64,000 nucleotides of DNA from Candidatus Uhrbacteria bacterium (GTDB taxonomy: Bacteria; Patescibacteriota; Patescibacteriia; JACQRZ01). The notes under the pieces were generated by a model. The model did not search any database, was not told the origin of the DNA, and worked only from the letters and a program-made list of their open reading frames with translations. The translations under genes and the position numbers were made by a program. Of this stretch, positions 1 to 64,000 are shown piece after piece (positions within the stretch are counted from its first letter, which is position 1; each line of letters starts with the position of its first letter). The stretch covers positions 15,473-79,472 of the forward strand of contig JACQSC010000002.1 in assembly GCA_016206155.1 (NCBI GenBank), written 5' to 3'.

Positions 1-95
1 TCCTCAGAGCATATTCCTTTGTTCTTTTTCTCAATTCGTTCTTATCCATAAAGTCTAAAGTTGAAAGTTGAAAGTTAATACGCTATAATCCTACC

Positions 96-1448
96 ATGAA
101 CACCAGCATCTTCAAAGCATACGACATTCGCGGTATTGTTCCATCAGAAATCAACGCGCAAACCGCGGTGCATATCGGCCGCGCGTTCGCAACCTTCCTT
201 CGGCGGGAAACCGGCAAGAAGCGGATTGCCATTGCGGTTGGACAGGACAATCGCGTCCACTCGCCTGAGTTATTTTCCGCGCTCGTTTCCGGCCTTGTTT
301 CCGCTGGTGCGGACGTTGTTGACATCGGCCTTGCGTCCACGCCATTTTTTTACTTCGCGGTTTCGCACCTTCGTCTCGATGGCGGAATCAACGTCACCGC
401 ATCGCACAATCCTCCTGAGTATAACGGTTTCAAATGCGTACGCAAAAACGCCGAACCAATCGGCGTTGAAACGGGCTTGCGTGAAATTCAAGCGCTGTTT
501 GAAAAAAGCAGCGCGCGCGTTAGTGTCCGGAACGTCATGGATGAATACATCCAAAAAAATCTCAAACTCGCGCCAGTCGGCGATTGGTCAGGGCTCCGCG
601 TCGCTATTGATACCGGCAACGGCGTCTCCGCGCTCATGATCAAAGATCTGATCGCCGCGACAGGGCTTGCGGTCATACCATTATATTTTGAACTCGACGG
701 CACGTTCCCCAATCACATGCCCAATCCACTCAAAGAAGAAAATATCGCCGCCTTAAAGAAAACCGTTGTCGACGAGAAGTGCTCATGTGGCATAGCGCTT
801 GACGCCGACGGTGACCGCTCAATTTTCATCAATGAAAAGGGAGACGTGGTTCCCTCGGATCTCTTGACGGCGCTTGTCGCCGGACTCTTGCTCAAAAAAA
901 ATCCCGGTGAAAAAATCTGCTATGACGCAACATCAAGCTGGACAACTCGCGAGGTCATCAAAGAGTGCGGAGGCGTCCCGATCATCTCGCGCGTAGGCCA
1001 TTCTTTTATCAAAGAAACAATGCGCAATGAACATATTCTGTTCGCCGGGGAGCGGAGCGGGCATTTCTATTTCCGCTTTAGCAACCTTGGCTATTTTGAA
1101 GCGCCGCTCCTTGTCATGATCGCGGTCCTCAACCACATGGCAGAGACCAACCAACCGCTTTCCACCATTATGGCGCCGTTGCAGCGCTATTTTGCAACCG
1201 GAGAAATAAATTTTGAAGTGCACGACAAAAGTGCGGCGATGAAAAAAGTTGAAGAGCGCTATGCTGATGCAAAAAGCGTTTCATATCTTGATGGCATCAC
1301 CGTGGAATATGACGATTGGTGGCTCAATCTTCGCCCATCAAACACCGAGCCGTTATTGCGGCTGAATCTCGAAGCGCGTACCGCTGAATTGCGCGACAGC
1401 AAACTCCGAGAGCTCACCGTGCTCATAACGAAGAATCAGGAATTATGA
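96..1448 (+). CDS. phosphoglucomutase/phosphomannomutase family protein (alpha-D-phosphohexomutase)
   Basis: Full-length ORF. N-terminal 'FKAYDIRG' and the active-site phosphoserine loop 'TASHNPPEYNGFK' are typical of PGM/PMM/GlmM enzymes. Confidence 0.85.
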   Translation: MNTSIFKAYDIRGIVPSEINAQTAVHIGRAFATFLRRETGKKRIAIAVGQDNRVHSPELFSALVSGLVSAGADVVDIGLASTPFFYFAVSHLRLDGGINVTASHNPPEYNGFKCVRKNAEPIGVETGLREIQALFEKSSARVSVRNVMDEYIQKNLKLAPVGDWSGLRVAIDTGNGVSALMIKDLIAATGLAVIPLYFELDGTFPNHMPNPLKEENIAALKKTVVDEKCSCGIALDADGDRSIFINEKGDVVPSDLLTALVAGLLLKKNPGEKICYDATSSWTTREVIKECGGVPIISRVGHSFIKETMRNEHILFAGERSGHFYFRFSNLGYFEAPLLVMIAVLNHMAETNQPLSTIMAPLQRYFATGEINFEVHDKSAAMKKVEERYADAKSVSYLDGITVEYDDWWLNLRPSNTEPLLRLNLEARTAELRDSKLRELTVLITKNQEL

Positions 1449-1597
1449 ATCAAGAATTAAGCAAGAAAATGCAATCATTTACTGATTTCAGAGCATGGCT
1501 AGAAGGTCATGTGTTTGTTCTCATAAAATTACGAATGGCTTAATCAAGGGCACAAAAACAATCATTCGTAATTCTTAATTCGTAATTCATAATTCTG
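1440..1597. mobile_element. MITE-like repeat, copy A: AT-rich heptamer-repeat termini around a ~110 bp core; carries a 32-codon ORF (1445..1543) overlapping the mutase stop as ATGA
   Basis: Termini 'gaattatgaatcaagaattaag' and 'attcgtaattcttaattcgtaattcataattc' are inverted heptamer arrays. The core reappears reverse-complemented at 3431..3674. Confidence 0.6.
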
Positions 1598-1598
1598 C

Positions 1599-2411
1599 AT
1601 GACCATCGGCGTATTCGATTCTGGTATCGGGGGACTCACGGTGTTAAAGCACCTAGTGCGTGTGTTGCCTGAATACGACATGCTCTACCTGGGCGATAAT
1701 GCGCGGGCGCCCTACGGTGACCGATCCGCGGATCGCATATATGAGTTCACTCAGCAAGCGGTTGCTCATCTTTTTGAAGAAGGGTGCGCGCTGGTTATCC
1801 TTGCGTGCAACACCGCCTCATCCGAAGCTCTGCGCCGACTGCAACAAGAGTTCCTGCCGTCACACTTTCCCGACCGGCGGATCTTGGGCATTCTTATACC
1901 CGCGGCGGAACTCATTGAAAAAAAATACGCGCAGAAGAACATTGGCATTATCGGAACGCGCGCAACCGTGCAATCAAACGCGTATCTTCGCGAGATTGAA
2001 AAACGCGGCATGGCGCAAAAAAAAGTTACTCAAATCCCGTGCCCCCTATTAGTCCCATTGATTGAAGAGGGGTGGCAGGATACACCGCCCGGCCGGCAGA
2101 TCCTAAAAAAATACCTCTACCCGCTCAAGCAAAAACAGGTTGATGTTTTGGTCCTTGGCTGCACGCACTACGCGCTCATCAAGGATCGCGTTGCCCGAAT
2201 TATGGGAAAGAAGGTCGCCGTCATAGATACCGGATCCGCGGCGGCCGCATCATTAAAAAAATATCTATCCTGTCATCCCGAAATTGAAAAAACTCTCTCA
2301 AAAAACAGCGCCGTCCGCCTACTCTCAACCGATACGTCCGAGCGCATTTGCAGCCTCGTTCAGCGTTATTGGGGTAGCGCGCTGCCAATAGAACAAATTA
2401 CCCTTGAGTAA
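1599..2411 (+). CDS. murI: glutamate racemase
   Basis: Motifs 'VFDSGIGGLTV', 'LACNTAS' and 'LGCTHY' are the two catalytic-Cys regions of MurI. Confidence 0.9.
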   Translation: MTIGVFDSGIGGLTVLKHLVRVLPEYDMLYLGDNARAPYGDRSADRIYEFTQQAVAHLFEEGCALVILACNTASSEALRRLQQEFLPSHFPDRRILGILIPAAELIEKKYAQKNIGIIGTRATVQSNAYLREIEKRGMAQKKVTQIPCPLLVPLIEEGWQDTPPGRQILKKYLYPLKQKQVDVLVLGCTHYALIKDRVARIMGKKVAVIDTGSAAAASLKKYLSCHPEIEKTLSKNSAVRLLSTDTSERICSLVQRYWGSALPIEQITLE

Positions 2412-2412
2412 T

Positions 2413-2440
2413 ATGTTCGACATCAGATGTCGAACATTTG
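2413..2440. terminator. bidirectional hairpin terminator between convergent murI and trpS
   Basis: Perfect 11 bp inverted repeat 'atgttcgacat cag atgtcgaacat' sitting between two convergent stop codons. Confidence 0.5.
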
Positions 2441-2443
2441 GTG

Positions 2444-3424
2444 TCACTCATAGAGACCGATGCGTCTTTTAATCATGATCATTTTTTTCTCAGCGTGCTT
2501 CTTCGCGCGCGATGCGCCATCGGCGAGAAGGGCGCGCAGATTATTCTCATCCCCTCGATACTGCCCATAGCGTTCCTGAACGGGTGCAAGAAACTCAATT
2601 AGGACTCTTGCAAGGCCATCCTTAAACTCTTTGTACCCTCCTTGGGCATACGCTTTTTCAATATCGGATATCGCTTGGCCAGAGAGCAGATGATAGATGG
2701 TCAAAAGATTGGCGAGCGCCGGTTTCTTCTTTGCGTCAAAGAGGATCTCGCGCCCCGAATCCGTTACGGCACGCTTGATTTTTTTCTTCACTAAGTCAGG
2801 CGTATCAGAAAGAGCGATATATCCATCGACCGATCCTGTCTTCTCCATTTTTTTAGCAGGGTTGTCTAGCGCCATAACGCGCGCGCCATGTTTCATGAGC
2901 ATGCTTTTAGGCACCGTGAACGTCTCGCCAAAACGCCCATTGAAGCGCCGCGCAAGCTCGCGCACAAGTTCAACGTGCTGTTTTTGGTCTTCGCCAACGG
3001 GTACGCCCTCAGTATCATAGAGAAGAATATCGGAAGCCATCAAGACGGGATAGTCAAACAAACCCATATTGATGTTGTCAGGGTTGCTCTTGCTCTTCTC
3101 TTTGAACTGGTGCATTGCTTTTAGCTCGGAAATTTTTGCAATGGTGTTCAGTATCCAGCCTAACTCCGCGTGCGCCGAAACGTGCGATTGCACAAAGAGC
3201 GTACTCTTCTTCGGGTCGAGACCAAGCGCGAGATACCATGCCGCCGCGTCAAGCGTGCGCCTCCGCAATTCGGAAGGGTCAATCGCTACGGTCAACGCGT
3301 GAAGATCGACAACGCAATAGATGCACTCATGCGCATCTTGCAGCGCTATCCATTGAGAGAGAGCGCCGATGTAATTGCCGAGATGCAGATCGCCGGATGG
3401 CTTGATGCCGGAAAAAATTCGCAT
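2444..3424 (-). CDS. trpS: tryptophan--tRNA ligase
   Basis: N-terminal 'GIKPSGDLHLGNYIGA' is the class I HIGH region. Size and overall layout fit TrpS. Confidence 0.9.
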   Translation of the reverse strand: MRIFSGIKPSGDLHLGNYIGALSQWIALQDAHECIYCVVDLHALTVAIDPSELRRRTLDAAAWYLALGLDPKKSTLFVQSHVSAHAELGWILNTIAKISELKAMHQFKEKSKSNPDNINMGLFDYPVLMASDILLYDTEGVPVGEDQKQHVELVRELARRFNGRFGETFTVPKSMLMKHGARVMALDNPAKKMEKTGSVDGYIALSDTPDLVKKKIKRAVTDSGREILFDAKKKPALANLLTIYHLLSGQAISDIEKAYAQGGYKEFKDGLARVLIEFLAPVQERYGQYRGDENNLRALLADGASRAKKHAEKKMIMIKRRIGLYE

Positions 3425-3430
3425 AGGTTG

Positions 3431-3674
3431 GAATTAAGAATCAAGAATTACGAATTAAGAATTACGAATGATTGACTTCGTGCCCTTGATTAACCATTCG
3501 TAATTTTATGAGAACAAACACATGACCTTCTAGCCATGCTCTAAGATCAGTAAACGATTGTATCTTATTCCTGCTTAATTCTTGATTCATAATTCTTAAT
3601 TCTTCATTCTTGAGATCAGTAAACGATTGTATCTTATTCCTGCTTAATTCTTGATTCATAATTCTTAATTCTTC
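3431..3674. mobile_element. MITE-like repeat, copy A', inverted relative to 1440..1597, with an internal ~65 bp tandem duplication (3545..3613 and 3614..3674)
   Basis: 'ccattcgtaattttatgagaacaaacacatgaccttctagccatgctc' is the exact reverse complement of the copy A core. The unit 'gatcagtaaacgattgtatcttattcctgcttaattcttgattcataattcttaattcttc' occurs twice in tandem. Confidence 0.6.
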
Positions 3675-3720
3675 GTACTATACAGAGTAGATAATAATAG
3701 AGCGCCAACGCCTCCTTAGA

Positions 3721-5613
3721 TTAAACCTTGATAATCACCGGCAATACCATCGGCCGTTTCTCAGTGCGTTTGAATAGAAGCAATCCGACATCATCGCGAA
3801 TACGGTTGCGCACCGGCGACCAATTCTCAACATCATTGCAGGTATATCCGTCAACAAGCTTGCGCACCATACCGCGCACTTCGGCGATCAAGCGCTCGGA
3901 TGTCTTAACATAGACGAATCCGCGAGAAATAATATCGGGAGATCCCACAAGCTTTCCGTCCTTGTCAACGGCGGCAATAACCACAACCATGCCATCTTGT
4001 GCCAACACCTTGCGCTCACGCAGGACAACGTGCTCAATATCGCCAACGCCCAACCCATCAACCATCACGTTGTCAACTTTAATTTTTTCAGGGCTGATGC
4101 GTGCCGTTCCCGTCTGATCAAATTCAATTATCGTTCCGATGCCGATAACAAAAAGCGATCGGTCGTCCCACCCCATGGTTCGTGCGAGCTCGGCGTGGTG
4201 CACAAGCATATATCGCTCGCCGTGGATCGGCATAAAGTATCGCGGACGAACCAATCCAAGCATCAACTTCAGCTCCTCGCGATATCCGTGGCCCGAGGTG
4301 TGCACGTCAAACATCTTGTTATAAATCACGTTTGCGCCAAGGGTGTACAACTCGTTCATGAGATTGGTCACCGCACGCTCATTGCCCGGAATCGGCGAAG
4401 ATGAAAGGATGATCGTATCCTTGGGCTGAATCTTCACGTGCTTATGTTCGCCTTTTGACATCCGCACCAACGATGATGTCTCCTGTCCCTGGCTTCCGGT
4501 AGACAAAATAACGACGCGCTCATCGGGAACGTTCCTCAGTTGGTCAATTTTTATCAGCGTTCCGCGCGGCATTTTCAAATATCCCAAGTTTGCGGCGGTG
4601 GTGAGCACTTTTTCCATACTCATACCAGACACTGCCACTTTACGATTCAGATCAACGGCGGCATTGATAACTTGCTGAATGCGACTGATGAGGGAGGAAA
4701 ACGTGGAGACGATAATACGGCCCGGGGCCTTTGCGAGAAGAGATTCAAGGTTTGCTTGAATGTCTTTCTCAGACTGACAATATCCCGGCACCTCCGCGCG
4801 CGTGCTATCAGAACACAACAACAACACTCCCTCTTCGCCGAGCCTGGCAATTTTCCCAAACTCTGTCGGACGCTGATCCTGCGGAGTGTGGTCAAACTTC
4901 CAGTCACCGGTATGGATAATGGTGCCAACCGGCGTGCGCACCGCAACGCCAACGCTATCGGGAATATTGTGGTTGACACGGAAAAAGTTGAGGCGAAAAA
5001 CGCCCAGCTGCAATGAGTCATCAGGATGAACCTCGATACAGCGCACATGGCGCGTCAAATTAAACTCTTCCAGTCGGTCACGAAGCATGCCAAGCGTCAA
5101 ACGGGTGCCATAGACCGGCGGAGACCCAATATCCTTAATAAGATAGGGAATGGCCCCCATGTGGTCGAGATGGCCATGCGTGATGATAATACCTTTCAAT
5201 TTTCCCTTGTGCTGTTTGAGATACGACGTATCGGGAATGACAAAGTCAATGCCTGGCATGTTCTCGGTGGGGAACATGACACCCATATCAATCACGACAG
5301 CGTCATTGCCATATTCAATGACCATCATATTACGACCAAACTCCCCGATCCCCCCAAGCGGAATCACGCGCAATTTGGCGTGGTCCAAGCGCGGCGCGCC
5401 TCTGCGACCGAGGCCTGATTGCCGTGGCACCCGGGTGCGCGAAACCACTTTTGGCCGCCCATATCCCCGCAATCGCGAGGACGCGTTTGATAATGATGCG
5501 CTTCTCGTCGCTACGGCGAGAGAGGCCGCTGGTTCAGAAACATGTTGTGCTTCCATGAAATAATGCTTTACAGCGTTATAAATAATACAGCTTTGATAGT
5601 AATCGACCATCAA
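3721..5613 (-). CDS. rnj: ribonuclease J (metallo-beta-lactamase/beta-CASP) with an Arg-rich N-terminal extension
   Basis: 'IPLGGIGEFGRNMMVIEYG', 'ITHGHLDHMGAIPYL' and a beta-CASP region. The true start is uncertain; MEAQ at 5556 or upstream are both possible. Confidence 0.8.
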   Translation of the reverse strand: MMVDYYQSCIIYNAVKHYFMEAQHVSEPAASLAVATRSASLSNASSRLRGYGRPKVVSRTRVPRQSGLGRRGAPRLDHAKLRVIPLGGIGEFGRNMMVIEYGNDAVVIDMGVMFPTENMPGIDFVIPDTSYLKQHKGKLKGIIITHGHLDHMGAIPYLIKDIGSPPVYGTRLTLGMLRDRLEEFNLTRHVRCIEVHPDDSLQLGVFRLNFFRVNHNIPDSVGVAVRTPVGTIIHTGDWKFDHTPQDQRPTEFGKIARLGEEGVLLLCSDSTRAEVPGYCQSEKDIQANLESLLAKAPGRIIVSTFSSLISRIQQVINAAVDLNRKVAVSGMSMEKVLTTAANLGYLKMPRGTLIKIDQLRNVPDERVVILSTGSQGQETSSLVRMSKGEHKHVKIQPKDTIILSSSPIPGNERAVTNLMNELYTLGANVIYNKMFDVHTSGHGYREELKLMLGLVRPRYFMPIHGERYMLVHHAELARTMGWDDRSLFVIGIGTIIEFDQTGTARISPEKIKVDNVMVDGLGVGDIEHVVLRERKVLAQDGMVVVIAAVDKDGKLVGSPDIISRGFVYVKTSERLIAEVRGMVRKLVDGYTCNDVENWSPVRNRIRDDVGLLLFKRTEKRPMVLPVIIKV

Positions 5614-5645
5614 AAGCCAGAATAATAGTTAAAGAAAATAGCAAT

Positions 5646-5729
5646 TGCCGCGGGTGGGACTCGAACCCACACATCCTTGCGAACACATGGCCCTGAACCA
5701 TGCGCGTCTACCAGTTTCGCCACCGCGGC
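5646..5729 (-). tRNA. tRNA-Leu (anticodon CAG)
   Basis: Cloverleaf: 7 bp acceptor stem GCCGCGG/CCGCGGC, anticodon stem CATGG/CCATG, loop TTCAGGG, long variable arm, T-loop GGTTCGAGTCC. No CCA is encoded. Confidence 0.85.
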
Positions 5730-5736
5730 ATAGATA

Positions 5737-7503
5737 TCAACGCTTCCATTGACGCTTCGATGTAATATACCACTTCGCGCTATCGCTAAAACGATCCGCG
5801 GGATAGGCAATGCGCCTATGATCAGAAACGCCCTTAATCTTTTTGCTCATCATCATACTGTGCGTTGGCGCGTAGAGAAAGATTGCCGGCATCTCCCGCG
5901 CAAGTATGTCCTGAAATGTTCGATAGAGCTCCGCTCGCTTTGGAGCATCTGCGGTTACACGAGCGTTTTCGAGCAATGCGTCCGCCTCCTTGTTGGCAAA
6001 CTTTGAAAGATTCAATCCCGGCGCATTCGCCTGTGATGAATGCCAAAATGGATACAGGTCCGGATCAGAGCCCACAACCGCTCCATATAAAAGTATATCG
6101 TATTTTCGGGGATTCAGCACGAGCTCCTTCATTGTTCCTTGCGGCTCGTAGGTCAATGCCACCGTTATACCCATACGCTCCCACATTTCCTTGATGATTT
6201 CGGCAATGCGCGCGCGCTCTGGCGTATCGACGGTCGCCAATTCAAGAATGAGTCCGCGCTTTCCTTCTTCATCCTTTTTCAATCCGGCTTCATCAAGCAG
6301 TTCCTCGGCTCGCTTTATATCATAGGGATACTTTTTTATATCGGCATGATACCCCAAAAGTCCCTCGGGGATTGCCGAATGAATCACGCTTCCCTCGCCG
6401 GCCACACCCTCCAAAACCAGTTGTTCTTTATCAAGCGCGAGCGCCAGCGCGCTGCGTACCGGCGCGCGTGCAAGCTCTTTTTTCCCTTCGTTGTTGATGA
6501 ACAGCGCGGTATATTGCGGTAGTGAAAGGCTATACGAATAAAGTCCCCCCTCGCGAGAAAGCGTTTCTCTAAATTCGCGCGGCACGAAGCTCACTCCTTG
6601 TACGTGACCATTCTTCAAGCCCTGGACCGCTGTCTGCATATCGGGATAAAACTTAAATATGAACTTTTCGATATGCGGCTTCTCGCCATAAAAAGTATCG
6701 TTGCGCGAGAGCGTATACGAACGAATTGTGCCGTCTTTTTCTTTTTGGAGGGAGCGGAATTTCCACGGACCGGTACCGACCGGCTTTATGTTCAGCGCCG
6801 AAAGAGGAAACTGTTCATTGGATAGCTCCCGCCACAGATGCTCTGGCAGAATAGGGAGGGTGGCGAGATCCAAAAATGGCGCGAACGGCTTTTGAAGCGT
6901 AAATACAACCGTTCTGGAATCCGTTTTTTTTACGGTGATATCTTTGTAGCTGGCGTAGAGCGTGCTTTTTATATCAGTATCCTGCACTTTTGCCATGGTG
7001 AAAAGAACGTCTTGCGCGGTAAATGGCTCCCCGTCATGCCACGTCACTCCCTCGCGCAGGATAAAGGTATACTCTTTCTGATCATCGGAAATCTTCACTC
7101 CCTCGGCCAAGTCGGGAACAAGCTTGCGATCCGGAGTATAATGCATCAAGCCTGAATATACGAGACCAACAAGATCGCGGTCACTATCGTTCGTCAGGAG
7201 GAAAAGAGGATTGATCGCGCTTGGTGATCCCACCAGCCCCTCGCTGTACGTTCCTCCAGACCGCGGCACCTCAACGGTCAACGCCTGATACGCTTTTCCC
7301 GAAAGAAAAACAGCATTGATAAGCACAATAATTCCGAGAACCTGCACCAGACGATATTCTCGCCGAGAAAGAATCCGATGTAGATATTTCAGCTTGCGTA
7401 GTGAAAAATTTTTCTTCCCGGAGAGCGATCCAGCGAGCTGAACGTCAAGCGTCACGTGCGAGGTGTCTCGATTTCTCCAGAACTGTGGTGAAAAAAATGA
7501 CAT
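5737..7503 (-). CDS. ABC transporter substrate-binding protein, family 5 (peptide/nickel type), membrane-anchored
   Basis: N-terminal TM segment followed by a solute-binding family 5 sized domain; overall composition resembles OppA/DppA. Weaker than a motif-based call. Confidence 0.6.
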   Translation of the reverse strand: MSFFSPQFWRNRDTSHVTLDVQLAGSLSGKKNFSLRKLKYLHRILSRREYRLVQVLGIIVLINAVFLSGKAYQALTVEVPRSGGTYSEGLVGSPSAINPLFLLTNDSDRDLVGLVYSGLMHYTPDRKLVPDLAEGVKISDDQKEYTFILREGVTWHDGEPFTAQDVLFTMAKVQDTDIKSTLYASYKDITVKKTDSRTVVFTLQKPFAPFLDLATLPILPEHLWRELSNEQFPLSALNIKPVGTGPWKFRSLQKEKDGTIRSYTLSRNDTFYGEKPHIEKFIFKFYPDMQTAVQGLKNGHVQGVSFVPREFRETLSREGGLYSYSLSLPQYTALFINNEGKKELARAPVRSALALALDKEQLVLEGVAGEGSVIHSAIPEGLLGYHADIKKYPYDIKRAEELLDEAGLKKDEEGKRGLILELATVDTPERARIAEIIKEMWERMGITVALTYEPQGTMKELVLNPRKYDILLYGAVVGSDPDLYPFWHSSQANAPGLNLSKFANKEADALLENARVTADAPKRAELYRTFQDILAREMPAIFLYAPTHSMMMSKKIKGVSDHRRIAYPADRFSDSAKWYITSKRQWKR

Positions 7504-7511
7504 ACCCTGAT

Positions 7512-7545
7512 CGTAACTCGTAACTCGTAACTCGTAACTCGTACG
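7512..7545. repeat. tandem heptamer (cgtaact) x4.5, immediately upstream of the substrate-binding-protein start
   Basis: Read directly: 'cgtaactcgtaactcgtaactcgtaactcgtacg'. Confidence 0.9.
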
Positions 7546-7576
7546 AATGCTATTCAGGAAATATCAGTATGTTCTA

Positions 7577-7795
7577 TTATGCCAAAAATATGCGCGCAAG
7601 CGAAGATGCGAAAAAAATGATAGCAACACCGATAGTAACCATGAAAAGAATCTTTTCTACACCACGCTTTGCGCGATAGACGTTTCCCTCCCCGCCGAAT
7701 GCGCCCGAAAGGCCGGTACCACGTTGCTGCAGCAGAATACAAACAATCAGGAGGAGTCCGCTCACTGCCTGAATAATGGTCAATACTTGAATCAT
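7577..7795 (-). CDS. secG: preprotein translocase subunit SecG
   Basis: 72 aa with two TM helices and the 'LLQQRGTGLSGAFGG' Gly-rich loop typical of SecG. Confidence 0.7.
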   Translation of the reverse strand: MIQVLTIIQAVSGLLLIVCILLQQRGTGLSGAFGGEGNVYRAKRGVEKILFMVTIGVAIIFFASSLARIFLA

Positions 7796-7854
7796 GCCTT
7801 TTAGGGAATAGGTTTTAGGGAATAGTGACTAGTATAGGGCAAACGCTGAAAATG

Positions 7855-8754
7855 TCAACCCAAACGCTCGCCATCCATGCCCCGCAGACGCGCAATGCGA
7901 TCCTCAATCGGCGGATGCGTCGAGAAAAGGCGCATCATCCAATCTTTTGATCCCTTGAACGGATTTGAAAAATACAGGTGCGCGGTCGCGTGATTGGCGT
8001 GCACGAGAGGCCGTGTCTCTTGTCCGATCTTCTCAAGCGCTACGGCAAGCCCCTCGGGGTACCGCGTCGCCAGTGCGCCTGATGCGTCAGCCAAATATTC
8101 TCGCTGGCGGGAGACGGCAAGTTTAATCAACTCTGCAATAACCGGCGCAAGAATCATGAGCGCGAGGCCAATGATGAGCAGTGCGGGATGTCCGCCTTTT
8201 CCCCGATCATTATTTCCGCCAAAAAATTGCGCGCGAAACAACCAATCAGACAACAATACAATAACGCCAACCAGCACGACAACGATCGTCATGACCAATA
8301 TATCATAGTTCTTGACGTGGGAGAGTTCATGGGCGAGCACACCCTCGAGCTCCTCGTTCTCAAGTTTTTGAATCGCACCCGTAGTTACCGCAACAGAAGC
8401 ATGACGAGGATCTCGTCCCGTTGCAAATGCATTGATCGCCGGATCGTCGATGATATACAGCGCCGGCATGGGAAGGCCTTGGGCGATACAGAGATTTTCA
8501 ATCATGTTCCACGCATAGGGATTTTCATCTCTTGATGAAACCCGTTTTGCTCCCGATGAAGCAAGAGCAATCTTGTCGCCCGAGTAATAGGAAACAAGGG
8601 TCATAATCAAAGAAAGCGCGACGGCAGGCACAACGCCATACCATGGTGAACCGTAGAGATACCCAAAAATCGCTCCAATCCCCCAGATAATGAGGGTAAA
8701 AAGCGCGATAAGAAAAAATGTCTTTCGCTTGTTTGCGGTAATCTGATTATACAT
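7855..8754 (-). CDS. htpX: zinc metalloprotease HtpX
   Basis: HEXXH motif 'HELSHVKNYD', TM helices, M48 family architecture. Confidence 0.85.
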   Translation of the reverse strand: MYNQITANKRKTFFLIALFTLIIWGIGAIFGYLYGSPWYGVVPAVALSLIMTLVSYYSGDKIALASSGAKRVSSRDENPYAWNMIENLCIAQGLPMPALYIIDDPAINAFATGRDPRHASVAVTTGAIQKLENEELEGVLAHELSHVKNYDILVMTIVVVLVGVIVLLSDWLFRAQFFGGNNDRGKGGHPALLIIGLALMILAPVIAELIKLAVSRQREYLADASGALATRYPEGLAVALEKIGQETRPLVHANHATAHLYFSNPFKGSKDWMMRLFSTHPPIEDRIARLRGMDGERLG

Positions 8755-8807
8755 AAAAGCAGTTCGTAGTTCGTAGTTCTTCTTTCTGCGAACTCATCAA
8801 CCACGAA

Positions 8808-9371
8808 CTAAAACGCTATCTTGACTGGTTCTTTTGCCGCACCTTCGGTTAATTCAAAAAACTGCCGAGCAAAAAACCCGAGCATCCCCGCAATCACCGA
8901 GTTTGGAAACTGCTGAATCGCGGTATTGAAATCTCGAACATTCGTATTATAGAAGCGACGCGCCGCCTGAACCTTGTTCTCCGTATCAGAAAGCTCGTCC
9001 TGAAGGCGGAGAAAGTTCTGTGATGCTTTCAAATCAGGATAGTTTTCCGCGACGGCAAAAATGCTCTTGAGCGCTTCTGTCAGCATATTCTCCGCTTTTG
9101 CATGATCCTGCACCGATTGGGCGCCCATCGCCGCGACGCGCGCCTGTGTGACTGCCTCAAGCGTGCCGCGCTCGTGTTGCATGTAGCCCTTTACCGCTTC
9201 TACTAAATTCGGAATAAGGTCATAGCGTCGCTTCAACTGGACATCAATATCAGACCACGATTCGTCAACGCGATTGCGCCGTGTGATAAGACCGTTGAAC
9301 GTTGCGATGCCCCAGAGAATGACAACACCAAGAATAATGAGGATAATAATCAACAATTGGTCCATATACAT
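8808..9371 (-). CDS. lemA: LemA family protein
   Basis: N-terminal TM plus the LemA-typical 'DESWSDIDVQLKRRYDLIPNLVE'. Adjacent to htpX, a common pairing. Confidence 0.75.
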   Translation of the reverse strand: MYMDQLLIIILIILGVVILWGIATFNGLITRRNRVDESWSDIDVQLKRRYDLIPNLVEAVKGYMQHERGTLEAVTQARVAAMGAQSVQDHAKAENMLTEALKSIFAVAENYPDLKASQNFLRLQDELSDTENKVQAARRFYNTNVRDFNTAIQQFPNSVIAGMLGFFARQFFELTEGAAKEPVKIAF

Positions 9372-9425
9372 TTATGTTATGTCCTTATAATATAAGTATA
9401 GCACGATTTCCAGTTTGTGTAAATA

Positions 9426-10115
9426 GTGTCAATACGCTACTATTATTATATGTCCACCCAACAGCTGTTCGCCTTTCTTGGTTCTTTAATTGTTATCCTC
9501 GGCATCGGGGGGTTTTTGACATTTCAGGATCGCATCCTTCCGGGCAAGAATCCTTCTGCCACGTCAGCACGGAAAAACGCGAGCACACCAATCGATGGAG
9601 CGATTCAATCTTCGGATGCGGTGACAATAGGGCCAGATCAGGCAACCGTTACCGTCGTCGAATTTATAGACTTTCAGTGTCCGTTTTGCCGCGCCGCACA
9701 TCCGACGCTGGCGCGCATCATGGATGAATATAAGGATAGACCCGTGCGGTTTATGTTCCGCCATTTTCCAATTATCTCCATTCATCCGCTCGCGCTACCC
9801 GCATCCAACGCGTCGCTGTGCGCCAATGAGCAAAAACAATTCCTCCCCTACTACGACATTCTCTACACGCGCCAAGACGAAATCTCTCTTGCAAACCTCG
9901 TCATCTTTGCAGAAAGTCTCGGCCTTAATCTCAGGCAGTTTAACGCCTGCCTTGCTGAAAAACGATACGAATCGTTGATTCGCCAGGACGTGCGCGACGG
10001 CTTGAATCTGGGCCTTGAAGGAACGCCGACATGGTTTATCAACGACACGCGGCTAGTCGGCGCCGTGCCGTATGAAAAACTAAAAGAAGCGATAGAACAA
10101 GAACTGAAAAAATAA
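9426..10115 (+). CDS. DsbA-like thiol:disulfide oxidoreductase (thioredoxin fold), membrane-anchored
   Basis: CxxC active site 'CPFC' and an N-terminal TM helix. Confidence 0.7.
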   Translation: MSIRYYYYMSTQQLFAFLGSLIVILGIGGFLTFQDRILPGKNPSATSARKNASTPIDGAIQSSDAVTIGPDQATVTVVEFIDFQCPFCRAAHPTLARIMDEYKDRPVRFMFRHFPIISIHPLALPASNASLCANEQKQFLPYYDILYTRQDEISLANLVIFAESLGLNLRQFNACLAEKRYESLIRQDVRDGLNLGLEGTPTWFINDTRLVGAVPYEKLKEAIEQELKK

Positions 10116-10311
10116 TCCCCCCTCTCTTCCTTTTTTCTGAACGGTGCTGTATACTGTCCCAAACATCACTTTGGAGTGTGTGACGACTTCCGCAGTTGGC
10201 ACATTTCTTCGTTACCGCCTCCGGTACGGGGACACCGTACTATTAGAGTACGCCTTACTCCGTTCCTCGGCGGTGCCTTGAACTGTACTCAACTGCGAGA
10301 GTCGTAAAAAT

Positions 10312-13131
10312 ATGCAGCAACAATCGATTGTCATTCGCGGATGCCGCGTCAATAATTTAAAAAACGTTTCGCTTGATATTCCCCACAACGCGCTTGTTGT
10401 CTTCACGGGATTGTCGGGATCGGGAAAATCGTCTTTGGCGTTTGATACAATTTATGCCGAGGGACAGCGCCGATTCATGGAGAGCCTCTCAAGTTTTACC
10501 AAGCACTTTCTCGAAAACATCGACAAGCCTGACGTCGAGCGCATCGAGGGGCTTCCCCCCACGATCGCGATTGATCAACGCACCACATCCTCTTCGCCGC
10601 GCTCAACAGTCGGAACCGCTACCGAAATGTACGACGCCCTTCGCCTCCTCTTTGCTCGCGCGGGGACGCCACATTGTCCGCTCTGCGGCATCGAAGTTTC
10701 AGCGCGGACACGCCAACACATCATCCATGACGTGGGACAGCGCATTAAAAAGGGGGGTGCCGCTATCACCATTGCCGCCCCGCTTAAAAAAGGAGAGCAT
10801 ATCGATATCGATCGCATGCTTGAGGAGCTGGAAAAATTATCAATTCACGCCCTCCGTATTGACGGGCAATCATACACGCTTGCCAATCTCATTCGAAATC
10901 CTCGTGCAATGGACGGCGTCCATACGATCGATGTTATTGTCGATCGATTCGAGCATCCCGCCGAGGATGCGCGTGATTCTGCGCGTATTGTGCGATCCGT
11001 TCAGCGTGCGCTCGAATTTGGCGATGGAACACTGTCCATCTGGGAAGAAAAAATAAAACAAGGGACCACTATTACCGAACGGCTTACCTGCACCCGCTGC
11101 GCCTATACCGTTGAGCATCTCGAGCCGCGCCATTTTTCTTTTAATAACCCCACCGGGGCGTGCTCCCCGTGCGCCGGTCTTGGTGTCTTGCACCAGTTCG
11201 ATACCGAGCTCCTGATTCCCAATCAAAAGCTTACTGTTGCGCAAGGTGCAATTCATCCTCTTTCAAAATTTTATGCAAACACCCATGGGCTCATGCAGTC
11301 CATCAATGAGTTGCTTGTGGCGCTTGGCACATCAAACAGCGCCCCTTTGGAGGCATATACAAAAAAACAGCGCGACGGCCTTCTGTATGGCTTGAAAAAA
11401 GAATCATCCTTTGGCGGAGTAATCCCGTATCTGCAGACGAAATACGAGCAAAGCGACTCCGAGTATATTCGCGCTGAGTTGGAGACATATATGCGAATCT
11501 CAACCTGCTCTTCGTGCCATGGCAAGCGTCTAAAAAAAGACGCCCTTGCCGTCACCGTTGCAGGACATTCGATTGATCAAATTGTCGCCATGCCAATCGA
11601 ACATCTTCTGAAGCTTTTTCGCTCCTGTTCACTGAATCAGTCCCAGCGCGCAATTACCGAGCCGATTGTCAACGAAATACTCAACCGCGCACAGGCGCTC
11701 ACCCGCGTAGGTCTTTCCTACCTTGTTCTGGACCGCAGTATGCCGACGCTCTCAGGCGGAGAAGCGCAGCGCGTCAAACTCGCAGCACATGTCAGCACGT
11801 CACTTGTCGGCGTTGTCTACTGTCTGGACGAACCATCTGTGGGACTCCATCCGCGCGACACCGACCATCTTATTGCAACACTAAAAGAACTGCAGGGACT
11901 CGGTAACACCGTTATTGTTGTTGAACATGACAAACAGATTATTCTCGCCGCAGACAGCATCGTCGACATTGGACCTGGCGCCGGAAAGCAAGGGGGCACG
12001 ATTGTTGCCCAAGGATCCGCGCAGGACATCGTGAAGACAAAAGCCTCGCTGACCGGACGATATCTTTCTGGCGCAAAAGCAATCGCGCTTCCTCGCAAAA
12101 AGCGCATTCGCACAGACGCGTGTATCGATCTTGTCGGTGTCCGTGAGCATAACTTGAAAAATATCTCCGTCCGCATACCAACCGGAGCGCTGGTTGCAAT
12201 TACCGGCGTGTCTGGATCGGGAAAATCAAGCCTGGTGATCGACGTGTTAAGCAAAGCCCTCATGAAGCGATTCTACCGCAGCAAGGATATTCCGGGCGCG
12301 CATGACGACATCCGCGGCCTGGAATATATTGACAAGGCAATCGTTATCGATCAGGCGCCGATTGGGCGGACGCCGCGCAGCAATCCCATCACCTATACGA
12401 ATATCTTCACCCCCGTCCGCGAGCTATTCACCAATCTTCCCGAATCAAAAATCAGAGGGTTTACACCCGGCCATTTTAGTTTTAATGTAAAGGGGGGGCG
12501 GTGTGAAACGTGCCAGGGCGAAGGAATGATGCGTATCGATATGCGCTTCCTTTCGGATGTCTATGTCGAATGTGGCGACTGCGGAGGAAGGCGCTACACG
12601 CCCGATGCCCTTGAGGTTCATTTTGAGGGACTCTCCATTGCCGACGTGCTTGACTTGACTGTCAGCGAAGCGTGCGAGGTTTTCAAAAAGATTTCCCCGA
12701 TCTATGATAAGCTAAAGGTGCTTGCCGATGTTGGTCTTGGGTACATTCGTCTTGGGCAACCGGCTCCCACATTATCCGGCGGTGAGGCACAGCGCATCAA
12801 ACTTGCCGCAGAGCTTTCTCGGCGATCAACTGGACGAACCCTGACCATCCTCGATGAACCAACCACCGGACTCCACTTTGAAGATATCCAACAACTTCTC
12901 GGGGTGCTCGATGCGCTTGTCGCAAAAGGGAATACCGTCCTGATGATCGAACACAACCTTGACGTAATCCGTTGCGCGGATTGGATCATTGATTTGGGAC
13001 CTGAGGGTGGAGAAGCGGGCGGATATGTCGTCGCGCAAGGAAGCCCTTCTGATGTTGCCAACAATCCGCAGAGTATCACCGGCCGCTATTTGAAAAAGGC
13101 GTTGATTGAGCAAGGAGCTATGAAGAATTAA
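10312..13131 (+). CDS. uvrA: excinuclease ABC subunit A
   Basis: 939 aa with two ABC ATPase modules ('[14 protein letters not shown]', '[11 protein letters not shown]'), zinc-finger Cys clusters and 'LSGGEAQR' signatures. Confidence 0.95.
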
Positions 13132-13204
13132 GAATCAAGAATTAAGAATTAAGCAAAGGGATATTTGTATTATTCGTAATTCTTGATTCGTAATTCTTAA
13201 TTCC
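13124..13204. repeat. heptamer-array hairpin (short MITE-like element) between uvrA and leuS
   Basis: 'gaattaagaatcaagaattaagaattaag' and, 22 nt later, its inverse 'cgtaattcttgattcgtaattcttaattc'. Same heptamer family as the 1440 and 3431 elements. Confidence 0.7.
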
Positions 13205-13223
13205 TCTCCGGAGGAAGGAGTGC

Positions 13224-15689
13224 ATGATGAGGCATAAAAACAGTGCAAGCTATAACCACGCTCACATCGAGCAGAAGTGGCAAGAATACTGGCGCGATCA
13301 TCAGACGTTTGCCGCCGCAAACGACTCACCAAAGGAAAAAAAATACATCCTCGTTGAATTTCCCTATCCATCCGGCGAAGGTCTTCATATGGGTCATTTG
13401 CGTCCGTACACGGCCGGCGACGTGATGAGCCGTTTTTGGCGCATGAGAGGATGCGAGGTGCTTTATCCTATGGGCTGGGATGCATTTGGCTTGCCAGCGG
13501 AGAATTACGCCATAAAGAAGGGAGTTCATCCCAGTATTTCGACTGAGCAAAATATCAAAAACGCAAAAAAGCAGCTCCAGAGCTGGGGAATGAGTTTTGA
13601 CTGGAGTCGTGAGGTGAATACCACCGATCCAGCATACTATCGATGGACCCAGTGGATCTTTTTGCAATTCTGGCATGCCGGACTGGCCTACGAGGCGGTA
13701 GGTCTGATTAATTGGTGTCCCAAAGATAAAACAGGACTTGCCAACGAGGAAGTTATTGATGGACGCTGCGAGCGATGCGGCGCAAAGGTTGAAAAAAAAG
13801 AACTGCGCCAATGGTATCTCAAAATTACGGCCTACGCCGAAAAATTGCTCACGGGCCTGGACCAGCTGCGGCAATGGCCTGATGCGGTCAAGCTTCAACA
13901 GGAACATTGGATCGGAAAAAGCGAAGGCTCCATGATTGACTTTCGCATCAAAAACACCACCCTGACCGTTTCGGTGTTTACCACGCGCCCCGATACGTTA
14001 TATGGCGTCACCGCTCTTGTTCTTGCGCCCGAACATCACATCATCAATGAACTCAAAACGCCGATCGGAAATATCCGCGAGGTGCGCGACTACATCGAAA
14101 AAGCGCGCAGCGCCTCTGACACAGAACGACTGGCAACAACACGCAAAAAAACCGGCGTTCCTCTCAAGGGCATCATGGCTATACATCCTGCGACAAAGGA
14201 GGAAATTCCACTATGGACCGCCGATTATGTCCTTGCGGCGTACGGCACAGGCGCTGTCATGAGTGTGCCGGCGCACGATGACCGCGATTTTGCTTTTGCA
14301 AAAAAATACGACCTTCCCATGAAAATCGTCATTATGCCTGATGATGCGCACGCCATTCTTTCCCGCGCGCGCCAGAACATAGCATATACCGGTTCTGGGG
14401 TGATGGTCGCTTCGGGTCCTTTTACCGGCATGCCATCGCAGGAAGCAAAGGACGCTATTGTAAAACACGTAAAGGGAAAGCGAGTCGTTCAGTACAAATT
14501 GCGCGATTGGGTATTTTCTCGACAGCGGTATTGGGGAGAACCAATCCCCCTCATTCACTGTTCAGCGTGCGGAATCGTTCCTGTTCCCGAAAAAGATTTG
14601 CCTGTCACTCTTCCAGACGTGGAAAAATATGAACCAACAGGCACGGGCGAATCTCCGCTCGCGGCAATTGAGGAGTGGGTGAACACGTCCTGCCCTCGCT
14701 GTAAAGGACGCGCGCGCCGTGAAACAAACACGATGCCGCAATGGGCGGGAAGCTGCTGGTACTTCCTGCGTTATACTGATCCGCATAACGCCGCCGCTTT
14801 TGCCGATAAAGAGGTCATGAAACAGTGGCTTCCCGTAGATATATACTTCGGCGGTGCGGAACACATAACGCTTCACCTCCTCTATTCCCGTTTTTGGAAT
14901 CTTTTCCTTTATGACCAACAGCTTGTTCCCGTGAAAGAACCATACACTCGCCGCGCCATTCACGGCATCATTTTGGGACCCGACGGAGAGAAAATGAGCA
15001 AAAGCCGCGGGAACGTCGTGAACCCGAACGATCTCGTATCGTCCTATGGCGCAGACACCGTCCGCATGTATGAATTGTTCCTCGGACCCCATGAGGCAAC
15101 GGTCGCATGGAATGACAATGGAATCATCGGGATCCGGCGCTTTATCGAGCGCGTATGGCGACTGTATGCCGACTGTTTTATCGATGACGAAAGTGCATCG
15201 ACGCCGCCTTCCCCAATGGCGATAAAAAGCGTTCATCGCGCAATAAAAAAAGTAACCGACGACATCAATGCAATGAAATTCAATACGGCCATAAGCGCCA
15301 TGATGATGTGCGTCAACGAACTGTACGATGCGTGCAGTGAAAAAAAACATTCCCTCCCCAAAGAACTTCAAGGGGCCTTCGTGCGCATCCTCTCTCCGTT
15401 CGCGCCGCATATCGCGGAAGAACTCTGGCGTATGATGGGACATCAGGGCACTCTTGCGTATGAGCCGTGGCCATCATATGATGAAGCGCTGATCAGAGAG
15501 GCTATGTTCACCCTCGCGGTGCAAATCAACGGCAAAACCCGCGACACCTTTGCGTGCGATGTCGGCACGAGTGAAAAAAAGCTAATCAGTCTAGCGCGTG
15601 AACGGCCGAAAGTAAAAAAATGGATCGAAGGAAAGAACATTAAAAAAACGATTTATATTAAGGGGCGATTAATCAATCTGATCATATGA
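13224..15689 (+). CDS. leuS: leucine--tRNA ligase
   Basis: 'PYPSGEGLHMGHL' HIGH region, 'KMSKS' signature, editing-domain sized insertion, 821 aa. Confidence 0.95.
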   Translation: MMRHKNSASYNHAHIEQKWQEYWRDHQTFAAANDSPKEKKYILVEFPYPSGEGLHMGHLRPYTAGDVMSRFWRMRGCEVLYPMGWDAFGLPAENYAIKKGVHPSISTEQNIKNAKKQLQSWGMSFDWSREVNTTDPAYYRWTQWIFLQFWHAGLAYEAVGLINWCPKDKTGLANEEVIDGRCERCGAKVEKKELRQWYLKITAYAEKLLTGLDQLRQWPDAVKLQQEHWIGKSEGSMIDFRIKNTTLTVSVFTTRPDTLYGVTALVLAPEHHIINELKTPIGNIREVRDYIEKARSASDTERLATTRKKTGVPLKGIMAIHPATKEEIPLWTADYVLAAYGTGAVMSVPAHDDRDFAFAKKYDLPMKIVIMPDDAHAILSRARQNIAYTGSGVMVASGPFTGMPSQEAKDAIVKHVKGKRVVQYKLRDWVFSRQRYWGEPIPLIHCSACGIVPVPEKDLPVTLPDVEKYEPTGTGESPLAAIEEWVNTSCPRCKGRARRETNTMPQWAGSCWYFLRYTDPHNAAAFADKEVMKQWLPVDIYFGGAEHITLHLLYSRFWNLFLYDQQLVPVKEPYTRRAIHGIILGPDGEKMSKSRGNVVNPNDLVSSYGADTVRMYELFLGPHEATVAWNDNGIIGIRRFIERVWRLYADCFIDDESASTPPSPMAIKSVHRAIKKVTDDINAMKFNTAISAMMMCVNELYDACSEKKHSLPKELQGAFVRILSPFAPHIAEELWRMMGHQGTLAYEPWPSYDEALIREAMFTLAVQINGKTRDTFACDVGTSEKKLISLARERPKVKKWIEGKNIKKTIYIKGRLINLII

Positions 15690-16543
15690 CCAAGTCTCCC
15701 GACCGCTTCTCCGAGCTCACCAATCGCATCTTCGGCGAGCAAAAAACTCTTGATGCGCTTTTAAAAGGTGGCGAGAAGAAAGAAGCAATAGTTGCTCAAC
15801 TTGTCTCCGAGCTTCGGGATGATTTTCCCGGGCAAGAGGATTTTGTAAAAGACCTTTCCCAAATGCTTGCAATTGAGGGCGATGATGGCGTGACGAATCG
15901 GCGCGACGGTGCATTGGCCGTTCTTACTGATTTTGCCTTTTTTGATATCATAGAAAATCAGACCGCTGTTGCATACCAGGCGTATCTTGACGCAGTCAAA
16001 CAGCAAGATAAAGATAATAATCCTTTTTCCGGCTCCATTGACGCGCTTCTGGAAGCGGGAAAAATTATTGGGCCATTTGTCTTCAAGGCAAATGGAAATA
16101 AGTACTTCAAAAGAGAAAAGATTATCGCCGCCTGGGAAAAAGTAAAGGATAATTTTTTTGACGACGATGCGCTGCACATCGAAAGAAAACTGTTAAAAAT
16201 CAAAAAAAGCATGAAAAAAAATGGCGCGCTGCTTCTCAAGGTGGAAACCCTAAGAAATCGAAAAGGCGTGTACCTATCAAGAGATGAAATGGCTGCAATG
16301 CTGAAAGAACCATTGTGGGCAATCGACGGCGCAATAGGTATTCTTATTTATGAAAAAAGGGTTGCGGCTCGCGGGAGAAATAATGAAGAAAAGATGGCTT
16401 TCGATGATCGTGTCCTTGCATTAAAAGAACAAGGAATGACAAAACTGGCGATTGCGGATGAGCTCGGTGTAATGGAGAGTCCTGTCTCGGAAGCGCTCAC
16501 GCGGCTTTATAGCGCGGGACGTATAAAAAAACGTGGGAGATAA
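15686..16543 (+). CDS. hypothetical protein with a C-terminal HTH-like segment; paralog of 17869..18750
   Basis: No recognisable catalytic motifs. Shares about 30% identity blocks with the ORF on the other side of glyA, for example 'TLDALLKGGEKKEAIVAQL' against 'TLNALLIEKGERSSAIIQKL', and 'IDALLEAGKIIGPFV' against 'IRVLLDAGIALSPYL'. Confidence 0.45.
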   Translation: MTKSPDRFSELTNRIFGEQKTLDALLKGGEKKEAIVAQLVSELRDDFPGQEDFVKDLSQMLAIEGDDGVTNRRDGALAVLTDFAFFDIIENQTAVAYQAYLDAVKQQDKDNNPFSGSIDALLEAGKIIGPFVFKANGNKYFKREKIIAAWEKVKDNFFDDDALHIERKLLKIKKSMKKNGALLLKVETLRNRKGVYLSRDEMAAMLKEPLWAIDGAIGILIYEKRVAARGRNNEEKMAFDDRVLALKEQGMTKLAIADELGVMESPVSEALTRLYSAGRIKKRGR

Positions 16544-16559
16544 AAAACCTAAACCATAA

Positions 16560-17858
16560 ATGACTCCTATGCATCTTTCGAAAACCGATCCGGAACTCGC
16601 ACAGCTTCTCCAGCATGAACTTATCCGAGAGCGCGACGGCCTTGAACTTATTCCATCGGAAAATATCGTATCCCCCGCAGTCCTTGAAGCGCTCGGCTCG
16701 GTTGGCACCAATAAATACTCCGAAGGGTATCCGGGCAAACGGTATTATGGCGGTCAGGAGTTTGTGGACAAGATTGAATCGCTTGCGATTGAAAGGGCAA
16801 AAAAATTGTTCGATGTGACGCACGCAAACGTTCAGCCCTACTCTGGATCGCCGGCAAATCAGGCTGTGTGTTTTGCGCTTTTGGAGCCGGGAGAAAAACT
16901 CATGGGTATGCATCTCCTGTATGGCGGCCACCTCACGCACGGGTGGAAAGTGAATTTTTCCTCAAAATACTATACCGCCGTCCAGTATCCGACCGGGAAA
17001 GACGGGTATCTTGATTATGATGAAATTGGCCGCATCGCGCGCGAAGAAAAACCGAAACTTATCTTTATTGGCGCAACCGCCTATCCGCGGATCTTTGATT
17101 TCGCGCGGTTTGCGGAAATTGCGCATGATGTTGACGCATATCTTGTTGCCGACATCTCTCATGTATCCGGTCTTATCATCGGCGGCGTGCACCCTTCACC
17201 GGTTGGATGCGCCGATGTCATTACAACAACAACTCACAAAACGCTTCGCGGACCGCGCGGAGCCATGATTCTTTGCAATGGAGAGGAGAGCAATTTCTTG
17301 AAGCCCCCGCCGGAAAAATCACGCCGCTATTTGCCGACACTCATAGATCGCGCAGTCTTCCCGGGATTGCAGGGCGGCCCCCATGATCATCAAACAGCCG
17401 CGATTGCGGTTGCGCTCCATGAAGCCGCGCAACCCGAATTCAAAGAGTATGCGGCGCAAATTGTGCGGAATGCGAAATCGTTAGCCGATCATCTGCTGTC
17501 CTATGGTTTTACTCTTATTTCTGGGGGCACAGACAATCACATGCTTCTTGTCGACGTAACGGCAAAAGGCTTAACAGGCAAAATTGCTGAAAAAACTCTT
17601 GACGAAGTCGGCATTACCGTCAATAAGAACACCATTCCGTTTGATACGCGCTCGCCCTACGACCCTTCAGGTATTCGTATCGGGACGCCTTCGCTGACGA
17701 CACGCGGAATGAAGGAATCGGAGGTTGCAATCATCGCCGATGTGATAAACCGCGTTCTTCATCATCCTGACGATGATGCTCTCAAGCGCCGGTGTCATCA
17801 AATAATCAAAGACCTTTGCGCACAGTTCCCGATTTACCCCGATCTTTCATATCTTTAA
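16560..17858 (+). CDS. glyA: serine hydroxymethyltransferase
   Basis: PLP-lysine motif 'TTTHKTLRGPRG' and a full-length SHMT layout. Confidence 0.95.
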   Translation: MTPMHLSKTDPELAQLLQHELIRERDGLELIPSENIVSPAVLEALGSVGTNKYSEGYPGKRYYGGQEFVDKIESLAIERAKKLFDVTHANVQPYSGSPANQAVCFALLEPGEKLMGMHLLYGGHLTHGWKVNFSSKYYTAVQYPTGKDGYLDYDEIGRIAREEKPKLIFIGATAYPRIFDFARFAEIAHDVDAYLVADISHVSGLIIGGVHPSPVGCADVITTTTHKTLRGPRGAMILCNGEESNFLKPPPEKSRRYLPTLIDRAVFPGLQGGPHDHQTAAIAVALHEAAQPEFKEYAAQIVRNAKSLADHLLSYGFTLISGGTDNHMLLVDVTAKGLTGKIAEKTLDEVGITVNKNTIPFDTRSPYDPSGIRIGTPSLTTRGMKESEVAIIADVINRVLHHPDDDALKRRCHQIIKDLCAQFPIYPDLSYL

Positions 17859-17868
17859 TTTTTTTCCT

Positions 17869-18750
17869 ATGCAAGAAGGATATCCAACCGGCGCGCCGAG
17901 CCTGCCCGATGATCTTGCCCAACTACTTACGACACCGGGAACATTGAACGCGCTTCTTATCGAGAAAGGAGAGCGCAGTAGTGCTATTATTCAAAAGCTT
18001 GCGGAGGAGATGGAGCGCCATCCCGAACGACAAGAAGAGTCGCTCACGGGACTGATTCGTGCCATGGGCTATTTCGAGGCGACAAACCAGCGTGGCGCCG
18101 CTTTTGAAATCATAAAAAATCCGCTTTTGGCGCGAATGATTACCCTTCACTCACATGCCATTCATGCGTCATATCTCGATGTCGTCGGACGGCAAACCTC
18201 TGAAGGAAGCATGGCCCCTGATTCTCCTATCCGTGTTCTTCTTGACGCTGGGATAGCGCTTTCTCCCTATCTCGCGTGGGACGCTAAACGAGAATGGAGG
18301 GAGGTGCGAATGGCATGGAATGCGCTTGCCGATCGATATCCCGGACTCAATCAACAATTCAACATTCGACTTGATTTCCTTGAAATGTATGAACGGCGAT
18401 CGCCCGATCCGGTGCTTGACTGGCGCGTACAAGATCTTCGAAACAGCAGGAGGAATATAACCGCGAAGGAGATTGCAAAAAAAGCGCCCGCGTCCGAATC
18501 GGCAGTCAATACTTCCATCGCGCGCCTCATCAGGGACGAACGTGTCAGAAAACTAAACGCGCGTTCTCCGGAGCAACAAGCGCGGCACGAAAAAATAAAA
18601 CAAGAAGTAGATAGGCTTTTGGCGAACGATATCCGCCCTCAGATTATCGCGAAACTTTTGAATATAGATGCGAATAAAGTCTATGCGGCGAGGAGTGAGC
18701 TGGCTATTGAGAAAGAAATTGCAAAAAGATCACATGAAGAAAACACCTAA
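17869..18750 (+). CDS. hypothetical protein with a C-terminal HTH-like segment; paralog of 15686..16543
   Basis: See the paralog entry at 15686..16543. Overlaps the holA-like start. Confidence 0.45.
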   Translation: MQEGYPTGAPSLPDDLAQLLTTPGTLNALLIEKGERSSAIIQKLAEEMERHPERQEESLTGLIRAMGYFEATNQRGAAFEIIKNPLLARMITLHSHAIHASYLDVVGRQTSEGSMAPDSPIRVLLDAGIALSPYLAWDAKREWREVRMAWNALADRYPGLNQQFNIRLDFLEMYERRSPDPVLDWRVQDLRNSRRNITAKEIAKKAPASESAVNTSIARLIRDERVRKLNARSPEQQARHEKIKQEVDRLLANDIRPQIIAKLLNIDANKVYAARSELAIEKEIAKRSHEENT

Positions 18751-19774
18751 CATCTACCTTTTCTGCGGCCCTGACAGTTTTTCCATTACGGAAAAAATAA
18801 CGTCGTGGAAGGCGCGCTTCGCGCAAAAGTATGGAGCGGGCGGCATCAGCGTTTTTGATTGCGAAGAGCTCGGCGATGATGTGCTCATGCTGCAGGGCGT
18901 AAAAAATGCCCTTTCCGGCAGAACGCTATTTAGCGCAATATCCCTCATCATTATAAAAAACGTCTTCTCTAAAAAAGCAGGGGGGTGCCAAGAGATGCTG
19001 TGCCGCTATCTCCCTGCGCTTTCAAGCGATGCTTTTTGCGTTCTTATTGACGAAAAACGCGATCCGAAATCAGAGCTTTCCAAACTCCTCACCCAGCTGT
19101 CAAAGGAGGGCGTATGCTCGATTGAAGAGTTTATCATTCCGGCCGGCCACGCACTCAAGAAGTGGCTTGTCGCCCGCGCACAACATCATGGCGGATCGTT
19201 TGAGCCTCGTGCGCTTGTCTTCTTTACAGGCGCACTTGAACAGCAGGGTGATACCAAAGAAGATGCATCAGGGATCTCTCTTTGGCATCTTGATAATGAA
19301 ATAAGAAAACTTGTATCGTATAGCGCGGGCAAGCCCATTACCGCCGCTGCCATTGAGGCGCTGTCCTGCCTTCCGGCATCGGCGCATATCTTTGAACTCT
19401 CTGATGCGCTGCTTGCAGGAAATACAGCAACCGCGCTTCACAATATTCATCGCCTCATAGGACCATATAAAACAGGCATGCACGCGCCTTTGCTGCGCGC
19501 TCTCGCATTTCTTATGACACAATTCCGATCGTTTCTTATACTGAAAAATATGGAGGAGGGCGGCGAACCTGAGCAAGTGATCGCCGAAACACTTTCTTGG
19601 AATCCGAGGCGCGTCTGGGTTGTTCGAAATAAATTAAGCCGCCACACGACCACATCCATGAAAAGCGCCTATACAGGACTTCTCGACCTTGAACGCATCA
19701 TAAAAACGGGAAGCGGCGACGCGCTCCTCTCGTTCGATATTTTTATAAAAAAAACTACTGAACCCGCTCAGTAG
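18734..19774 (+). CDS. holA: DNA polymerase III delta subunit-like protein
   Basis: Internal start 'MKKTPNIYLFCGPDSFSI'; the 'YLFCG' region resembles the delta N-terminal domain. Size about 346 aa. Confidence 0.55.
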   Translation: MKKTPNIYLFCGPDSFSITEKITSWKARFAQKYGAGGISVFDCEELGDDVLMLQGVKNALSGRTLFSAISLIIIKNVFSKKAGGCQEMLCRYLPALSSDAFCVLIDEKRDPKSELSKLLTQLSKEGVCSIEEFIIPAGHALKKWLVARAQHHGGSFEPRALVFFTGALEQQGDTKEDASGISLWHLDNEIRKLVSYSAGKPITAAAIEALSCLPASAHIFELSDALLAGNTATALHNIHRLIGPYKTGMHAPLLRALAFLMTQFRSFLILKNMEEGGEPEQVIAETLSWNPRRVWVVRNKLSRHTTTSMKSAYTGLLDLERIIKTGSGDALLSFDIFIKKTTEPAQ

Positions 19775-19786
19775 TTTTTTGGCGTA

Positions 19787-20059
19787 TTACGCTGTCTTTT
19801 TCAATGTATTGATCTTCTTGGCAAGTCGTGACTTACGGCGGTTTGCCGTATTTTTCTTTACAATGTTCCGCTTCGCCGCCTTATCAACGCTTTTGACAAG
19901 CTTTTTATAAAAATCCTCCGCCCGCGCGGCATCCTTCTTTTCAACGGCCTTTTGCGTTTGTTTCTTTAAGTATGCCAAGTGTTCCTTCACATTCTTATTC
20001 CGCTTTGCGCGTTTTTTTGTTTGTCTGATGTCTTTGAGCGCTGCTTGTTTGTGAGCCAT
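19787..20059 (-). CDS. rpsT: 30S ribosomal protein S20
   Basis: 'MAHKQAALKDIRQTKKRAKRNKNVKEHLAYLKK', a basic protein of about 90 aa. The longer upstream ORF extension is unlikely to be real. Confidence 0.85.
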   Translation of the reverse strand: MAHKQAALKDIRQTKKRAKRNKNVKEHLAYLKKQTQKAVEKKDAARAEDFYKKLVKSVDKAAKRNIVKKNTANRRKSRLAKKINTLKKTA

Positions 20060-20269
20060 AAAAAATTTCAAATTTATAATTTCAGATTTATCAAAATACA
20101 AGGTGTCAATTCGAGGAAATGGGGTCTGGCTCAATTTCCTGAAAGGAATTTGTGCCTGACCTCATTTCATTTCTATCTGAATCGAAGAGAAGAAACAGTC
20201 TTGTTCGTTTTCTTGCGATGCTTTTTCTGCGCTATTTTTTTCTTTTTGTACATATTAATTTTTATTTAA

Positions 20270-20346
20270 TGGCGGGCCGTACGGGATTCGAACCCGTGCT
20301 CTATCGCGTGACAGGCGATTGTTTTAACCGGCTAAACTAACGGCCC
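20270..20346 (-). tRNA. tRNA-Asp (anticodon GTC), CCA encoded
   Basis: Reverse complement 'GGGCCGTTAGTTTAGCCGGTTAAAACAATCGCCTGTCACGCGATAGAGCACGGGTTCGAATCCCGTACGGCCCGCCA': anticodon stem ATCGC/GCGAT, loop CTGTCAC. Confidence 0.85.
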
Positions 20347-20351
20347 ATGGA

Positions 20352-21350
20352 TTAAAATTTTTCAAATACTACTTTCTTTCGCGGGAGAAATAACTCACTT
20401 TTCATAGATGAATACATATATGTATAGAGACGCCTTGAATCATGAATAGAAAAACGTAAGTTAAAACCATCTCCTTCGGATATGCTTCCGCCCGCTACTA
20501 CTCTGTATTTTTTAAGGACCAAAAAGATTTGTTCGAGAATCTTTTTCCCGCCTGACGTGAATCCGGAAGCAAGTACTCGATTTTTCTTTCTACGTCCTTT
20601 CCTAAAATACTCATAGATAACGACATGACCACATCCATCAAAATAGCCTCGTAAAAAATGGCAGAAAAATTTATGGGGGACGGCAGGAAGCTGAACAATC
20701 AGGCTTTTGCGAACGATCATACCGAATGCGCTGAGATTCTTAAAAAGTTTTTTACTACCAATTTGCAAACGGTAACAGTCTTTCGCCCTTCTTGTTCTGT
20801 CGCGTTCGTGCGGTTTCACGCCGATCGAGTGATTGGAACCAAGGGCATCTCTAATTTTCTCAATGATTGCCCGATCGCATGAGGTAAATTCAATATATTT
20901 GCTTCCTCGCGGATTGACTGTCAAATTTCCGTCTGCGACAAAAAACCCGAGTACATACGCCATCTCCTCTGACCATGTTTCAAAGAACGATTGATTTACC
21001 TTCCATGGAAATTCCCTTTTAACCTTCGGCTTCGCGCGCGGCCCCTTACGTGGCCCAGTATTAAGGAGATTCAAGTTCGTAAACCGAGTACACGACTGGC
21101 TTGGAATATGAAGCTTATGAAACCATCTGGTTACGGTGCCTCGCGGCAGACCAACTTTTTTCCCAATCTCACTGTGTTTGAGATTTTCATCCCAGTGCCA
21201 GTAATAAAAAAGTTGATGAACTGGCGTTCTCCACTTTTCCTCAATGGCGGTCAGTCGAGGTGAGTGCACGATTTGCTGCATGGGAATCCCAAAAAAGATA
21301 GATACATTATACCACCTTTTTTTCTTTCCGCAATACCCATACCAATCCAA
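20352..21350 (-). CDS. free-standing LAGLIDADG homing endonuclease with two motifs and an N-terminal HTH region
   Basis: Motif 1 'YVLGFFVADGNL' and motif 2 'FLRGYFDGCGHV'. The gene lies immediately upstream of tRNA-Asp. Confidence 0.7.
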   Translation of the reverse strand: MDWYGYCGKKKRWYNVSIFFGIPMQQIVHSPRLTAIEEKWRTPVHQLFYYWHWDENLKHSEIGKKVGLPRGTVTRWFHKLHIPSQSCTRFTNLNLLNTGPRKGPRAKPKVKREFPWKVNQSFFETWSEEMAYVLGFFVADGNLTVNPRGSKYIEFTSCDRAIIEKIRDALGSNHSIGVKPHERDRTRRAKDCYRLQIGSKKLFKNLSAFGMIVRKSLIVQLPAVPHKFFCHFLRGYFDGCGHVVIYEYFRKGRRKKNRVLASGFTSGGKKILEQIFLVLKKYRVVAGGSISEGDGFNLRFSIHDSRRLYTYMYSSMKSELFLPRKKVVFEKF

Positions 21351-22098
21351 GGGTGCCGACGATCATAAACCCAAGGGAAATCCATTGGGGGGCACGAAGA
21401 CCGAACGCTAAGGGAACGATATCAATCCTTAAAAACTCAATACCAAAACGTCCAAGAGAATAAAGGATGAGATAGAGAAAAAAAACCGTACCATTTGTCA
21501 TCCCGGCGGAGGCCGGGATCCAGCCACCCCCCCTTCTCCACACGAGCCATCCCAAAAAAAGAAAGAGCAAAACATCAAAAATAGACTCGTACAAAAATGT
21601 CGGATGAAATGTCGCAAATGATTCATATCCCGGCAACCGCTTCTCCGTATCGATGGTTATTCCCCATGGCACATCAGTCGGAAGACCATACGCCTCCTGG
21701 TTGACATAATTTCCCCACCGCCCGATAGCCTGCCCCAACGCAACACCGGGCGCGAGCACATCAAGAAGTGAAAGAAATGATATATGCGTTTTCCGGCAAT
21801 ACCCATACACGCCAAGTATCCCTCCAAGTAGCCCTCCATGCCAGACCCATCCACCATTCCAGACTGCAATATTTTCTTGGGGGTGAGTGCCAAAATAATC
21901 AAGGTGGTACACAACAAACAATACACGTGCCCCAATCACCGCGGGGATAAGCGCCCATAAAAGTACGCTGTCAATATGGTCAGTGCGAATAGTCGCAGAT
22001 CTTCGCGCAAAAAATAACGCCGCGCAATACGCGACAAGAAACCCCAGTGAAATGAGAAGTCCGTATCCTGAAATGCCAACGATACGCACCCCCTCCAT
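21307..22098 (-). CDS. lgt: prolipoprotein diacylglyceryl transferase
   Basis: 'GRWGNYVNQEAYG' signature and multiple TM helices. Carries a 29 bp palindromic insertion (see the repeat at 21497). Confidence 0.85.
   Translation of the reverse strand: MEGVRIVGISGYGLLISLGFLVAYCAALFFARRSATIRTDHIDSVLLWALIPAVIGARVLFVVYHLDYFGTHPQENIAVWNGGWVWHGGLLGGILGVYGYCRKTHISFLSLLDVLAPGVALGQAIGRWGNYVNQEAYGLPTDVPWGITIDTEKRLPGYESFATFHPTFLYESIFDVLLFLFLGWLVWRRGGGWIPASAGMTNGTVFFLYLILYSLGRFGIEFLRIDIVPLAFGLRAPQWISLGFMIVGTLGLVWVLRKEKKVV
21497..21525. repeat. 29 bp GC-rich palindromic repeat 'gtcatcccggcggaggccgggatccagcc' inserted in-frame in lgt
   Basis: Same element at 42914..42942 inside rfbD and a longer copy at 25142..25206. 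Encodes 'WIPASAGMT' in Lgt. Confidence 0.8.
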
Positions 22099-22100
22099 AG

Positions 22101-23483
22101 TTATTGTATAAGTTCAATATCTACCTCGTCGTCCTCCAGCTCAAGAACTCTGTCACCATTTTTTACGATTCCGACTTTCTTAAGAAATGCATACCGGTTC
22201 TTCTGCGTTGTATACATGGTTACTCCGCGCAGCAGATTGAGCTGTCGCCGACGCTTTTCATTTTCCGAAAAACCAATAATACGCACTTCGGGCCGGTGTG
22301 CCGCGACAAACGCGATAAGTTCAGGATCGTCATCCTTAATAATAAGCGCCTTTAGTTTTCTTGTTCTCACGATTTCACACGCCGCATGCGCGATCATTTG
22401 CCGTGAACTTTTTTCGCGCGTAATCTGCTGACAAACATAATCGTCGTATCGCGACTCCTCTGTTTCCTTCGCAATCCGCGCCATCATCTGTACTGTTTCT
22501 ACGGGGTATTTACCGGTTGCGCTTTCGCCAGAGAGCATCACCGCATCTGTGCGGTCAATCACGGCATTCGCGACATCCGACACCTCCGCGCGCGTCGGGC
22601 GGCGATTCGCGATCATCGATTCCAACATCTGTGTTGCAACAATCACGGGCTTATGCGCCGCGATACACTTTTCTATAAGTTGTTTTTGAATAATCGGAAC
22701 TTTTTGCGCGGGAATCTCAATGCCCAAGTCGCCCCGCGCAACCATAATTCCGTCTGATACTTCTAGAATTTCGTCAAAATTTCTCACCGCCTCCCGCCGT
22801 TCGATCTTGGAAATGATGCCGATGCTTGCCGCGCTGCGTGTTTTTTGTGCATGTCTTTTTAACAACGAACGAAGCTTCTTCACGTCATCAGCGCTGCGGA
22901 CAAAAGACAAGGCAACATAATCAACCTTCTGCTTCACCCCAAACGCAAGGTCTTCCTTGTCCTTTGCGGTGATGCTTGGGACAGAAAGTCTGGAGGCCGG
23001 TATGTTCATTCCCTTGTGTGAATGTACCGTACCGCCAACCACAACCGTACACGTCATATGCAGTCCGAAAATTTTTGTCACCCGCACATCCATGGCGCCA
23101 TCGGCAATGAGAATATGCTGTCCCTTTTTTAAATCACTGGCAAGTTGCGGATAGTGCGTCGGAAGCATCAAGGGCTTATCTCCTGACTTGTATTCCTTCT
23201 GGGGAACAATAACAACGGCTTGACCCTTTTTGATAACAACGCCCTCTTCTGCAACTTCGCCGATGCGAATGCGCGGTCCTTGCAAATCCTGGAGGATCGT
23301 GATCGGTTCTCGAAGCGCTTTTGCGCTTGCCCGAATGTTTTTGATAAGTTTTGCATGACTTCTATATGTTCCATGAGAAAAATTAAGCCGCGCCATATTC
23401 ATACCCGAACGCATCAGCTGTTTGAGAACTGCAGTCTTCTCCGACGCCGGCCCTATTGTACACACAATTTTCGTGAGCTTCAT
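22101..23483 (-). CDS. pyk: pyruvate kinase
   Basis: 'MKLTKIVCTIGPAS', 'MVARGDLGIEIP' and a C-terminal allosteric-domain sized region. Confidence 0.9.
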   Translation of the reverse strand: MKLTKIVCTIGPASEKTAVLKQLMRSGMNMARLNFSHGTYRSHAKLIKNIRASAKALREPITILQDLQGPRIRIGEVAEEGVVIKKGQAVVIVPQKEYKSGDKPLMLPTHYPQLASDLKKGQHILIADGAMDVRVTKIFGLHMTCTVVVGGTVHSHKGMNIPASRLSVPSITAKDKEDLAFGVKQKVDYVALSFVRSADDVKKLRSLLKRHAQKTRSAASIGIISKIERREAVRNFDEILEVSDGIMVARGDLGIEIPAQKVPIIQKQLIEKCIAAHKPVIVATQMLESMIANRRPTRAEVSDVANAVIDRTDAVMLSGESATGKYPVETVQMMARIAKETEESRYDDYVCQQITREKSSRQMIAHAACEIVRTRKLKALIIKDDDPELIAFVAAHRPEVRIIGFSENEKRRRQLNLLRGVTMYTTQKNRYAFLKKVGIVKNGDRVLELEDDEVDIELIQ

Positions 23484-23598
23484 AAAACAAGGTTTAGGGG
23501 TTAGAGTCTAGAGATTAGTATATATGAAATCTTTCATTTAGAAAACATAAGACCCAAAAACCATCACGACGGACGACATCTCGGGTCTTTGAAGATTC

Positions 23599-24975
23599 TT
23601 ACTTGAGAAGCCAGGCGGGGATGACCGTGATATCGGATGAAAGCGCGTGCGACATTCGCGAGATAACGGTCATTGGCGCGTTGTGCTTCTTGGCCACACG
23701 AGTCAGAAATGGTATATCGCGCATATCAATATGCTCGCGCCATTTCACTTCGATGTGCTGAAACGCGCGCGTATCGCGCATATCATTTGAGCAAAGAAAA
23801 TCAAACTCATGTGAGCGGACGCGATAGAAAGAGCAAAAGCGAAACTGTCTTCGCAGAAGAGAGAACACATAGTTCTCAACCATAAAACCCGTTCGCTGGC
23901 GAGAGATTTCAGAATCACGCCAATCCGTAAACAAGGAGAGAAAATTACTACTGCCGAGATAGAGTTTTTTCAGAAGACGGCGCGATTTGCGAAATGATTT
24001 GCTATAGTTATGGAGCGGGTACACTAAAAATGATTGTTCAAAATAGGAAAGATACTTTTTTACCGTTGCCGCATCGATCCCAATTTCGCGGGCGAGATTG
24101 GTGGGCTCTGAAAGCAAACCTGTTTCGGAAAGAATAACCGCAAAGAGAAACTTCAGCTCATCAACCTTCTCAACGCCAAAAATTCGCGGGATGTCATACT
24201 CCACTGTTTTTTTAAAAATTGATTCCTCAAGATATTTTTGCTTTGCTCCCGTCTCTTCGGTGCCAATGAGCTCGGGAAATTGCCCGAAACGAAGAAAATC
24301 ATCAAAGTGCGCAATGAGATCGTTTCCATACTGCGCAGTAATTCTCTCGTGTCGAAGAGCATGCGCGGCGCTATCGCCGATTGTTACCGCGCCACCCTGA
24401 TACGCATCAACAAGAATGGTGCTCACTCTCTTTAATGACAGATATTCCTCAAAGCTCAATACCGGTAAAAAAAACTCCTCGATACGTCCCGCGAGAGTTT
24501 CCGTTGTTTTTTTCTGCAAAAAAAGCGACGAAGACCCGCTGATAATAAATTTTATGTTCGGTTCCGTATCGTAATAACGCTTGAGAATGTGATGCCACTG
24601 TTTCGCGTATTGAATCTCATCCAAAAAAATAGTGAGCCGCGTATCTTTTGGCGCCTTATGTTCAAGATAAGCATCAATATAATCGGCAAGGGTTACGTCT
24701 TTAGGAAAAAGCACCTCATCAAACGAGAGAAAAAGGATTGCCTCAGCATCTACGTTTGAAAGTAGATTCTTGATGAGCTGTTTGAGCAGAACGGTTTTAC
24801 CAACACGGCGCAAGCCAACCAAGGATATTATCTGTCGTTTTTTGAGCGCGGGAACAAGAGAAAAATAGAGAGTCCGCTGATATTCAATATGTTCAATATC
24901 AAAAAAGAATTCATCGGGATTCTCCCAGTGCCTGTTCTGTCGAAAAATTTCCTTTAAAATAAAGTCTTTTTTCAT
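23599..24975 (-). CDS. AAA+ ATPase of the DUF4143 type (COG1373-like)
   Basis: Walker A 'VGLRRVGKT', Walker B 'IFLDEIQ', about 458 aa. Architecture of the archaeal/CPR-type 'AAA plus DUF4143' ATPases. Confidence 0.65.
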   Translation of the reverse strand: MKKDFILKEIFRQNRHWENPDEFFFDIEHIEYQRTLYFSLVPALKKRQIISLVGLRRVGKTVLLKQLIKNLLSNVDAEAILFLSFDEVLFPKDVTLADYIDAYLEHKAPKDTRLTIFLDEIQYAKQWHHILKRYYDTEPNIKFIISGSSSLFLQKKTTETLAGRIEEFFLPVLSFEEYLSLKRVSTILVDAYQGGAVTIGDSAAHALRHERITAQYGNDLIAHFDDFLRFGQFPELIGTEETGAKQKYLEESIFKKTVEYDIPRIFGVEKVDELKFLFAVILSETGLLSEPTNLAREIGIDAATVKKYLSYFEQSFLVYPLHNYSKSFRKSRRLLKKLYLGSSNFLSLFTDWRDSEISRQRTGFMVENYVFSLLRRQFRFCSFYRVRSHEFDFLCSNDMRDTRAFQHIEVKWREHIDMRDIPFLTRVAKKHNAPMTVISRMSHALSSDITVIPAWLLK

Positions 24976-25141
24976 GTAATTACATTTATAATGACCTCAA
25001 TCATCATAAATGTAACATTTATGATTGCTTATGTCAATAGAGATGTCATAATAATGCCCCATTTATCCACATTGACAATAAAAATGGTGTCTGGTTTAAT
25101 TTCTGAGGAAATTATACCTGCCACCTGACAGCATTATTGCT

Positions 25142-25206
25142 GTCATCCCGGTCCGACTGTGCCAAAGCGCTTCGTCGCGACGGCGAGCGGAGGCCGGGAT
25201 CCAGAC
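25142..25206. repeat. long intergenic copy of the palindromic repeat (gtcatcccgg...ccgggatccagac) with a 36 bp internal insert
   Basis: The ends match the 29 bp elements inside lgt and rfbD. The internal segment 'tccgactgtgccaaagcgcttcgtcgcgacggcgagcg' is absent from the short copies. Confidence 0.75.
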
Positions 25207-25372
25207 TCAACTATGTTGATTTCAAAAAATACGACAACTTGGTCAAGCTACGCATCATCTACGCGAGGAAATCCTCAAGAGTAGGTTTGTGCGTGCTTTG
25301 GAAAATTCGAAACATTCAGAAACCTGCCCTTGAGGCAGGTCTTTTCCTTATTCCTTGAGAAAGGAGTGAACA

Positions 25373-25519
25373 GTGACACTTTGGAACGGCGTTAAAGTTC
25401 TGGCATCAGAGTTCTACGGGTATGAGTTCCAGCTCGCGGAATACGGAATCAAGAAAATAGGTCCAATCACAGAGAGGGAAATCCTCAGCGCGTGGAAAGC
25501 GACACGCGAGACAACATAA
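25373..25519 (+). CDS. small hypothetical protein (48 aa, GTG start), not in the supplied ORF track
   Basis: RBS 'aaggagtgaaca' then GTG. Preceded by the hairpin 'cctgcccttgaggcaggtctttt'. Translation: VTLWNGVKVLASEFYGYEFQLAEYGIKKIGPITEREILSAWKATRETT. Confidence 0.3.
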   Translation: MTLWNGVKVLASEFYGYEFQLAEYGIKKIGPITEREILSAWKATRETT

Positions 25520-26229
25520 CACTCATGACTATCACACCTATCAAAACACGAATTTTTCTGGAAAACGAAAATCTCGAAAAATTTATTGATGAATACATTC
25601 CTGCCGTCCAAGAGAATACCATCATCGTCATCACTTCAAAAATCGTCGCTCTCTCTGAAGGTCGCACATACGATGACGATAGCGAGGAAGCGAGAGAAAC
25701 GCTTATTCGGCAAGAAAGCGAATGGATGTTAAAAACAAAATACGTATGGCTCACTCTCAAAGACGGCATGCTTGCGGCATCCGCTGGTATCGATGCATCA
25801 AACGCGAATGGCAAACTCATCCTCTTGCCAAAAAATAGTTTTCAGACAGCAAAACAAATACGCGACGCGTTGCGGAAAAAATACTCCCTCACCAACCTTG
25901 GCGTTCTTATTACCGATAGCCGCCTCCTCCCCTTGCGCGCGGGCGCGCTCGCGTACGCCATTGGGTATGCGGGATTTCGCGGTGTTCGCGACAATCGCGT
26001 AAAGCCCGACATCTTTGGCAGAGAATTATTATATTCCCAAACAGATGTTGCCGACGGGCTTGCGTCCTCCGCTGTTATTTGCATGGGCGAGGGCGCGGAA
26101 CAAATTCCGCTTTGCATCATCACCGACCCGCCGGTGGAGTGGACCGATGATCCGATTGATCCAAACGAACTACGCATTCCACCCGAAGACGACCTCTACC
26201 GCCCATTCTTTGAAAATTTACCTGATTGA
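25492..26229 (+). CDS. CofE-family protein (F420-0:gamma-glutamyl ligase-like)
   Basis: 'IVITSKIVALSEGR', an exact 'AGIDASN', 'VLITDS' and 'DIFGRELLYSQTDVADGLASSAVICMGEG' align with the CofE family. The likely start is MTITP at 25525. Confidence 0.75.
   Translation: MESDTRDNITLMTITPIKTRIFLENENLEKFIDEYIPAVQENTIIVITSKIVALSEGRTYDDDSEEARETLIRQESEWMLKTKYVWLTLKDGMLAASAGIDASNANGKLILLPKNSFQTAKQIRDALRKKYSLTNLGVLITDSRLLPLRAGALAYAIGYAGFRGVRDNRVKPDIFGRELLYSQTDVADGLASSAVICMGEGAEQIPLCIITDPPVEWTDDPIDPNELRIPPEDDLYRPFFENLPD
26185..26229. repeat. R1: the 3' terminal ~45 bp of the cofE-like gene, first of three direct copies
   Basis: 'cccgaagacgacctctaccgcccattctttgaaaatttacc'. Recurs at 26607..26655 and 27289..27335 at about 80% identity. 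Confidence 0.8.
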
Positions 26230-26253
26230 TTGAATGTACTTTGAAGGATGTCC

Positions 26254-26559
26254 TCAAGATAAATCTTTGGATCCTTGATCATATATGCGTATTTCTTCTT
26301 TAAGAATCTGCTCCCTCATTTGCGGTTTTATTGCATCATATTCTACAAGATCAACTTGTCTGCCAAGAGTTTCTTCGAGGAGCATCTTAAGGGTGATGAA
26401 ATCAAGGAGGGTTTTTGTCATTGGGAGTTCTACAAGAAGATCAACGTCACTTTCTGGCGTAAGCTGATCGCGCGCCGCAGAACCAAAAAGACCTGCACGA
26501 GTTGCCCCTGCCTGAATCATAAATGGAATGATCTTTTTTGTGATTTCTTCGTTACTCAT
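26254..26559 (-). CDS. nucleotidyltransferase-domain (MNT/pol-beta superfamily) protein, orphan
   Basis: 'GLFGSAARDQLTPESDVDLLVEL' is the minimal NTase motif hG[GS]...DhDh. No adjacent HEPN partner. Confidence 0.75.
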   Translation of the reverse strand: MSNEEITKKIIPFMIQAGATRAGLFGSAARDQLTPESDVDLLVELPMTKTLLDFITLKMLLEETLGRQVDLVEYDAIKPQMREQILKEEIRIYDQGSKDLS

Positions 26560-26606
26560 AATGTTATGATACCACAGAAAGCAGGCAGCGGTCAAACCCG
26601 ACCTAC

Positions 26607-26655
26607 CCCTGAAGGCGACCTCTACCGTCAGTTTTTTGAGAATATTCCCCTATGA
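26607..26655. repeat. R2: copy of the cofE-like 3' end repeat
   Basis: 'cctgaaggcgacctctaccgtcagttttttgagaatattcc', followed by the hairpin 'attcccctatgagggaat'. Confidence 0.8.
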
Positions 26656-26934
26656 GGGAATGCGCTGAAGAACCATATCATAGACACGCGAACGATGTGC
26701 AATGATAAGAACCCTCACTTCATCATTTGCAGCAATTCGATAAATAACTCTCCAATCACCTACTCTAAGCTTCCAATATCCTGCCAGCCATTTTCGAAGC
26801 GGCTTGCCATACTGATCTGGAGATGTAGTAAGACGGGTCTCGATCGCAGTTTTTACGCGCACTCGGATATCAGTAGGCAGGGATGGGATGTCGTCATTCT
26901 GCACACGTTCGTGCAACAAAACGTTATAGGCCAT
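26650..26934 (-). CDS. type II toxin, RelE/ParE family
   Basis: 'WKLRVGDWRVIYRIAANDEVRVLIIAHRSRVY' is the hallmark RelE/ParE C-terminal region. Start placed at MAYNV. Confidence 0.75.
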   Translation of the reverse strand: MAYNVLLHERVQNDDIPSLPTDIRVRVKTAIETRLTTSPDQYGKPLRKWLAGYWKLRVGDWRVIYRIAANDEVRVLIIAHRSRVYDMVLQRIPS

Positions 26935-27157
26935 ATTTCGCCCACACGTCCTTCTGGGGAATATATGCGCCGCCTTCAGCTTCCCGCTGTTTCGCAAGAT
27001 ATTCCCAGGTGATATCTTCTTCCAATTCTAACGCCTCTTCAAGAAGATGTGCCGCTTTTGTCGCGTAAGGAACGTCATCGCGCTTCGCAAGATAGCCGAT
27101 TGCTTTAGCGACCGGCTTTGAAAGCGATACGTTAACCCGTTTTTTTTGGGTGGGCAT
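26924..27157 (-). CDS. putative antitoxin partnered with the RelE/ParE toxin
   Basis: 77 aa. Overlaps the toxin start by 11 nt on the same strand. No family assigned. Confidence 0.5.
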   Translation of the reverse strand: MPTQKKRVNVSLSKPVAKAIGYLAKRDDVPYATKAAHLLEEALELEEDITWEYLAKQREAEGGAYIPQKDVWAKYGL

Positions 27158-27288
27158 AAAAGAGGTGATACACTTTAGTATCTCTATTGTATCAAAAGTG
27201 TCACACCTGTCAAGTTAAAATTGAGCCAGTGTCAACTGGAAGTAGAAATGTCACATTCCCGCGTTTTCTCCACATCGCCGACGTACGC

Positions 27289-27335
27289 TCTCGAAGATGG
27301 CCTCTACCGCCCGTTTTTTGAGAATATTCCGCAAC
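27289..27335. repeat. R3: third copy of the cofE-like 3' end repeat
   Basis: 'tcgaagatggcctctaccgcccgttttttgagaatattcc', followed by the strong hairpin 'cgacacaaaacag...ctgttttgtgttgtcg' at 27343..27388. Confidence 0.8.
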
Positions 27336-27396
27336 GACACAAAACAGTCCAATAATCTGAGCTGTTTTGTGTTGTCGCTTGAAGTTTAACAGTACA

Positions 27397-28446
27397 TCAT
27401 CTTCCAACCCCTTCGGGACCATATGGATTTTGACGACTGTTATATCTGCCTCCTCTTCCACCAGGCTGACTTCCTTGAGCTGGTGGTGTAATGTTAACAG
27501 GCTGCGGCTGCTGAGATGGCGGAGCTTTTGTGGTAAATTGATACGGTAGATTCGATTGATCATACAATTTTTGCGAATACGTCTTCGTCGCAGGATCGAA
27601 CCCCATGAATAAAAATTGATACGTCGTGTTTGGAGAACGATTTTTTATCACAACACGATGATTTTCTTGTGCACGATTACTGTCTGAGTATACAGATTCA
27701 CCATATTCACTCCCACCTCCTTTTAACCAAATCAGCCAACTAATAATCGGCTTGCTTGTCTGCCATGTAATTGTAGCGGTTGTGTCGGTTGTTTGCACCA
27801 CCTGCACATCACTGTATGACACGGAAGAGTTGTCTGGCACGGCAGTGGGGGTGGATGGCGCGCCATAAGCATCGTACTTATTACCAAAAGCATCGTACTT
27901 CTTATTCAAAAATTCTTCCGACGATTTTTTCGGGGGGAGTGTAGTAAATTGAAATATTGGGAGACTCAATTGTGCTTGAGCGGCTAACCCGCTATCCGGT
28001 GGTTTGCTACCATATGCATAAAGCGTAAATGTGTATTTTGTGTTTGGGGAAAGATTTTTTATCTCAACACTATGATCTTCTTGAAATGATGGATAACCGC
28101 TATCGTATTCCCAGTTCCCATAATTATTATCAGACTCTTTAAGCCACCGCAGAGAACCAGCAACCGGCGGAGTTGTTTTCCATTTGATAACCGCGGTTGT
28201 GTCGGTTTTTTGCAATTTCACATCATGGAAAATAACATCTAAAAGAGGTGCGCATGCTTTCGCTCCTGGTGATCCATCAAGATTCGGGACTTCCTCAAGA
28301 CAAAAATTTGTGACCTTTCCTCTCTCTCCCTGTATCACCTTTATTACACCTGCAGCTGCCGCAAGGGAAGCCGCGCCTACAGCAATGGCAACAAGCGTTT
28401 TTACATACGTACTGGTCCCGATGGACGTTTTTGTCTGTATGCTCAT
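27397..28446 (-). CDS. secreted or membrane-anchored protein with two internally duplicated fibronectin-III-like domains and a Pro/Gln/Gly-rich tail
   Basis: N-terminal signal/TM 'VKTLVAIAVGAASLAAAAG'. Duplicated blocks 'TTAVIKWKTTPP...KNLSPNTKYTFTLYAYG' and 'TTATITWQTSKP...KNRSPNTTYQFLFMGF'. Confidence 0.5.
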   Translation of the reverse strand: MSIQTKTSIGTSTYVKTLVAIAVGAASLAAAAGVIKVIQGERGKVTNFCLEEVPNLDGSPGAKACAPLLDVIFHDVKLQKTDTTAVIKWKTTPPVAGSLRWLKESDNNYGNWEYDSGYPSFQEDHSVEIKNLSPNTKYTFTLYAYGSKPPDSGLAAQAQLSLPIFQFTTLPPKKSSEEFLNKKYDAFGNKYDAYGAPSTPTAVPDNSSVSYSDVQVVQTTDTTATITWQTSKPIISWLIWLKGGGSEYGESVYSDSNRAQENHRVVIKNRSPNTTYQFLFMGFDPATKTYSQKLYDQSNLPYQFTTKAPPSQQPQPVNITPPAQGSQPGGRGGRYNSRQNPYGPEGVGR

Positions 28447-28618
28447 ATTAATATTACTTTATTTTTTATTGACATATTAATTAGCGTGTAGATGAATAGT
28501 AGATACTTTTTGGTATTGCACACGATAATACGTTCCTTACACATTCCATAATCATCCTTGACTATCTTCATCTCAAACAAAGGTTTTTGTGCTAATAAAT
28601 AAATTTTCATTCCCTTCT

Positions 28619-29659
28619 TCAGTGAATGTCTGCGTGTTCAATCCCAATCCATTCGGCAACTATTTCCTTTACATCTTCAACTCTTACGGTGACTAATTCC
28701 TCATCGCGATGTTCATATACTTTTTTTGCCGCGCCATGCAAAAGAGCAGCGGCATGTTCATGCGCTGAACCTCGTTCAACATTTAGTTTTGCCGCGGCCT
28801 CGTCCATAATGTCAATAGCCTTATCGGGCAATCGCCGACCTTTTATATATTCTTGAGAGAGCCGCACGGAGGCAACAATAGCCTCGTCGCTTATCTTCAC
28901 TTTGTGATAATCTTCATATTTCCCCTTAATTCCTCGTAAAATTTGTATTGATTCATCAACAGTCGGCTCATCGACGAGAACTGCTTGAAAACGACGATCC
29001 CAGCTCTCATCAGGCTGAATGTACGTCTCGTACTCAGCTTTTGTCGTCGCACCGATAAGCTGAAGATCTCCACGAGCAAGTGCGGGCTTAAGGATATCGG
29101 ATAAACTTATAGCGCCCTCAGTTCCTCGCGTCTGTGATATCGTATGAATTTCATCAATAAAAAGAATAATGGTACGCTTGCTTCTTTGGATTTCCTGTAC
29201 GATTCTTTTAATTCGCTGTTCAAACTCTCCCCGATATTTCGTTCCTGCAAGTAACTCGGAAACCTGTAGAAGAAGAACACGTTTGTTGCGTAAAATTTCC
29301 GGCACCTCAGCGCGCGCAATACGTTGTGCCAAACCTTCAACCACCGCGGTTTTCCCAACTCCGGGCTGTCCGACTAAAATAATATTATTTTTTGTCCTGC
29401 GTGATAAAATTTGTGCGGCGCGCATAATCTCATCCGATCGGCCAATAACTGGATCAATCGTGCCTGCGCGTGCAGCTATCGTAAGATCGGTCGCATAGAT
29501 ATCCAGCGTCGGCGTCTGTGTTATATAACCGCCAATTCCTCTCTTCTTGAGGTAATAACCAATACAAACAATAATGCCCAATATGACAAGCCACTTTATA
29601 AATTCATCTGTAAAAACAGGGAGGAACGTTTCCATACACATGGCGCGCGCCGCGCCCAT
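28619..29659 (-). CDS. membrane-anchored AAA+ ATPase corresponding to the Clp/Hsp100 D1 module only
   Basis: N-terminal TM helix, then 'IGRSDEIMRAAQILSRRTKNNIILVGQPGVGKTAVVEGLAQRI', 'TKYRGEFE' and '[10 protein letters not shown]', which are ClpA/B/C D1 signatures. No Clp N domain and no D2 module. Confidence 0.65.
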   Translation of the reverse strand: MGAARAMCMETFLPVFTDEFIKWLVILGIIVCIGYYLKKRGIGGYITQTPTLDIYATDLTIAARAGTIDPVIGRSDEIMRAAQILSRRTKNNIILVGQPGVGKTAVVEGLAQRIARAEVPEILRNKRVLLLQVSELLAGTKYRGEFEQRIKRIVQEIQRSKRTIILFIDEIHTISQTRGTEGAISLSDILKPALARGDLQLIGATTKAEYETYIQPDESWDRRFQAVLVDEPTVDESIQILRGIKGKYEDYHKVKISDEAIVASVRLSQEYIKGRRLPDKAIDIMDEAAAKLNVERGSAHEHAAALLHGAAKKVYEHRDEELVTVRVEDVKEIVAEWIGIEHADIH

Positions 29660-29751
29660 CTATTCTTTAATTACCACTTAAGTATATCCCCCCCCCCTCT
29701 GTGCACAAGTGGATAAAAATAATCAAAGGCTAAAACCGTCTTAGCCGTTGA

Positions 29752-29797
29752 AAAAGAGCTTCGCTCCGTCAGCTGGCGGAGCGAAGCTCTTTTTATT
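29752..29797. terminator. rho-independent (bidirectional) terminator downstream of groEL
   Basis: 15 bp perfect stem 'aagagcttcgctccg...cggagcgaagctctt' flanked by A and T runs. Confidence 0.75.
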
Positions 29798-29831
29798 TAA
29801 TGCCTAGAGCCTAATGCCTGATGCCTCTTTT

Positions 29832-31493
<1,662 letters not shown>

Positions 31494-31520
31494 CTAGGTT
31501 ATAGTGGTTAGGGGTTAGTG

Positions 31521-31829
31521 TTACCGGACAAGTACTGCGAGAATATCTGACTCTGAAAGAATGAGATATTCTTTGTCGTCGACCTTGATTTCGTCGGGAG
31601 CGTATTTCTTAAAGAACACTACGTCACCGACCTTCACTTCCCAGGCCAAGCGCTGGCCATTATCCAAGAGTTTGCCGGATCCAAGGGCAACCACGCGCCC
31701 CTTCTCCGGTTTCTCTTTATCAACGGTGTCGGGCAGAATAATGCCCGCCTTTGTCACCTCGTCTGCGCTGATCGCTTCCACAATGATGCGGTCAGCAAGC
31801 GGCTGGAGTTTCAACGCTGTATCACTCAT
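31521..31829 (-). CDS. groS: co-chaperonin GroES (10 kDa)
   Basis: 'LKPLADRIIVE...KAGIILPD' mobile-loop region, 102 aa, immediately upstream of groL. Confidence 0.95.
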   Translation of the reverse strand: MSDTALKLQPLADRIIVEAISADEVTKAGIILPDTVDKEKPEKGRVVALGSGKLLDNGQRLAWEVKVGDVVFFKKYAPDEIKVDDKEYLILSESDILAVLVR

Positions 31830-31883
31830 AGAGCGTTTTTATCTATTTAAGAATTAAAAAACGACACAAAGAATGTCGCCATT

Positions 31884-33236
31884 TTATACAAAAACAATTT
31901 TACTGTCAAGACCCCCTACTCCGTTACGATGGTTGACAAGAATACCAAGCACGATGCCAACAAGGAATATCCCAGACGGGAGCGTCCAAAGGAAGTGGTC
32001 AAAAAGTGACGCGCCCAAAAGAGCGGCCAGTAACGGATATCCGGCAACGGATACGCGCTTACACACCGACCACAAAAGAATGAGAATTAACACTGCGCCG
32101 ATGATGCCAAGCTCTGCCACTATCATAAGAAAAACATTGTGGATCGGCTGATACGCATACCATGGCTGCGCCGTGCCAGTGGCTTGCTCATGATAATAAA
32201 GGGCGTTGGTAAAATTACCAATACCGGTTCCCGTTATCCGCGTGGCCAACGGAAAACTGGCTGCGCGTTCGAGAATCCCAACCCGCTCTGAGAGCGACTG
32301 GGATTCCAGGCGTGTTTGCGCATACCCAAAACGTGTGGCTGTCTCTTCCGGGAATATGCTTATAAATATAAAAACTGTCATCATGCTTGCCACGACCATG
32401 ATTGCGAGAGGGTGAACCGTCCTTGTGCCGGCGTGTATCGCCGCTGACAGTCCTCGCTTGCGAAAAGAGATGAGCGCCGCAACCATTCCGACACACGCCG
32501 CCGCGAGCAGAGCAAACCACGCACTGCGTGAGAATGTGAAAAGAAGCGCAAGGAGAATAATCTGTGACGATCCGATAAGAACTATCCACTGTATCTTTTC
32601 GTGCGCGCGGGTAAGCGCTGTTGCGCAAAACACCATGCTTATGGAAAGATAGACTCCAAGAATGTTGGGGTGAGGGAAGGCGCCGTACGCGCGCAGCCAC
32701 CGTCGATCGCCCGCCTCAACAACCGATGTTCCAAGCGTGGAGGGGTCGTGTGCGGCAATGCCGAGCAGTGAATTCGCCGCGACCTCTTGCGTGCCAAACT
32801 GCCACAGGCCGAGAATACTCTGAACAACTGCCGCGATAATCCACGCACCGAGAAACCATCGTACGTTCAAGTGAACGCTGCGAAATAGAAAAAAAAGAAT
32901 CGCGCCCTCGAGTAAGCGAATCCACGCGAATAGCGCGACAAGACGATCGTCGCTCCAAAAAATAGAAAGACCGGCGAACAAGAGAAAGGCGAGAATCCAT
33001 TGTGCGCATACCGAGAGATTCCTCGGCCTATGATTATGTAAAAATGTAACCGCCAAAAGGGCGAGCGCGAGGATCAAAAACTCAATGGCATAGATGCGAA
33101 GCGTCCCGTACTGCCACACCCCCTGCGCTCCATCAGGACCTATCATAGCCTCGTGAATAATCCAGACCGTCTGCCATGGAAGCAGAAAGATCAAAAGGGC
33201 AATGCCCGATTCAAGTGTTTTATTCAAAAAATTCAT
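31884..33236 (-). CDS. polytopic membrane protein, O-antigen ligase/Wzy-like (tentative)
   Basis: About 12 predicted TM helices with a large periplasmic loop, O-antigen polymerase/ligase-like topology. No diagnostic motif. Confidence 0.4.
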   Translation of the reverse strand: MNFLNKTLESGIALLIFLLPWQTVWIIHEAMIGPDGAQGVWQYGTLRIYAIEFLILALALLAVTFLHNHRPRNLSVCAQWILAFLLFAGLSIFWSDDRLVALFAWIRLLEGAILFFLFRSVHLNVRWFLGAWIIAAVVQSILGLWQFGTQEVAANSLLGIAAHDPSTLGTSVVEAGDRRWLRAYGAFPHPNILGVYLSISMVFCATALTRAHEKIQWIVLIGSSQIILLALLFTFSRSAWFALLAAACVGMVAALISFRKRGLSAAIHAGTRTVHPLAIMVVASMMTVFIFISIFPEETATRFGYAQTRLESQSLSERVGILERAASFPLATRITGTGIGNFTNALYYHEQATGTAQPWYAYQPIHNVFLMIVAELGIIGAVLILILLWSVCKRVSVAGYPLLAALLGASLFDHFLWTLPSGIFLVGIVLGILVNHRNGVGGLDSKIVFV

Positions 33237-33271
33237 AGGAACGTCAACAGTGCCGAATCAGGAATTATGAA

Positions 33272-34291
33272 TTATGAATAAGGGGTTTTCTGATTCCTGA
33301 TTCCGAGTTCTTCGCAGCGCTGTTCAAATCTCTCACTGATCTCTTGCCGCCGATCCGCGATGTGAAACTTCAGCACCGTGTCGGAAACGACAACTCCCGT
33401 CCCGACATTGGCGCGGTTGCGGATGGCGATGGGAAGAATGCGAAGCTGCAAAGATCGAAGTATTCGCTCAATCGCTCCGCCAAAACACCGGCTGAATATC
33501 TCCCCCGCATGCTTTATCCCATGCATGATAGGCGAAAGCGTGATACGACGCCGCGGAATCGGTTCACACGGAAATACGTTTGGAAGAATGTCGGTAATCC
33601 ACGCGTTTTTCAAAAAGAATTGATCGTACACACCATCATCATAAAGCGGAACGCACCACGCGACCCAGGATGCAAGATACACGTCAGGATCCCATCCATC
33701 CAGCTGGAGCGACGAGAGATCAAGAGCGCAATCTGAAATGAAAAAACTCAAGCAAAACGTATCGCGCTCATGGCCTTTTCTCGGACGGAGATTCAGTATA
33801 TGGGCAAGACTGGTACAAAAAAATCGTACCGTCCACACATGGCGTGCGCTGACAACAATAAAAAGATCAATATCGCTTTCATCGCGCGCGACATTCAGGC
33901 CCAGTGTGTTGCATACGCAAACCATGCGCACAAACGGTATGTGCGCAAGCAGAGAAACGAACCGCTTTGCCCGTATGTATTTTCGATACGAATAGATCAT
34001 ACGCCCTTGCCGACGCGCGCGCAAAAGATCGCGCCCAACAAGATAAAAGAGTCCCTCCCCCGATGAAATACGCGCGGCGAGAAACGGAGAAGATGCAAGA
34101 CAGTCGCGAATCATGAGTACGGTATAGGGCTCGCCCCTCTCTGTTGAGATAAGAAATTTCCAAATCTCGAAATCGGTTAGAGGGTATTCAAAGATATCAA
34201 AAAAAATAAGGGTTCGAAGTATTGCGCATTCAAAATGTGAGGGTGTTTCCGTTGACATAAGGCCTGTCATATTGTATCCTAATAAGCGCAT
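33272..34291 (-). CDS. hypothetical protein with a nucleotidyltransferase-like motif
   Basis: 'LGLNVARDESDIDLFIVV' resembles the pol-beta superfamily NTase motif. Otherwise unassigned. Confidence 0.3.
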   Translation of the reverse strand: MRLLGYNMTGLMSTETPSHFECAILRTLIFFDIFEYPLTDFEIWKFLISTERGEPYTVLMIRDCLASSPFLAARISSGEGLFYLVGRDLLRARRQGRMIYSYRKYIRAKRFVSLLAHIPFVRMVCVCNTLGLNVARDESDIDLFIVVSARHVWTVRFFCTSLAHILNLRPRKGHERDTFCLSFFISDCALDLSSLQLDGWDPDVYLASWVAWCVPLYDDGVYDQFFLKNAWITDILPNVFPCEPIPRRRITLSPIMHGIKHAGEIFSRCFGGAIERILRSLQLRILPIAIRNRANVGTGVVVSDTVLKFHIADRRQEISERFEQRCEELGIRNQKTPYS

Positions 34292-34300
34292 AATTCAACC

Positions 34301-35572
34301 ATGAAAGCATTATTGTACAGCACTGCGCGTGCGTGTGCCCGTGCCCTATCACCTGTGGGACGGTTTTTTTTGGGTGGCGCTGTTTTTCTCTACGGATGGT
34401 ATCTCAAAGGGAGCATTTCTCTTCAGAAGAGGGGGGTTATGGTTCATCATCCGCTATATGCTCTTGTTTCCCGCCACCACGTACATCACGCACTGATCGT
34501 TGGCATATCTCTGCTTGCCATTGGCCACACCGTCCTCCTTCAGCGAGTGGATGAACAAGAATTCCTTCTCCCTCAGAACGCGCTCTCTCGCCTCTTTGCA
34601 GAAGAAGACGCCTTTATTGTTGAAACACAAAATTTCACTCCCATTGCCGATAGTGAGTATGTCACCTCAACCGACATACGATCTCAACCAACGCCAACAC
34701 CAACCGAAAACACGCAAAAGCAATCCCCGCTTCCACAGGCAGGCAGTCTCGCGACCATTCCCGACACGCTCATCAAACCCATACTGCCAACCATCCAGAC
34801 CGAGCCGTATCGCGCCCAAACAATCCAAACGTATGTTGTCAAAACGGGAGATACGCTGGGAAACATTGCGCGCGCCCACGGCCTTAAACTCTCGACACTC
34901 CTCTGGGCGAACAACCTAACAGAACGATCGGTTATCCGACTCGGCCAGCATCTTGTTGTTCTACCCGTTGATGGCATACATTATCGCATTAAACGTGGCG
35001 ATACGCTTGGATTGGTTGCAAAACGCTTCAGCTCCGACATAGATAGTATTGTTAAAGCAAACAACCTTGCAAACCCCAATGCGGTTGCCATTGGCGACCT
35101 ACTCATGATCCCGGGCGGAGTCATGCCAACTCCTTCCCGCTATGTGCCACAGCAGTCGCTTATTGGACGCGTGCGAGATACCATTGCTCCGTCTGGAACA
35201 AGCGAACGGGCAAGCGGCAGCTATATCTGGCCGACGTCTGCACGGCGCATCACGCAGTACTTTAGCTGGCGCCATATTGGCGTCGACATTGCAGGACCTC
35301 CGTCAAATCGGATTTACTCCGCCGCCGATGGCGTTGTTTCCTTCGCGGGATGGGCGAAGGGATATGGCCTCTCTGTCGTGATTAATCATGGAGGAGGCAA
35401 GCAAACACGCTATGGACATTCGCGACAACTCTTTGTAAAAGTAGGCCAATCCGTATCACAGGGAGAAACGATTGCCATGGTCGGAAGCACCGGGCGCTCA
35501 ACGGGTCCCCACCTCCATTTTGAAATCATTGTCAACGGAAAACGCGTTAACCCATTCGCCTACATCCGTTAA
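34301..35572 (+). CDS. peptidoglycan hydrolase: two LysM domains plus an M23 family metallopeptidase
   Basis: LysM 'YVVKTGDTLGNIARAHGL' and 'YRIKRGDTLGLVAKRF'. M23 'HGGGKQTRYGHS...GSTGRSTGPHLHFEI'. Confidence 0.85.
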   Translation: MKALLYSTARACARALSPVGRFFLGGAVFLYGWYLKGSISLQKRGVMVHHPLYALVSRHHVHHALIVGISLLAIGHTVLLQRVDEQEFLLPQNALSRLFAEEDAFIVETQNFTPIADSEYVTSTDIRSQPTPTPTENTQKQSPLPQAGSLATIPDTLIKPILPTIQTEPYRAQTIQTYVVKTGDTLGNIARAHGLKLSTLLWANNLTERSVIRLGQHLVVLPVDGIHYRIKRGDTLGLVAKRFSSDIDSIVKANNLANPNAVAIGDLLMIPGGVMPTPSRYVPQQSLIGRVRDTIAPSGTSERASGSYIWPTSARRITQYFSWRHIGVDIAGPPSNRIYSAADGVVSFAGWAKGYGLSVVINHGGGKQTRYGHSRQLFVKVGQSVSQGETIAMVGSTGRSTGPHLHFEIIVNGKRVNPFAYIR

Positions 35573-35588
35573 TACGACGTACGTATTG

Positions 35589-37148
35589 CTAATACTCTCT
35601 GCACTGCGATCGGTACTGAATGCTTTCCGCAATATGTCCGGTCTCTATCGTCTCGCTCTCATCAAGATCGGCGATGGTTCGCGCAACTTTGAGCGTGCGC
35701 GCATAGGAGCGCGCGGAAAGCCCCAACCGTTCTGCCGCGGTGCGCATCATCGCGAGCGCCTCATTTTTCAGCTCGCAAAACGTTTCAAGAAAATGAGCGG
35801 GGATCTCGTTATTGGTTCTCAGATGATGCACGGCAAGCCGAGCCGTTTGGCATGTACGCGCCTTTATAATGCGCGCACGCACAATCTCAGATGTCTCTCC
35901 TTGCCCCGGAGAAGAAAGAAGTTCGATATCAACGGCGGGAACATCGACGAACATATCGATTCGGTCGAGAATGGGGCCCGATATTCTTTTTTGGTACATA
36001 CTTATTGCTCCGGCAGAACAGACACACTCCTGCCTATCGCTCCCTCGATTACCGCACGGGCACGGATTCTGCGCGGCGACAAGTTGACACCGGCTTGGAT
36101 ATTTGATGCTTCCCTGCGCGCGACTGATGGTCACCCACCCGTCTTCAAGCGGCTGTCGCAATGCCTCAATAACCGAGCGAGGAAATTCTGGAAATTCATC
36201 AAGAAAGAGAACACCACGATGCGCAAGCGTTATTTCCCCTGGACTTGGCGTACTTCCTCCGCCAACAAGGGAGGCAATCGATGCGGAATGGTGCGGGCTC
36301 CGAAAGGGTCGCTCCCTGATCAGCGGCAGCGATGGTGACAACTTTCCGGCAACGCTCCAGATACGCGTCACCTCAAGAGCCTCATCAAATGAGAGCTGGG
36401 GAAGCAGCGTTGGCAACACGCGAGCAAGCATGGTTTTTCCTGACCCGGGAGGACCGGAAAATAAAATATGGTGTCCGCCCGCAGCAGCTATTTCCAATGC
36501 GCGCTTTGCATGATGTTGTCCTTTGATACATGAAAGGTCGCTCAGTAAAGGCCCTCCTGGCGGCTGCGCGAACGTTTCGTTCTCTGATACTTCCCGCGCA
36601 AAGGGCTTCAAGCGCGCAACGCCGACAAGATGGTCAATAAGCGCCGACAGGGACGGAACGGGATAGATGGTGATACCGTCGATCAATGCAGCTTCTGCAG
36701 CATTCTCTTGGGGTACGAAAATCGAGTCATGCCCGCAGGTGCGCGCGGCATGTGCGCAGGCAACAGCGCCGGCAACCGCGCGTACGCTTCCTTCAAGCGA
36801 CAGCTCTCCGACACACGTGCTCTTTTCTACTTCGGCGCGTGCGGCATCGGAAAAAACGCCCCTCATGTCTGGGTCCGCCAACACCATAGAGAGCGCAATG
36901 GGAAGATCGTATGACGCTCCCTGTTTTTTCATGTCCGCAGGAGCCAGGTTAACGGTCACGCGCCCGCGCGGGAACGACAGTCCGCTATTCTTAATAGCGG
37001 ACCGAACACGCTCTCGCGCCTCCTGCACCGAAGCATCGGGAAGACCGACAATGACGCAAGCATACTGTCCCGGACCCGCATCACACTCAACATCGATGCG
37101 CTCCGCATCAAGACCAACCACACGGGCGGAATATACTTTGGATAACAT
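35589..37148 (-). CDS. comM: Mg-chelatase-like AAA ATPase YifB/ComM
   Basis: N-terminal Lon-like domain then AAA 'ILFSGPPGSGKTMLARVLP', 'VLFLDEFPEF', and a C-terminal ChlI-like region. Confidence 0.85.
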   Translation of the reverse strand: MLSKVYSARVVGLDAERIDVECDAGPGQYACVIVGLPDASVQEARERVRSAIKNSGLSFPRGRVTVNLAPADMKKQGASYDLPIALSMVLADPDMRGVFSDAARAEVEKSTCVGELSLEGSVRAVAGAVACAHAARTCGHDSIFVPQENAAEAALIDGITIYPVPSLSALIDHLVGVARLKPFAREVSENETFAQPPGGPLLSDLSCIKGQHHAKRALEIAAAGGHHILFSGPPGSGKTMLARVLPTLLPQLSFDEALEVTRIWSVAGKLSPSLPLIRERPFRSPHHSASIASLVGGGSTPSPGEITLAHRGVLFLDEFPEFPRSVIEALRQPLEDGWVTISRAQGSIKYPSRCQLVAAQNPCPCGNRGSDRQECVCSAGAISMYQKRISGPILDRIDMFVDVPAVDIELLSSPGQGETSEIVRARIIKARTCQTARLAVHHLRTNNEIPAHFLETFCELKNEALAMMRTAAERLGLSARSYARTLKVARTIADLDESETIETGHIAESIQYRSQCREY

Positions 37149-37177
37149 AGTGTAATTTCAGATTTCAGATTTTGAAA

Positions 37178-37615
37178 TCAATTATTTGAAATTTTTGTAC
37201 TATCCTCAGTATACCTTTTCCGAGAACAACATGAAATAACAACGAACACACAACCAACTAAAATCCAGACATCAGCAAGATTAAAAACAGTGAGGCCCGG
37301 TAGTGCGATCCAATCGATCACTCCGCCATAGATATGAGTGTCAAAAAAATTCGACGCCGCACCCGCAACCATGAACGTTGCACCGCTCGCCACGAATGTC
37401 ATGCGCGCCGTCCGAGATACTTCATGCATGAACCATCCTATAAGCAGCAAAACAAAAATAAGAAAAAGGAGGAACGAGAACTCAGCGTTTTGAATAAAAA
37501 ATAACGTCTTCCGATTAAGAAGGACGTTATCTGGGTATACTAATAGGACGATTGTCTTTGTGAGACGATCAATCGCAAAAAGGAAGCACAGAAGAAGACC
37601 GTACGTTCGCCTCAT
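37178..37615 (-). CDS. lspA: lipoprotein signal peptidase II
   Basis: 'FAIDRLTK', 'FFDTHIYGGVIDWI' and 'FNLADVWI' are LspA signatures. Start placed at MRRTYG, overlapping the dksA-like stop. Confidence 0.7.
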   Translation of the reverse strand: MRRTYGLLLCFLFAIDRLTKTIVLLVYPDNVLLNRKTLFFIQNAEFSFLLFLIFVLLLIGWFMHEVSRTARMTFVASGATFMVAGAASNFFDTHIYGGVIDWIALPGLTVFNLADVWILVGCVFVVISCCSRKRYTEDSTKISNN

Positions 37616-37983
37616 TTGCCAGCCTTCTCTTGGCATGCAATACAGAGAACAGCCTGAGGCCGCACGGCAAGACGCTGTTCGCCAATGTCCATACCGCATG
37701 ATTTGCACGTTCCCCATGTGCCTTCGTCAAGACGCGCAAGCGCCTCAACAACCTCGCGAAGTTCTGATTCAAAAGTTGCTTCAAGGCCCAATGAATCACT
37801 ATATGCCGCGACTTCTGCGGCATTCTCGTCTTCTTTGTCACCATAATCCTCCCATGTCGTCTGGAAGTCGGTGTCATCCTTGCCGCTCGGCTTGCCGATT
37901 TTTGCAAGCTCGGCTTCAAGCCGCTCTTTCTCTAAAAACAATTTTTTCTCTATATCTGATAAAAATTGTGTTGAAAAGGCCAT
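37612..37983 (-). CDS. DksA/TraR family C4 zinc-finger protein
   Basis: Coiled-coil N-terminus and the C-terminal 'CKSCGMDIGEQRLAVRPQAVLCIACQ' four-Cys finger. Confidence 0.7.
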   Translation of the reverse strand: MAFSTQFLSDIEKKLFLEKERLEAELAKIGKPSGKDDTDFQTTWEDYGDKEDENAAEVAAYSDSLGLEATFESELREVVEALARLDEGTWGTCKSCGMDIGEQRLAVRPQAVLCIACQEKAGK

Positions 37984-38651
37984 AGTGGTTTATTAATGAA
38001 AGAGTGATGTAAAGAATAAGGACGCCATAGATATAATATAATTTCTTTTGGCGTCCCGGCTACCTCTTTTGCGAGGCAGTCCGGGATCACCCATGTCGAC
38101 AGCGAAGATATTTCGCCGCCCGCATGGGTGATCGCACCAGAATTCGACCTCAAGAGGCAAAAATGCCTTTCTCCGACTGCGAAAAGCAATTATCTTCACT
38201 CCCGATTCTTTGGTGGATTATTGAAACGCCTTTTTTGTGAGCTCAAAAGCCCAATAATACGTTCAACCACCGTTTTGTTTTGTTGTGGCGGGGTTGTCGG
38301 TCTTCCCCGTAAAGAATAGGAGAGAAGACAGAAAATGAGCCCTTTTCGTAAAGGATCATGTTCTGTTTCCTTGTAAAGAACATCTTCACAATAGTAAGTA
38401 TAGCATACTTTTTCCCTGTGGTCAATTGTTTGAACACAATTTGTACTCTCGCTACGAAACACGCGGTTTTTGTTATAATAATAAGAATACTGGACATATG
38501 CCCTCCGGTTCAGCGCTCCCTCACAACTGTTATCCACATGCCCATCGTCGATTTCCGCAATCGCTACCCTCTCACTGTGCGGGCTTGACACGTCAACTCA
38601 AGATCTCCGCGCACAAGCGCGCGAATAACATATCCATTTGATAGCGAACGC

Positions 38652-40796
38652 TTACTCTTTGACGCGCTTCATCGAAAGATTGATGCGATTCTGTTCGTCT
38701 ATGGCAACAACGACAACCTTTACGGCTTGCCCCACTTTCACAATATCGGTTACTTTTTCAACACGGCGGGGGCTGAGTTCTGAGATGTGAACGAGTCCTT
38801 CGGTGCGTGGCAATATTTCGACAAACGCTCCAAAGTCCATAATCCGCGTCACCTTTCCATCAAAGACTTCACCGGCTACTACCTCGCGGGTCAATCGTTT
38901 CACCCACTCAACGGCGCGCTTCATGCCATCTTCATTGGTCGAAGTAATCATCACAAGCCCGGATTGCTCGATGTCGATTTGCACACCGGTCGCGTCGATG
39001 ATCTCATTGATTATTTTTCCGCCCGGACCAATGACGTCGCGGATTTTGTCCGGATTGATCTGCAGTGTCTCAATGCGCGGCGCATAGGGCGAGAGATTTT
39101 CGCGCGGCGCGGTAATCGCCCCCTGCATGACATCAAGAATTTTCAGCCGCGCGCCGTGTGCTTGGGCAAGCGTCTCTTTCACTATTTGCATCGTCAGTCC
39201 ATGAGTCTTGGTGTCGAGCTGAATGGCGGTAATACCCGCGCTCGTTCCTGCGACCTTAAAGTCCATCCCCCCTTCACCGTCTTCGAGATCCTGGAGGTCG
39301 GTAAGAATTTTGTAGTTCCCTTTTTCATCGGATGCTAAGCCCATGGCAATTCCCGCGACCGGCGCCTTGATGGGCACACCGGCATCCATCAGCGCGAGGG
39401 TTGACCCACAGGTTGACCCCATGGAGCTCGATCCGTTTGATCCGAGTACCTCAGAGACAACGCGAATGGTGTAGGGAAATTCCTCCTTGCTTGGCAATAC
39501 CGGAAGCAACGCTTTTTCGGCTAAAGCACCATGGCCCACTTCACGCCGCCCAGGTCCGCGCATGGGCTTGACCTCGCCAACCGAATAGGGAGGGAAATTA
39601 TAATGGTGCATGTAGCGCTTTTTTCCGACTTCCTCCATGCCATCAAGTGTCTGCTCATCACCTGGCGAACCAAGAGTGGCGATTGAGAGCACCTGTGTCT
39701 CTCCCCGCATAAACAGCCCCGATCCATGGGTTCGCGCAAAGATGCCAACTTCGGCGCTCAATGCGCGAATCTCATCAAGTCCGCGAAGGTCGACGCGCTT
39801 GTCCTCCGCAAGAATTGCGCGGGTAATCTCTGACTCTGCAAACTCATTGGCAATCTCAACAATCTTCTTTCGTTTATCCTTCCCGATCTGCAAGGTAACG
39901 AGATATTCATCAAGATCGTGTTTCATTTGGACCACTGCCGCTTTTCTGCTCGCCTTGGTAACTTTCGCACCCATAGTAAGATACTGCGACGCTTTCTCGG
40001 CAAGCCATGTGCGCGCTGTTTTCCATGTTTCTTGGCTTATTGGCTCTTCTTCGGTAATCGCGCCTGAGCCTTGTGCGGCGGCGGACATGATCTCTTCAAC
40101 CGACTGTTTTGGTGCGCCAATTTCCCCTTGAATCTTGGTCAAAAAATCACAGAGCTTGCGATTTTCTTTTAGGGAGTATTCAACGGCCGAAAGCATTACG
40201 TCTTCGGGAACTTGCTGTGCGCCTGCCTCGATCATCACGATTTTTTCTCCGGTGCCAGCAACATAAAGGTCAAGATCGCTCTTTTGACGCGCTTCATATG
40301 TGGGATTGATAACCCACTCACCATTGATGCGGCCGATACGAATGCCGGACAACGGGCCATTCCAAGGAATGTTTGAGAGCATAAGCGCTGCGGACGCTCC
40401 GATCATAGCGGGAACATCGGGATCGTTCTCCTGGTCAATCGCAAGAACGGTAACAATCACTTGAATGTCATTGCGCAACTCTTGAGGGAAAAGCGGACGA
40501 AGCGCGCGGTCAATAAGGCGCGCGGTAAGAATCGCCTCATCGGTCGCGCGGCCTTCGCGCTTGATAAAGCGCGAGCTTTTAATTTTTCCCGCGGCATACA
40601 ATCGCTCTTCATACTCAACCATAAGGGGAAAATAACTCATTCCCTCGCGCTGGTCCGCGCTCATGACAACGGTTGCAAGCACAACCGTCTCTCCAAACTG
40701 ACAAACAACAGCGGCTGACGCCTGTTTGGCGAGTTTGCCGGTCTCGATAATGAGCTTTTTTCCGGCAACCTCTGTTTCATAGGTCTTTGGCATATG
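38652..40796 (-). CDS. pnp: polyribonucleotide nucleotidyltransferase (PNPase)
   Basis: Two RNase PH domains, then KH and S1 ('GEVFDGKVTRIMDFGAFVEI'). Start placed at MPKTYETEV. Confidence 0.95.
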   Translation of the reverse strand, partial: HMPKTYETEVAGKKLIIETGKLAKQASAAVVCQFGETVVLATVVMSADQREGMSYFPLMVEYEERLYAAGKIKSSRFIKREGRATDEAILTARLIDRALRPLFPQELRNDIQVIVTVLAIDQENDPDVPAMIGASAALMLSNIPWNGPLSGIRIGRINGEWVINPTYEARQKSDLDLYVAGTGEKIVMIEAGAQQVPEDVMLSAVEYSLKENRKLCDFLTKIQGEIGAPKQSVEEIMSAAAQGSGAITEEEPISQETWKTARTWLAEKASQYLTMGAKVTKASRKAAVVQMKHDLDEYLVTLQIGKDKRKKIVEIANEFAESEITRAILAEDKRVDLRGLDEIRALSAEVGIFARTHGSGLFMRGETQVLSIATLGSPGDEQTLDGMEEVGKKRYMHHYNFPPYSVGEVKPMRGPGRREVGHGALAEKALLPVLPSKEEFPYTIRVVSEVLGSNGSSSMGSTCGSTLALMDAGVPIKAPVAGIAMGLASDEKGNYKILTDLQDLEDGEGGMDFKVAGTSAGITAIQLDTKTHGLTMQIVKETLAQAHGARLKILDVMQGAITAPRENLSPYAPRIETLQINPDKIRDVIGPGGKIINEIIDATGVQIDIEQSGLVMITSTNEDGMKRAVEWVKRLTREVVAGEVFDGKVTRIMDFGAFVEILPRTEGLVHISELSPRRVEKVTDIVKVGQAVKVVVVAIDEQNRINLSMKRVKE

Positions 40797-40884
40797 CGTT
40801 CTTTCTGGTGCCCTCAAGGTTTCAGATCCATTTCAGAGAAGAAACGAATCTACATATCCTGAGGCCACCGTACATGAATAATTG

Positions 40885-41400
40885 TTATCTTCGCTGTCTC
40901 GTGGGTAATAAATATTTTTGGGTATCTGCGGAAAGATCGGTAAAATCATCAACGTGTTCAAGAAGTTTGCTTGATGTCGTATCGCCAAAAGCAATAAGCT
41001 CAACAATGCATCCGCGATTCTCCTTGAGATAGGTCACCAATGGAATATAATCCCCATCACCAGTTGCCAGAACAACAACGTCAAGCTTGTCCGCCGATTT
41101 AATAGCATCCACGGCAAGACCGACGTCCCAATCGCCCTTTTTGCTTCCGTCGACAAAGACCTGAAGGTCTTTCATCTTCACCTCAAAACCCTGCTTGGCA
41201 AGTGCTTCAAAAAAGGTCTGCTCCTCTTGTGTCTTGGACACAACGACATACGCAATTGCGCGGATGAGCTTACGCCCAGCTGTTGCGGCTTTTAGCAGTT
41301 CTTGAAAATTAACCCTTCGATTGTAGAGATTTTTTGCCGAGTGGTACATGTTCCCAACATCAACAAATAGCCCCACTCGTTGTTCTTTGTGTTTTACCAT
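40885..41400 (-). CDS. NYN/LabA-like PIN-domain protein
   Basis: 'RVGLFVDVGNMYHSAKNL...RAIAYVV...VVVLATGDGDYIPLV' is the NYN domain pattern. Confidence 0.7.
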   Translation of the reverse strand: MVKHKEQRVGLFVDVGNMYHSAKNLYNRRVNFQELLKAATAGRKLIRAIAYVVVSKTQEEQTFFEALAKQGFEVKMKDLQVFVDGSKKGDWDVGLAVDAIKSADKLDVVVLATGDGDYIPLVTYLKENRGCIVELIAFGDTTSSKLLEHVDDFTDLSADTQKYLLPTRQRR

Positions 41401-41413
41401 TGAGCTGTATATT

Positions 41414-41583
41414 GAGAGTGGTGAAAAATATCACGTATAAGTTTCTTCCGGCTCATTTCCAGCCAATGTCGCCCCAAAAATGCGCTGAACTCGTCGCCCG
41501 GCCACGGCCGGGCTTCTCATTCATCATCATTTTTGGAACGAAATTGTCATGGAACTGACCGGGAATCTATTTTTCACCACTCT
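41414..41583. mobile_element. 170 bp MITE bounded by perfect 17 bp terminal inverted repeats (gagagtggtgaaaaata / tatttttcaccactctc)
   Basis: TIRs at 41414..41430 and 41567..41583. Internal GC hairpin 'gcccggccacggccgggc'. A partial second copy lies at 58478..58550. Confidence 0.75.
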
Positions 41584-41588
41584 CATCA

Positions 41589-41939
41589 TTACGCATTGTG
41601 TTCTTCTTCCGGGATATCGGCAGCCGCGAGCATCAAGTCGACATCTTCGTCATTCTTCTTCTCCGCGAAGTCGCGCTTCTTAATTTTCAATGTCTTAACC
41701 AATTTGTCGTACCCCTGCGCATCTTCCGATGCGTAGTATCGGAGCAACCGGCGCCGTTCCCCGACTTTTTTCAGCAATCCGCGCCGAGATGACTGATCCT
41801 TCTTGTGAAGCTTCAGGTGTTCGGTCAAACGATTGATCTCTTCGGTGAGAATCGCGGCTTGCACCGGCGTGGAACCCGTGTCGTCTTTATGGGTTCCGTA
41901 TTTGGCAATAATCTTTGCCTTTGCTTTGGGATCCAGCAT
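41589..41939 (-). CDS. rpsO: 30S ribosomal protein S15 with a C-terminal acidic extension
   Basis: 'MLDPKAKAKIIAKYGTHKDDTGSTPVQAAILTEEINRLTEHLKLHKKDQSSRRGLLKKVGERRRLLRYY' is canonical S15. About 25 extra C-terminal residues. Confidence 0.85.
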   Translation of the reverse strand: MLDPKAKAKIIAKYGTHKDDTGSTPVQAAILTEEINRLTEHLKLHKKDQSSRRGLLKKVGERRRLLRYYASEDAQGYDKLVKTLKIKKRDFAEKKNDEDVDLMLAAADIPEEEHNA

Positions 41940-42043
41940 AGATCTCCTTTCGCCTCATGTCCAGTATGCTCTTTTGTGAGAGGCACACCGATTCATGCGC
42001 ATTATATATAATGTAAGCAGTATAGCAAAAGAGAGCGAAAAAG

Positions 42044-43000
42044 TCAATGGGTCTGCTGTACCAGAAACGAAATGCACTCGCTCAAACTTGCGTCCCAGTC
42101 GTGGATCGCCACGCCGAACGTATGTTGAATTTTTTTTGTTGAAAGGACGCTATATGCCGGACGTGTGACCTTGGTTGGATATTCCGATGCGGGAATGGGC
42201 TTGATCTCGCATGACAACCCTGCCAAGTCACGGATCTTCTGCGCGAACTCAAACCAGGTGACCTCCCCGTCGTTTGCGTAATGGTATATACCGAAAGGAA
42301 ATGGGGTCTGGCTCTGTGGGGAAAACGGTGTCTGGTTCGTTTTCGCTTGCAAAAATGCACCTGACACCATTTTCCATGTGCCTGACTCCATTTTCGTGAT
42401 CATCGCAATGAGCGCGCCGGCAAGATCGCGGGCGTAGGTCGGACTCCCATACTGGTCTGCGACAACGGGTAATGACTCCTGCTCCTCGCAAAGACGCACT
42501 ATCGTTTTAACAAAATTACTGCCGTACGACGAATAGAGCCAAGAGGTGCGGACAATAAAACTTTTAGGGCATACTTCTTGAACCGCCAACTCCCCTTCAT
42601 ATTTTGATCGTGCGTATGCTCCCAGCGGATGCGGCTCATCATCTTCGGTGTATGGCACGGTTTTTTTCCCATCGAACACAAAGTCGGTCGAGATATGGAA
42701 AAGAATCGTGCTATTCTTTGCGCATGAGCGTGCGATGTTCTCAGCGCCCAGTACATTGACTGCGTGCGCAAGCGATTGTTCATCCTCCGCTTTTTCAACG
42801 TTCGTGTATGCGGCAGTGTTGATGCAATAATCTGGTTTGTGTTCATCAAAAAATTTCAGCACGGCATCCGCGTCAGTAATATCAAGCTCGTCGCGATCAA
42901 CAAAAGTAAAAATGTCATCCCGGCGCAGGCCGGGATCCAGACAAATTTTTTTTAGCTCTGACCCGAGCTGTCCATTTGCGCCGGTGACAAGGAGTCTCAT
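42044..43000 (-). CDS. rfbD: dTDP-4-dehydrorhamnose reductase
   Basis: 'MRLLVTGANGQLGSEL' Rossmann start and RmlD layout. Contains the in-frame palindromic insertion encoding 'LDPGLRRDDI'. Confidence 0.85.
   Translation of the reverse strand: MRLLVTGANGQLGSELKKICLDPGLRRDDIFTFVDRDELDITDADAVLKFFDEHKPDYCINTAAYTNVEKAEDEQSLAHAVNVLGAENIARSCAKNSTILFHISTDFVFDGKKTVPYTEDDEPHPLGAYARSKYEGELAVQEVCPKSFIVRTSWLYSSYGSNFVKTIVRLCEEQESLPVVADQYGSPTYARDLAGALIAMITKMESGTWKMVSGAFLQAKTNQTPFSPQSQTPFPFGIYHYANDGEVTWFEFAQKIRDLAGLSCEIKPIPASEYPTKVTRPAYSVLSTKKIQHTFGVAIHDWDASLSECISFLVQQTH
42914..42942. repeat. 29 bp GC-rich palindromic repeat 'gtcatcccggcgcaggccgggatccagac' inserted in-frame in rfbD
   Basis: Same family as 21497..21525 and 25142..25206. 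Confidence 0.8.
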
Positions 43001-43533
43001 AGTTCTGCCAATGTTTTCCACGCGAGATCTTTTTCCGCGACAATGATTTCCTCGCGAGGCAAGCGCCAATCGATGGCAAGCGTTGGGTCGTCAAAGCTAA
43101 TACCACTTTCACTTTCCTTGTTATAGTAGTTGCTGCATTTGTAAAAAAACTCTGCTCCCTCGCGGCTCAATACCAGAAACCCGTGGCAGAATCCCACGGG
43201 CGCAAAAAGCTGTTTTTTATTTTCTGCCGAAAGCTCAACCGCGACATGATTTCCGTATGTCGGCGAGTCCTTTCGAATATCGACAACAACATCAAGGACA
43301 ACACCGGACAATACCCGAACAAGTTTTGCTTGTGCGTGCGGTTCACGCTGAAAATGCATTCCGCGCAAAATCCCGTACTTCGACCACGATTGATTTTCTT
43401 GCACGAAATGAACGCCTGCTTTTTGAAAAAATTCGTCTTCAAGAAATGACTCAAAAAAATACCCGCGCGCGTCCTGAAAAATCTGGGGCTCAATAATCAA
43501 TACTCCGTGAATTGAGGTTTTTGTGTAGGTCAT
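42997..43533 (-). CDS. rfbC: dTDP-4-dehydrorhamnose 3,5-epimerase
   Basis: 'IEPQIFQDARGYFFESF' and 'GMHFQ...AQAKLVRVLSGVVLDVVVDIR' cupin motifs of RmlC. Overlaps rfbD by 4 nt. Confidence 0.85.
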   Translation of the reverse strand: MTYTKTSIHGVLIIEPQIFQDARGYFFESFLEDEFFQKAGVHFVQENQSWSKYGILRGMHFQREPHAQAKLVRVLSGVVLDVVVDIRKDSPTYGNHVAVELSAENKKQLFAPVGFCHGFLVLSREGAEFFYKCSNYYNKESESGISFDDPTLAIDWRLPREEIIVAEKDLAWKTLAEL

Positions 43534-43534
43534 A

Positions 43535-43816
43535 CTACACCAGTGCTCCGAATCGTTTATATATTTTGTCACGGGGCCCAATTGCTCGAATAGTCAACGT
43601 TCTCATTTCTGTCTCGACTGTGTAAATGACCCGTGCGTCCCCTATTCGTAATTTAAAATATCCGCGCAATACATTACTTAATGGAAGCGGGAGTGTTCTA
43701 TCGAAATTTTCCTCGAGCCATTCAAATTTTTCAATAATGCGATCCTGTATTCGCTCGTCAAATTTTTTGAGATCATCTTCTGCCCCATCAATGAAAACAA
43801 TACTCCATAAAGGCAT
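43535..43816 (-). CDS. type II toxin, RelE/ParE family
   Basis: 'LRGYFKLRIGDARVIYTVETEMRTLTIRAIGPR' is typical of ParE/RelE. Confidence 0.7.
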   Translation of the reverse strand: MPLWSIVFIDGAEDDLKKFDERIQDRIIEKFEWLEENFDRTLPLPLSNVLRGYFKLRIGDARVIYTVETEMRTLTIRAIGPRDKIYKRFGALV

Positions 43817-43817
43817 A

Positions 43818-44030
43818 CTATGCTGTCCTTGCTTTTAGTCGCCTTTTTACTTCTCTGAGAGAAATGGTTTTTTGGGGCTTCTTTGCAAGACGTTTTTGAA
43901 CCCATGGCTGCAGTTCACAAAAATATTCCTGGTCCATCAAAATTTCGCGCATCGTACTTGCAACGGTTTCCGCAACGGTCACTTGAATTTTTTTTGTCAG
44001 AGTCGCAGGATCTAATTGAAGCGAGGGCAT
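43818..44030 (-). CDS. putative antitoxin, upstream partner of the RelE/ParE toxin
   Basis: Small ORF ending 2 nt before the toxin start on the same strand. Start placed at MPSLQL. No family motif recognised. Confidence 0.4.
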   Translation of the reverse strand: MPSLQLDPATLTKKIQVTVAETVASTMREILMDQEYFCELQPWVQKRLAKKPQKTISLREVKRRLKARTA

Positions 44031-44080
44031 AAAAATGCATGATAAGTATACAATTACTCTATCGAATTGTTGTAAAAATG

Positions 44081-45166
44081 TCAAAACGATGTACAAGACG
44101 CATACATAGGTAACACTTTTGATAGTTCAAGAGGTGGTTTGTAGTTCAGCGATTGATGAGGGCGTCTGAAGTTGTACTCAATCAGCCATTCAGTCAGATC
44201 TCTGTTAAAGATCAATGGGTCAGGATCGAACCCCTTCATCTCAATGAACTCTTCCTGCAGAGTTCTGTTGAATCGTTCATTGTTCGGATTGTCTTTTGGC
44301 GTGTGTACTCTGCTGTAGTATTGTTCAATGCCGAGTTCCAGGCACGCGGCCTTAAAGTATTTCTCAAACTCTGTTCCATTGTCGTGGCCGACTCGTGGAA
44401 TCTGTCCGTCAAGGAGGTAGTGGAGGCGCAGTAGAAAATCCTCACCATTCTTTGAGCTCTTGGACGTGTACATTCGCGCAAAGGCCACCTTGCCATACTT
44501 GTCGACAGCCGTGAAGATATATCGTTTCAATCCATGCCAGTATATCACGATCGTATCAAGGCAGATAATGTAGCCGGCTCTTTTCTGCCAGGGCAGGATG
44601 TTCTTCACAAGATCAATGGTCTTTTTCTTTTTCTGTGCTTTTCTTCGTTTTGCTTGTATTCTCTTGTTTTTTGAGGGTTTGTAGTAGAGCTTGAAGTCTG
44701 TAATAACGCACTGGATTTTCCATGAAGAAATTGTCTCTCCATAGGTTTGCTCATAGATTTCTTTGAGCTTCATTTTGCCATAGCGCATGTTGGACTTTCT
44801 GGGGGCTATGATACGTTCTAAAACGTCTGGGGCGATTGTACGGCCTCGTTTTTTCCTTGGAGAGCGTGATTTGTCCTCAAGGAGGTGGAGAGTGTAGAGA
44901 TTTCGCTCGTCAAAGAGTTTGAACCATTTGTAGAAGGTTTTTCCCGGGATGCCAAAGTGCCGGCAGGCTAATGAGGCGTTTCCCTCGTGTTCGTAGTACC
45001 AGATGATCCAGTCAAGGCGCTGTTTTGCTTTCTTTGAAACCTTGAGGATGTCTGCGACGCGTCTCCAGCGCTCATATTTGTCCAAAAGAGTATGGCGGTA
45101 GTAAGGGAAGTGCTTGAAAAGATCTTCAAGGCGCAATTTCTCTGGGGTATGGTATGCTGTTTGCAT
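44081..45166 (-). CDS. DDE transposase with an integrase (rve) core and an N-terminal HTH
   Basis: 'TAVDKYGKVAFARMYTSKSSKNG...GHDNGTEFEKY...YSRVHTPKDNPNNERFNRTLQEEF' is a DDE rve core. Single ORF of about 360 aa with an HTH N-terminus, as in IS481 members. Confidence 0.8.
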   Translation of the reverse strand: MQTAYHTPEKLRLEDLFKHFPYYRHTLLDKYERWRRVADILKVSKKAKQRLDWIIWYYEHEGNASLACRHFGIPGKTFYKWFKLFDERNLYTLHLLEDKSRSPRKKRGRTIAPDVLERIIAPRKSNMRYGKMKLKEIYEQTYGETISSWKIQCVITDFKLYYKPSKNKRIQAKRRKAQKKKKTIDLVKNILPWQKRAGYIICLDTIVIYWHGLKRYIFTAVDKYGKVAFARMYTSKSSKNGEDFLLRLHYLLDGQIPRVGHDNGTEFEKYFKAACLELGIEQYYSRVHTPKDNPNNERFNRTLQEEFIEMKGFDPDPLIFNRDLTEWLIEYNFRRPHQSLNYKPPLELSKVLPMYASCTSF

Positions 45167-45250
45167 AGATGAGATGCATTATGGTAACTTAGGCTCCCTT
45201 TATTGTACCACTTCGTGGCACATCAAGGGTGTTACCGATGTATCTCATCT
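44095..45250. mobile_element. IS481-family-like insertion sequence (~1.16 kb) with ~29 bp imperfect terminal inverted repeats
   Basis: Left end 'aagacgcatacataggtaacacttttgat' against the reverse complement of the right end 'aagatgagatacatcggtaacacccttgat', matching at 24 of 29. Single transposase ORF inside. Confidence 0.65.
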
Positions 45251-45331
45251 TTTGCAGTCTTTGTACAACGGTATTGCGTATTTCGAATGAGTTTGATATA
45301 TTTACATAGTACATAATCGAACTTCGATTCT

Positions 45332-46090
45332 ATGTTGATAAAAGAAAAAGAGAAAAGGCAGGCCATTTTACTAAGAAAGCGGGGTAAAAGTTATAGCGAA
45401 ATACAAAAAGTAGTTGGCGTCTCTATGTCAAGTATAAGTTTGTGGTTGCGAAATGTTCCGCTCAGTAAGAGGCAAAAAGATCGTTTATTTCGATTAAAAG
45501 TGCGGGGGGCAAAAAATGGGGGTGGCAAAAAAAAGCACCTTCAGAGATTGTATGAATCAAAAAAAATTATAAGGTCGGCCTGGGATGAATTTCCTAAAAA
45601 AATTTCGAGTCCACTATTTTTATTAGGTGTTTCCCTTTACTGGGCGGAGGGATCAAAAGCGGACGAAAAAATGTCTCTAAGCAATTCTGATCACCTTATG
45701 ATAGAATGCTTTATGAAGTGGTTAAGAGAGGTATGCGATGTTCCTGAAAAAAAGGTGCGCGTTCATCTTCATATTCACTCGCTCCACTCAAAAAAAGGTA
45801 TAGAAAAATATTGGTCCCGCATCACACACATTCCCTTAAATCAGTTTATAAAGACCTATGTAAAAACGACTTCACTGGGACACAGAAAAAACATACTCTA
45901 TAATGGTACTTGTACTGTCAATGTCCATGATGTAACATTGTATCGAAAAATGATTGGGTGGCAATTGGGCTTACTGGAATATTTGAACCTTATTTCCCCG
46001 TCAGAGAATGAAAAAAATTGTATCATCGACCGCATCATAAAAAAAAGAACAATGAAACAGATAGCGAGCACTCTAATTGTGCGCCCATAG
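45332..46090 (+). CDS. HTH-containing protein, possibly a degenerate LAGLIDADG-type homing endonuclease
   Basis: N-terminal HTH 'KSYSEIQKVVGVSMSSISLWLRNV'. 'LLGVSLYWAEGSKAD' loosely resembles a LAGLIDADG block. The stop overlaps the tRNA-Arg 5' end by 10 nt. Confidence 0.35.
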   Translation: MLIKEKEKRQAILLRKRGKSYSEIQKVVGVSMSSISLWLRNVPLSKRQKDRLFRLKVRGAKNGGGKKKHLQRLYESKKIIRSAWDEFPKKISSPLFLLGVSLYWAEGSKADEKMSLSNSDHLMIECFMKWLREVCDVPEKKVRVHLHIHSLHSKKGIEKYWSRITHIPLNQFIKTYVKTTSLGHRKNILYNGTCTVNVHDVTLYRKMIGWQLGLLEYLNLISPSENEKNCIIDRIIKKRTMKQIASTLIVRP

Positions 46091-46152
46091 CTCAAGGGAT
46101 AGAGCATTAGCCTTCTAAGCTAAGTATCTAGGTTCGAGTCCTAGTGGGCGCA
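46081..46152 (+). tRNA. tRNA-Arg (anticodon TCT)
   Basis: Acceptor GCGCCCA/TGGGCGC, anticodon stem TTAGC/GCTAA, loop CTTCTAA, T-loop GGTTCGAGTCC. Confidence 0.85.
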
Positions 46153-46167
46153 AATACTATAACGTCT

Positions 46168-46521
46168 ATGCAAACAACAGTCCTTGTCATCATCGCAATC
46201 GCAAGCGGCGCAATCGGGAATCTTCTCATTAAACTCTCTGCGAAAGATATTCCCCAGAGCATCACGCTTGAGGCCTTTGGTAAAATGGCGACAAACCCAA
46301 CACTCCTCCTTGGGATCCTTTTTCTTGCCGGAAGCTTTCCGGTATATGCGATGGTGCTTCAACGCCTTCCCTTGAGTTTCGGATTCCCGCTCGTGCAAAA
46401 CCTCGCATTCGTCACGCTCCTTGTCCTGTCGTATTTCTTCTTGCGCGAACAATTGACCTTCATCAATTTTCTTGGTATACTCCTTCTCATTGTCGGGCTT
46501 TTCTTGGCGGCGGCAAAGTAA
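46168..46521 (+). CDS. small multidrug-resistance (SMR/EamA-like, 4-TM) family membrane protein
   Basis: About 117 aa with four TM helices, resembling ArnE/ArnF-type SMR proteins. Confidence 0.5.
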   Translation: MQTTVLVIIAIASGAIGNLLIKLSAKDIPQSITLEAFGKMATNPTLLLGILFLAGSFPVYAMVLQRLPLSFGFPLVQNLAFVTLLVLSYFFLREQLTFINFLGILLLIVGLFLAAAK

Positions 46522-46528
46522 AAATTTA

Positions 46529-46604
46529 TGGTGGGCGTAGTGTAACGGTTCGCACACGACTCTGTGAAAGTCGGAGTGGGAGTTCAAGTCTCCTCGCTCA
46601 CCCC
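46529..46604 (+). tRNA. tRNA-His (anticodon GTG) with encoded G-1 and CCA
   Basis: Extra 5' G paired to discriminator C, anticodon stem CGACT/AGTCG, loop CTGTGAA. Confidence 0.85.
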
Positions 46605-47549
46605 ATGAAATCATCTCCCTCGCGGGAGGTGTTTTTATTTATGCCGTCAGGTATACTGCTTATATTATTATGCTTTTTTATGCTTTGGTTTCCCTTTGCA
46701 CTCTTTAGCGCCGTCATTCTTGCTTCGCGGCGCACCTACGAAAAGAATCTTACGAACTCCTTTGGAAACTTTTCCATGGGATTTATTGTACAGTCCTTTT
46801 CGCTATTGCCGACACTCGTACTCTTTTTCTTTTTCCCTATTCCTGATGACTTCCTGCATCTACCTTGGCAATTCTGGTGGCCGCTTTTGATTATCTGGTT
46901 TGTTCTCTATCCTATTCAAACGTACTTCTTGTACCGCGGGCTCCGTGAGGGAGAACTTTCTCAAACCGTTCCGATCATGGCTCTCATGCCCGTCTTTAAC
47001 TTGGCTTCATCGTTTCTGTTGCTTGGCGAGCGCCCCTCGCTTATGGGGATGGTCGGCATTGGGATCATTGTTCTGGGAACCTATCTTCTCCTTATGGAGG
47101 GCACACAAAAGGAACACGGAAAGCGCTACAATAAAGCGGTGATGTATACAATCATCGCGACATTCTGCGTTGCAATAGGATCGACGCTTGATAAAATTTC
47201 AATCAATGTATCAACGCCGGTCTTTTACAGTTTTATGAATACGCTTGGTGCGTCGGTTGTCTTTCTTGTTCTGATGAATATCTATCGTCAGCGCGATGAT
47301 ATCCCAAAGATGCTTCAACGATTCTGGCCATTTACGATCCTTGGCATCTTTCAGGCGCTTCTCTATACGGCAAAAATGCTCGCCTTCTCCTTCGGACCAA
47401 CTTCCTATGTTGTTGCGGTTCTCTCGTCAAGCTTTCTTTTTGCCGCGCTCTTTGGTATCATCTTTTTGAAAGAGAAATGCACAATACGCAAAATGTCATC
47501 CTTTGGACTATTTGTTTTTGGAATTATTTTGATTACGGTCACCCGTTAA
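46605..47549 (+). CDS. EamA/DMT-superfamily 10-TM transporter
   Basis: Two repeated 5-TM halves, drug/metabolite transporter-like. The start may be the internal Met at 46641. Confidence 0.55.
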   Translation: MKSSPSREVFLFMPSGILLILLCFFMLWFPFALFSAVILASRRTYEKNLTNSFGNFSMGFIVQSFSLLPTLVLFFFFPIPDDFLHLPWQFWWPLLIIWFVLYPIQTYFLYRGLREGELSQTVPIMALMPVFNLASSFLLLGERPSLMGMVGIGIIVLGTYLLLMEGTQKEHGKRYNKAVMYTIIATFCVAIGSTLDKISINVSTPVFYSFMNTLGASVVFLVLMNIYRQRDDIPKMLQRFWPFTILGIFQALLYTAKMLAFSFGPTSYVVAVLSSSFLFAALFGIIFLKEKCTIRKMSSFGLFVFGIILITVTR

Positions 47550-47600
47550 GACACTGTAACAAAAATCATACTATTCCCCAATTTTCTGAATTTTGATGTA

Positions 47601-47701
47601 TGCGGCAATCGGGATTTGAACCCGAATAGCCCCCGTTTCCTCAACTGACCACCTCCCCCAGTGAGGCATTAAAGGGGCATTCTGCCTTGAATCATTGCCG
47701 C
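47601..47701 (-). ncRNA. atypical 101 nt tRNA-like gene (possible intron-containing tRNA or pseudo-tRNA)
   Basis: Perfect 7 bp acceptor GCGGCAA/TTGCCGC, D-arm ATTC/GAAT, T-arm TCGGG-TTCAAAT-CCCGA. A 5 bp helix GCCCC/GGGGC is separated by 40 nt, read here as an anticodon loop plus a ~33 nt insert. Confidence 0.4.
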
Positions 47702-47768
47702 TTTATTCGTGTCTATGATAGTAAGACGCAACAAGAGACGAAAATGTTACACCGTGCTATACTCTTGG

Positions 47769-48467
47769 CATGACCGACGAAGAGAAGAAACAATCAGATA
47801 AAGCAAAACTTTTTATCGCGCAGCATAAAGCGCTGCTCATTCAGATATTTGCAGATCCAGCGATGTATATTGCAGATGCTCGGCCTGTTTCGCTGTTCAT
47901 GGCAGGATCGCCGGCGCAGGAAAGACAGAGATTTCCAAAAGGTTGACCAAGAGATTTCAAGTCAAACCGGTTCGTATTGATGCAGATGATATTCGTGAAT
48001 TTGTTCCCTGATATACCGGCGAGAATTCATTCATTTTTCAAGCGGCCGCAACTCGTGGCATTCACATTCTCTATGATCACGTTTTAAAATATCATTTTAA
48101 TGTCATTCTCGATGCAACGTTTGCATATAATGAAGCGCTCGTGAATGTGGAACGCTCATTAAAGCGGGATAGAAAAGTTGAAATTTATTACATCTACCAA
48201 AATCCTCAAATTGCATGGGAGCTCACGAAAAAACGCGAGGCAGTTGAGCACCGTTTTGTATCTCGAGAGGTGTTTATCAATGCTTTTGTCGCATCTCGTG
48301 CAAATGCCAACCAGGCGAAGAGAGCTTTTAAGAATTCTATCGAACTAAATCTTATCATCAAGGACGTTCGGCAAAATACCGAGCAAATTTTTTCAGATAT
48401 TTCTTTAGTTGACGATTATCTGCCAAGAATATATACTAAGGATGAACTAGAGAAAATTGTTCTATGA
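47769..48467 (+). pseudogene. zeta-toxin-family P-loop kinase, disrupted by at least two frameshifts
   Basis: Three frames together give 'MAGSP|GAGKTEISKRLTKRFQVKPVRIDADDIREFVP|YTGENSFIFQAAATRGIHILYDHV...'. The Walker A is split between frames. Confidence 0.6.
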
Positions 48468-48725
48468 TAAAAAATCTACTACAATCACTAAAGGGAGGAA
48501 AAAAAGTAAAGAGCGATTTTTCAACTTTTTTCCGTGAAGCGTCCCGGGAGCAAAAAGAAAAGCTCCTTCTTGAAGTTGCCCATGAGGCAAATCAAGATCA
48601 GCGCCAGATTCTTGAACGCTACGATAAATTGCAGGCGAAGAACACTTCCTGACATACCTGTAACAAAATGCCGGCCTTTTACGTCTTATATTGAATGAGG
48701 ATGAGATCCTCATTTTTTAATCTCT

Positions 48726-48865
48726 ATGCCCCGCACTTAACTCTGATTGGTGCCATGGAATCTCCACATTTATGATCACGATTAACAACTATAATTCATC
48801 ATTACTCGCTTCGTCTTCCTGTTCGTGTCACAGCATGAGGATAATCGGAGTTAAGTGCGGGGTAT
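48726..48865. promoter_or_regulatory. 23 bp inverted repeat with a 94 nt spacer, overlapping the ABC exporter start (long stem-loop or miniature element)
   Basis: 'atgccccgcacttaactctgatt' (48726..48748) against 'aatcggagttaagtgcggggtat' (48843..48865), 22 of 23 complementary. Confidence 0.5.
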
Positions 48866-50627
48866 GACTGTTACCAAAAAAGACATTCTGAAAATCTATT
48901 GGCGCGCGTGCCGCAATCACAAGCCTTCGCTATTCCTGGCCGTGCTTGGCGTTGTCAGCGGAGCCGTCGTATGGATTATCTATCCAATCTACTACAAGGA
49001 GCTCTTTGATCTTCTTGCGCAGTCAGAATCCCCGGATACGCTCTATCCGCAACTCATGCATATTTTTTTCACCCTTCTCTCCGTGTCAATTCTGGCCTGG
49101 ACGCTTCATCGCATCGCTGATTTTGGCAACAACGTCTTCCAAACAAGCGTAAAAGCGGATCTCAAAGAACACGCCTTTAGCGCGCTTCTTCATCATTCAT
49201 ACGCCTTCTTCGCCAACTCATTTGCGGGAGCGCTTGTTCGCCGCGTTCATCGACTTTCCTCAGATGGTTTTGAAGTCTTTGCCGATCGCATGCTCTGGAC
49301 GCTTCTTCCCCTTGCTGTGCAGCTTGCCGGCATTGCGATTGTTTTGTCTCTCAATCTTCCTGTCTTTGCTGTTGCGTTTATCGTCTGGTTTGTGATTTTC
49401 GCCGCAGTCCAAACTTCACTCTCAATCTGGAAGATGCGCTACGACAAAATCCGCGCGGAACGTGATACGGAAAGCACCGCGATTCTTTCTGACGCGCTTG
49501 CCAACCATACGACCATCCAGCTCTTTGCCCGCAAAAAATATGAGTTCAAAAAATTTCGAGAGATCAATCAATCACTACGAAGCATGATGCTCTTTACCTG
49601 GAATCTGAGTGCGATAATCGATGCGGTTCAATTCATCCTCTTCATGGTCATTGAATTTGTCGTACTCTATCTTGCGCTTGGCGCGTGGCGAGACGGGTCA
49701 ATCACGATTGGAACGTTCGTCCTTGTCCAATCCTATATGATCCAGATTTTTGGGCGGTTGTGGGATTTTGGCAGAGCGGTGCGCAGCATCTTTACAAGCT
49801 TCGCCGATGCAAAAGAGATGGTTGAAATAATGCTCAAGCCAGTTGACGTCACGGACACGCCAGGAGCAAAAACCCTTCACGTCATGCATGGCGAAATTGT
49901 CTTTGATCGCGTTTCATTCTCCTACCAAAAAACACGGCGGGTACTCAACGCATTCAGCGGCACCATTCGGGCCGGCGAGCGAGTCGCCCTTGTCGGCCAT
50001 TCCGGCGCGGGGAAATCAACAATTGTGAAGCTCCTGCTCCGTCTTCACGATCTTGAGAGCGGGAAAATACTGATTGACGGACAACATATCCAGAAAGTAA
50101 CTCAAGACAGTCTTCGCGCATCAGTTGCCTTTGTCCCCCAAGAACCGCTTCTGTTCCATCGGACGCTTATGGAAAACATCCGCTACGGCCGCCCTGATGC
50201 GACCGATGATGGGGTCGTCAGGGCTTCGCGCTTGGCGCACTGTGATGAATTTATTCATGATCTTCCGGAACGCTATGACACGCTCGTTGGTGAACGTGGC
50301 ATCAAACTCTCTGGTGGCGAACGCCAACGCATCGCGATTGCGCGAGCGATCTTAAAAAACGCCCCCATCCTCGTTCTTGACGAAGCGACTTCAAGTCTGG
50401 ACTCAGAGTCGGAGATGATGATTCAAGATGCGCTTGCGGCATTGATGAAAAACAAAACAACAATCGCCATTGCGCACCGCCTCTCGACGATCAAACAGAT
50501 GGATCGTATCCTGGTCATTGATGAAGGCAAACTCATAGAAGAAGGCGCGCACGAAGAGCTGATTAAAAAGCGGGGAAGCCTCTATGGGAAGCTATGGAAA
50601 CTTCAGTCCGGTGGATTTCTTGCATAG
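48855..50627 (+). CDS. ABC exporter, fused permease and ATPase (MsbA/type I exporter-like)
   Basis: Six-TM N-terminal domain and a C-terminal NBD with 'GHSGAGKST', 'LSGGERQRIAIARA' and 'ILVLDEATSSLD'. Confidence 0.85.
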   Translation: MRGMTVTKKDILKIYWRACRNHKPSLFLAVLGVVSGAVVWIIYPIYYKELFDLLAQSESPDTLYPQLMHIFFTLLSVSILAWTLHRIADFGNNVFQTSVKADLKEHAFSALLHHSYAFFANSFAGALVRRVHRLSSDGFEVFADRMLWTLLPLAVQLAGIAIVLSLNLPVFAVAFIVWFVIFAAVQTSLSIWKMRYDKIRAERDTESTAILSDALANHTTIQLFARKKYEFKKFREINQSLRSMMLFTWNLSAIIDAVQFILFMVIEFVVLYLALGAWRDGSITIGTFVLVQSYMIQIFGRLWDFGRAVRSIFTSFADAKEMVEIMLKPVDVTDTPGAKTLHVMHGEIVFDRVSFSYQKTRRVLNAFSGTIRAGERVALVGHSGAGKSTIVKLLLRLHDLESGKILIDGQHIQKVTQDSLRASVAFVPQEPLLFHRTLMENIRYGRPDATDDGVVRASRLAHCDEFIHDLPERYDTLVGERGIKLSGGERQRIAIARAILKNAPILVLDEATSSLDSESEMMIQDALAALMKNKTTIAIAHRLSTIKQMDRILVIDEGKLIEEGAHEELIKKRGSLYGKLWKLQSGGFLA

Positions 50628-50630
50628 AAT

Positions 50631-51869
50631 GTGATATACAGTGAGTATATGACAGAGCACATGTACGAGAAACAAATTGCAGAGCTCGGCGATGAAATGG
50701 ATAAAAAGCTCAAAAAACTATCGGAAGCTGATAGTTTACCTTCGGAGGAATTCGTTGCGCGCGCATGCATCCTGCGCGCCGCCTTGCAAGACGTATATGC
50801 AAACGCGCGCGGCGAAACCCCAAACAGCGTGTTTGAACTTCAAGCTCTTTTGTCATCCGAAGAAGCGCGCAATGAAAAGGAGCGTGGAGAATTCCGCCAT
50901 ATAAGCGTTTTACCCGACACACTCAAGGAGGAGATTGTCATACGCGTCGCGTCATTACTGCGTAATCATCCCCCCTATGATACGATTGCCTATCCCCCCA
51001 TGATCCGTGAAGCAACGGGTCTAACCGGCAGCAAACGACAATATTCAGAGTCACTCGAGCGAGATTTAGAACAAGCTGATGTTTCCAGCCATGTTCTCGC
51101 CTTTGTATGGGGTGAACGCATACGCGCGGCTGTCAGTACAATGCTGTCAACGAAACTCTGTGAGTTGCTCAACAAGCACGTGGATCTATCGGTTGGCGGT
51201 TCACCGGAAGCGTTTTGGCGTTTGCAACTTCTCGGCGTACGTCAGGACGAAGAGTATGTGGAGTACGGTCTTCTCTTTCTTCAAAAATTTACCCAACGAA
51301 TGAACGCTCTGACACAGAGAAGCGCGGAGATGTTCTATGGTGATGAAGCGGCGCGTGCGCTTCTGCTCTGGAGGGCGCTTCTTTCAGTAAAACGGGGAAC
51401 CAAACCAATCAAAGAATTCCGTCAAGCATGCGCTTCCGCTCTTGTGTACCACCGCTATAGCGAGGCAGAGGAGGAGCTGAGTCGCGCGGTCGCCAAAACG
51501 CCACTTCTATTTACTGAAGCGCAACGAAAGACATTCCATGCAAAGCGCCTCATCCCGGCAGAACCGAAAACGCAAGAGCAGCCCCTTTCTCTGTATCAGC
51601 AACGCACACGCGAACAACTTTCGCGTATCGAAACATTTGTTGGAAAAACGTTTGTATCAAAAAAAGGTCATCTCTGGCATGTTGTCAAGGCAGGACTTGA
51701 AGTAGTTTATGGCCAGCGGGGTTTTCATCCCGGAGTAAAACTTTTGAAGTTTGGAACAAAAAAATATCCTCGCGTCAACCCAACGTACGCCCCTACAACA
51801 TATTTGTCCCCAAATGAGTTTTTGGGAAAAATGGAGCGGGAAGAATGGAATGAATGGAACCCGAAATAA
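50631..51869 (+). CDS. hypothetical protein (412 aa), translationally coupled to the ABC exporter
   Basis: Starts 4 nt after the exporter stop. No recognisable domains, predicted soluble. Confidence 0.35.
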   Translation: MIYSEYMTEHMYEKQIAELGDEMDKKLKKLSEADSLPSEEFVARACILRAALQDVYANARGETPNSVFELQALLSSEEARNEKERGEFRHISVLPDTLKEEIVIRVASLLRNHPPYDTIAYPPMIREATGLTGSKRQYSESLERDLEQADVSSHVLAFVWGERIRAAVSTMLSTKLCELLNKHVDLSVGGSPEAFWRLQLLGVRQDEEYVEYGLLFLQKFTQRMNALTQRSAEMFYGDEAARALLLWRALLSVKRGTKPIKEFRQACASALVYHRYSEAEEELSRAVAKTPLLFTEAQRKTFHAKRLIPAEPKTQEQPLSLYQQRTREQLSRIETFVGKTFVSKKGHLWHVVKAGLEVVYGQRGFHPGVKLLKFGTKKYPRVNPTYAPTTYLSPNEFLGKMEREEWNEWNPK

Positions 51870-51899
51870 ATCCGCCACTAATGCGCATGGCCGAGATCC

Positions 51900-54452
51900 T
51901 CAGATCATTTTTTGCTGTCCGCTGTCTGGTTTTTTGATGTTCAAATGCTCATACGCACGATCGGTTGCGATACGTCCGCGGGGAGTGCGATTAAGAAATC
52001 CGATTTGCAATAAAAACGGTTCACAGACCTCTTCCACGGTTTCCATCTCCTCGGCAATGGATGCGGCGATCGTGTTTAGTCCTACGGGGCCGCCGTTAAA
52101 TTTTTCGATGATTGTGTGAAGAATTTTTCGATCAACTGCATCAAGCCCCTGCTCATCAACGCCAAGCTTGTGCAATGCCTCTGATGTTTGTGTATGACCA
52201 ATAGTGCCATCACCTTTGATCTGCGCGTAATCGCGTACGCGCTTAAGCAAGCGATTTGCAATACGCGGTGTTGAGCGGGAGCGGCGAGCAATCTCTTCTG
52301 CCGCTGACTGATCTATCGCTACGCCTAAAATTCGTGCTGAACGCTCAACGATCTGCATAATCTCTTCCGAGGTATAAAAATCAAGATGAAAAAGCGTGCC
52401 AAATCGATCGCGGAGCGGACCCGTTAGCAAACTCATGCGCGTGGTTGCACCCACAAGCGTAAACTTAGGGAGGTCAAGACGAATGGTGCGCGCGGACGGC
52501 CCTTTCCCGAGTACGATATCAAGCGCATAATCTTCCATCGCTGGATACAGCGCTTCGGAAATGCTTTTTGACAAACGGTGAATCTCATCGATAAAAAGAA
52601 TGTCACCATCAGAGAGGTTGGTCAGAATCGCCGCCAAGTCACCAACTCGCTCAAGCGCTGAGCCGGATGTCACGCGCACCTGCACCCCGCGCTCATTGGC
52701 GATGACGTGTGAAAGTGTCGTGTTGTGATTCACGAACGAGTTTGCGACGAATGAATGTGTTTTGGGTACACAAAAATCATAAACCTCTGCCTTCTGATGT
52801 TCAATGGAAGAGATACTATCCCAGTAGTATTGTGGATCCATCAGCGCCTTTAACGTTGAAAATTCTTGATTCATTTTAGCTGAATCTGGAAGAAGGGCAA
52901 GATATTTTTCTATCGTAGTGCGAGAAAAAGATCTATCTTCATTTCTTGCATGTTGGAATCTATGATGCAGATTACGAGGATGGGGACGAGTCGCGGTAAG
53001 AATTTTGTAGAGGAGCGACGAGGCGTACGGAACGACCTCTGAACGAGAAAATCCACGTTTACTGCTTTTTAATATTGAAAGTCGCTCTTGCTTCCTTCTC
53101 AGTCGAAAACCTATCGTTTTATAAAAAATTTCTGCATTTTTTCCACCCACAAACAACTGCCAATATCGTTCACCCTTTACTATTTTTTTCTCACGGTGCG
53201 CGATGATGCCAAAATTTGCAAGAAGAATTTGAGTTTGCCGTGCAAGAACGGTGGATTTTGTATAGAAATCAACATAGCCATCACACCGAGCTGAACCATC
53301 GGCGTCAAATAAACCCTGAAAAAAACCACATACAACGCGCGCGGGGCTTTTCAATATTGCTGACGGGATACTTTTTTCTGCCGCTCGTGCCGGATGTATG
53401 CCAAGGGAAATCAAAAGATGTCCAAAATTTTGACTAAATCGCATCCGCGGAGCTCTATTTTCATAAACCCCAAGACTGGGAGTCCAGCCAAATTGTTCCC
53501 TGATAATCCTGCTTATTTCTTGCTGGATGTCTTTTTCGCTTACGGTAATATCGCACGCTGGATAATTCATCTGAAATTCAAAATGACCATCGCCGATAAG
53601 AAGGCCAATCACATATGCGAGATCCTCATTGACAACATGTGGTTTTTTCCATCTTAATGCGCTTATTTCTAATGATGGGGCTTCATACAGTGTACTCTTA
53701 ATCTTTCTTCCATCACTGAGAGATAAATTCAATCTGTGGGCGGTAATGGGAATGGTAATATTTCTTCTCACTGCTCCAGCATATGCATATTCAAGCTCAT
53801 GAGCTGTTGGAGCTCGTTCAAGCGCCTGAACAAGAGCGGCACGCAACGAGACTGTGCGATGTTCTGTATGCTCTTTTCTCTGTGCGGGACTATAATACAG
53901 CGGCTCAAAGTCAATAGTTTGCGACGGTCCCCAAAGATGAGTACCCCGCATGATCGCAACATAGTCAGTTTGAGAAATTGCAGCGAGATTTTTCCACTGC
54001 GGTCCATTGGGGGTTGCGATGAGGACTGGATGATTAACCGTGCCTTCAATCTGAAATCCCGATCTGGTTGTGATCCGAATGGTTTGCCGGTATCCCCCGT
54101 AATAGATATGCGATGTATTTTCGAGACCCTCGCGACCATAAATATTTAAAGAAAGTGGTGCGTACGAATCCGAATTAAGGGGACGAAGAATAAAATCCTG
54201 AATGTGAAAGATGCCCCGATCGCTTAAGACAAGGCTATCCCCAGTAATACATTTCCCCAAGCCAGGCGCGCCGGAGAGAAGAACGTGCTCAAGCGGCTCA
54301 TTGCGCTGTTTTGATGCTTCGATAAAAATTTCGAGTGATTCTCGAATCTTTATCTGGCCGATGTATTCACGCAGAGTCCGCGGACGCAAGGTGGCATCGT
54401 CGCTCGACTCATCGGTCTTTGCTTGTTGTGCTGAAAATTCCTCGTCGCTCAT
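51900..54452 (-). CDS. ruvB: Holliday junction helicase RuvB interrupted by a 510 aa intein
   Basis: Extein: 'SGAPGLGK | [10 protein letters not shown]...[10 protein letters not shown]...' is the RuvB Walker A/B and sensor region. The 67 aa N-extein plus 273 aa C-extein give 340 aa, a normal RuvB size. Confidence 0.9.
52722..54251 (-). other. intein with a LAGLIDADG homing-endonuclease domain, inserted in the RuvB P-loop between GLGK and TT
   Basis: Starts '[10 protein letters not shown]' (Cys1) and ends 'SFVNHN' before Thr+1. Endonuclease motifs '[14 protein letters not shown]' and '[15 protein letters not shown]'. Confidence 0.85.
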
Positions 54453-54838
54453 ACTACTGGTATATTCATCTTCTTTGCAATCTGCTTAAGTTGACGATCA
54501 AATGTAACGACGGAAAGGTTCATGCGCTGCGCGCGCATGAGAAGGGTACTATCAACAAATGAAATGCGTTGTGGAAGTGAGGCAAAAAAAGTAATTTCAT
54601 CATCGAGCCATTCACCGAGCATCGTCATGTGATCTGATTGAACAAGGTATTCCAAAAACAAATCCGCCTGCTCTTTTGAATGTTTGTATGTTAGCACTGT
54701 CGCAACCTCGCCAACTGCGCCAGAAGTAATATACAGCGTTCCGTTCAACACTTCCATCAGATGTACCGCATCCTGATGGTTGGCATCAAAATCCAAAAAC
54801 AATGCGACGAATATCGAACTGTCAACGAGATACGCCAT
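54449..54838 (-). CDS. vapC: PIN-domain toxin (VapC-like)
   Basis: '[14 protein letters not shown]...D' N-terminal PIN acidic residues, about 130 aa, downstream of an AbrB-type antitoxin. Confidence 0.65.
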
Positions 54839-55076
54839 AGACGATAGTGTCAACGTTCTCGCTTGTGCATTGCTTCTTTTTCTTCGTGGGAATAACAAAC
54901 TGCCTCCACTGTTGAGCGCGAGGTGTTCGCGGCAGTACGTGCTTAATAAGAATAGTCGTCTGTTCTTGTCCGATAAGTACCGGCGTTCCCTCTTTGAAGC
55001 GAAGATTGCGTGTAATCGTACGGGGCAGGCGAACCGCCAAACTATTGCCCCATTTTTGAACTTTTGTCTGTTCCAT
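54822..55076 (-). CDS. vapB: AbrB/MazE-type (SpoVT-AbrB fold) antitoxin, VapB-like
   Basis: 'MEQTKVQKWGNSLAVRLPRTI' is the swapped-hairpin AbrB motif. Overlaps the PIN gene start. Confidence 0.65.
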   Translation of the reverse strand: MEQTKVQKWGNSLAVRLPRTITRNLRFKEGTPVLIGQEQTTILIKHVLPRTPRAQQWRQFVIPTKKKKQCTSENVDTIVYGVSR

Positions 55077-55129
55077 AGATGTGTTCGATAATGTATATAC
55101 ATATAAGTATATACATATGATTCTGCTTG

Positions 55130-55582
55130 TCAAGTGAACAAATGAAATGTAAAAACAATGGCGTTCTTAGGAATAAGCTTACTGACCCGTTCGGGCCACT
55201 CAACCGCAGTAAGGGTATGCGCATCTCCAATATACTCCACGGCACCAATCGCGGCAAGCTCGGCGGATGAGGAAAGGCGATACGCATCGATGTGGCAAAG
55301 CTGAGTGATGTTGTTGATCGGTTTTGGCAACGCATAAATTTTCATCAACACAAACGTTGGGCTCGTAATCTGCTCCGCGATGCCAAGCGCTTTTGCAAGA
55401 CCTTGCACAAATGTTGTTTTGCCAGCGCCAAGATCTCCGGATAACGCAAGCACATCGCCGCCGCGCAATTCCTTAAAAATCTTTTGTGCGAGAAGATGAG
55501 TCTGGTGAGCAGAACGAGTTTTATATACCTTCTTACTGCCATTGCTTTCGATGGTAATCGTCCGTTCATTCATAGTTCCCAT
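55130..55582 (-). CDS. tsaE: tRNA threonylcarbamoyladenosine biosynthesis protein TsaE (YjeE)
   Basis: '[26 protein letters not shown]' P-loop typical of TsaE, about 150 aa. Confidence 0.8.
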
Positions 55583-56640
55583 CCCCCTTTCACATCAAGT
55601 TTCTGCAACGGGGTAAAATCGTTTTTTTGCGCGTGAAAATATCCCGCCATGGCAATCATCGCGGCGTTGTCAGTGCAAAAGGCAAGAGCGGGAATGTGCA
55701 GTACACACTGTGGCGCTTCGCGCTCAAGATCAGTTTGCATCCGCGAGCGAAGCTCTGCATTTGCAACAACCCCTCCGCCCAACAATACACTCTTGACGCG
55801 ATACAGTTGAGCGGCCCGCGAAGTCTTTGCAACGAGTACATCAACCGCGGCTCGCTGGAATGATGCGCAAAGATCGGGGATTATTTCTTTTGAAAATATT
55901 TCTTGCGCATTTAGCTCGCGCACACAATAGAGTACCGACGTCTTCAGCCCACTGAAACTAAAATCGAAAATGCGCGTGCTATCATTTAAGAGCGCGCGCG
56001 GAAAGTCGAACCGTTGAGAATCACCGGATTCTGCATGGCGCGAAATCGCGGGACCGCCCGGATATCCCAGACCAAGTATTTTTGCCACTTTATCGAATGC
56101 CTCACCGACCGCATCGTCGAGTGTTTGGCCAACTTTTTTATACTTCCCATGATCGCGCATGAGAATAAGTTCGGTGTGCCCGCCTGATGCAATGAGTACC
56201 AATGCCGGAAACTCAATGTTTGAAATTTGAAATTTGAAATTTGAAATTCCTCCGACTGGTGGAAGCCAGTTGGAGTATAGATGTCCCTCAATATGGTTGA
56301 CGGCAACAATCGGAATATTCCAGAGAACGCTCAGCGCCCGGGCACACGCAACGCCGACAGAGACGGAGGTGACAAGTCCCGGGCCAACCGTTACCGCAAT
56401 ATAGTCAGGCCTGCCTGCCGAATGGGCAGGTTTTCTCTTTGAGTATGCTTTTGTGATGACTGCAAGTATTGAACCCACGTGATTGCGCGCGGCAACCTCG
56501 GGCACAACTCCGCCGGTTTTTGCATGGATGGATACTTGCGAAGCGCAAACATTCGATACGAGCAGAGCGCGCGCTCCACGCACCTCCAGCACAGCGGCGG
56601 CTGTTTCATCACATGACGACTCAATACCCAAAATGATCAT
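55570..56640 (-). CDS. tsaD: tRNA N6-adenosine threonylcarbamoyltransferase TsaD (Kae1/YgjD)
   Basis: 'MIILGIESSCDETAAAVL', 'HIEGHL', 'SGGHTELI'. Contains an in-frame heptamer-repeat insertion encoding 'ISNFKFQISNIEF'. Confidence 0.9.
   Translation of the reverse strand: MIILGIESSCDETAAAVLEVRGARALLVSNVCASQVSIHAKTGGVVPEVAARNHVGSILAVITKAYSKRKPAHSAGRPDYIAVTVGPGLVTSVSVGVACARALSVLWNIPIVAVNHIEGHLYSNWLPPVGGISNFKFQISNIEFPALVLIASGGHTELILMRDHGKYKKVGQTLDDAVGEAFDKVAKILGLGYPGGPAISRHAESGDSQRFDFPRALLNDSTRIFDFSFSGLKTSVLYCVRELNAQEIFSKEIIPDLCASFQRAAVDVLVAKTSRAAQLYRVKSVLLGGGVVANAELRSRMQTDLEREAPQCVLHIPALAFCTDNAAMIAMAGYFHAQKNDFTPLQKLDVKGGWEL
56219..56246. repeat. tandem heptamer (tttgaaa) x4 inside the tsaD coding sequence
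   Basis: Read directly: 'tttgaaatttgaaatttgaaatttgaaa'. Confidence 0.9.
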
Positions 56641-56712
56641 AATCGTGTAACCTTATCATATCGTGAAAAATTTTCCACTTCCCACCCGCTCGGTTCATGA
56701 AATTTCATATTT

Positions 56713-58458
56713 TTGTTCATTTCTGGTAGTATTCTGTTGACATTGCGTGACGCGCCATCTATGAAATCTCCGCTTGCATCACACAGTCATGAAATTATTG
56801 TTTTTCTCATTGCGATCATTTTTTTTGCCGCGATGAGTTATTTTGTCGTACTTGCGCATTCGGGAAATTTTTTAAAATTCTCATCGCCTGATGAATCGGC
56901 AAATTATTTCTTTTCGCGCCTCTATGCTGAAACCGGCAATCTCACACTCTTTGAGCCGCGCAATCTTATCGCCACGGATCTTATTCATACGCGCAGTATT
57001 CGCAGCGATTACGGCGTGCTTAAACCGGTCAGCTTTCTGGGCCTTCCCCTGCTATACGGATCGCTTGGAGCGCTGATCGGCGTATGGGTTCTGCCATACC
57101 TTACGCCGTTTCTTGCCAGCCTCGGCATTCTCTTTTTTTACTTTTTTTTGATTAAAATTTTTGACAAAACAACCGCGCTGGTCGCATCGTTCTTTCTCGC
57201 GGTCTTTCCTATCTACGGATATTATACCGCGCATGCACTGTTTCACAATGTTCCTTTTTTTGTCTTTTTCATCGCGGGGATGTCCTGCGCCGTACGAATG
57301 GCTGATACTTCGCGAATACGCGCGCTCTTCTTTTCAGGCGCTGGCGGTATTTTTTTTGGGCTTGCGCTTGCAATGAGAACATCGGAGGCGCTTTGGTTGA
57401 TTCCGACACTGCTTCTTTGTGCGATACTGTATATACGAAAGATCGGCGTTTTGCGATTAGCGCTTGGCACAACTTTTCTTGTTGCTGTTCTTTCCATGAT
57501 TGGAGCATGGAATACCGTTTTGTACGGATCGCCGCTCGCCGGAGGATATCCGGGAATGAATGAATCTATCGCGGTAATAAACGCAACTCCACAGACGCTT
57601 GCCTCGTCGTTTGTTGCGCAAAACTGGTCTGCGGTAAACGAAGCGGCGCATCGATTGAAAGAGGCGCTCTTTCCTTTGGGTCTAAATGGTGATCTCGCAT
57701 TCCGGCGCGCCTATCAGTATGGTGTTCTAATGTTTCCTTGGCTTGCTCTTTTGGCCGCTCTTGGTTTTTTGCTGCGTTTCAGATGCTGGCGTGAACATGG
57801 ATATACACTGGCTGTTTATGGTGCGAGCGTAGCGCTATTCTCAATAATTCTTATTCTCTATTACGGAAGTTGGACATTTTACGAAAATCAAAACGCCCCG
57901 ACGCTTACTGTCGGAAATTCTTATTTGCGCTATTGGCTGCCCATCTATGCCGCTCTTCTACCATTTGCGGCGTTCTGTATCTGCGCGGGCGCACAATGGG
58001 TGAGCGGAATCGTGAATGGCTGGCTGCGCGTGGCGCTGCGGACAATGATCTCTGCCGGAATCATCGGCGCCATTGCTTTCGTATCTCTCTCATTCCTGCT
58101 TAACGATCCGGGGGAAGGACTTTTGAAATTTCTCGAACGTCAGGAGCGCGCGCGTGAAGAATACTCGGCAGTTCTTCAGAAAACAGAGGAGCGTGCGATT
58201 ATCATCACGCGGTACCACGACAAATTGTTTTTTCCCGAACGCAGCGTCATTGTCGGATCGCTTGATATTCCGGATATCGTCAGCGCGTATGCGGCGCTTG
58301 CGCAAAAAATACCGCTCTATTATTACAATTTTGCCTTTTCTCCTGAGGATATCCACTACCTAAATACCCGCCGACTGGCCCGCTTCGGCCTTGAAATTGA
58401 ACCAACCGATGTTGCTGTCGATCGCTTCAGATTATACCGATTGAGGACAGCACAATAA
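56713..58458 (+). CDS. polytopic membrane glycosyltransferase, PMT/ArnT-like (GT39/GT83-type), tentative
   Basis: More than 10 TM helices with the periplasmic loops of dolichyl/undecaprenyl-phosphate sugar transferases. Adjacent to a GtrA-GT2 gene. Confidence 0.45.
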   Translation: MFISGSILLTLRDAPSMKSPLASHSHEIIVFLIAIIFFAAMSYFVVLAHSGNFLKFSSPDESANYFFSRLYAETGNLTLFEPRNLIATDLIHTRSIRSDYGVLKPVSFLGLPLLYGSLGALIGVWVLPYLTPFLASLGILFFYFFLIKIFDKTTALVASFFLAVFPIYGYYTAHALFHNVPFFVFFIAGMSCAVRMADTSRIRALFFSGAGGIFFGLALAMRTSEALWLIPTLLLCAILYIRKIGVLRLALGTTFLVAVLSMIGAWNTVLYGSPLAGGYPGMNESIAVINATPQTLASSFVAQNWSAVNEAAHRLKEALFPLGLNGDLAFRRAYQYGVLMFPWLALLAALGFLLRFRCWREHGYTLAVYGASVALFSIILILYYGSWTFYENQNAPTLTVGNSYLRYWLPIYAALLPFAAFCICAGAQWVSGIVNGWLRVALRTMISAGIIGAIAFVSLSFLLNDPGEGLLKFLERQERAREEYSAVLQKTEERAIIITRYHDKLFFPERSVIVGSLDIPDIVSAYAALAQKIPLYYYNFAFSPEDIHYLNTRRLARFGLEIEPTDVAVDRFRLYRLRTAQ

Positions 58459-58477
58459 TGGATTGCCATTTCTCTTT

Positions 58478-58550
58478 CAGCGCATTTTTGTGGCGAAATT
58501 GGGCAGAAATGAGCCGGAATAAATACATAATGGTATTTTTCACCACTCTC
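58478..58550. mobile_element. partial copy (one end) of the 41414..41583 MITE, opposite orientation
   Basis: 'tatttttcaccactctc' TIR at 58534..58550. The adjacent 'ttccggctcatttctgcccaatttcgccacaaaaatgcgc' matches the MITE interior in reverse complement. Confidence 0.7.
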
Positions 58551-58594
58551 AAGATGGTTGGCAATTGCGGGAGGGGTAATGTACAATACTGCGC

Positions 58595-59752
58595 ATGACA
58601 GGACTCACAAAACAGTTCTCCCTTCTCGCAACGAAATACATGCTGGTCGGAGCAACAAGCGCCATCATTGATATCGGATTGCTCGCAGTACTGGTGGAAT
58701 ATGCTCACATCCCTCTTATGCCAGCCGCCACGCTTTCTTTTTTAGTTGCGGTTGGCAATGGATTTTTACTCAATAAGCGTTGGACGTTCCGCGATAGGAG
58801 CAAGCGCCTTGCGCGCCAATATACAAAATTTTTTCTGACCGGCCTTGTTGGCCTTGCGCTGAACGTATCGCTCCTCGCGCTGTTTGTCTATGGATTCAAT
58901 CTCTGGTATCTCCTTGCAAAAATTTTTGTGACGGGCATTGTCTTCTTTTGGAATTTTACAATCAATCGCTTTTGGACATTTCGCGATTATACCATTCCGC
59001 GGCCGGAGCGCACAGCTCCACCAACCAAAGAAGTATCGGTGGTCATCCCTGCGTACAATGAAGAGCGGGAAATCAGCCCGGTTGTTATGAGCGCCGTACG
59101 CTATCTTAGAGAGCGATGGGCGAATGCGGAGATCATTGTCGTTGATGACGGAAGCACGGATACGACTGCCGAGCAATTGCGTTCGCTCATCCTGACCTAT
59201 CCGATGGTACGCGCCATTACGCATGACCAGAACCGAGGCAAGGGCGCGAGCGTGCGTGATGGCGTGCATGCGACGAGAGGAGCGCTTATTCTTTTTATGG
59301 ATGCCGACGGGTCAACACCGATTGAATCGTTTGACGCTTTTGTTCCTTACTTGGGAAAAACGGCGGATATCGTTATCGGTTCTCGATATCTGAAGGAGAG
59401 CTCGATTATCAGAAAACAACCGTGGTGTCGCGTTCTCTTGGGGCGTATTGGAAATTTGATTATACAGCTCGTGCTTCTTGAGAATATCAAAGACACTCAA
59501 TGCGGCTTTAAGGCGTTCACCCATGAATCAGCGCATGCGCTTTTTAGAAAATCTGCGATTAACCGGTGGGGCTTTGACACGGAGATTCTTACACTCGCCC
59601 AGTATATGGGTTATACGATCAAGGAAATTCCGATACAGTGGCACGACAGCGTTACGCGAAAAAGCCGGTTGCGCCCTATAAAGGATGCGCATCGCACATT
59701 GCGCGACCTCATATGTATCAAATACAACATCCTTGCAAAGCGATATCATTGA
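58595..59752 (+). CDS. GtrA-like 4-TM domain fused to a family-2 glycosyltransferase (polyprenyl-phosphate hexose synthase-like)
   Basis: N-terminal 'LVGATSAIIDIGLL...WNFTINRFWTFRD' is a GtrA fold. C-terminal 'VVIPAYNEE', 'VDDGSTDTT' and 'FMDADGS' give a GT2 DxD. Confidence 0.8.
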   Translation: MTGLTKQFSLLATKYMLVGATSAIIDIGLLAVLVEYAHIPLMPAATLSFLVAVGNGFLLNKRWTFRDRSKRLARQYTKFFLTGLVGLALNVSLLALFVYGFNLWYLLAKIFVTGIVFFWNFTINRFWTFRDYTIPRPERTAPPTKEVSVVIPAYNEEREISPVVMSAVRYLRERWANAEIIVVDDGSTDTTAEQLRSLILTYPMVRAITHDQNRGKGASVRDGVHATRGALILFMDADGSTPIESFDAFVPYLGKTADIVIGSRYLKESSIIRKQPWCRVLLGRIGNLIIQLVLLENIKDTQCGFKAFTHESAHALFRKSAINRWGFDTEILTLAQYMGYTIKEIPIQWHDSVTRKSRLRPIKDAHRTLRDLICIKYNILAKRYH

Positions 59753-59791
59753 CAGAGCCATATTTTTCGATATACTTTCTTTCATCATTAT

Positions 59792-59863
59792 GGCCCTATC
59801 GTCTAGTGGTTAGGACGACAGGTTTTCATCCTGTAAACCGGAGTTCGATTCTCCGTGGGGCTA
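59792..59863 (+). tRNA. tRNA-Glu (anticodon TTC)
   Basis: D-loop 'TCGTCTAGTGGTTAGGACG', anticodon stem ACAGG/CCTGT, loop TTTTCAT, T-loop GGAGTTCGATTCTCC. Confidence 0.8.
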
Positions 59864-61233
59864 AATAATGTATACTTTGCGAACTCCCGACTCTCACCAA
59901 GAGTCGGGAGTTCGCTTTTGAGGGGGCAATCGGTTTTTCGGTCGGACAAAACACCAACAGAATTTTTATCGTCGGGGGCAATCGTTAAATCCTTGTGTAA
60001 CGAAAAGGAAATAATAATTTGGTCGGGGGCATACTCAATTTTTTCCAAACATTTTTTCGCAAAGAAATTTCTCTCGATGCCTTTGAGCGAGCGGAGGGTG
60101 ATGGCGAAAAATTTCAAGGTCGCGGCGATACTCTCAGCCGAAATCTGGGAAATCGAAGAGTGCTCGCCTGAGAGTTCGATTCCCTGAGGGTGCCCCGTCG
60201 AACCGTCATTATTCAAGCGAAAAACGAGATTTTCTAGATACGTCTTATCTACAGTCAGACGCTCGAGATCCTCCAGACAAAAATTTTCAAGGCGGTCGGC
60301 AGAAACTTGTTTTACCGAACACGCACCCCAATTCTGCTTTGATATCCTTGTACAACGATAGTAGTAATAGCGCCTCATTTTGCCTTCATGCCACTTGTTC
60401 GTAAAACAAGCTGTCATCGTCGAATTGCAATTTTTGCATTTAACCAGACCGCCGAACAGAAAGTTTTTGTAGAGCTTGAATTTTTTCGTCTTGGACTTGT
60501 GTATTTTTTGAGCAAGTTCAAAGAGTTCAAGAGATATGAGCGGTTCGTGGATGCCGTAGTAATACACCCCTCTATGAAATACTTTCCCGGCATAGACGCG
60601 GTTTCTAAGAATTTTGCTGACATACGTACTCGCGAAATGGTTTCCGCGCTTGTTTCGTGTGTCATTTTCTCTTAACGCCCTATGGACGGCGGCCACAGAC
60701 TGCGTTTCCAGGTATATATCAAACATTAGCTTTATGGCATCACGCTCTTTTGGATGCGGGACCAGCTTCTTGTCTTGACGAATGTATCCATACGGCGTAG
60801 CCCCGCCATTACACATTCCTTTCTTCGCGCGTTCAAGTGCCTTGTCTCGCGTGCGTTCGCTCGTGAGTTCGCGTTCAAATTGCGAGAATGTGAGCATGAT
60901 ATTCCTCAACAGTCTGCCGGCGGGAGTAGACGTATCGAATCGTTCGGTGATGGAGATAAAGTCAAGATTTGCGCGCTCAAAAAATTCTATGAGCTGGTAA
61001 AAATCCTTCGGCGAACGTGTGAGCCGATCAATCTTGTACACGAGGACAACATCGATTTTTTCTTTCTTTGCGTCAGCCAACAATTGCGTGAGGGCGGGCC
61101 GATCAACAGTTGCTCCTGAGTACCCTGCGTCGGAATAGACCTTGCACACCTGCCAATCAGATTGACTCTCAATGAATGAACGGATCTTTAGTTCTTGCGC
61201 TTCACAGGACGAAAACTCCTTCTCTGCCTGCAA
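59803..61233 (-). CDS. large serine recombinase (resolvase/invertase catalytic domain, recombinase domain and zinc ribbon)
   Basis: N-terminal 'EFSSCEAQ...VYKIDRLTRS', recombinase-domain 'GGATPYGYIRQDKKLV', zinc-ribbon Cys pairs 'CKNCNS...YYYRC'. The 3' end of the ORF overlaps tRNA-Glu on the opposite strand. Confidence 0.8.
   Translation of the reverse strand: MQAEKEFSSCEAQELKIRSFIESQSDWQVCKVYSDAGYSGATVDRPALTQLLADAKKEKIDVVLVYKIDRLTRSPKDFYQLIEFFERANLDFISITERFDTSTPAGRLLRNIMLTFSQFERELTSERTRDKALERAKKGMCNGGATPYGYIRQDKKLVPHPKERDAIKLMFDIYLETQSVAAVHRALRENDTRNKRGNHFASTYVSKILRNRVYAGKVFHRGVYYYGIHEPLISLELFELAQKIHKSKTKKFKLYKNFLFGGLVKCKNCNSTMTACFTNKWHEGKMRRYYYYRCTRISKQNWGACSVKQVSADRLENFCLEDLERLTVDKTYLENLVFRLNNDGSTGHPQGIELSGEHSSISQISAESIAATLKFFAITLRSLKGIERNFFAKKCLEKIEYAPDQIIISFSLHKDLTIAPDDKNSVGVLSDRKTDCPLKSELPTLGESREFAKYTLFSPTENRTPVYRMKTCRPNH
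59879..59919 (+). terminator. rho-independent terminator after tRNA-Glu
   Basis: 16 bp perfect stem 'gcgaactcccgactct cacca agagtcgggagttcgc' followed by 'ttttg'. Confidence 0.8.
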
Positions 61234-61472
61234 ATCTGTGGAGACGCGGGTATAGATTGCACAGTTTTTGATCGCAAACTTATAAACGAAACTCCCGCCG
61301 TTAAAGCGGGAGAACGAAGACAGTAGCCGAAGCGCACGAGACGATCATTGGCATCCCAGTTGTCGTTGTCGAGCCAATTCCAGTTCAGCACCCACCGGTC
61401 GTCGTTCCAGTTGAGGTACGCGACGTTGCGGTTGCCATCCGGATTGCGCCGTGCGTACGAAATGTCATCCAT
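61188..61472 (-). CDS. hypothetical protein with an N-terminal Trp-rich motif shared with 61758..62345
   Basis: 'NWNDDRWVLNWNWLDNDNWDANDRLVR' aligns without gaps to 'GWDGGRWYRLWNRLGGGDWSGRGRLLR' in the neighbouring gene. Its 3' end overlaps the recombinase start in another frame. Confidence 0.3.
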   Translation of the reverse strand: MDDISYARRNPDGNRNVAYLNWNDDRWVLNWNWLDNDNWDANDRLVRFGYCLRSPALTAGVSFISLRSKTVQSIPASPQICRQRRSFRPVKRKN

Positions 61473-61757
61473 ACCACCACCCTTCGAGTGCTCTCAGGGT
61501 TGTATCTCATTTGGGATCTATAATCCACCAACATTTCGTACCGAGTCTCTTCCGTTTTTGAAATCGTACAAACGCTCTGCGGAAAGCCGTGGCCGTCCGC
61601 ACTCTGATCTGAAAAATTCCAGAGTTCGGCTGCATGAAGCCATAACCGCATGCTGGCCTACGCTCTGAGAGATAGTATATCACAGGAAAAGAAAAAAAGG
61701 CCAAAGGATCAAACCGCCTGACGGCGGAAGATCCAATGACCCCAAGGGGCATAGTGC

Positions 61758-62345
61758 CTAGTTGGAAGAGACCTCGCGGAGGCGCAGGAGACGACCGCGG
61801 CCAGACCAGTCGCCGCCGCCCAGACGATTCCAGAGCCGGTACCACCGCCCGCCGTCCCAGCCGACAAACGCGGCATCGGCACCGTTGCGCTCTTCGGGAA
61901 AGGCGAAGTACACCTTCCCGCGCAGGGCGACAGGAATCTCGTCCTGATGGTCGAGGATCCACTGACTGTCTTCCGCGCCCATGTTGGCATGGAGCTTCTT
62001 GCCGCGCTCGTGCATGACGGTGCCGTCCACCCAGCCCCTGTCGCCTTTCTCGACAAAGGTCAGGATGTCGTAGATGCGGCCGCCGAGCGTCATCTCGGTC
62101 GGGAGCTCGTCGGTGGCGGGCTTTTCCGGCGCGGAAGACGTGAGGTCGTCTTCCTGCTTGCCGAGCACCTCGGAAATAACCTGCTGGAGCGCGGGAGCTG
62201 CCTTGGCGTGAAGCTTCTTCTTCATGCCGATGAGCCGCTGCGCGTCTTCGAAGGTCAACTTCGGGATGTCGGTGATGAGGGTCGCCGCGATGTCGAGAAT
62301 CTGTTCCTGCGTTGCCATACGGACTGTCTCAGTGGCCAGAGCCAT
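61758..62345 (-). CDS. hypothetical protein encoded in a locally GC-rich (about 62%) segment, with a C-terminal Trp-rich motif
   Basis: Start placed at MALATETV. The region 61700..62400 is visibly richer in G+C than its surroundings. No known domains. Confidence 0.4.
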   Translation of the reverse strand: MALATETVRMATQEQILDIAATLITDIPKLTFEDAQRLIGMKKKLHAKAAPALQQVISEVLGKQEDDLTSSAPEKPATDELPTEMTLGGRIYDILTFVEKGDRGWVDGTVMHERGKKLHANMGAEDSQWILDHQDEIPVALRGKVYFAFPEERNGADAAFVGWDGGRWYRLWNRLGGGDWSGRGRLLRLREVSSN

Positions 62346-63088
62346 TTGAGCTGTTCCTTTCTGTTCCGACCGGCCTATCCCGAAATCGGGCACCGTCTCT
62401 TCTTTTGAGACGAGCAATAAACCTACTTATCACTTAAAATAGGCTTATTGCTCGTCTCATTTCCTCCTGATTATTCAAAGAACTTTATGAATTAAAGCAA
62501 ATTTTCGGTTGCTTGTCAATGGCAAAAGGTCAAAATCTTAATGTTTTCCTTATATTTTCAACAATTCCTTTCTCAATCCAAGCCCTCCCGTTTTACCTTC
62601 GGCCCATTTCCCTTCATACCAGTATTTGTCTGCGCAGTATGTTTCTCCGGTGAGACTGGTAATCACGGGTTTTCGAGAGGTCGAAATATCTCAGTGAAAA
62701 GCAAAGAAGGCCGTCAGATAGTTCATACCGCTTTGAACTATCCGCGATACTAGCATCCGGCATCGGAAAACTCCTCGGCCGGACTCAAAAATGGCATACA
62801 TTTTTGAGCTGCCACCCGAGAGCGGGGCGGCTATTTGGAGAGGTTCATCCTCCGTGATCCATGGATAAAGTTTGGTCGGACGATCCGGAAGTTTGGGGCC
62901 AAATCTGACGAGCTACCAGTACAACCAAATAGATATCCCCTATGGATAGCGGTGAACAGAAATATCGATCCGTTTTTATAACACCCCGTGCATTCTTGGT
63001 GGCAAGCCTCTCTAATCTCTAATGGCTCTAATGGGGTCAGGAGCCATTATTTTGTTTTTCATTACAAAACTGCTAGGATTCATACGCT

Positions 63089-64000
63089 ATGGATCCTATT
63101 ATATCCGCTCACAATCTATCAAAACAATTTCAATTCGCTGTGAAGAATCCTGCGCATGGATTCGTGCGCAATCTTTTTAATCCCGAGCGCAAAACAATAA
63201 CGGCGGTTGACGGCATTTCCTTTTCTGTCCATAGGGCTGAGTCGCTCGCGTTTATCGGGCCAAATGGCGCCGGCAAGTCAACATGCATAAAAATGCTGAC
63301 AGGCATTCTGTATCCCACCTCGGGGAGCATTAGCGTGAGTGGTTTGAATCCGCAAAAAGACAGAAGAGCATTGAGCTATCACATTGGCACGGTCTTTGGC
63401 CAGCGGTCACAGCTCATGTTCAATTTGCCCGCGCGCGATTCATTTGAACTTTTTGGAAAGATTTACGGACTGTCAAACACTGAGATCGCACAGCGGCAAA
63501 AAGAATTGATAGAGCTTTTTGATCTTGGAGAATTCGCCAATCAGCCGGTGCGCAAGCTTTCGCTCGGACAGCGTATGCGCTGTGAAATTGCCGCATCACT
63601 CATCCATAATCCGGAAATTATTTTTCTTGATGAGCCGACGATCGGTCTGGATGTTGTCGCAAAACAAAATCTTCGCGACGTTCTTTCCCGCCTGAACAAG
63701 GAACATGGCACAACGCTTTTTCTCACATCGCATGACCCTGGCGATATTGAGGCGTTGTGCGAACGGACGATTATCATCAATCACGGCACAATAATGTTTG
63801 ATGCGCCGACTGACGACCTTCAAAAGAAATTTTTTACCAACAAAGAAATACGCGTTGAATTCAAAGAGAAGACAACAAATCCTCATATCGCTAACGCGAC
63901 ACTGGTTGAATGCGATGGCAGAATCGCGCATTTTGTCGTGGATACACATCGCCATTCATTGAACAATGTATTAAAAGATATTCTTTTTGCATACGAGGTA
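63089..64000 (+). CDS. ABC transporter ATP-binding protein, 3' end beyond the window
   Basis: 'GPNGAGKSTCIKMLTG', Q-loop, 'LSLGQRMRCEIA', 'IIFLDEPTIGLD'. No stop before the window end. Confidence 0.85.
   Translation, partial: MDPIISAHNLSKQFQFAVKNPAHGFVRNLFNPERKTITAVDGISFSVHRAESLAFIGPNGAGKSTCIKMLTGILYPTSGSISVSGLNPQKDRRALSYHIGTVFGQRSQLMFNLPARDSFELFGKIYGLSNTEIAQRQKELIELFDLGEFANQPVRKLSLGQRMRCEIAASLIHNPEIIFLDEPTIGLDVVAKQNLRDVLSRLNKEHGTTLFLTSHDPGDIEALCERTIIINHGTIMFDAPTDDLQKKFFTNKEIRVEFKEKTTNPHIANATLVECDGRIAHFVVDTHRHSLNNVLKDILFAYEV

Follow-up and report, generated by a model that had tools for sequence, protein, structure and literature searches.

A 101 nt tRNA-like gene in the genome of a Candidatus Uhrbacteria bacterium raises the question of whether a bacterial tRNA can contain a short intron of the kind found in archaea and eukaryotes, or whether the gene is a remnant that no longer decodes. 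We addressed this question in a stretch of 64,000 nt surrounding the gene (hereafter the window, meaning the whole DNA that was analysed). The original prediction had read the region at 47601-47701 as a tRNA-like gene, possibly with an archaeal/eukaryal-type intron at position 37/38 and the anticodon TAA, keeping a pseudo-tRNA or a mobile-DNA remnant as fallback. The most economical reading is close to that fallback: the gene is probably (we would put the probability at roughly 0.55) a disrupted, non-decoding tRNA relic on a decaying accessory segment. The sequence at these positions is as originally described, with the addition that the gene lies on the minus strand. Its parts, in 5' to 3' direction of the gene, are as follows.

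47601..47701, minus strand: tRNA-like gene of 101 nt, 5' end at 47701 and discriminator A at 47601 (Rfam RF00005, fold, ARAGORN -i).
47695..47701, minus strand: 5' strand of the acceptor stem, GCGGCAA, forming 7 bp with TTGCCGC at 47602-47608.
47679..47692, minus strand: D arm, ATTC-AAGGCA-GAAT, with a 4 bp stem and a short 6 nt loop; A14, G18 and G19 present.
47629..47678, minus strand: extended 'anticodon' arm, a 5-6 bp stem (GCCCCT/GGGGGC) round a 6x4 internal loop (TTAATG / AAAC) and an inner hairpin.
47635..47672, minus strand: 'anticodon loop' of 38 nt in the Rfam register, ~31 nt above the normal 7 nt loop.
47639..47666, minus strand: inner hairpin of 28 nt, CCTCACTG / CAGT(T)GAGG (fold).
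47648-47658, minus strand: G-rich apical loop of the inner hairpin, GGGGAGGTGGT, including the Shine-Dalgarno (SD)-like GGAGGTG at 47650-47656.
47609..47625, minus strand: T arm, TCGGG-TTCAAAT-CCCGA (Rfam alignment).

Read from 47701 to 47601, the minus strand is laid out as GCGGCAA-TG-ATTC-AAGGCA-GAAT-G-CCCCT-[38 nt]-GGGGG-CTAT-TCGGG-TTCAAAT-CCCGA-TTGCCGC-A, and CCA is not encoded. The universal tRNA core is complete (U8, A14, G18, G19, G53, T54, psi55, C56, A58 and C61); G9, G26 and the A15-U48 pair are present as well, and the variable loop is the 4 nt CTAT. Searching 301 nt with relaxed filters, the Rfam tRNA model (RF00005) aligned end-to-end with 46.5 bits (E 4.3e-9), and the E-value was still ~1e-6 when rescaled to the whole window. 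A covariance score under the pseudogene threshold, together with the lack of a conserved counterpart, had been named beforehand as an outcome that would speak against the original prediction; the score obtained lies above the gathering score of 29. The MFE fold of the whole molecule is a cloverleaf (-42.3 kcal/mol, z = -3.2). Together, the Rfam score and this fold bear out the textbook acceptor, D and T arms that had been claimed, and the gene is of tRNA ancestry. The acceptor and T stems can be drawn in two ways, as an 8 bp acceptor with a 4 bp T stem in the MFE fold or as 7/5 in the Rfam alignment, which are equally good because A(47609) pairs with either U.

The anticodon stem is CCCCT/GGGGG or, one register over, GCCCC/GGGGC. 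The latter helix had been predicted to enclose 40 nt and does so, and in the Rfam register the enclosed loop measures 38 nt, compared with 7 nt in a normal tRNA. The RF00005 alignment places a 36 nt insertion in this loop, and in the MFE fold the arm starts as a stem of 6 bp, opens into a 6x4 internal loop and closes with a bulged hairpin of 9 bp. The extra segment of 31-33 nt agrees with the insertion of ~33 nt that had been described at the anticodon arm; both the insertion, at ~31 nt, and its location within the anticodon loop are clear. Folded by itself, the extended arm reached z = -1.7 relative to shuffled sequence, i.e. a stability that is unremarkable for its composition. The inner 28 nt hairpin occurs a single time in the window at <=3 mismatches, and a REP or MITE element was rejected as its source on account of this uniqueness. 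Hand inspection of the internal loop found no K-turn.

Standard searches overlook the gene. Default ARAGORN over the window called five ordinary tRNAs and not this one, nor was it reported by Rfam with default filters. An ARAGORN run with intron models, which had been proposed as a check of the original prediction, returned only a forced tRNA-His(atg). This implausible solution, in which the intron measures 9 nt, the anticodon stem is mismatched and the 'variable arm' is unpaired, is not credible.

Two further features of the insert were observed. A frame of 32 codons (LRKRGLFGFKSRLPHTSKFRKLGNSMIFVTVS; window 47546-47644, minus strand) starts at a TTG immediately behind the SD-like GGAGGTG, crosses the 3' half of the tRNA-like gene and ends in a stop overlapping that of the neighbouring EamA gene; this frame is probably fortuitous. 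On the plus strand, the insert (47639-47666) reads ...CTGACCACCTCCCCCAG..., resembling the 3' tail of 16S rRNA (GATCACCTCCTTT), a short likeness noted post hoc.

An archaeal-type intron is expected to leave a structural signature. The bulge-helix-bulge (BHB) motif, in which a 3 nt bulge, a 4 bp helix and a second 3 nt bulge follow one another, positions both splice sites. Both stem registers were threaded by hand onto this geometry, with residues 32-35 pairing with the four intron bases that precede a 3 nt bulge ending in residue 38. Neither register yielded a BHB motif in the sequence flanking the putative splice sites: the required pairs fail (UUAA against AGGA, or UUUA against GGAA), and the unpaired regions of the extended arm comprise 6 and 4 nt, whereas a BHB needs 3 and 3. 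Among Rfam intron and ribozyme families, none matched between 47500 and 47800 at E<=10. A group I or group II intron was rejected on this result and on the length of the insert, 31 nt being far too short.

The identity of the presumed mature tRNA is equally elusive. We deleted every block of 24-39 nt from the loop in silico and passed the products to ARAGORN. They were called as normal tRNAs of 68-72 nt with the identities Phe(GAA), Phe(AAA), Ile(AAU), Leu(UAA) and others, set by the junction alone. As deletions of ~31 nt give several identities equally well, no anticodon is specified. The Leu(UAA) reading meets two further difficulties, since its register places a U at position 37, where a purine is expected, and since the 4 nt variable loop does not match the long variable arm of bacterial and CPR tRNA-Leu; a CPR tRNA-Leu(UAA) in one of the loci that we retrieved (L007) has the usual long variable arm. 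As it stands, the gene lacks a canonical 7 nt anticodon loop with U33, a defined anticodon and a purine at position 37; it has no assignable anticodon, and the known splicing signals are absent. With no BHB motif, a U at position 37, no long variable arm, an arbitrary junction and no conserved counterpart in the DNA searched, the intron at 37/38 with anticodon TAA finds no support. Literature searches for tRNA introns in CPR/Patescibacteria yielded reports of rRNA introns only.

Other classes of structured RNA were considered and rejected. An allo-tRNA or a tRNA-Sec-like molecule would need the long variable arm that is missing here, with the 4 nt CTAT between the anticodon and T stems. A tmRNA was found neither by ARAGORN -m nor by Rfam, and tRNA-Sec, Y-RNA-like RNA, SRP RNA, riboswitches and ribozymes were likewise without Rfam or ARAGORN support. 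The sRNA SpF41 gave a weak match (23.9 bits vs 52) that merely reflects tRNA-likeness. Comparison with 41 CPR tRNAs did not name a parent isoacceptor: the best match was a weak likeness to the acceptor and T arms of tRNA-His, which we did not assign because G-1:C73 is absent.

The genomic setting of the gene was then compared with that of its relatives. The segment that carries it, its flanks and its further contents are listed below.

46680..47549, plus strand: EamA/DMT transporter gene of the backbone; product identical to a Candidatus Uhrbacteria bacterium protein (NCBI).
47554..47564, plus strand: CTGTAACAAAA, the 11 bp direct repeat bounding the accessory segment, left-hand copy.
47565..48668, no strand: accessory segment of 1,104 bp with the tRNA-like gene and a zeta cassette (alignment with relatives).
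47770..48467, plus strand: zeta-toxin family pseudogene, PF06414 (Pfam, homologue comparison).
48464..48652, plus strand: intact 62 aa ORF, partner of zeta, overlapping the zeta stop by 4 nt; putative antitoxin.
48658..48668, plus strand: CTGTAACAAAA, right-hand copy of this 11 bp direct repeat.
48864..50627, plus strand: backbone gene for an ABC transporter, right-hand neighbour of the accessory segment.

The relatives of the EamA protein are all Patescibacteria. In the relative L009 (GCA_041643015.1), whose EamA is 81% identical, tRNA-His, EamA, 176 nt of spacer and the ABC transporter gene follow one another in the same order as in the window, without the tRNA-like gene and without the zeta cassette. 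When the two are aligned, the additional 1,104 bp of the window fall exactly between two copies of CTGTAACAAAA, of which L009 has one. In a further relative (L121, ABC transporter 85% identical), one 11-mer stands ahead of the same spacer and the ABC gene, again with no insert, and the more distant L122 has different genes between EamA and ABC. The two copies of CTGTAACAAAA are the only ones in the 64 kb window, where 0.04 would be expected. The G+C content of the segment is 0.41, compared with 0.44 and 0.50 in the flanking genes. Judged from these alignments, the segment is accessory, whether it was inserted here or deleted in the relatives; we infer insertion in this lineage. The search of relatives that had been proposed at the outset thus revealed an empty site in two of them, and a conserved counterpart was not found in the loci searched. 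The fallback of the original prediction, a pseudo-tRNA or mobile-DNA remnant, fits best with a gene on a 1.1 kb accessory segment that is missing from two relatives.

Several observations concern the borders of the segment. The junction motif ACTGTAACAAAA (window 47550-47566 and 48654-48670) is also a breakpoint in L121 (230-260), where a truncated EamA-like ORF is joined directly to the spacer ahead of the ABC gene; this sequence pattern suggests that a recombination site has been used more than once. The 1,104 bp segment itself has no identified recombinase. To its right, a MITE-like insertion of ~140 bp (window 48726-48865) lies directly upstream of the ABC transporter start codon. Its terminal inverted repeats (ATGCCCCGCACTTAACTCTGATT / AATCGGAGTTAAGTGCGGGGTAT) are 23 nt long and accompanied by a duplication of TAT(G); the insertion has no further copy in the window and is missing from L009 and L121.

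The toxin gene on the segment is dead, in line with the decayed zeta-toxin neighbour that had been noted originally. It carries a 1 nt deletion in the P-loop (Walker A codons) near 47912 and an in-frame stop (GGA->TGA) at 48009-48011. Pfam matched a C-terminal fragment alone, and an intact P-loop kinase ORF of ~232 aa is not present. Once repaired, the sequence has more than 400 intact homologues of 232 aa, with up to 66% identity. We fetched 80 genomic loci encoding homologues of the zeta protein, mostly from CPR genomes, and zeta together with an overlapping ORF of 62-64 aa is conserved across them; the partner ORF has 64 aa in L013, L093 and L094. In 4/80 loci the cassette directly abuts an ordinary tRNA gene (~1.3 expected, P ~0.04), a weak hint that zeta cassettes tend to settle beside tRNA genes. 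The tRNA-like RNA was rejected as a conserved zeta partner, since the closest cassettes (L013, L093 and L095) share a different conserved upstream region. In the closest intact cassettes of zeta and a 64 aa ORF, this region comprises a shared block (CCAGACAGGATAtAaCGCATTCGCGCC), a GC hairpin and a -10 box (GCTATAAT), and the block is located at 455-490 and 1522-1553 in L093, at 1440-1475 in L095 and at 2700-2760 in L013. In L093 it stands on both sides of the cassette, as expected of a mobile or tandem cassette.

The gene order around the segment runs from an IS (rve) with an HTH gene through tRNA-Arg, a small EamA-like gene, tRNA-His and EamA to the tRNA-like gene on the minus strand, and continues with the zeta fragments, the 62 aa ORF, the ABC transporter, RuvB (with intein), TsaE and TsaD. 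The IS transposase (rve) and HTH_23 genes occupy window 44081-46090, upstream of tRNA-Arg(TCT), and at the equivalent place L122 encodes a tyrosine integrase (1-176). The tRNA-Arg / tRNA-His neighbourhood is a hotspot of mobile DNA. The RuvB gene (51900-54452, minus strand) is an 850 aa ORF containing an intein with a LAGLIDADG endonuclease domain, and the RuvB of L122 is intein-free with 341 aa. A PIN-domain protein is encoded beside RuvB/TsaE (54449-55102, minus strand) and a NYN-domain protein beside PNPase (40885-41400, minus strand), both putative further RNase or toxin-type genes.

Homologues of the tRNA-like gene were sought at several levels. An exact 23-mer from the T arm plus acceptor had 0 matches across 185,579 GTDB genomes, and three exact 22-24-mers (3' half, 5' half and insert) had 0 matches in IMG/VR. 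An anchored pattern running from the D arm to the T loop with a gap of 25-85 nt gave 21 matches in JGI metagenomes, all of them false: they combined the anticodon arm of a tRNA-Glu (CTGCCCTTTCAAGGCAG) with the next tRNA or fell in an unrelated tRNA-Asp. Blastn against phage and plasmid collections returned no relevant match, and blastn and nhmmer of the RNA over the 80 zeta loci found a homologue at none of them. ARAGORN -i detected no other insert-bearing tRNA in the zeta/CPR loci. In addition, a custom scan for combinations of T arm, 7 bp acceptor and D arm, whatever their spacing, recovered 122 tRNA frames in ~0.75 Mb of mostly CPR DNA, none of the others with an insert. Diverged homologues could be missed by these scans because they are narrow, using exact words and one anchored pattern. 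Exact look-ups of the EamA and zeta-fragment proteins led to seven contigs from seven sequencing runs that are 100% identical over the locus; the available copies represent one clonal population. The minus strand shows no sigma-70-like promoter or terminator, although the sigma-70 consensus may not match CPR promoters.

How could such a gene have arisen? A tRNA gene, or a copy of one, may have travelled with a small mobile toxin cassette or been captured beside it. A short insertion would then have hit the anticodon loop of the captured gene, turning the anticodon arm into a long irregular hairpin, and what persists in the decaying cassette's company would be a relic unable to decode. A transcript, if one is made, could still fold into the L shape and undergo tRNA-like trimming, and reading of codons would be impossible. 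It is from the present structure and context that we infer both this order of events (capture, insertion, decay) and the non-function of the gene. What is observed is that the gene is tRNA-derived, non-decoding as it stands, dispensable and placed in a decaying context, as is typical of a tRNA pseudogene or relic. The perfect stems and intact conserved bases would also fit selection for a folded RNA, and a recent insertion explains them equally well. Counting against a relic, the extra segment is a neat hairpin and not obvious junk.

Three other explanations deserve consideration. The mobile cassette could carry the gene as a source of a tRNA-like RNA that functions without decoding. Its L-shaped scaffold would be bound by tRNA-processing or tRNA-binding proteins, and the GGAGGUG loop could serve as a decoy or regulator by pairing with the 16S anti-SD or by binding a cassette protein. 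The intact core and perfect stems are consistent with such a role, as is the GGAGGTG of the apical loop, which is complementary to the conserved 16S 3' tail. The gene is also divergent from zeta and lies 68 nt from the zeta promoter region, and irregular tRNA-like genes near toxin-antitoxin loci have already been described (PMC5389517). However, 0/80 homologous zeta cassettes have such an RNA, the closest (L013, L093 and L095) included, the cassette already has its conserved partner ORF of 62-64 aa, and the toxin is dead here. Moreover, an SD-like 5-7-mer in a G-rich loop of 38 nt is statistically uncompelling, the stability of the arm is ordinary (z -1.7), and no homologues were found, hence no covariation supports the structure. 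We consider a functional RNA of this kind unlikely. A functional extension built into the anticodon arm, be it a new class of short, protein-processed tRNA introns in bacteria or a decoy scaffold with an SD-like loop that moves with toxin cassettes, appears clearly improbable.

Tyrosine integrases commonly target the anticodon loops of tRNA genes. The anticodon-loop region might once have been an attachment site, with the 31 nt left behind as a scar of site-specific recombination after imprecise excision or deletion. The locus is indeed prone to recombination, with an IS (rve) and HTH beside tRNA-Arg and an integrase there in a relative, L121 reuses the 11-mer junction, there is a MITE-like insertion in the vicinity, and zeta cassettes abut tRNA genes in 4/80 loci (1.3 expected, P ~0.04). 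Yet this enrichment is weak, the 1.1 kb segment has no integrase, its junction CTGTAACAAAA lies outside the tRNA-like gene, and the 31 nt are flanked by neither a direct repeat nor a duplicated tRNA half, all of which make a scar rather improbable. More improbable still is a real tRNA gene whose short intron is removed by a pathway undescribed in bacteria, for example by an acquired archaeal-type endonuclease together with RtcB or by RNase III-type hairpin cleavage and subsequent ligation, with Phe(GAA), Ile(AAU) or a similar tRNA of ~70 nt as the product. The body of the tRNA shows no flaw, ARAGORN accepts a 68-72 nt product once ~31 nt are removed, and at the Phe(GAA) junction position -1 would be U and the intron would end in G; CPR bacteria are, besides, known for introns in rRNA genes (PMC10714607). 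Against this stand the missing BHB motif in either register, a length far under that of any self-splicing intron with no Rfam intron or ribozyme match, the arbitrary junction and hence anticodon, and the clash of the Leu(UAA) reading with U37 and the missing long variable arm. An essential tRNA would furthermore be unexpected on a dispensable segment that is absent from close relatives and adjoins a dead toxin gene, and no other insert-bearing tRNA occurs among ~120 frames in CPR-rich loci.

If the gene is a disrupted relic, it illustrates that tRNA genes carrying inserts of intermediate length escape both tRNA finders at default settings and Rfam scans with filters, and that small toxin cassettes of CPR bacteria can bear tRNA-derived passengers. 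Were the RNA expressed and processed, an outcome that the present evidence does not favour, it would be either the first bacterial case of a short tRNA intron that does not splice itself or a new bacterial regulator built on a tRNA scaffold, and would bear on the origin of intron-containing tRNAs and on exchange between CPR and archaea. Unless processing is shown, the importance of the locus is modest, with a single clonal population as support.

The locus can be compared with several known systems. Irregular tRNA-like genes that are non-functional in translation have been found beside toxin-antitoxin systems and transposon genes (Mukai et al. 2017, PMC5389517). Like these, the gene described here combines a tRNA shape and a non-canonical arm with a setting in mobile or accessory DNA next to a toxin-antitoxin cassette, its use in translation is improbable, and the 8/4 acceptor/T pairing with a 6 bp anticodon stem is possible (MFE), although 7/5 is equally possible. 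It differs from them in having no long variable arm and no homologue family that we could find. Its irregularity is a 31 nt hairpin inside the anticodon arm, as opposed to an extra acceptor-D loop or a five-stem junction, and its host is a CPR bacterium, whereas theirs are Acidobacteria or Clostridia.

With the BHB-intron pre-tRNAs of archaea and eukaryotes, the gene shares a short self-pairing segment in the anticodon loop, a perfect body and the lack of an encoded CCA; unlike them, it has no BHB motif and no junction that leaves a uniquely sensible loop, its host is bacterial and the gene is dispensable. Bacterial tRNAs interrupted by group I introns, such as the cyanobacterial tRNA-Leu(UAA), are likewise broken within the anticodon loop, and one possible junction here has a U at -1 and a terminal G as in these. 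However, group I introns measure ~200 nt or more and contain a catalytic core (P3-P9), in contrast to an insert of 31 nt with no Rfam intron match. Accessory DNA that is bounded by repeats, bears decaying cargo and is absent from close relatives is, finally, what surrounds the tRNA remnants at the borders of genomic islands. Those remnants are usually partial 3' halves or broken in their stems, whereas here the gene is of full length, with intact stems and a single internal insertion. As a tRNA-derived pseudogene or tRNA-like passenger on mobile DNA, the gene belongs to a known kind; its particular form, a complete tRNA body without flaws into which a hairpin of 31 nt is nested, and this in a CPR bacterium, is unusual and apparently unreported.

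Follow-up and report, generated by a model that had tools for sequence, protein, structure and literature searches.

An intein with a nested LAGLIDADG endonuclease is predicted to interrupt the RuvB ATP-binding loop of a Candidatus Uhrbacteria bacterium

The ruvB gene of this Candidatus Uhrbacteria bacterium raises the question of what a 510-aa insertion represents in the middle of an ATP-binding loop: whether it is removed from the protein, whether it is still mobile and how it reached this lineage. A sequence-only reading of the window (the whole stretch of DNA that was analysed, 64,000 nucleotides) had described an 850-aa ruvB ORF with a 510-aa insertion at 52722-54251, and these coordinates were confirmed to the base. 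The ORF is divided as follows.

51900..54452, (-) strand: ruvB precursor ORF (N-extein, intein, C-extein and stop), ATG start, 850 aa, a single uninterrupted ORF
54252..54452, (-) strand: N-extein, RuvB residues 1-67, ending with Walker A GAPGLGK
52722..54251, (-) strand: intein, 510 aa (Cys1 ... His509-Asn510), RuvB precursor residues 68-577
51900..52721, (-) strand: C-extein, spliced-RuvB residues 68-340 and stop, starting with Thr+1, the Walker A Thr

Profile searches identified the host protein as RuvB. The 850-aa product matched both NCBIfam RuvB equivalogs over its full length (NF000868, 480.5 bits for a cut-off of 282; TIGR00635, 434.7 bits for a cut-off of 299) and contains the N-terminal AAA+, lid and winged-helix domains of the family (Pfam RuvB_N, AAA_lid_4 and RuvB_C). 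RuvB_N is split by the insertion into two stretches, the second corresponding to residues 577-690. When the 510 aa were deleted in silico, the remaining 340-aa protein matched ordinary RuvB from end to end. An NCBI entry, RuvB [Candidatus Uhrbacteria bacterium], has exactly the same 850-aa sequence; the genome annotation calls the product simply 'RuvB' without mentioning an intein, and the true mature protein is expected to be 340 aa long. Window positions 50594-55552, both junctions included, recur with 100% identity in a separate public assembly (Logan, SRR12113422) of 4,959 bp.

The insertion lies between the Walker-A Lys and Thr (GAPGLGK/C...HN/TTLSH, where slashes mark the junctions at residues 67/68 and 577/578). 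The N-terminal Cys, the His-Asn pair preceding Thr+1 and the two LAGLIDADG blocks described previously were all located in the translation. Both ends of the insertion carry the elements of a HINT splicing domain.

53937..54251, (-) strand: HINT N-terminal lobe, intein aa 1-105, with block A within; intein_Nterm match, all-beta model
54021..54059, (-) strand: block B with T71 and H74 (T71-V-N-H74)
52722..52832, (-) strand: HINT C-terminal lobe, intein aa 474-510; TIGR01443 and DnaB intein 4o1r match
52722..52787, (-) strand: blocks F and G (Asp492, His509, Asn510)

Pfam Intein_splicing (E=1.7e-12) and LAGLIDADG_3 (PF14528, E=1.5e-15) both scored above their gathering thresholds on the insertion, as did NCBIfam intein_Nterm TIGR01445 (27.1, cut-off 24.5, intein aa 1-78) and intein_Cterm TIGR01443 (22.5, cut-off 15.6) relative to their cut-offs; these matches are far beyond chance. 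The N-terminal lobe matched the Mxe GyrA and DnaB mini-inteins in sequence, and the C-terminal lobe aligned with DnaB intein 4o1r through the terminal ...VHN. All residues expected of a class-1 intein are present: Cys1, TxxH in block B, Asp in block F, the terminal His-Asn and Thr+1. The earlier reading had named blocks A, B, F and G as the elements to confirm; each has its catalytic residues, and these are near-invariant among 48 diverse members of the RuvB-type intein family. C1, T71, H74, D318, D492 and H509 are invariant in 48/48 members; D221, K293 and N510 are each kept in 47/48, the exception at N510 being an Asn-to-Thr change. Block F of the window intein (VYDFCVP) holds a second Cys, at a position occupied by Val in about half of the family.

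The central part of the insertion encodes a two-motif endonuclease flanked by helical regions.

53637..53936, (-) strand: helical accessory region and flexible linker, intein aa 106-205, with helices at 122-144, 150-158 and 166-173 (model)
53097..53636, (-) strand: LAGLIDADG homing endonuclease core, intein aa 206-385 (PF14528, helix-strand order, Foldseek matches)
53580..53624, (-) strand: block C, first LAGLIDADG, intein aa 210-224, Asp221 (VIGLLIGD221G)
53352..53384, (-) strand: block D, Lys293 (EK293SIP)
53286..53327, (-) strand: block E, second LAGLIDADG, intein aa 309-322, Asp318 (QGLFDAD318G)
53196..53246, (-) strand: block H (LLANFGI)
52833..53096, (-) strand: helical accessory domain, intein aa 386-473, between the endonuclease and the C-terminal HINT lobe (model)

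Of the 50 nuclease positions with 90% or higher conservation in the family, the window copy deviates at only two, conservatively in both cases, and therefore shows no sign of decay. Judging from its intact motifs, the endonuclease would be homing-competent. The region spanning aa 106-205 is conserved across the RuvB intein family and possibly contacts DNA. Accessory domains connect the endonuclease and HINT modules in VMA-b inteins (PMC8966425), and we infer by analogy that the aa 386-473 domain corresponds to them in position.

The AlphaFold model of the intein (pLDDT 89.4, pTM 0.87) predicted a HINT fold combined with a LAGLIDADG nuclease. Confidence exceeded a pLDDT of 90 across the HINT segments (aa 1-105 and 474-510), was about 89-96 in helices 385-470 and dropped to 54-56 in the linker at aa 181-200. 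According to DSSP, the modelled nuclease consists of two alpha-beta-beta-alpha-beta-beta-alpha halves, whose LAGLIDADG helices end at residues 221 and 318. The best Foldseek matches were endonuclease-bearing inteins (7qss, E=3e-25; 2cw7; 1dq3; 7qst; PI-SceI). Partial matches linked I-DmoI to the nuclease core and the Mxe GyrA mini-intein to the HINT part (rmsd 2.2 A), and the nuclease also matched TliVMA, PI-TkoII and PI-PfuI. Sequence matches to solved inteins comprised TliVMA 7qss, DnaB, GyrA, RadA and PI-TkoII.

We therefore consider it very probable that the insertion is a canonical class-1 intein within which a two-motif LAGLIDADG endonuclease is nested, inserted in frame in ruvB at GAPGLGK/TTL, self-splicing and predicted to home, and either laterally acquired or retained in this lineage only. 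From these features we infer that the window intein splices, cleaves DNA and homes. The gene would be translated as an 850-aa precursor with its ATP-binding loop split by the insertion, and presumably inactive as an ATPase because of that split. Splicing would start with an N-S acyl shift at Cys1, aided by block B Thr71/His74, followed by transesterification onto the Thr+1 hydroxyl, cyclisation of Asn510 aided by His509 and Asp492, and a final O-N shift. This would release a 510-aa protein and leave a normal 340-aa RuvB whose GKT loop is restored. Either the released protein or the precursor itself is predicted to serve as a site-specific endonuclease that cuts intein-less ruvB at the P-loop coding sequence; double-strand-break repair would then copy the intein into the cut allele. 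The insertion point is marked by a slash in the two sequences below.

Intein-less ruvB site, predicted endonuclease target: GGCGCGCCTGGCTTGGGGAAA/ACGACACTTTCACACGTCATC
Reconstituted ruvB insertion site with flanks: ...CTCTCCGGCGCGCCTGGCTTGGGGAAA/ACGACACTTTCACACGTCATCGCC...

The close relatives of the host gene proved to be intein-free. All of the best 120 extein matches, at 61-89% identity, lack the intein and have a length of ~340 aa; where named, they belong to Uhrbacteria or other Patescibacteria. The two intein-free orthologue loci examined share the tsaD-tsaE-ruvB neighbourhood with the window. The alignment of orthologues is continuous around GK/TT, and the extein flanks are identical at the protein level to those of intein-free Patescibacteria relatives. 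No co-conversion tract, that is donor-like extein beside the intein, was visible against the two intein-free orthologues: DNA identity was flat at ~73%, with neither a dip nor a peak at the junction, a divergence level at which the test is uninformative. With identical protein flanks and flat DNA identity, the invasion event has left no visible trace. When the homing-site DNA of 30 intein-bearing alleles was compared, conservation was confined to positions dictated by the amino-acid sequence and wobble positions varied, with no detectable nuclease footprint beyond amino-acid constraint.

About 70 public sequences from several phyla carry this intein at the identical RuvB position. Relatives at this site share 39-52% identity with the window copy (nearest, 52%) and reside in RuvB of Chloroflexota, Rhodothermales/Salinibacter, Blastocatellia and a few others. 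The insertion site was GK/TTL in 30/30 GTDB-genome loci examined and in 38/38 aligned protein-database relatives. Scanning the genome collection with the single intein sequence gave no matches; a 15-sequence alignment used as query recovered 33 RuvB-intein loci, none of them from Patescibacteria. In the extein tree the window sequence is nested inside intein-free Patescibacteria, and in the intein tree its copy groups with a Chloroflexota clade on a long, isolated branch. GC3 is 0.357 in the intein versus 0.503 in the exteins, the other window ORFs having a mean of 0.502 (SD 0.057; z = -2.6). Collectively, intein-free nearest RuvBs, relatives in other phyla and low GC3 point to lateral acquisition of the intein by the Uhrbacteria lineage; retention in this lineage alone would be the other route to the same distribution. 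Its sporadic occurrence, at odds with the host phylogeny, together with the intact motifs lends indirect support to cleavage of intein-less alleles and homing. The GC content of the window intein (0.43) is below that of every sampled relative (0.45-0.76), which makes a recent donor among the sampled lineages implausible. A phage vector was also sought: no RuvB allele turned up on viral contigs, where the relatives of the intein were distant and did not exceed 36% identity, and the PHROGs matches of the intein were generic intein or terminase families. Within the window, the intein-family HMM run against all six-frame ORFs detected no second intein. Its sole other match was a free-standing LAGLIDADG ORF.

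Could the intein still splice and yet be immobile, its nuclease fold being kept only for HINT folding or DNA binding and the element persisting because precise loss is hard in an essential-site insertion? We regard this as unlikely, although it is the kind of state that the homing-cycle model predicts after fixation (PMC8966425). Nuclease decay has occurred in relatives: P0005 carries D221N, the second motif is damaged in P0016 and P0035, and P0039 and P0042 (404-408 aa) have lost most of the nuclease. The long isolated branch of the window copy would also fit an immobile element, and the same population showed no intein-free allele that could be invaded. Against immobility, both catalytic Asp residues, the block D Lys and block H are intact in the window copy, the nuclease deviates so little at conserved positions, and its low GC3 suggests a residence too short for amelioration.

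A more elaborate proposal, to which we give little credence, is that the host has co-opted the intein as a post-translational switch, making splicing, and hence RuvB activity, conditional on redox, temperature or DNA damage. The insertion falls in the same Walker-A motif as RadA and DnaB inteins, for which conditional splicing has been reported (PMC4513877, PMC6195587); the precursor can have no intact P-loop, and Cys1 and the block F Cys could in principle pair as a disulfide. The block F Cys, however, is replaced by Val in roughly half of the family. Moreover, the absence of the element from all close relatives (the best 120 extein matches) indicates that the host lineage does not need it, and an intact homing nuclease with a sporadic distribution fits a selfish element. 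That the 510 aa are instead a native, non-excised RuvB domain or an assembly chimera was rejected as vanishingly improbable: the unusual length of the ORF is all that speaks for it. The splice-site residues are all present and conserved, the junctions are in frame, orthologues lack the segment exactly at GK/T, and no relative carries it as a native domain, a case that the sequence-only reading had allowed for. Homologous insertions at the same site in independent sequences of several phyla, and the identical second assembly, argue against both versions.

The homing intein therefore remains our preferred reading. The earlier judgement that the element is notable holds for its unusual host lineage; it is otherwise ordinary, as a 2018 review (PMC5874633, Table 1) already includes RuvB among intein hosts and same-site copies are numerous. 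The finding shows that RuvB-type inteins have reached reduced Patescibacteria genomes and adds a well-preserved example to those targeting P-loops of DNA replication/repair ATPases, leaving the current understanding of inteins unchanged. The LAGLIDADG nuclease looks intact, has a defined target of 40-50 bp within a gene that is universally conserved, and could be a candidate rare-cutting enzyme. A bolder interpretation, which we hold to be improbable, is that the Uhrbacteria copy is perhaps the sole sampled Patescibacteria (CPR) member of a family from free-living Chloroflexota, Rhodothermales and others, and records a transfer of DNA across phyla into an ultra-small bacterium that probably depends on a host. 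If this were true, the intein or a still-unsampled low-GC donor could mark the DNA-exchange or attachment partners of Uhrbacteria. In a stronger variant, the P-loop intein may have been retained in the Uhrbacteria lineage as a splicing-dependent control of recombination.

In the literature searched, RuvB appeared only as a row of the review table, the phrase 'RuvB intein' was found in no paper, and no experimental evidence of splicing or cleavage was found for any RuvB intein. Known RuvB inteins, public and apparently uncharacterised, also occur in Chloroflexota (Anaerolineae, Thermoflexales, Caldilineaceae), Rubrivirga and Abditibacterium. The window intein shares their host protein, insertion point (G-x-G-K/T-T-L), length class (501-519 aa) and HINT / helical / LAGLIDADG / helical / HINT order, and aligns with them end to end at 39-52% identity. 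Unlike them, it resides in a Patescibacteria host (Uhrbacteria) whose nearest RuvBs are intein-free, and it is the most AT-rich copy, on a long separate branch.

The P-loop had been called a classic insertion site, in agreement with a well-documented pattern (PMC4760082). The Walker A site is common to the window intein and to those at archaeal RFC small subunit site a, MCM site a, DnaB site b and Pyrococcus horikoshii RadA (PMC4760082); these differ in host protein, and conditional splicing has been shown experimentally for RadA and DnaB. NCBIfam models of intein-containing RFC are colinear across the window N-extein/intein junction (NF003159, residues 21-167 aligned to model positions 18-167). 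Related inteins were found at GK/T of an AAA protein (P0040) and a RecA-like protein (P0047), in the phosphate loop of MetK, and in a GWGK/T-loop protein that we take to be a terminase (P0045).

The intein-endonuclease proteins PI-SceI, PI-PfuI and PI-TkoII likewise combine a splicing domain and a two-motif LAGLIDADG nuclease, but share only 11-14% identity with the window intein and differ in accessory domains and hosts. The Thermococcus litoralis VMA intein (VMA-b, 7qss) is the best structural and best PDB sequence match. TliVMA has an accessory domain and is active as a homing-endonuclease intein, and both inteins combine an ATPase P-loop site, HINT, LAGLIDADG and accessory domains and both catalytic Asp residues (PMC8966425). 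TliVMA differs in its archaeal V-ATPase host and its length (429 aa versus 510 aa), with only 19% identity, and of the two only the window intein has the additional helical region ahead of the nuclease (aa 106-205).

The ruvB precursor is encoded in the window by one ORF, in which the junctions were placed by translation and by locating the junction strings (GAPGLGK/C at residues 67/68 and VNHN/TTLSH at residues 577/578; slashes mark junctions between residues).

51900..54452, minus strand: ruvB precursor, a single uninterrupted ORF of 850 aa
52722..54251, minus strand: intein, exactly 510 aa between the two junctions
53580..53624, minus strand: first LAGLIDADG motif (block C), with Asp221
53286..53327, minus strand: second LAGLIDADG motif (block E), with Asp318

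The sequence-only reading had proposed an intein with a homing endonuclease at 52722-54251, and its ORF length, 510-aa segment and coordinates needed no correction. The first intein residue is Cys, the last two are His-Asn and the next is Thr; these residues and the two LAGLIDADG blocks were all found in the translated ORF, as had been described. The ten classical intein and endonuclease blocks could all be read from the sequence. The splicing blocks are present with their key residues: block A at the N-terminus, block B (T71, H74) and blocks F and G (Asp492, His509, Asn510). The remaining endonuclease blocks include D (Lys293) and H.

Pfam models detected RuvB_N in two separate stretches, together with AAA_lid_4 and RuvB_C, in the 850-aa ORF. 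The gathering score was exceeded by LAGLIDADG_3 (E=1.5e-15) and by Intein_splicing (E=1.7e-12). In NCBIfam, two RuvB equivalogs scored far above their cut-offs (480.5 vs 282 and 434.7 vs 299), and intein_Nterm and intein_Cterm both exceeded theirs; partial matches were to intein-containing versions of GyrA, DnaB, RFC, RNR, RNA polymerase A'', IF-2 and V-ATPase. Sequence matches among solved structures were the T. litoralis VMA intein (7qss), the DnaB, GyrA and RadA mini-inteins and PI-TkoII. An AlphaFold2 model of the intein, built from a 15-sequence intein alignment, was confident (mean pLDDT 89.4, pTM 0.87) and displayed the following parts:

aa 1-105: all-beta HINT lobe
aa 106-205: helical region with a floppy linker
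aa 206-385: two alpha-beta-beta-alpha-beta-beta-alpha halves; the first helix of one ends at Asp221, that of the other at Asp318
aa 386-473: second helical domain
aa 474-510: C-terminal HINT strands

Foldseek searches of this model against the PDB ranked endonuclease-bearing inteins at the top (TliVMA 7qss, E=3e-25; PI-TkoII, PI-PfuI, PhoVMA and PI-SceI); I-DmoI and WhiA covered the nuclease core and Mxe GyrA the HINT part.

Six residues (Cys1, Thr71, His74, Asp318, Asp492 and His509) do not vary across 48 diverse family members, and Asp221, Lys293 and Asn510 each occur in 47 of them. This conservation of nuclease residues across phyla implies that the nuclease is used. The nuclease core of the window copy differs at 2 of the 50 positions with at least 90% conservation among the other members; both changes are conservative (L to V, L to F), as are its HINT deviations. 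Judged on these residues, the window intein shows no decay, and both splicing and DNA cleavage are predicted for it. Stages of the expected decay are illustrated by other members: point losses in the LAGLIDADG motifs, with D221N in the first (P0005) or a damaged second motif (P0016 and P0035), loss of most of the nuclease in inteins of 404-408 aa (P0039 and P0042), a frameshifted copy in Chloroflexia (locus L029, 3001..4525) and a copy ending His-Thr through a terminal Asn-to-Thr change in Rhodothermales (locus L032, 3001..4521).

Retrieval with the spliced 340-aa sequence yielded 8,000 RuvB proteins. The best 120 of them, at 61-89% identity, range in length from roughly 320 to 395 aa, and none contains an intein domain, indicating that ruvB is intein-free in close relatives; those with names are Uhrbacteria, Falkowbacteria, Buchananbacteria or 'Patescibacteria group'. 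In an intein-free relative, the amino acids flanking the junction (SGAPGLGK/...) are continuous and identical to those of the window RuvB. A native RuvB domain was rejected on both grounds. An assembly chimera is disfavoured, since an independent Logan assembly (run SRR12113422) matches window 50594-55552 with 100% identity.

Two of the closest relatives (88%) lie on contigs that share the tsaD-tsaE-ruvB ... hypothetical 410 aa - ABC transporter neighbourhood of the window. In both intein-free relatives examined tsaE directly adjoins ruvB. In the window, a MazE/AbrB-type antitoxin (54822..55076, minus strand) and a PIN-domain toxin (54449..54838, minus strand), whose stop and the ruvB start overlap (ATGA), lie between the two genes. 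The locus thus has two insertions specific to this lineage: the toxin-antitoxin pair and the intein. Directly downstream of ruvB lies a protein of 412 aa that no Pfam model matches (50631..51869, plus strand); an intein-free Patescibacteria locus (L077, 2743..3975) has a 410-aa protein with no recorded Pfam hit in the equivalent place beside the ABC transporter, a likeness in size and position. The MFS transporter gene found between ruvB and the ~410-aa protein gene in the relatives is missing from the window.

An intein-only query returned an NCBI RuvB protein of Candidatus Uhrbacteria bacterium, identical to that of the window, along with some 38 further RuvB proteins, each roughly 850 aa long. 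The inteins in these are 41-52% identical to the window intein and share the insertion site G[LV]GK/C...HN/TTL. When the intein alignment was run against GTDB genomes, one per species, 33 further RuvB-intein loci appeared, none in Patescibacteria. Their hosts belong to Anaerolineae, Thermoflexales, Caldilineaceae, Roseilinea, Chloroflexia, Rhodothermales, Salinibacter, Salinivenus, Rubrivirga, Blastocatellia and Abditibacterium, with one Heliobacteriaceae bin and one 'Thermotogae' bin. The insertion point was identical in all 30 loci examined in detail. In a library of 1.84 billion proteins clustered at 50%, the intein matched 400 representatives at E<=1e-30; at E<=1e-3 the number was 6,992.

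Extein identity between the intein-bearing proteins and the window RuvB is only 55-60%, and these proteins are far closer to named non-CPR genomes than to the window protein. In neighbour-joining trees, which are distance trees without bootstrap and indicative only, the window C-extein is nested within an intein-free Patescibacteria clade and the window intein forms a long branch beside a Chloroflexota group. Long-term retention of the intein in this lineage, with loss from its sisters, would be less economical; lateral acquisition from an unsampled source is the best reading. The intein has a GC of 0.43 and a GC3 of 0.357 (exteins 0.503), the GC3 being 2.6 SD below the mean of the window's 38 remaining long ORFs (0.502, SD 0.057). 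All sampled relatives are less AT-rich (GC 0.45-0.76 vs 0.43), so that no sampled lineage is plausible as a recent donor. GC3 is as low as in the intein in three other ORFs (0.36-0.39 vs a window mean of 0.50; 27400..29659, minus strand, and 45317..46087, plus strand), which are possible additional foreign or accessory genes.

Next to tRNA-Asp (20270..20346, minus strand) lies a free-standing LAGLIDADG_3 protein of 332 aa (20352..21350, minus strand; Pfam E=1.9e-10; PHROG 4645 'endonuclease', E=1.5e-33). It has a helix-turn-helix-like N-terminal stretch, a first motif MAYVLGFFVADGNL and a second motif FLRGYFDGCGH in which the usual catalytic Asp is apparently replaced. Its GC3 (0.42) is under the window mean, it is no close relative of the intein nuclease (21.8 bits), and it lies outside any rRNA gene, there being no rRNA within the 64,000-nt window.

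In P-loop NTPases, the Walker A Thr takes part in nucleotide and Mg2+ binding. Because the intein is inserted within the Walker A motif GxxxxGK[T/S], after the Lys and before the Thr, this Thr is also the +1 nucleophile. The precursor would gain ATP binding only once splicing, presumably by the standard class-1 pathway, had restored the loop. The excised protein would recognise an intein-less sequence of roughly 40 bp across the junction; a comparison of 30 occupied sites found conservation only where the amino acids require it.

The P-loop had been called a classic intein insertion site, and P-loop inteins are indeed documented in replication and repair ATPases (DnaB site b, MCM site a, RFC-S site a and others; PMC4760082). 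The nearest non-RuvB relatives (P0040, P0041, P0043-P0047) also occupy phosphate-binding loops: GCGK/T in an AAA ATPase, GSGK/T in a RecA-like protein, GGGK/T in a further protein, GWGK/T in a host that this loop suggests is a terminase, and GGGxF/SGKD in MetK (S-adenosylmethionine synthetase). A literature search found no paper specifically on a RuvB intein and none on inteins in Patescibacteria; RuvB is included in the intein-host table of a 2018 review (PMC5874633). The TliVMA intein, the best structural match, is likewise a P-loop intein, with an active nuclease and an accessory domain (PMC8966425). Both the observation and the intein interpretation are correct, with splicing and cleavage as predictions, and the element belongs to an already known kind, unusual only in its host lineage and in the cross-phylum transfer that it implies.
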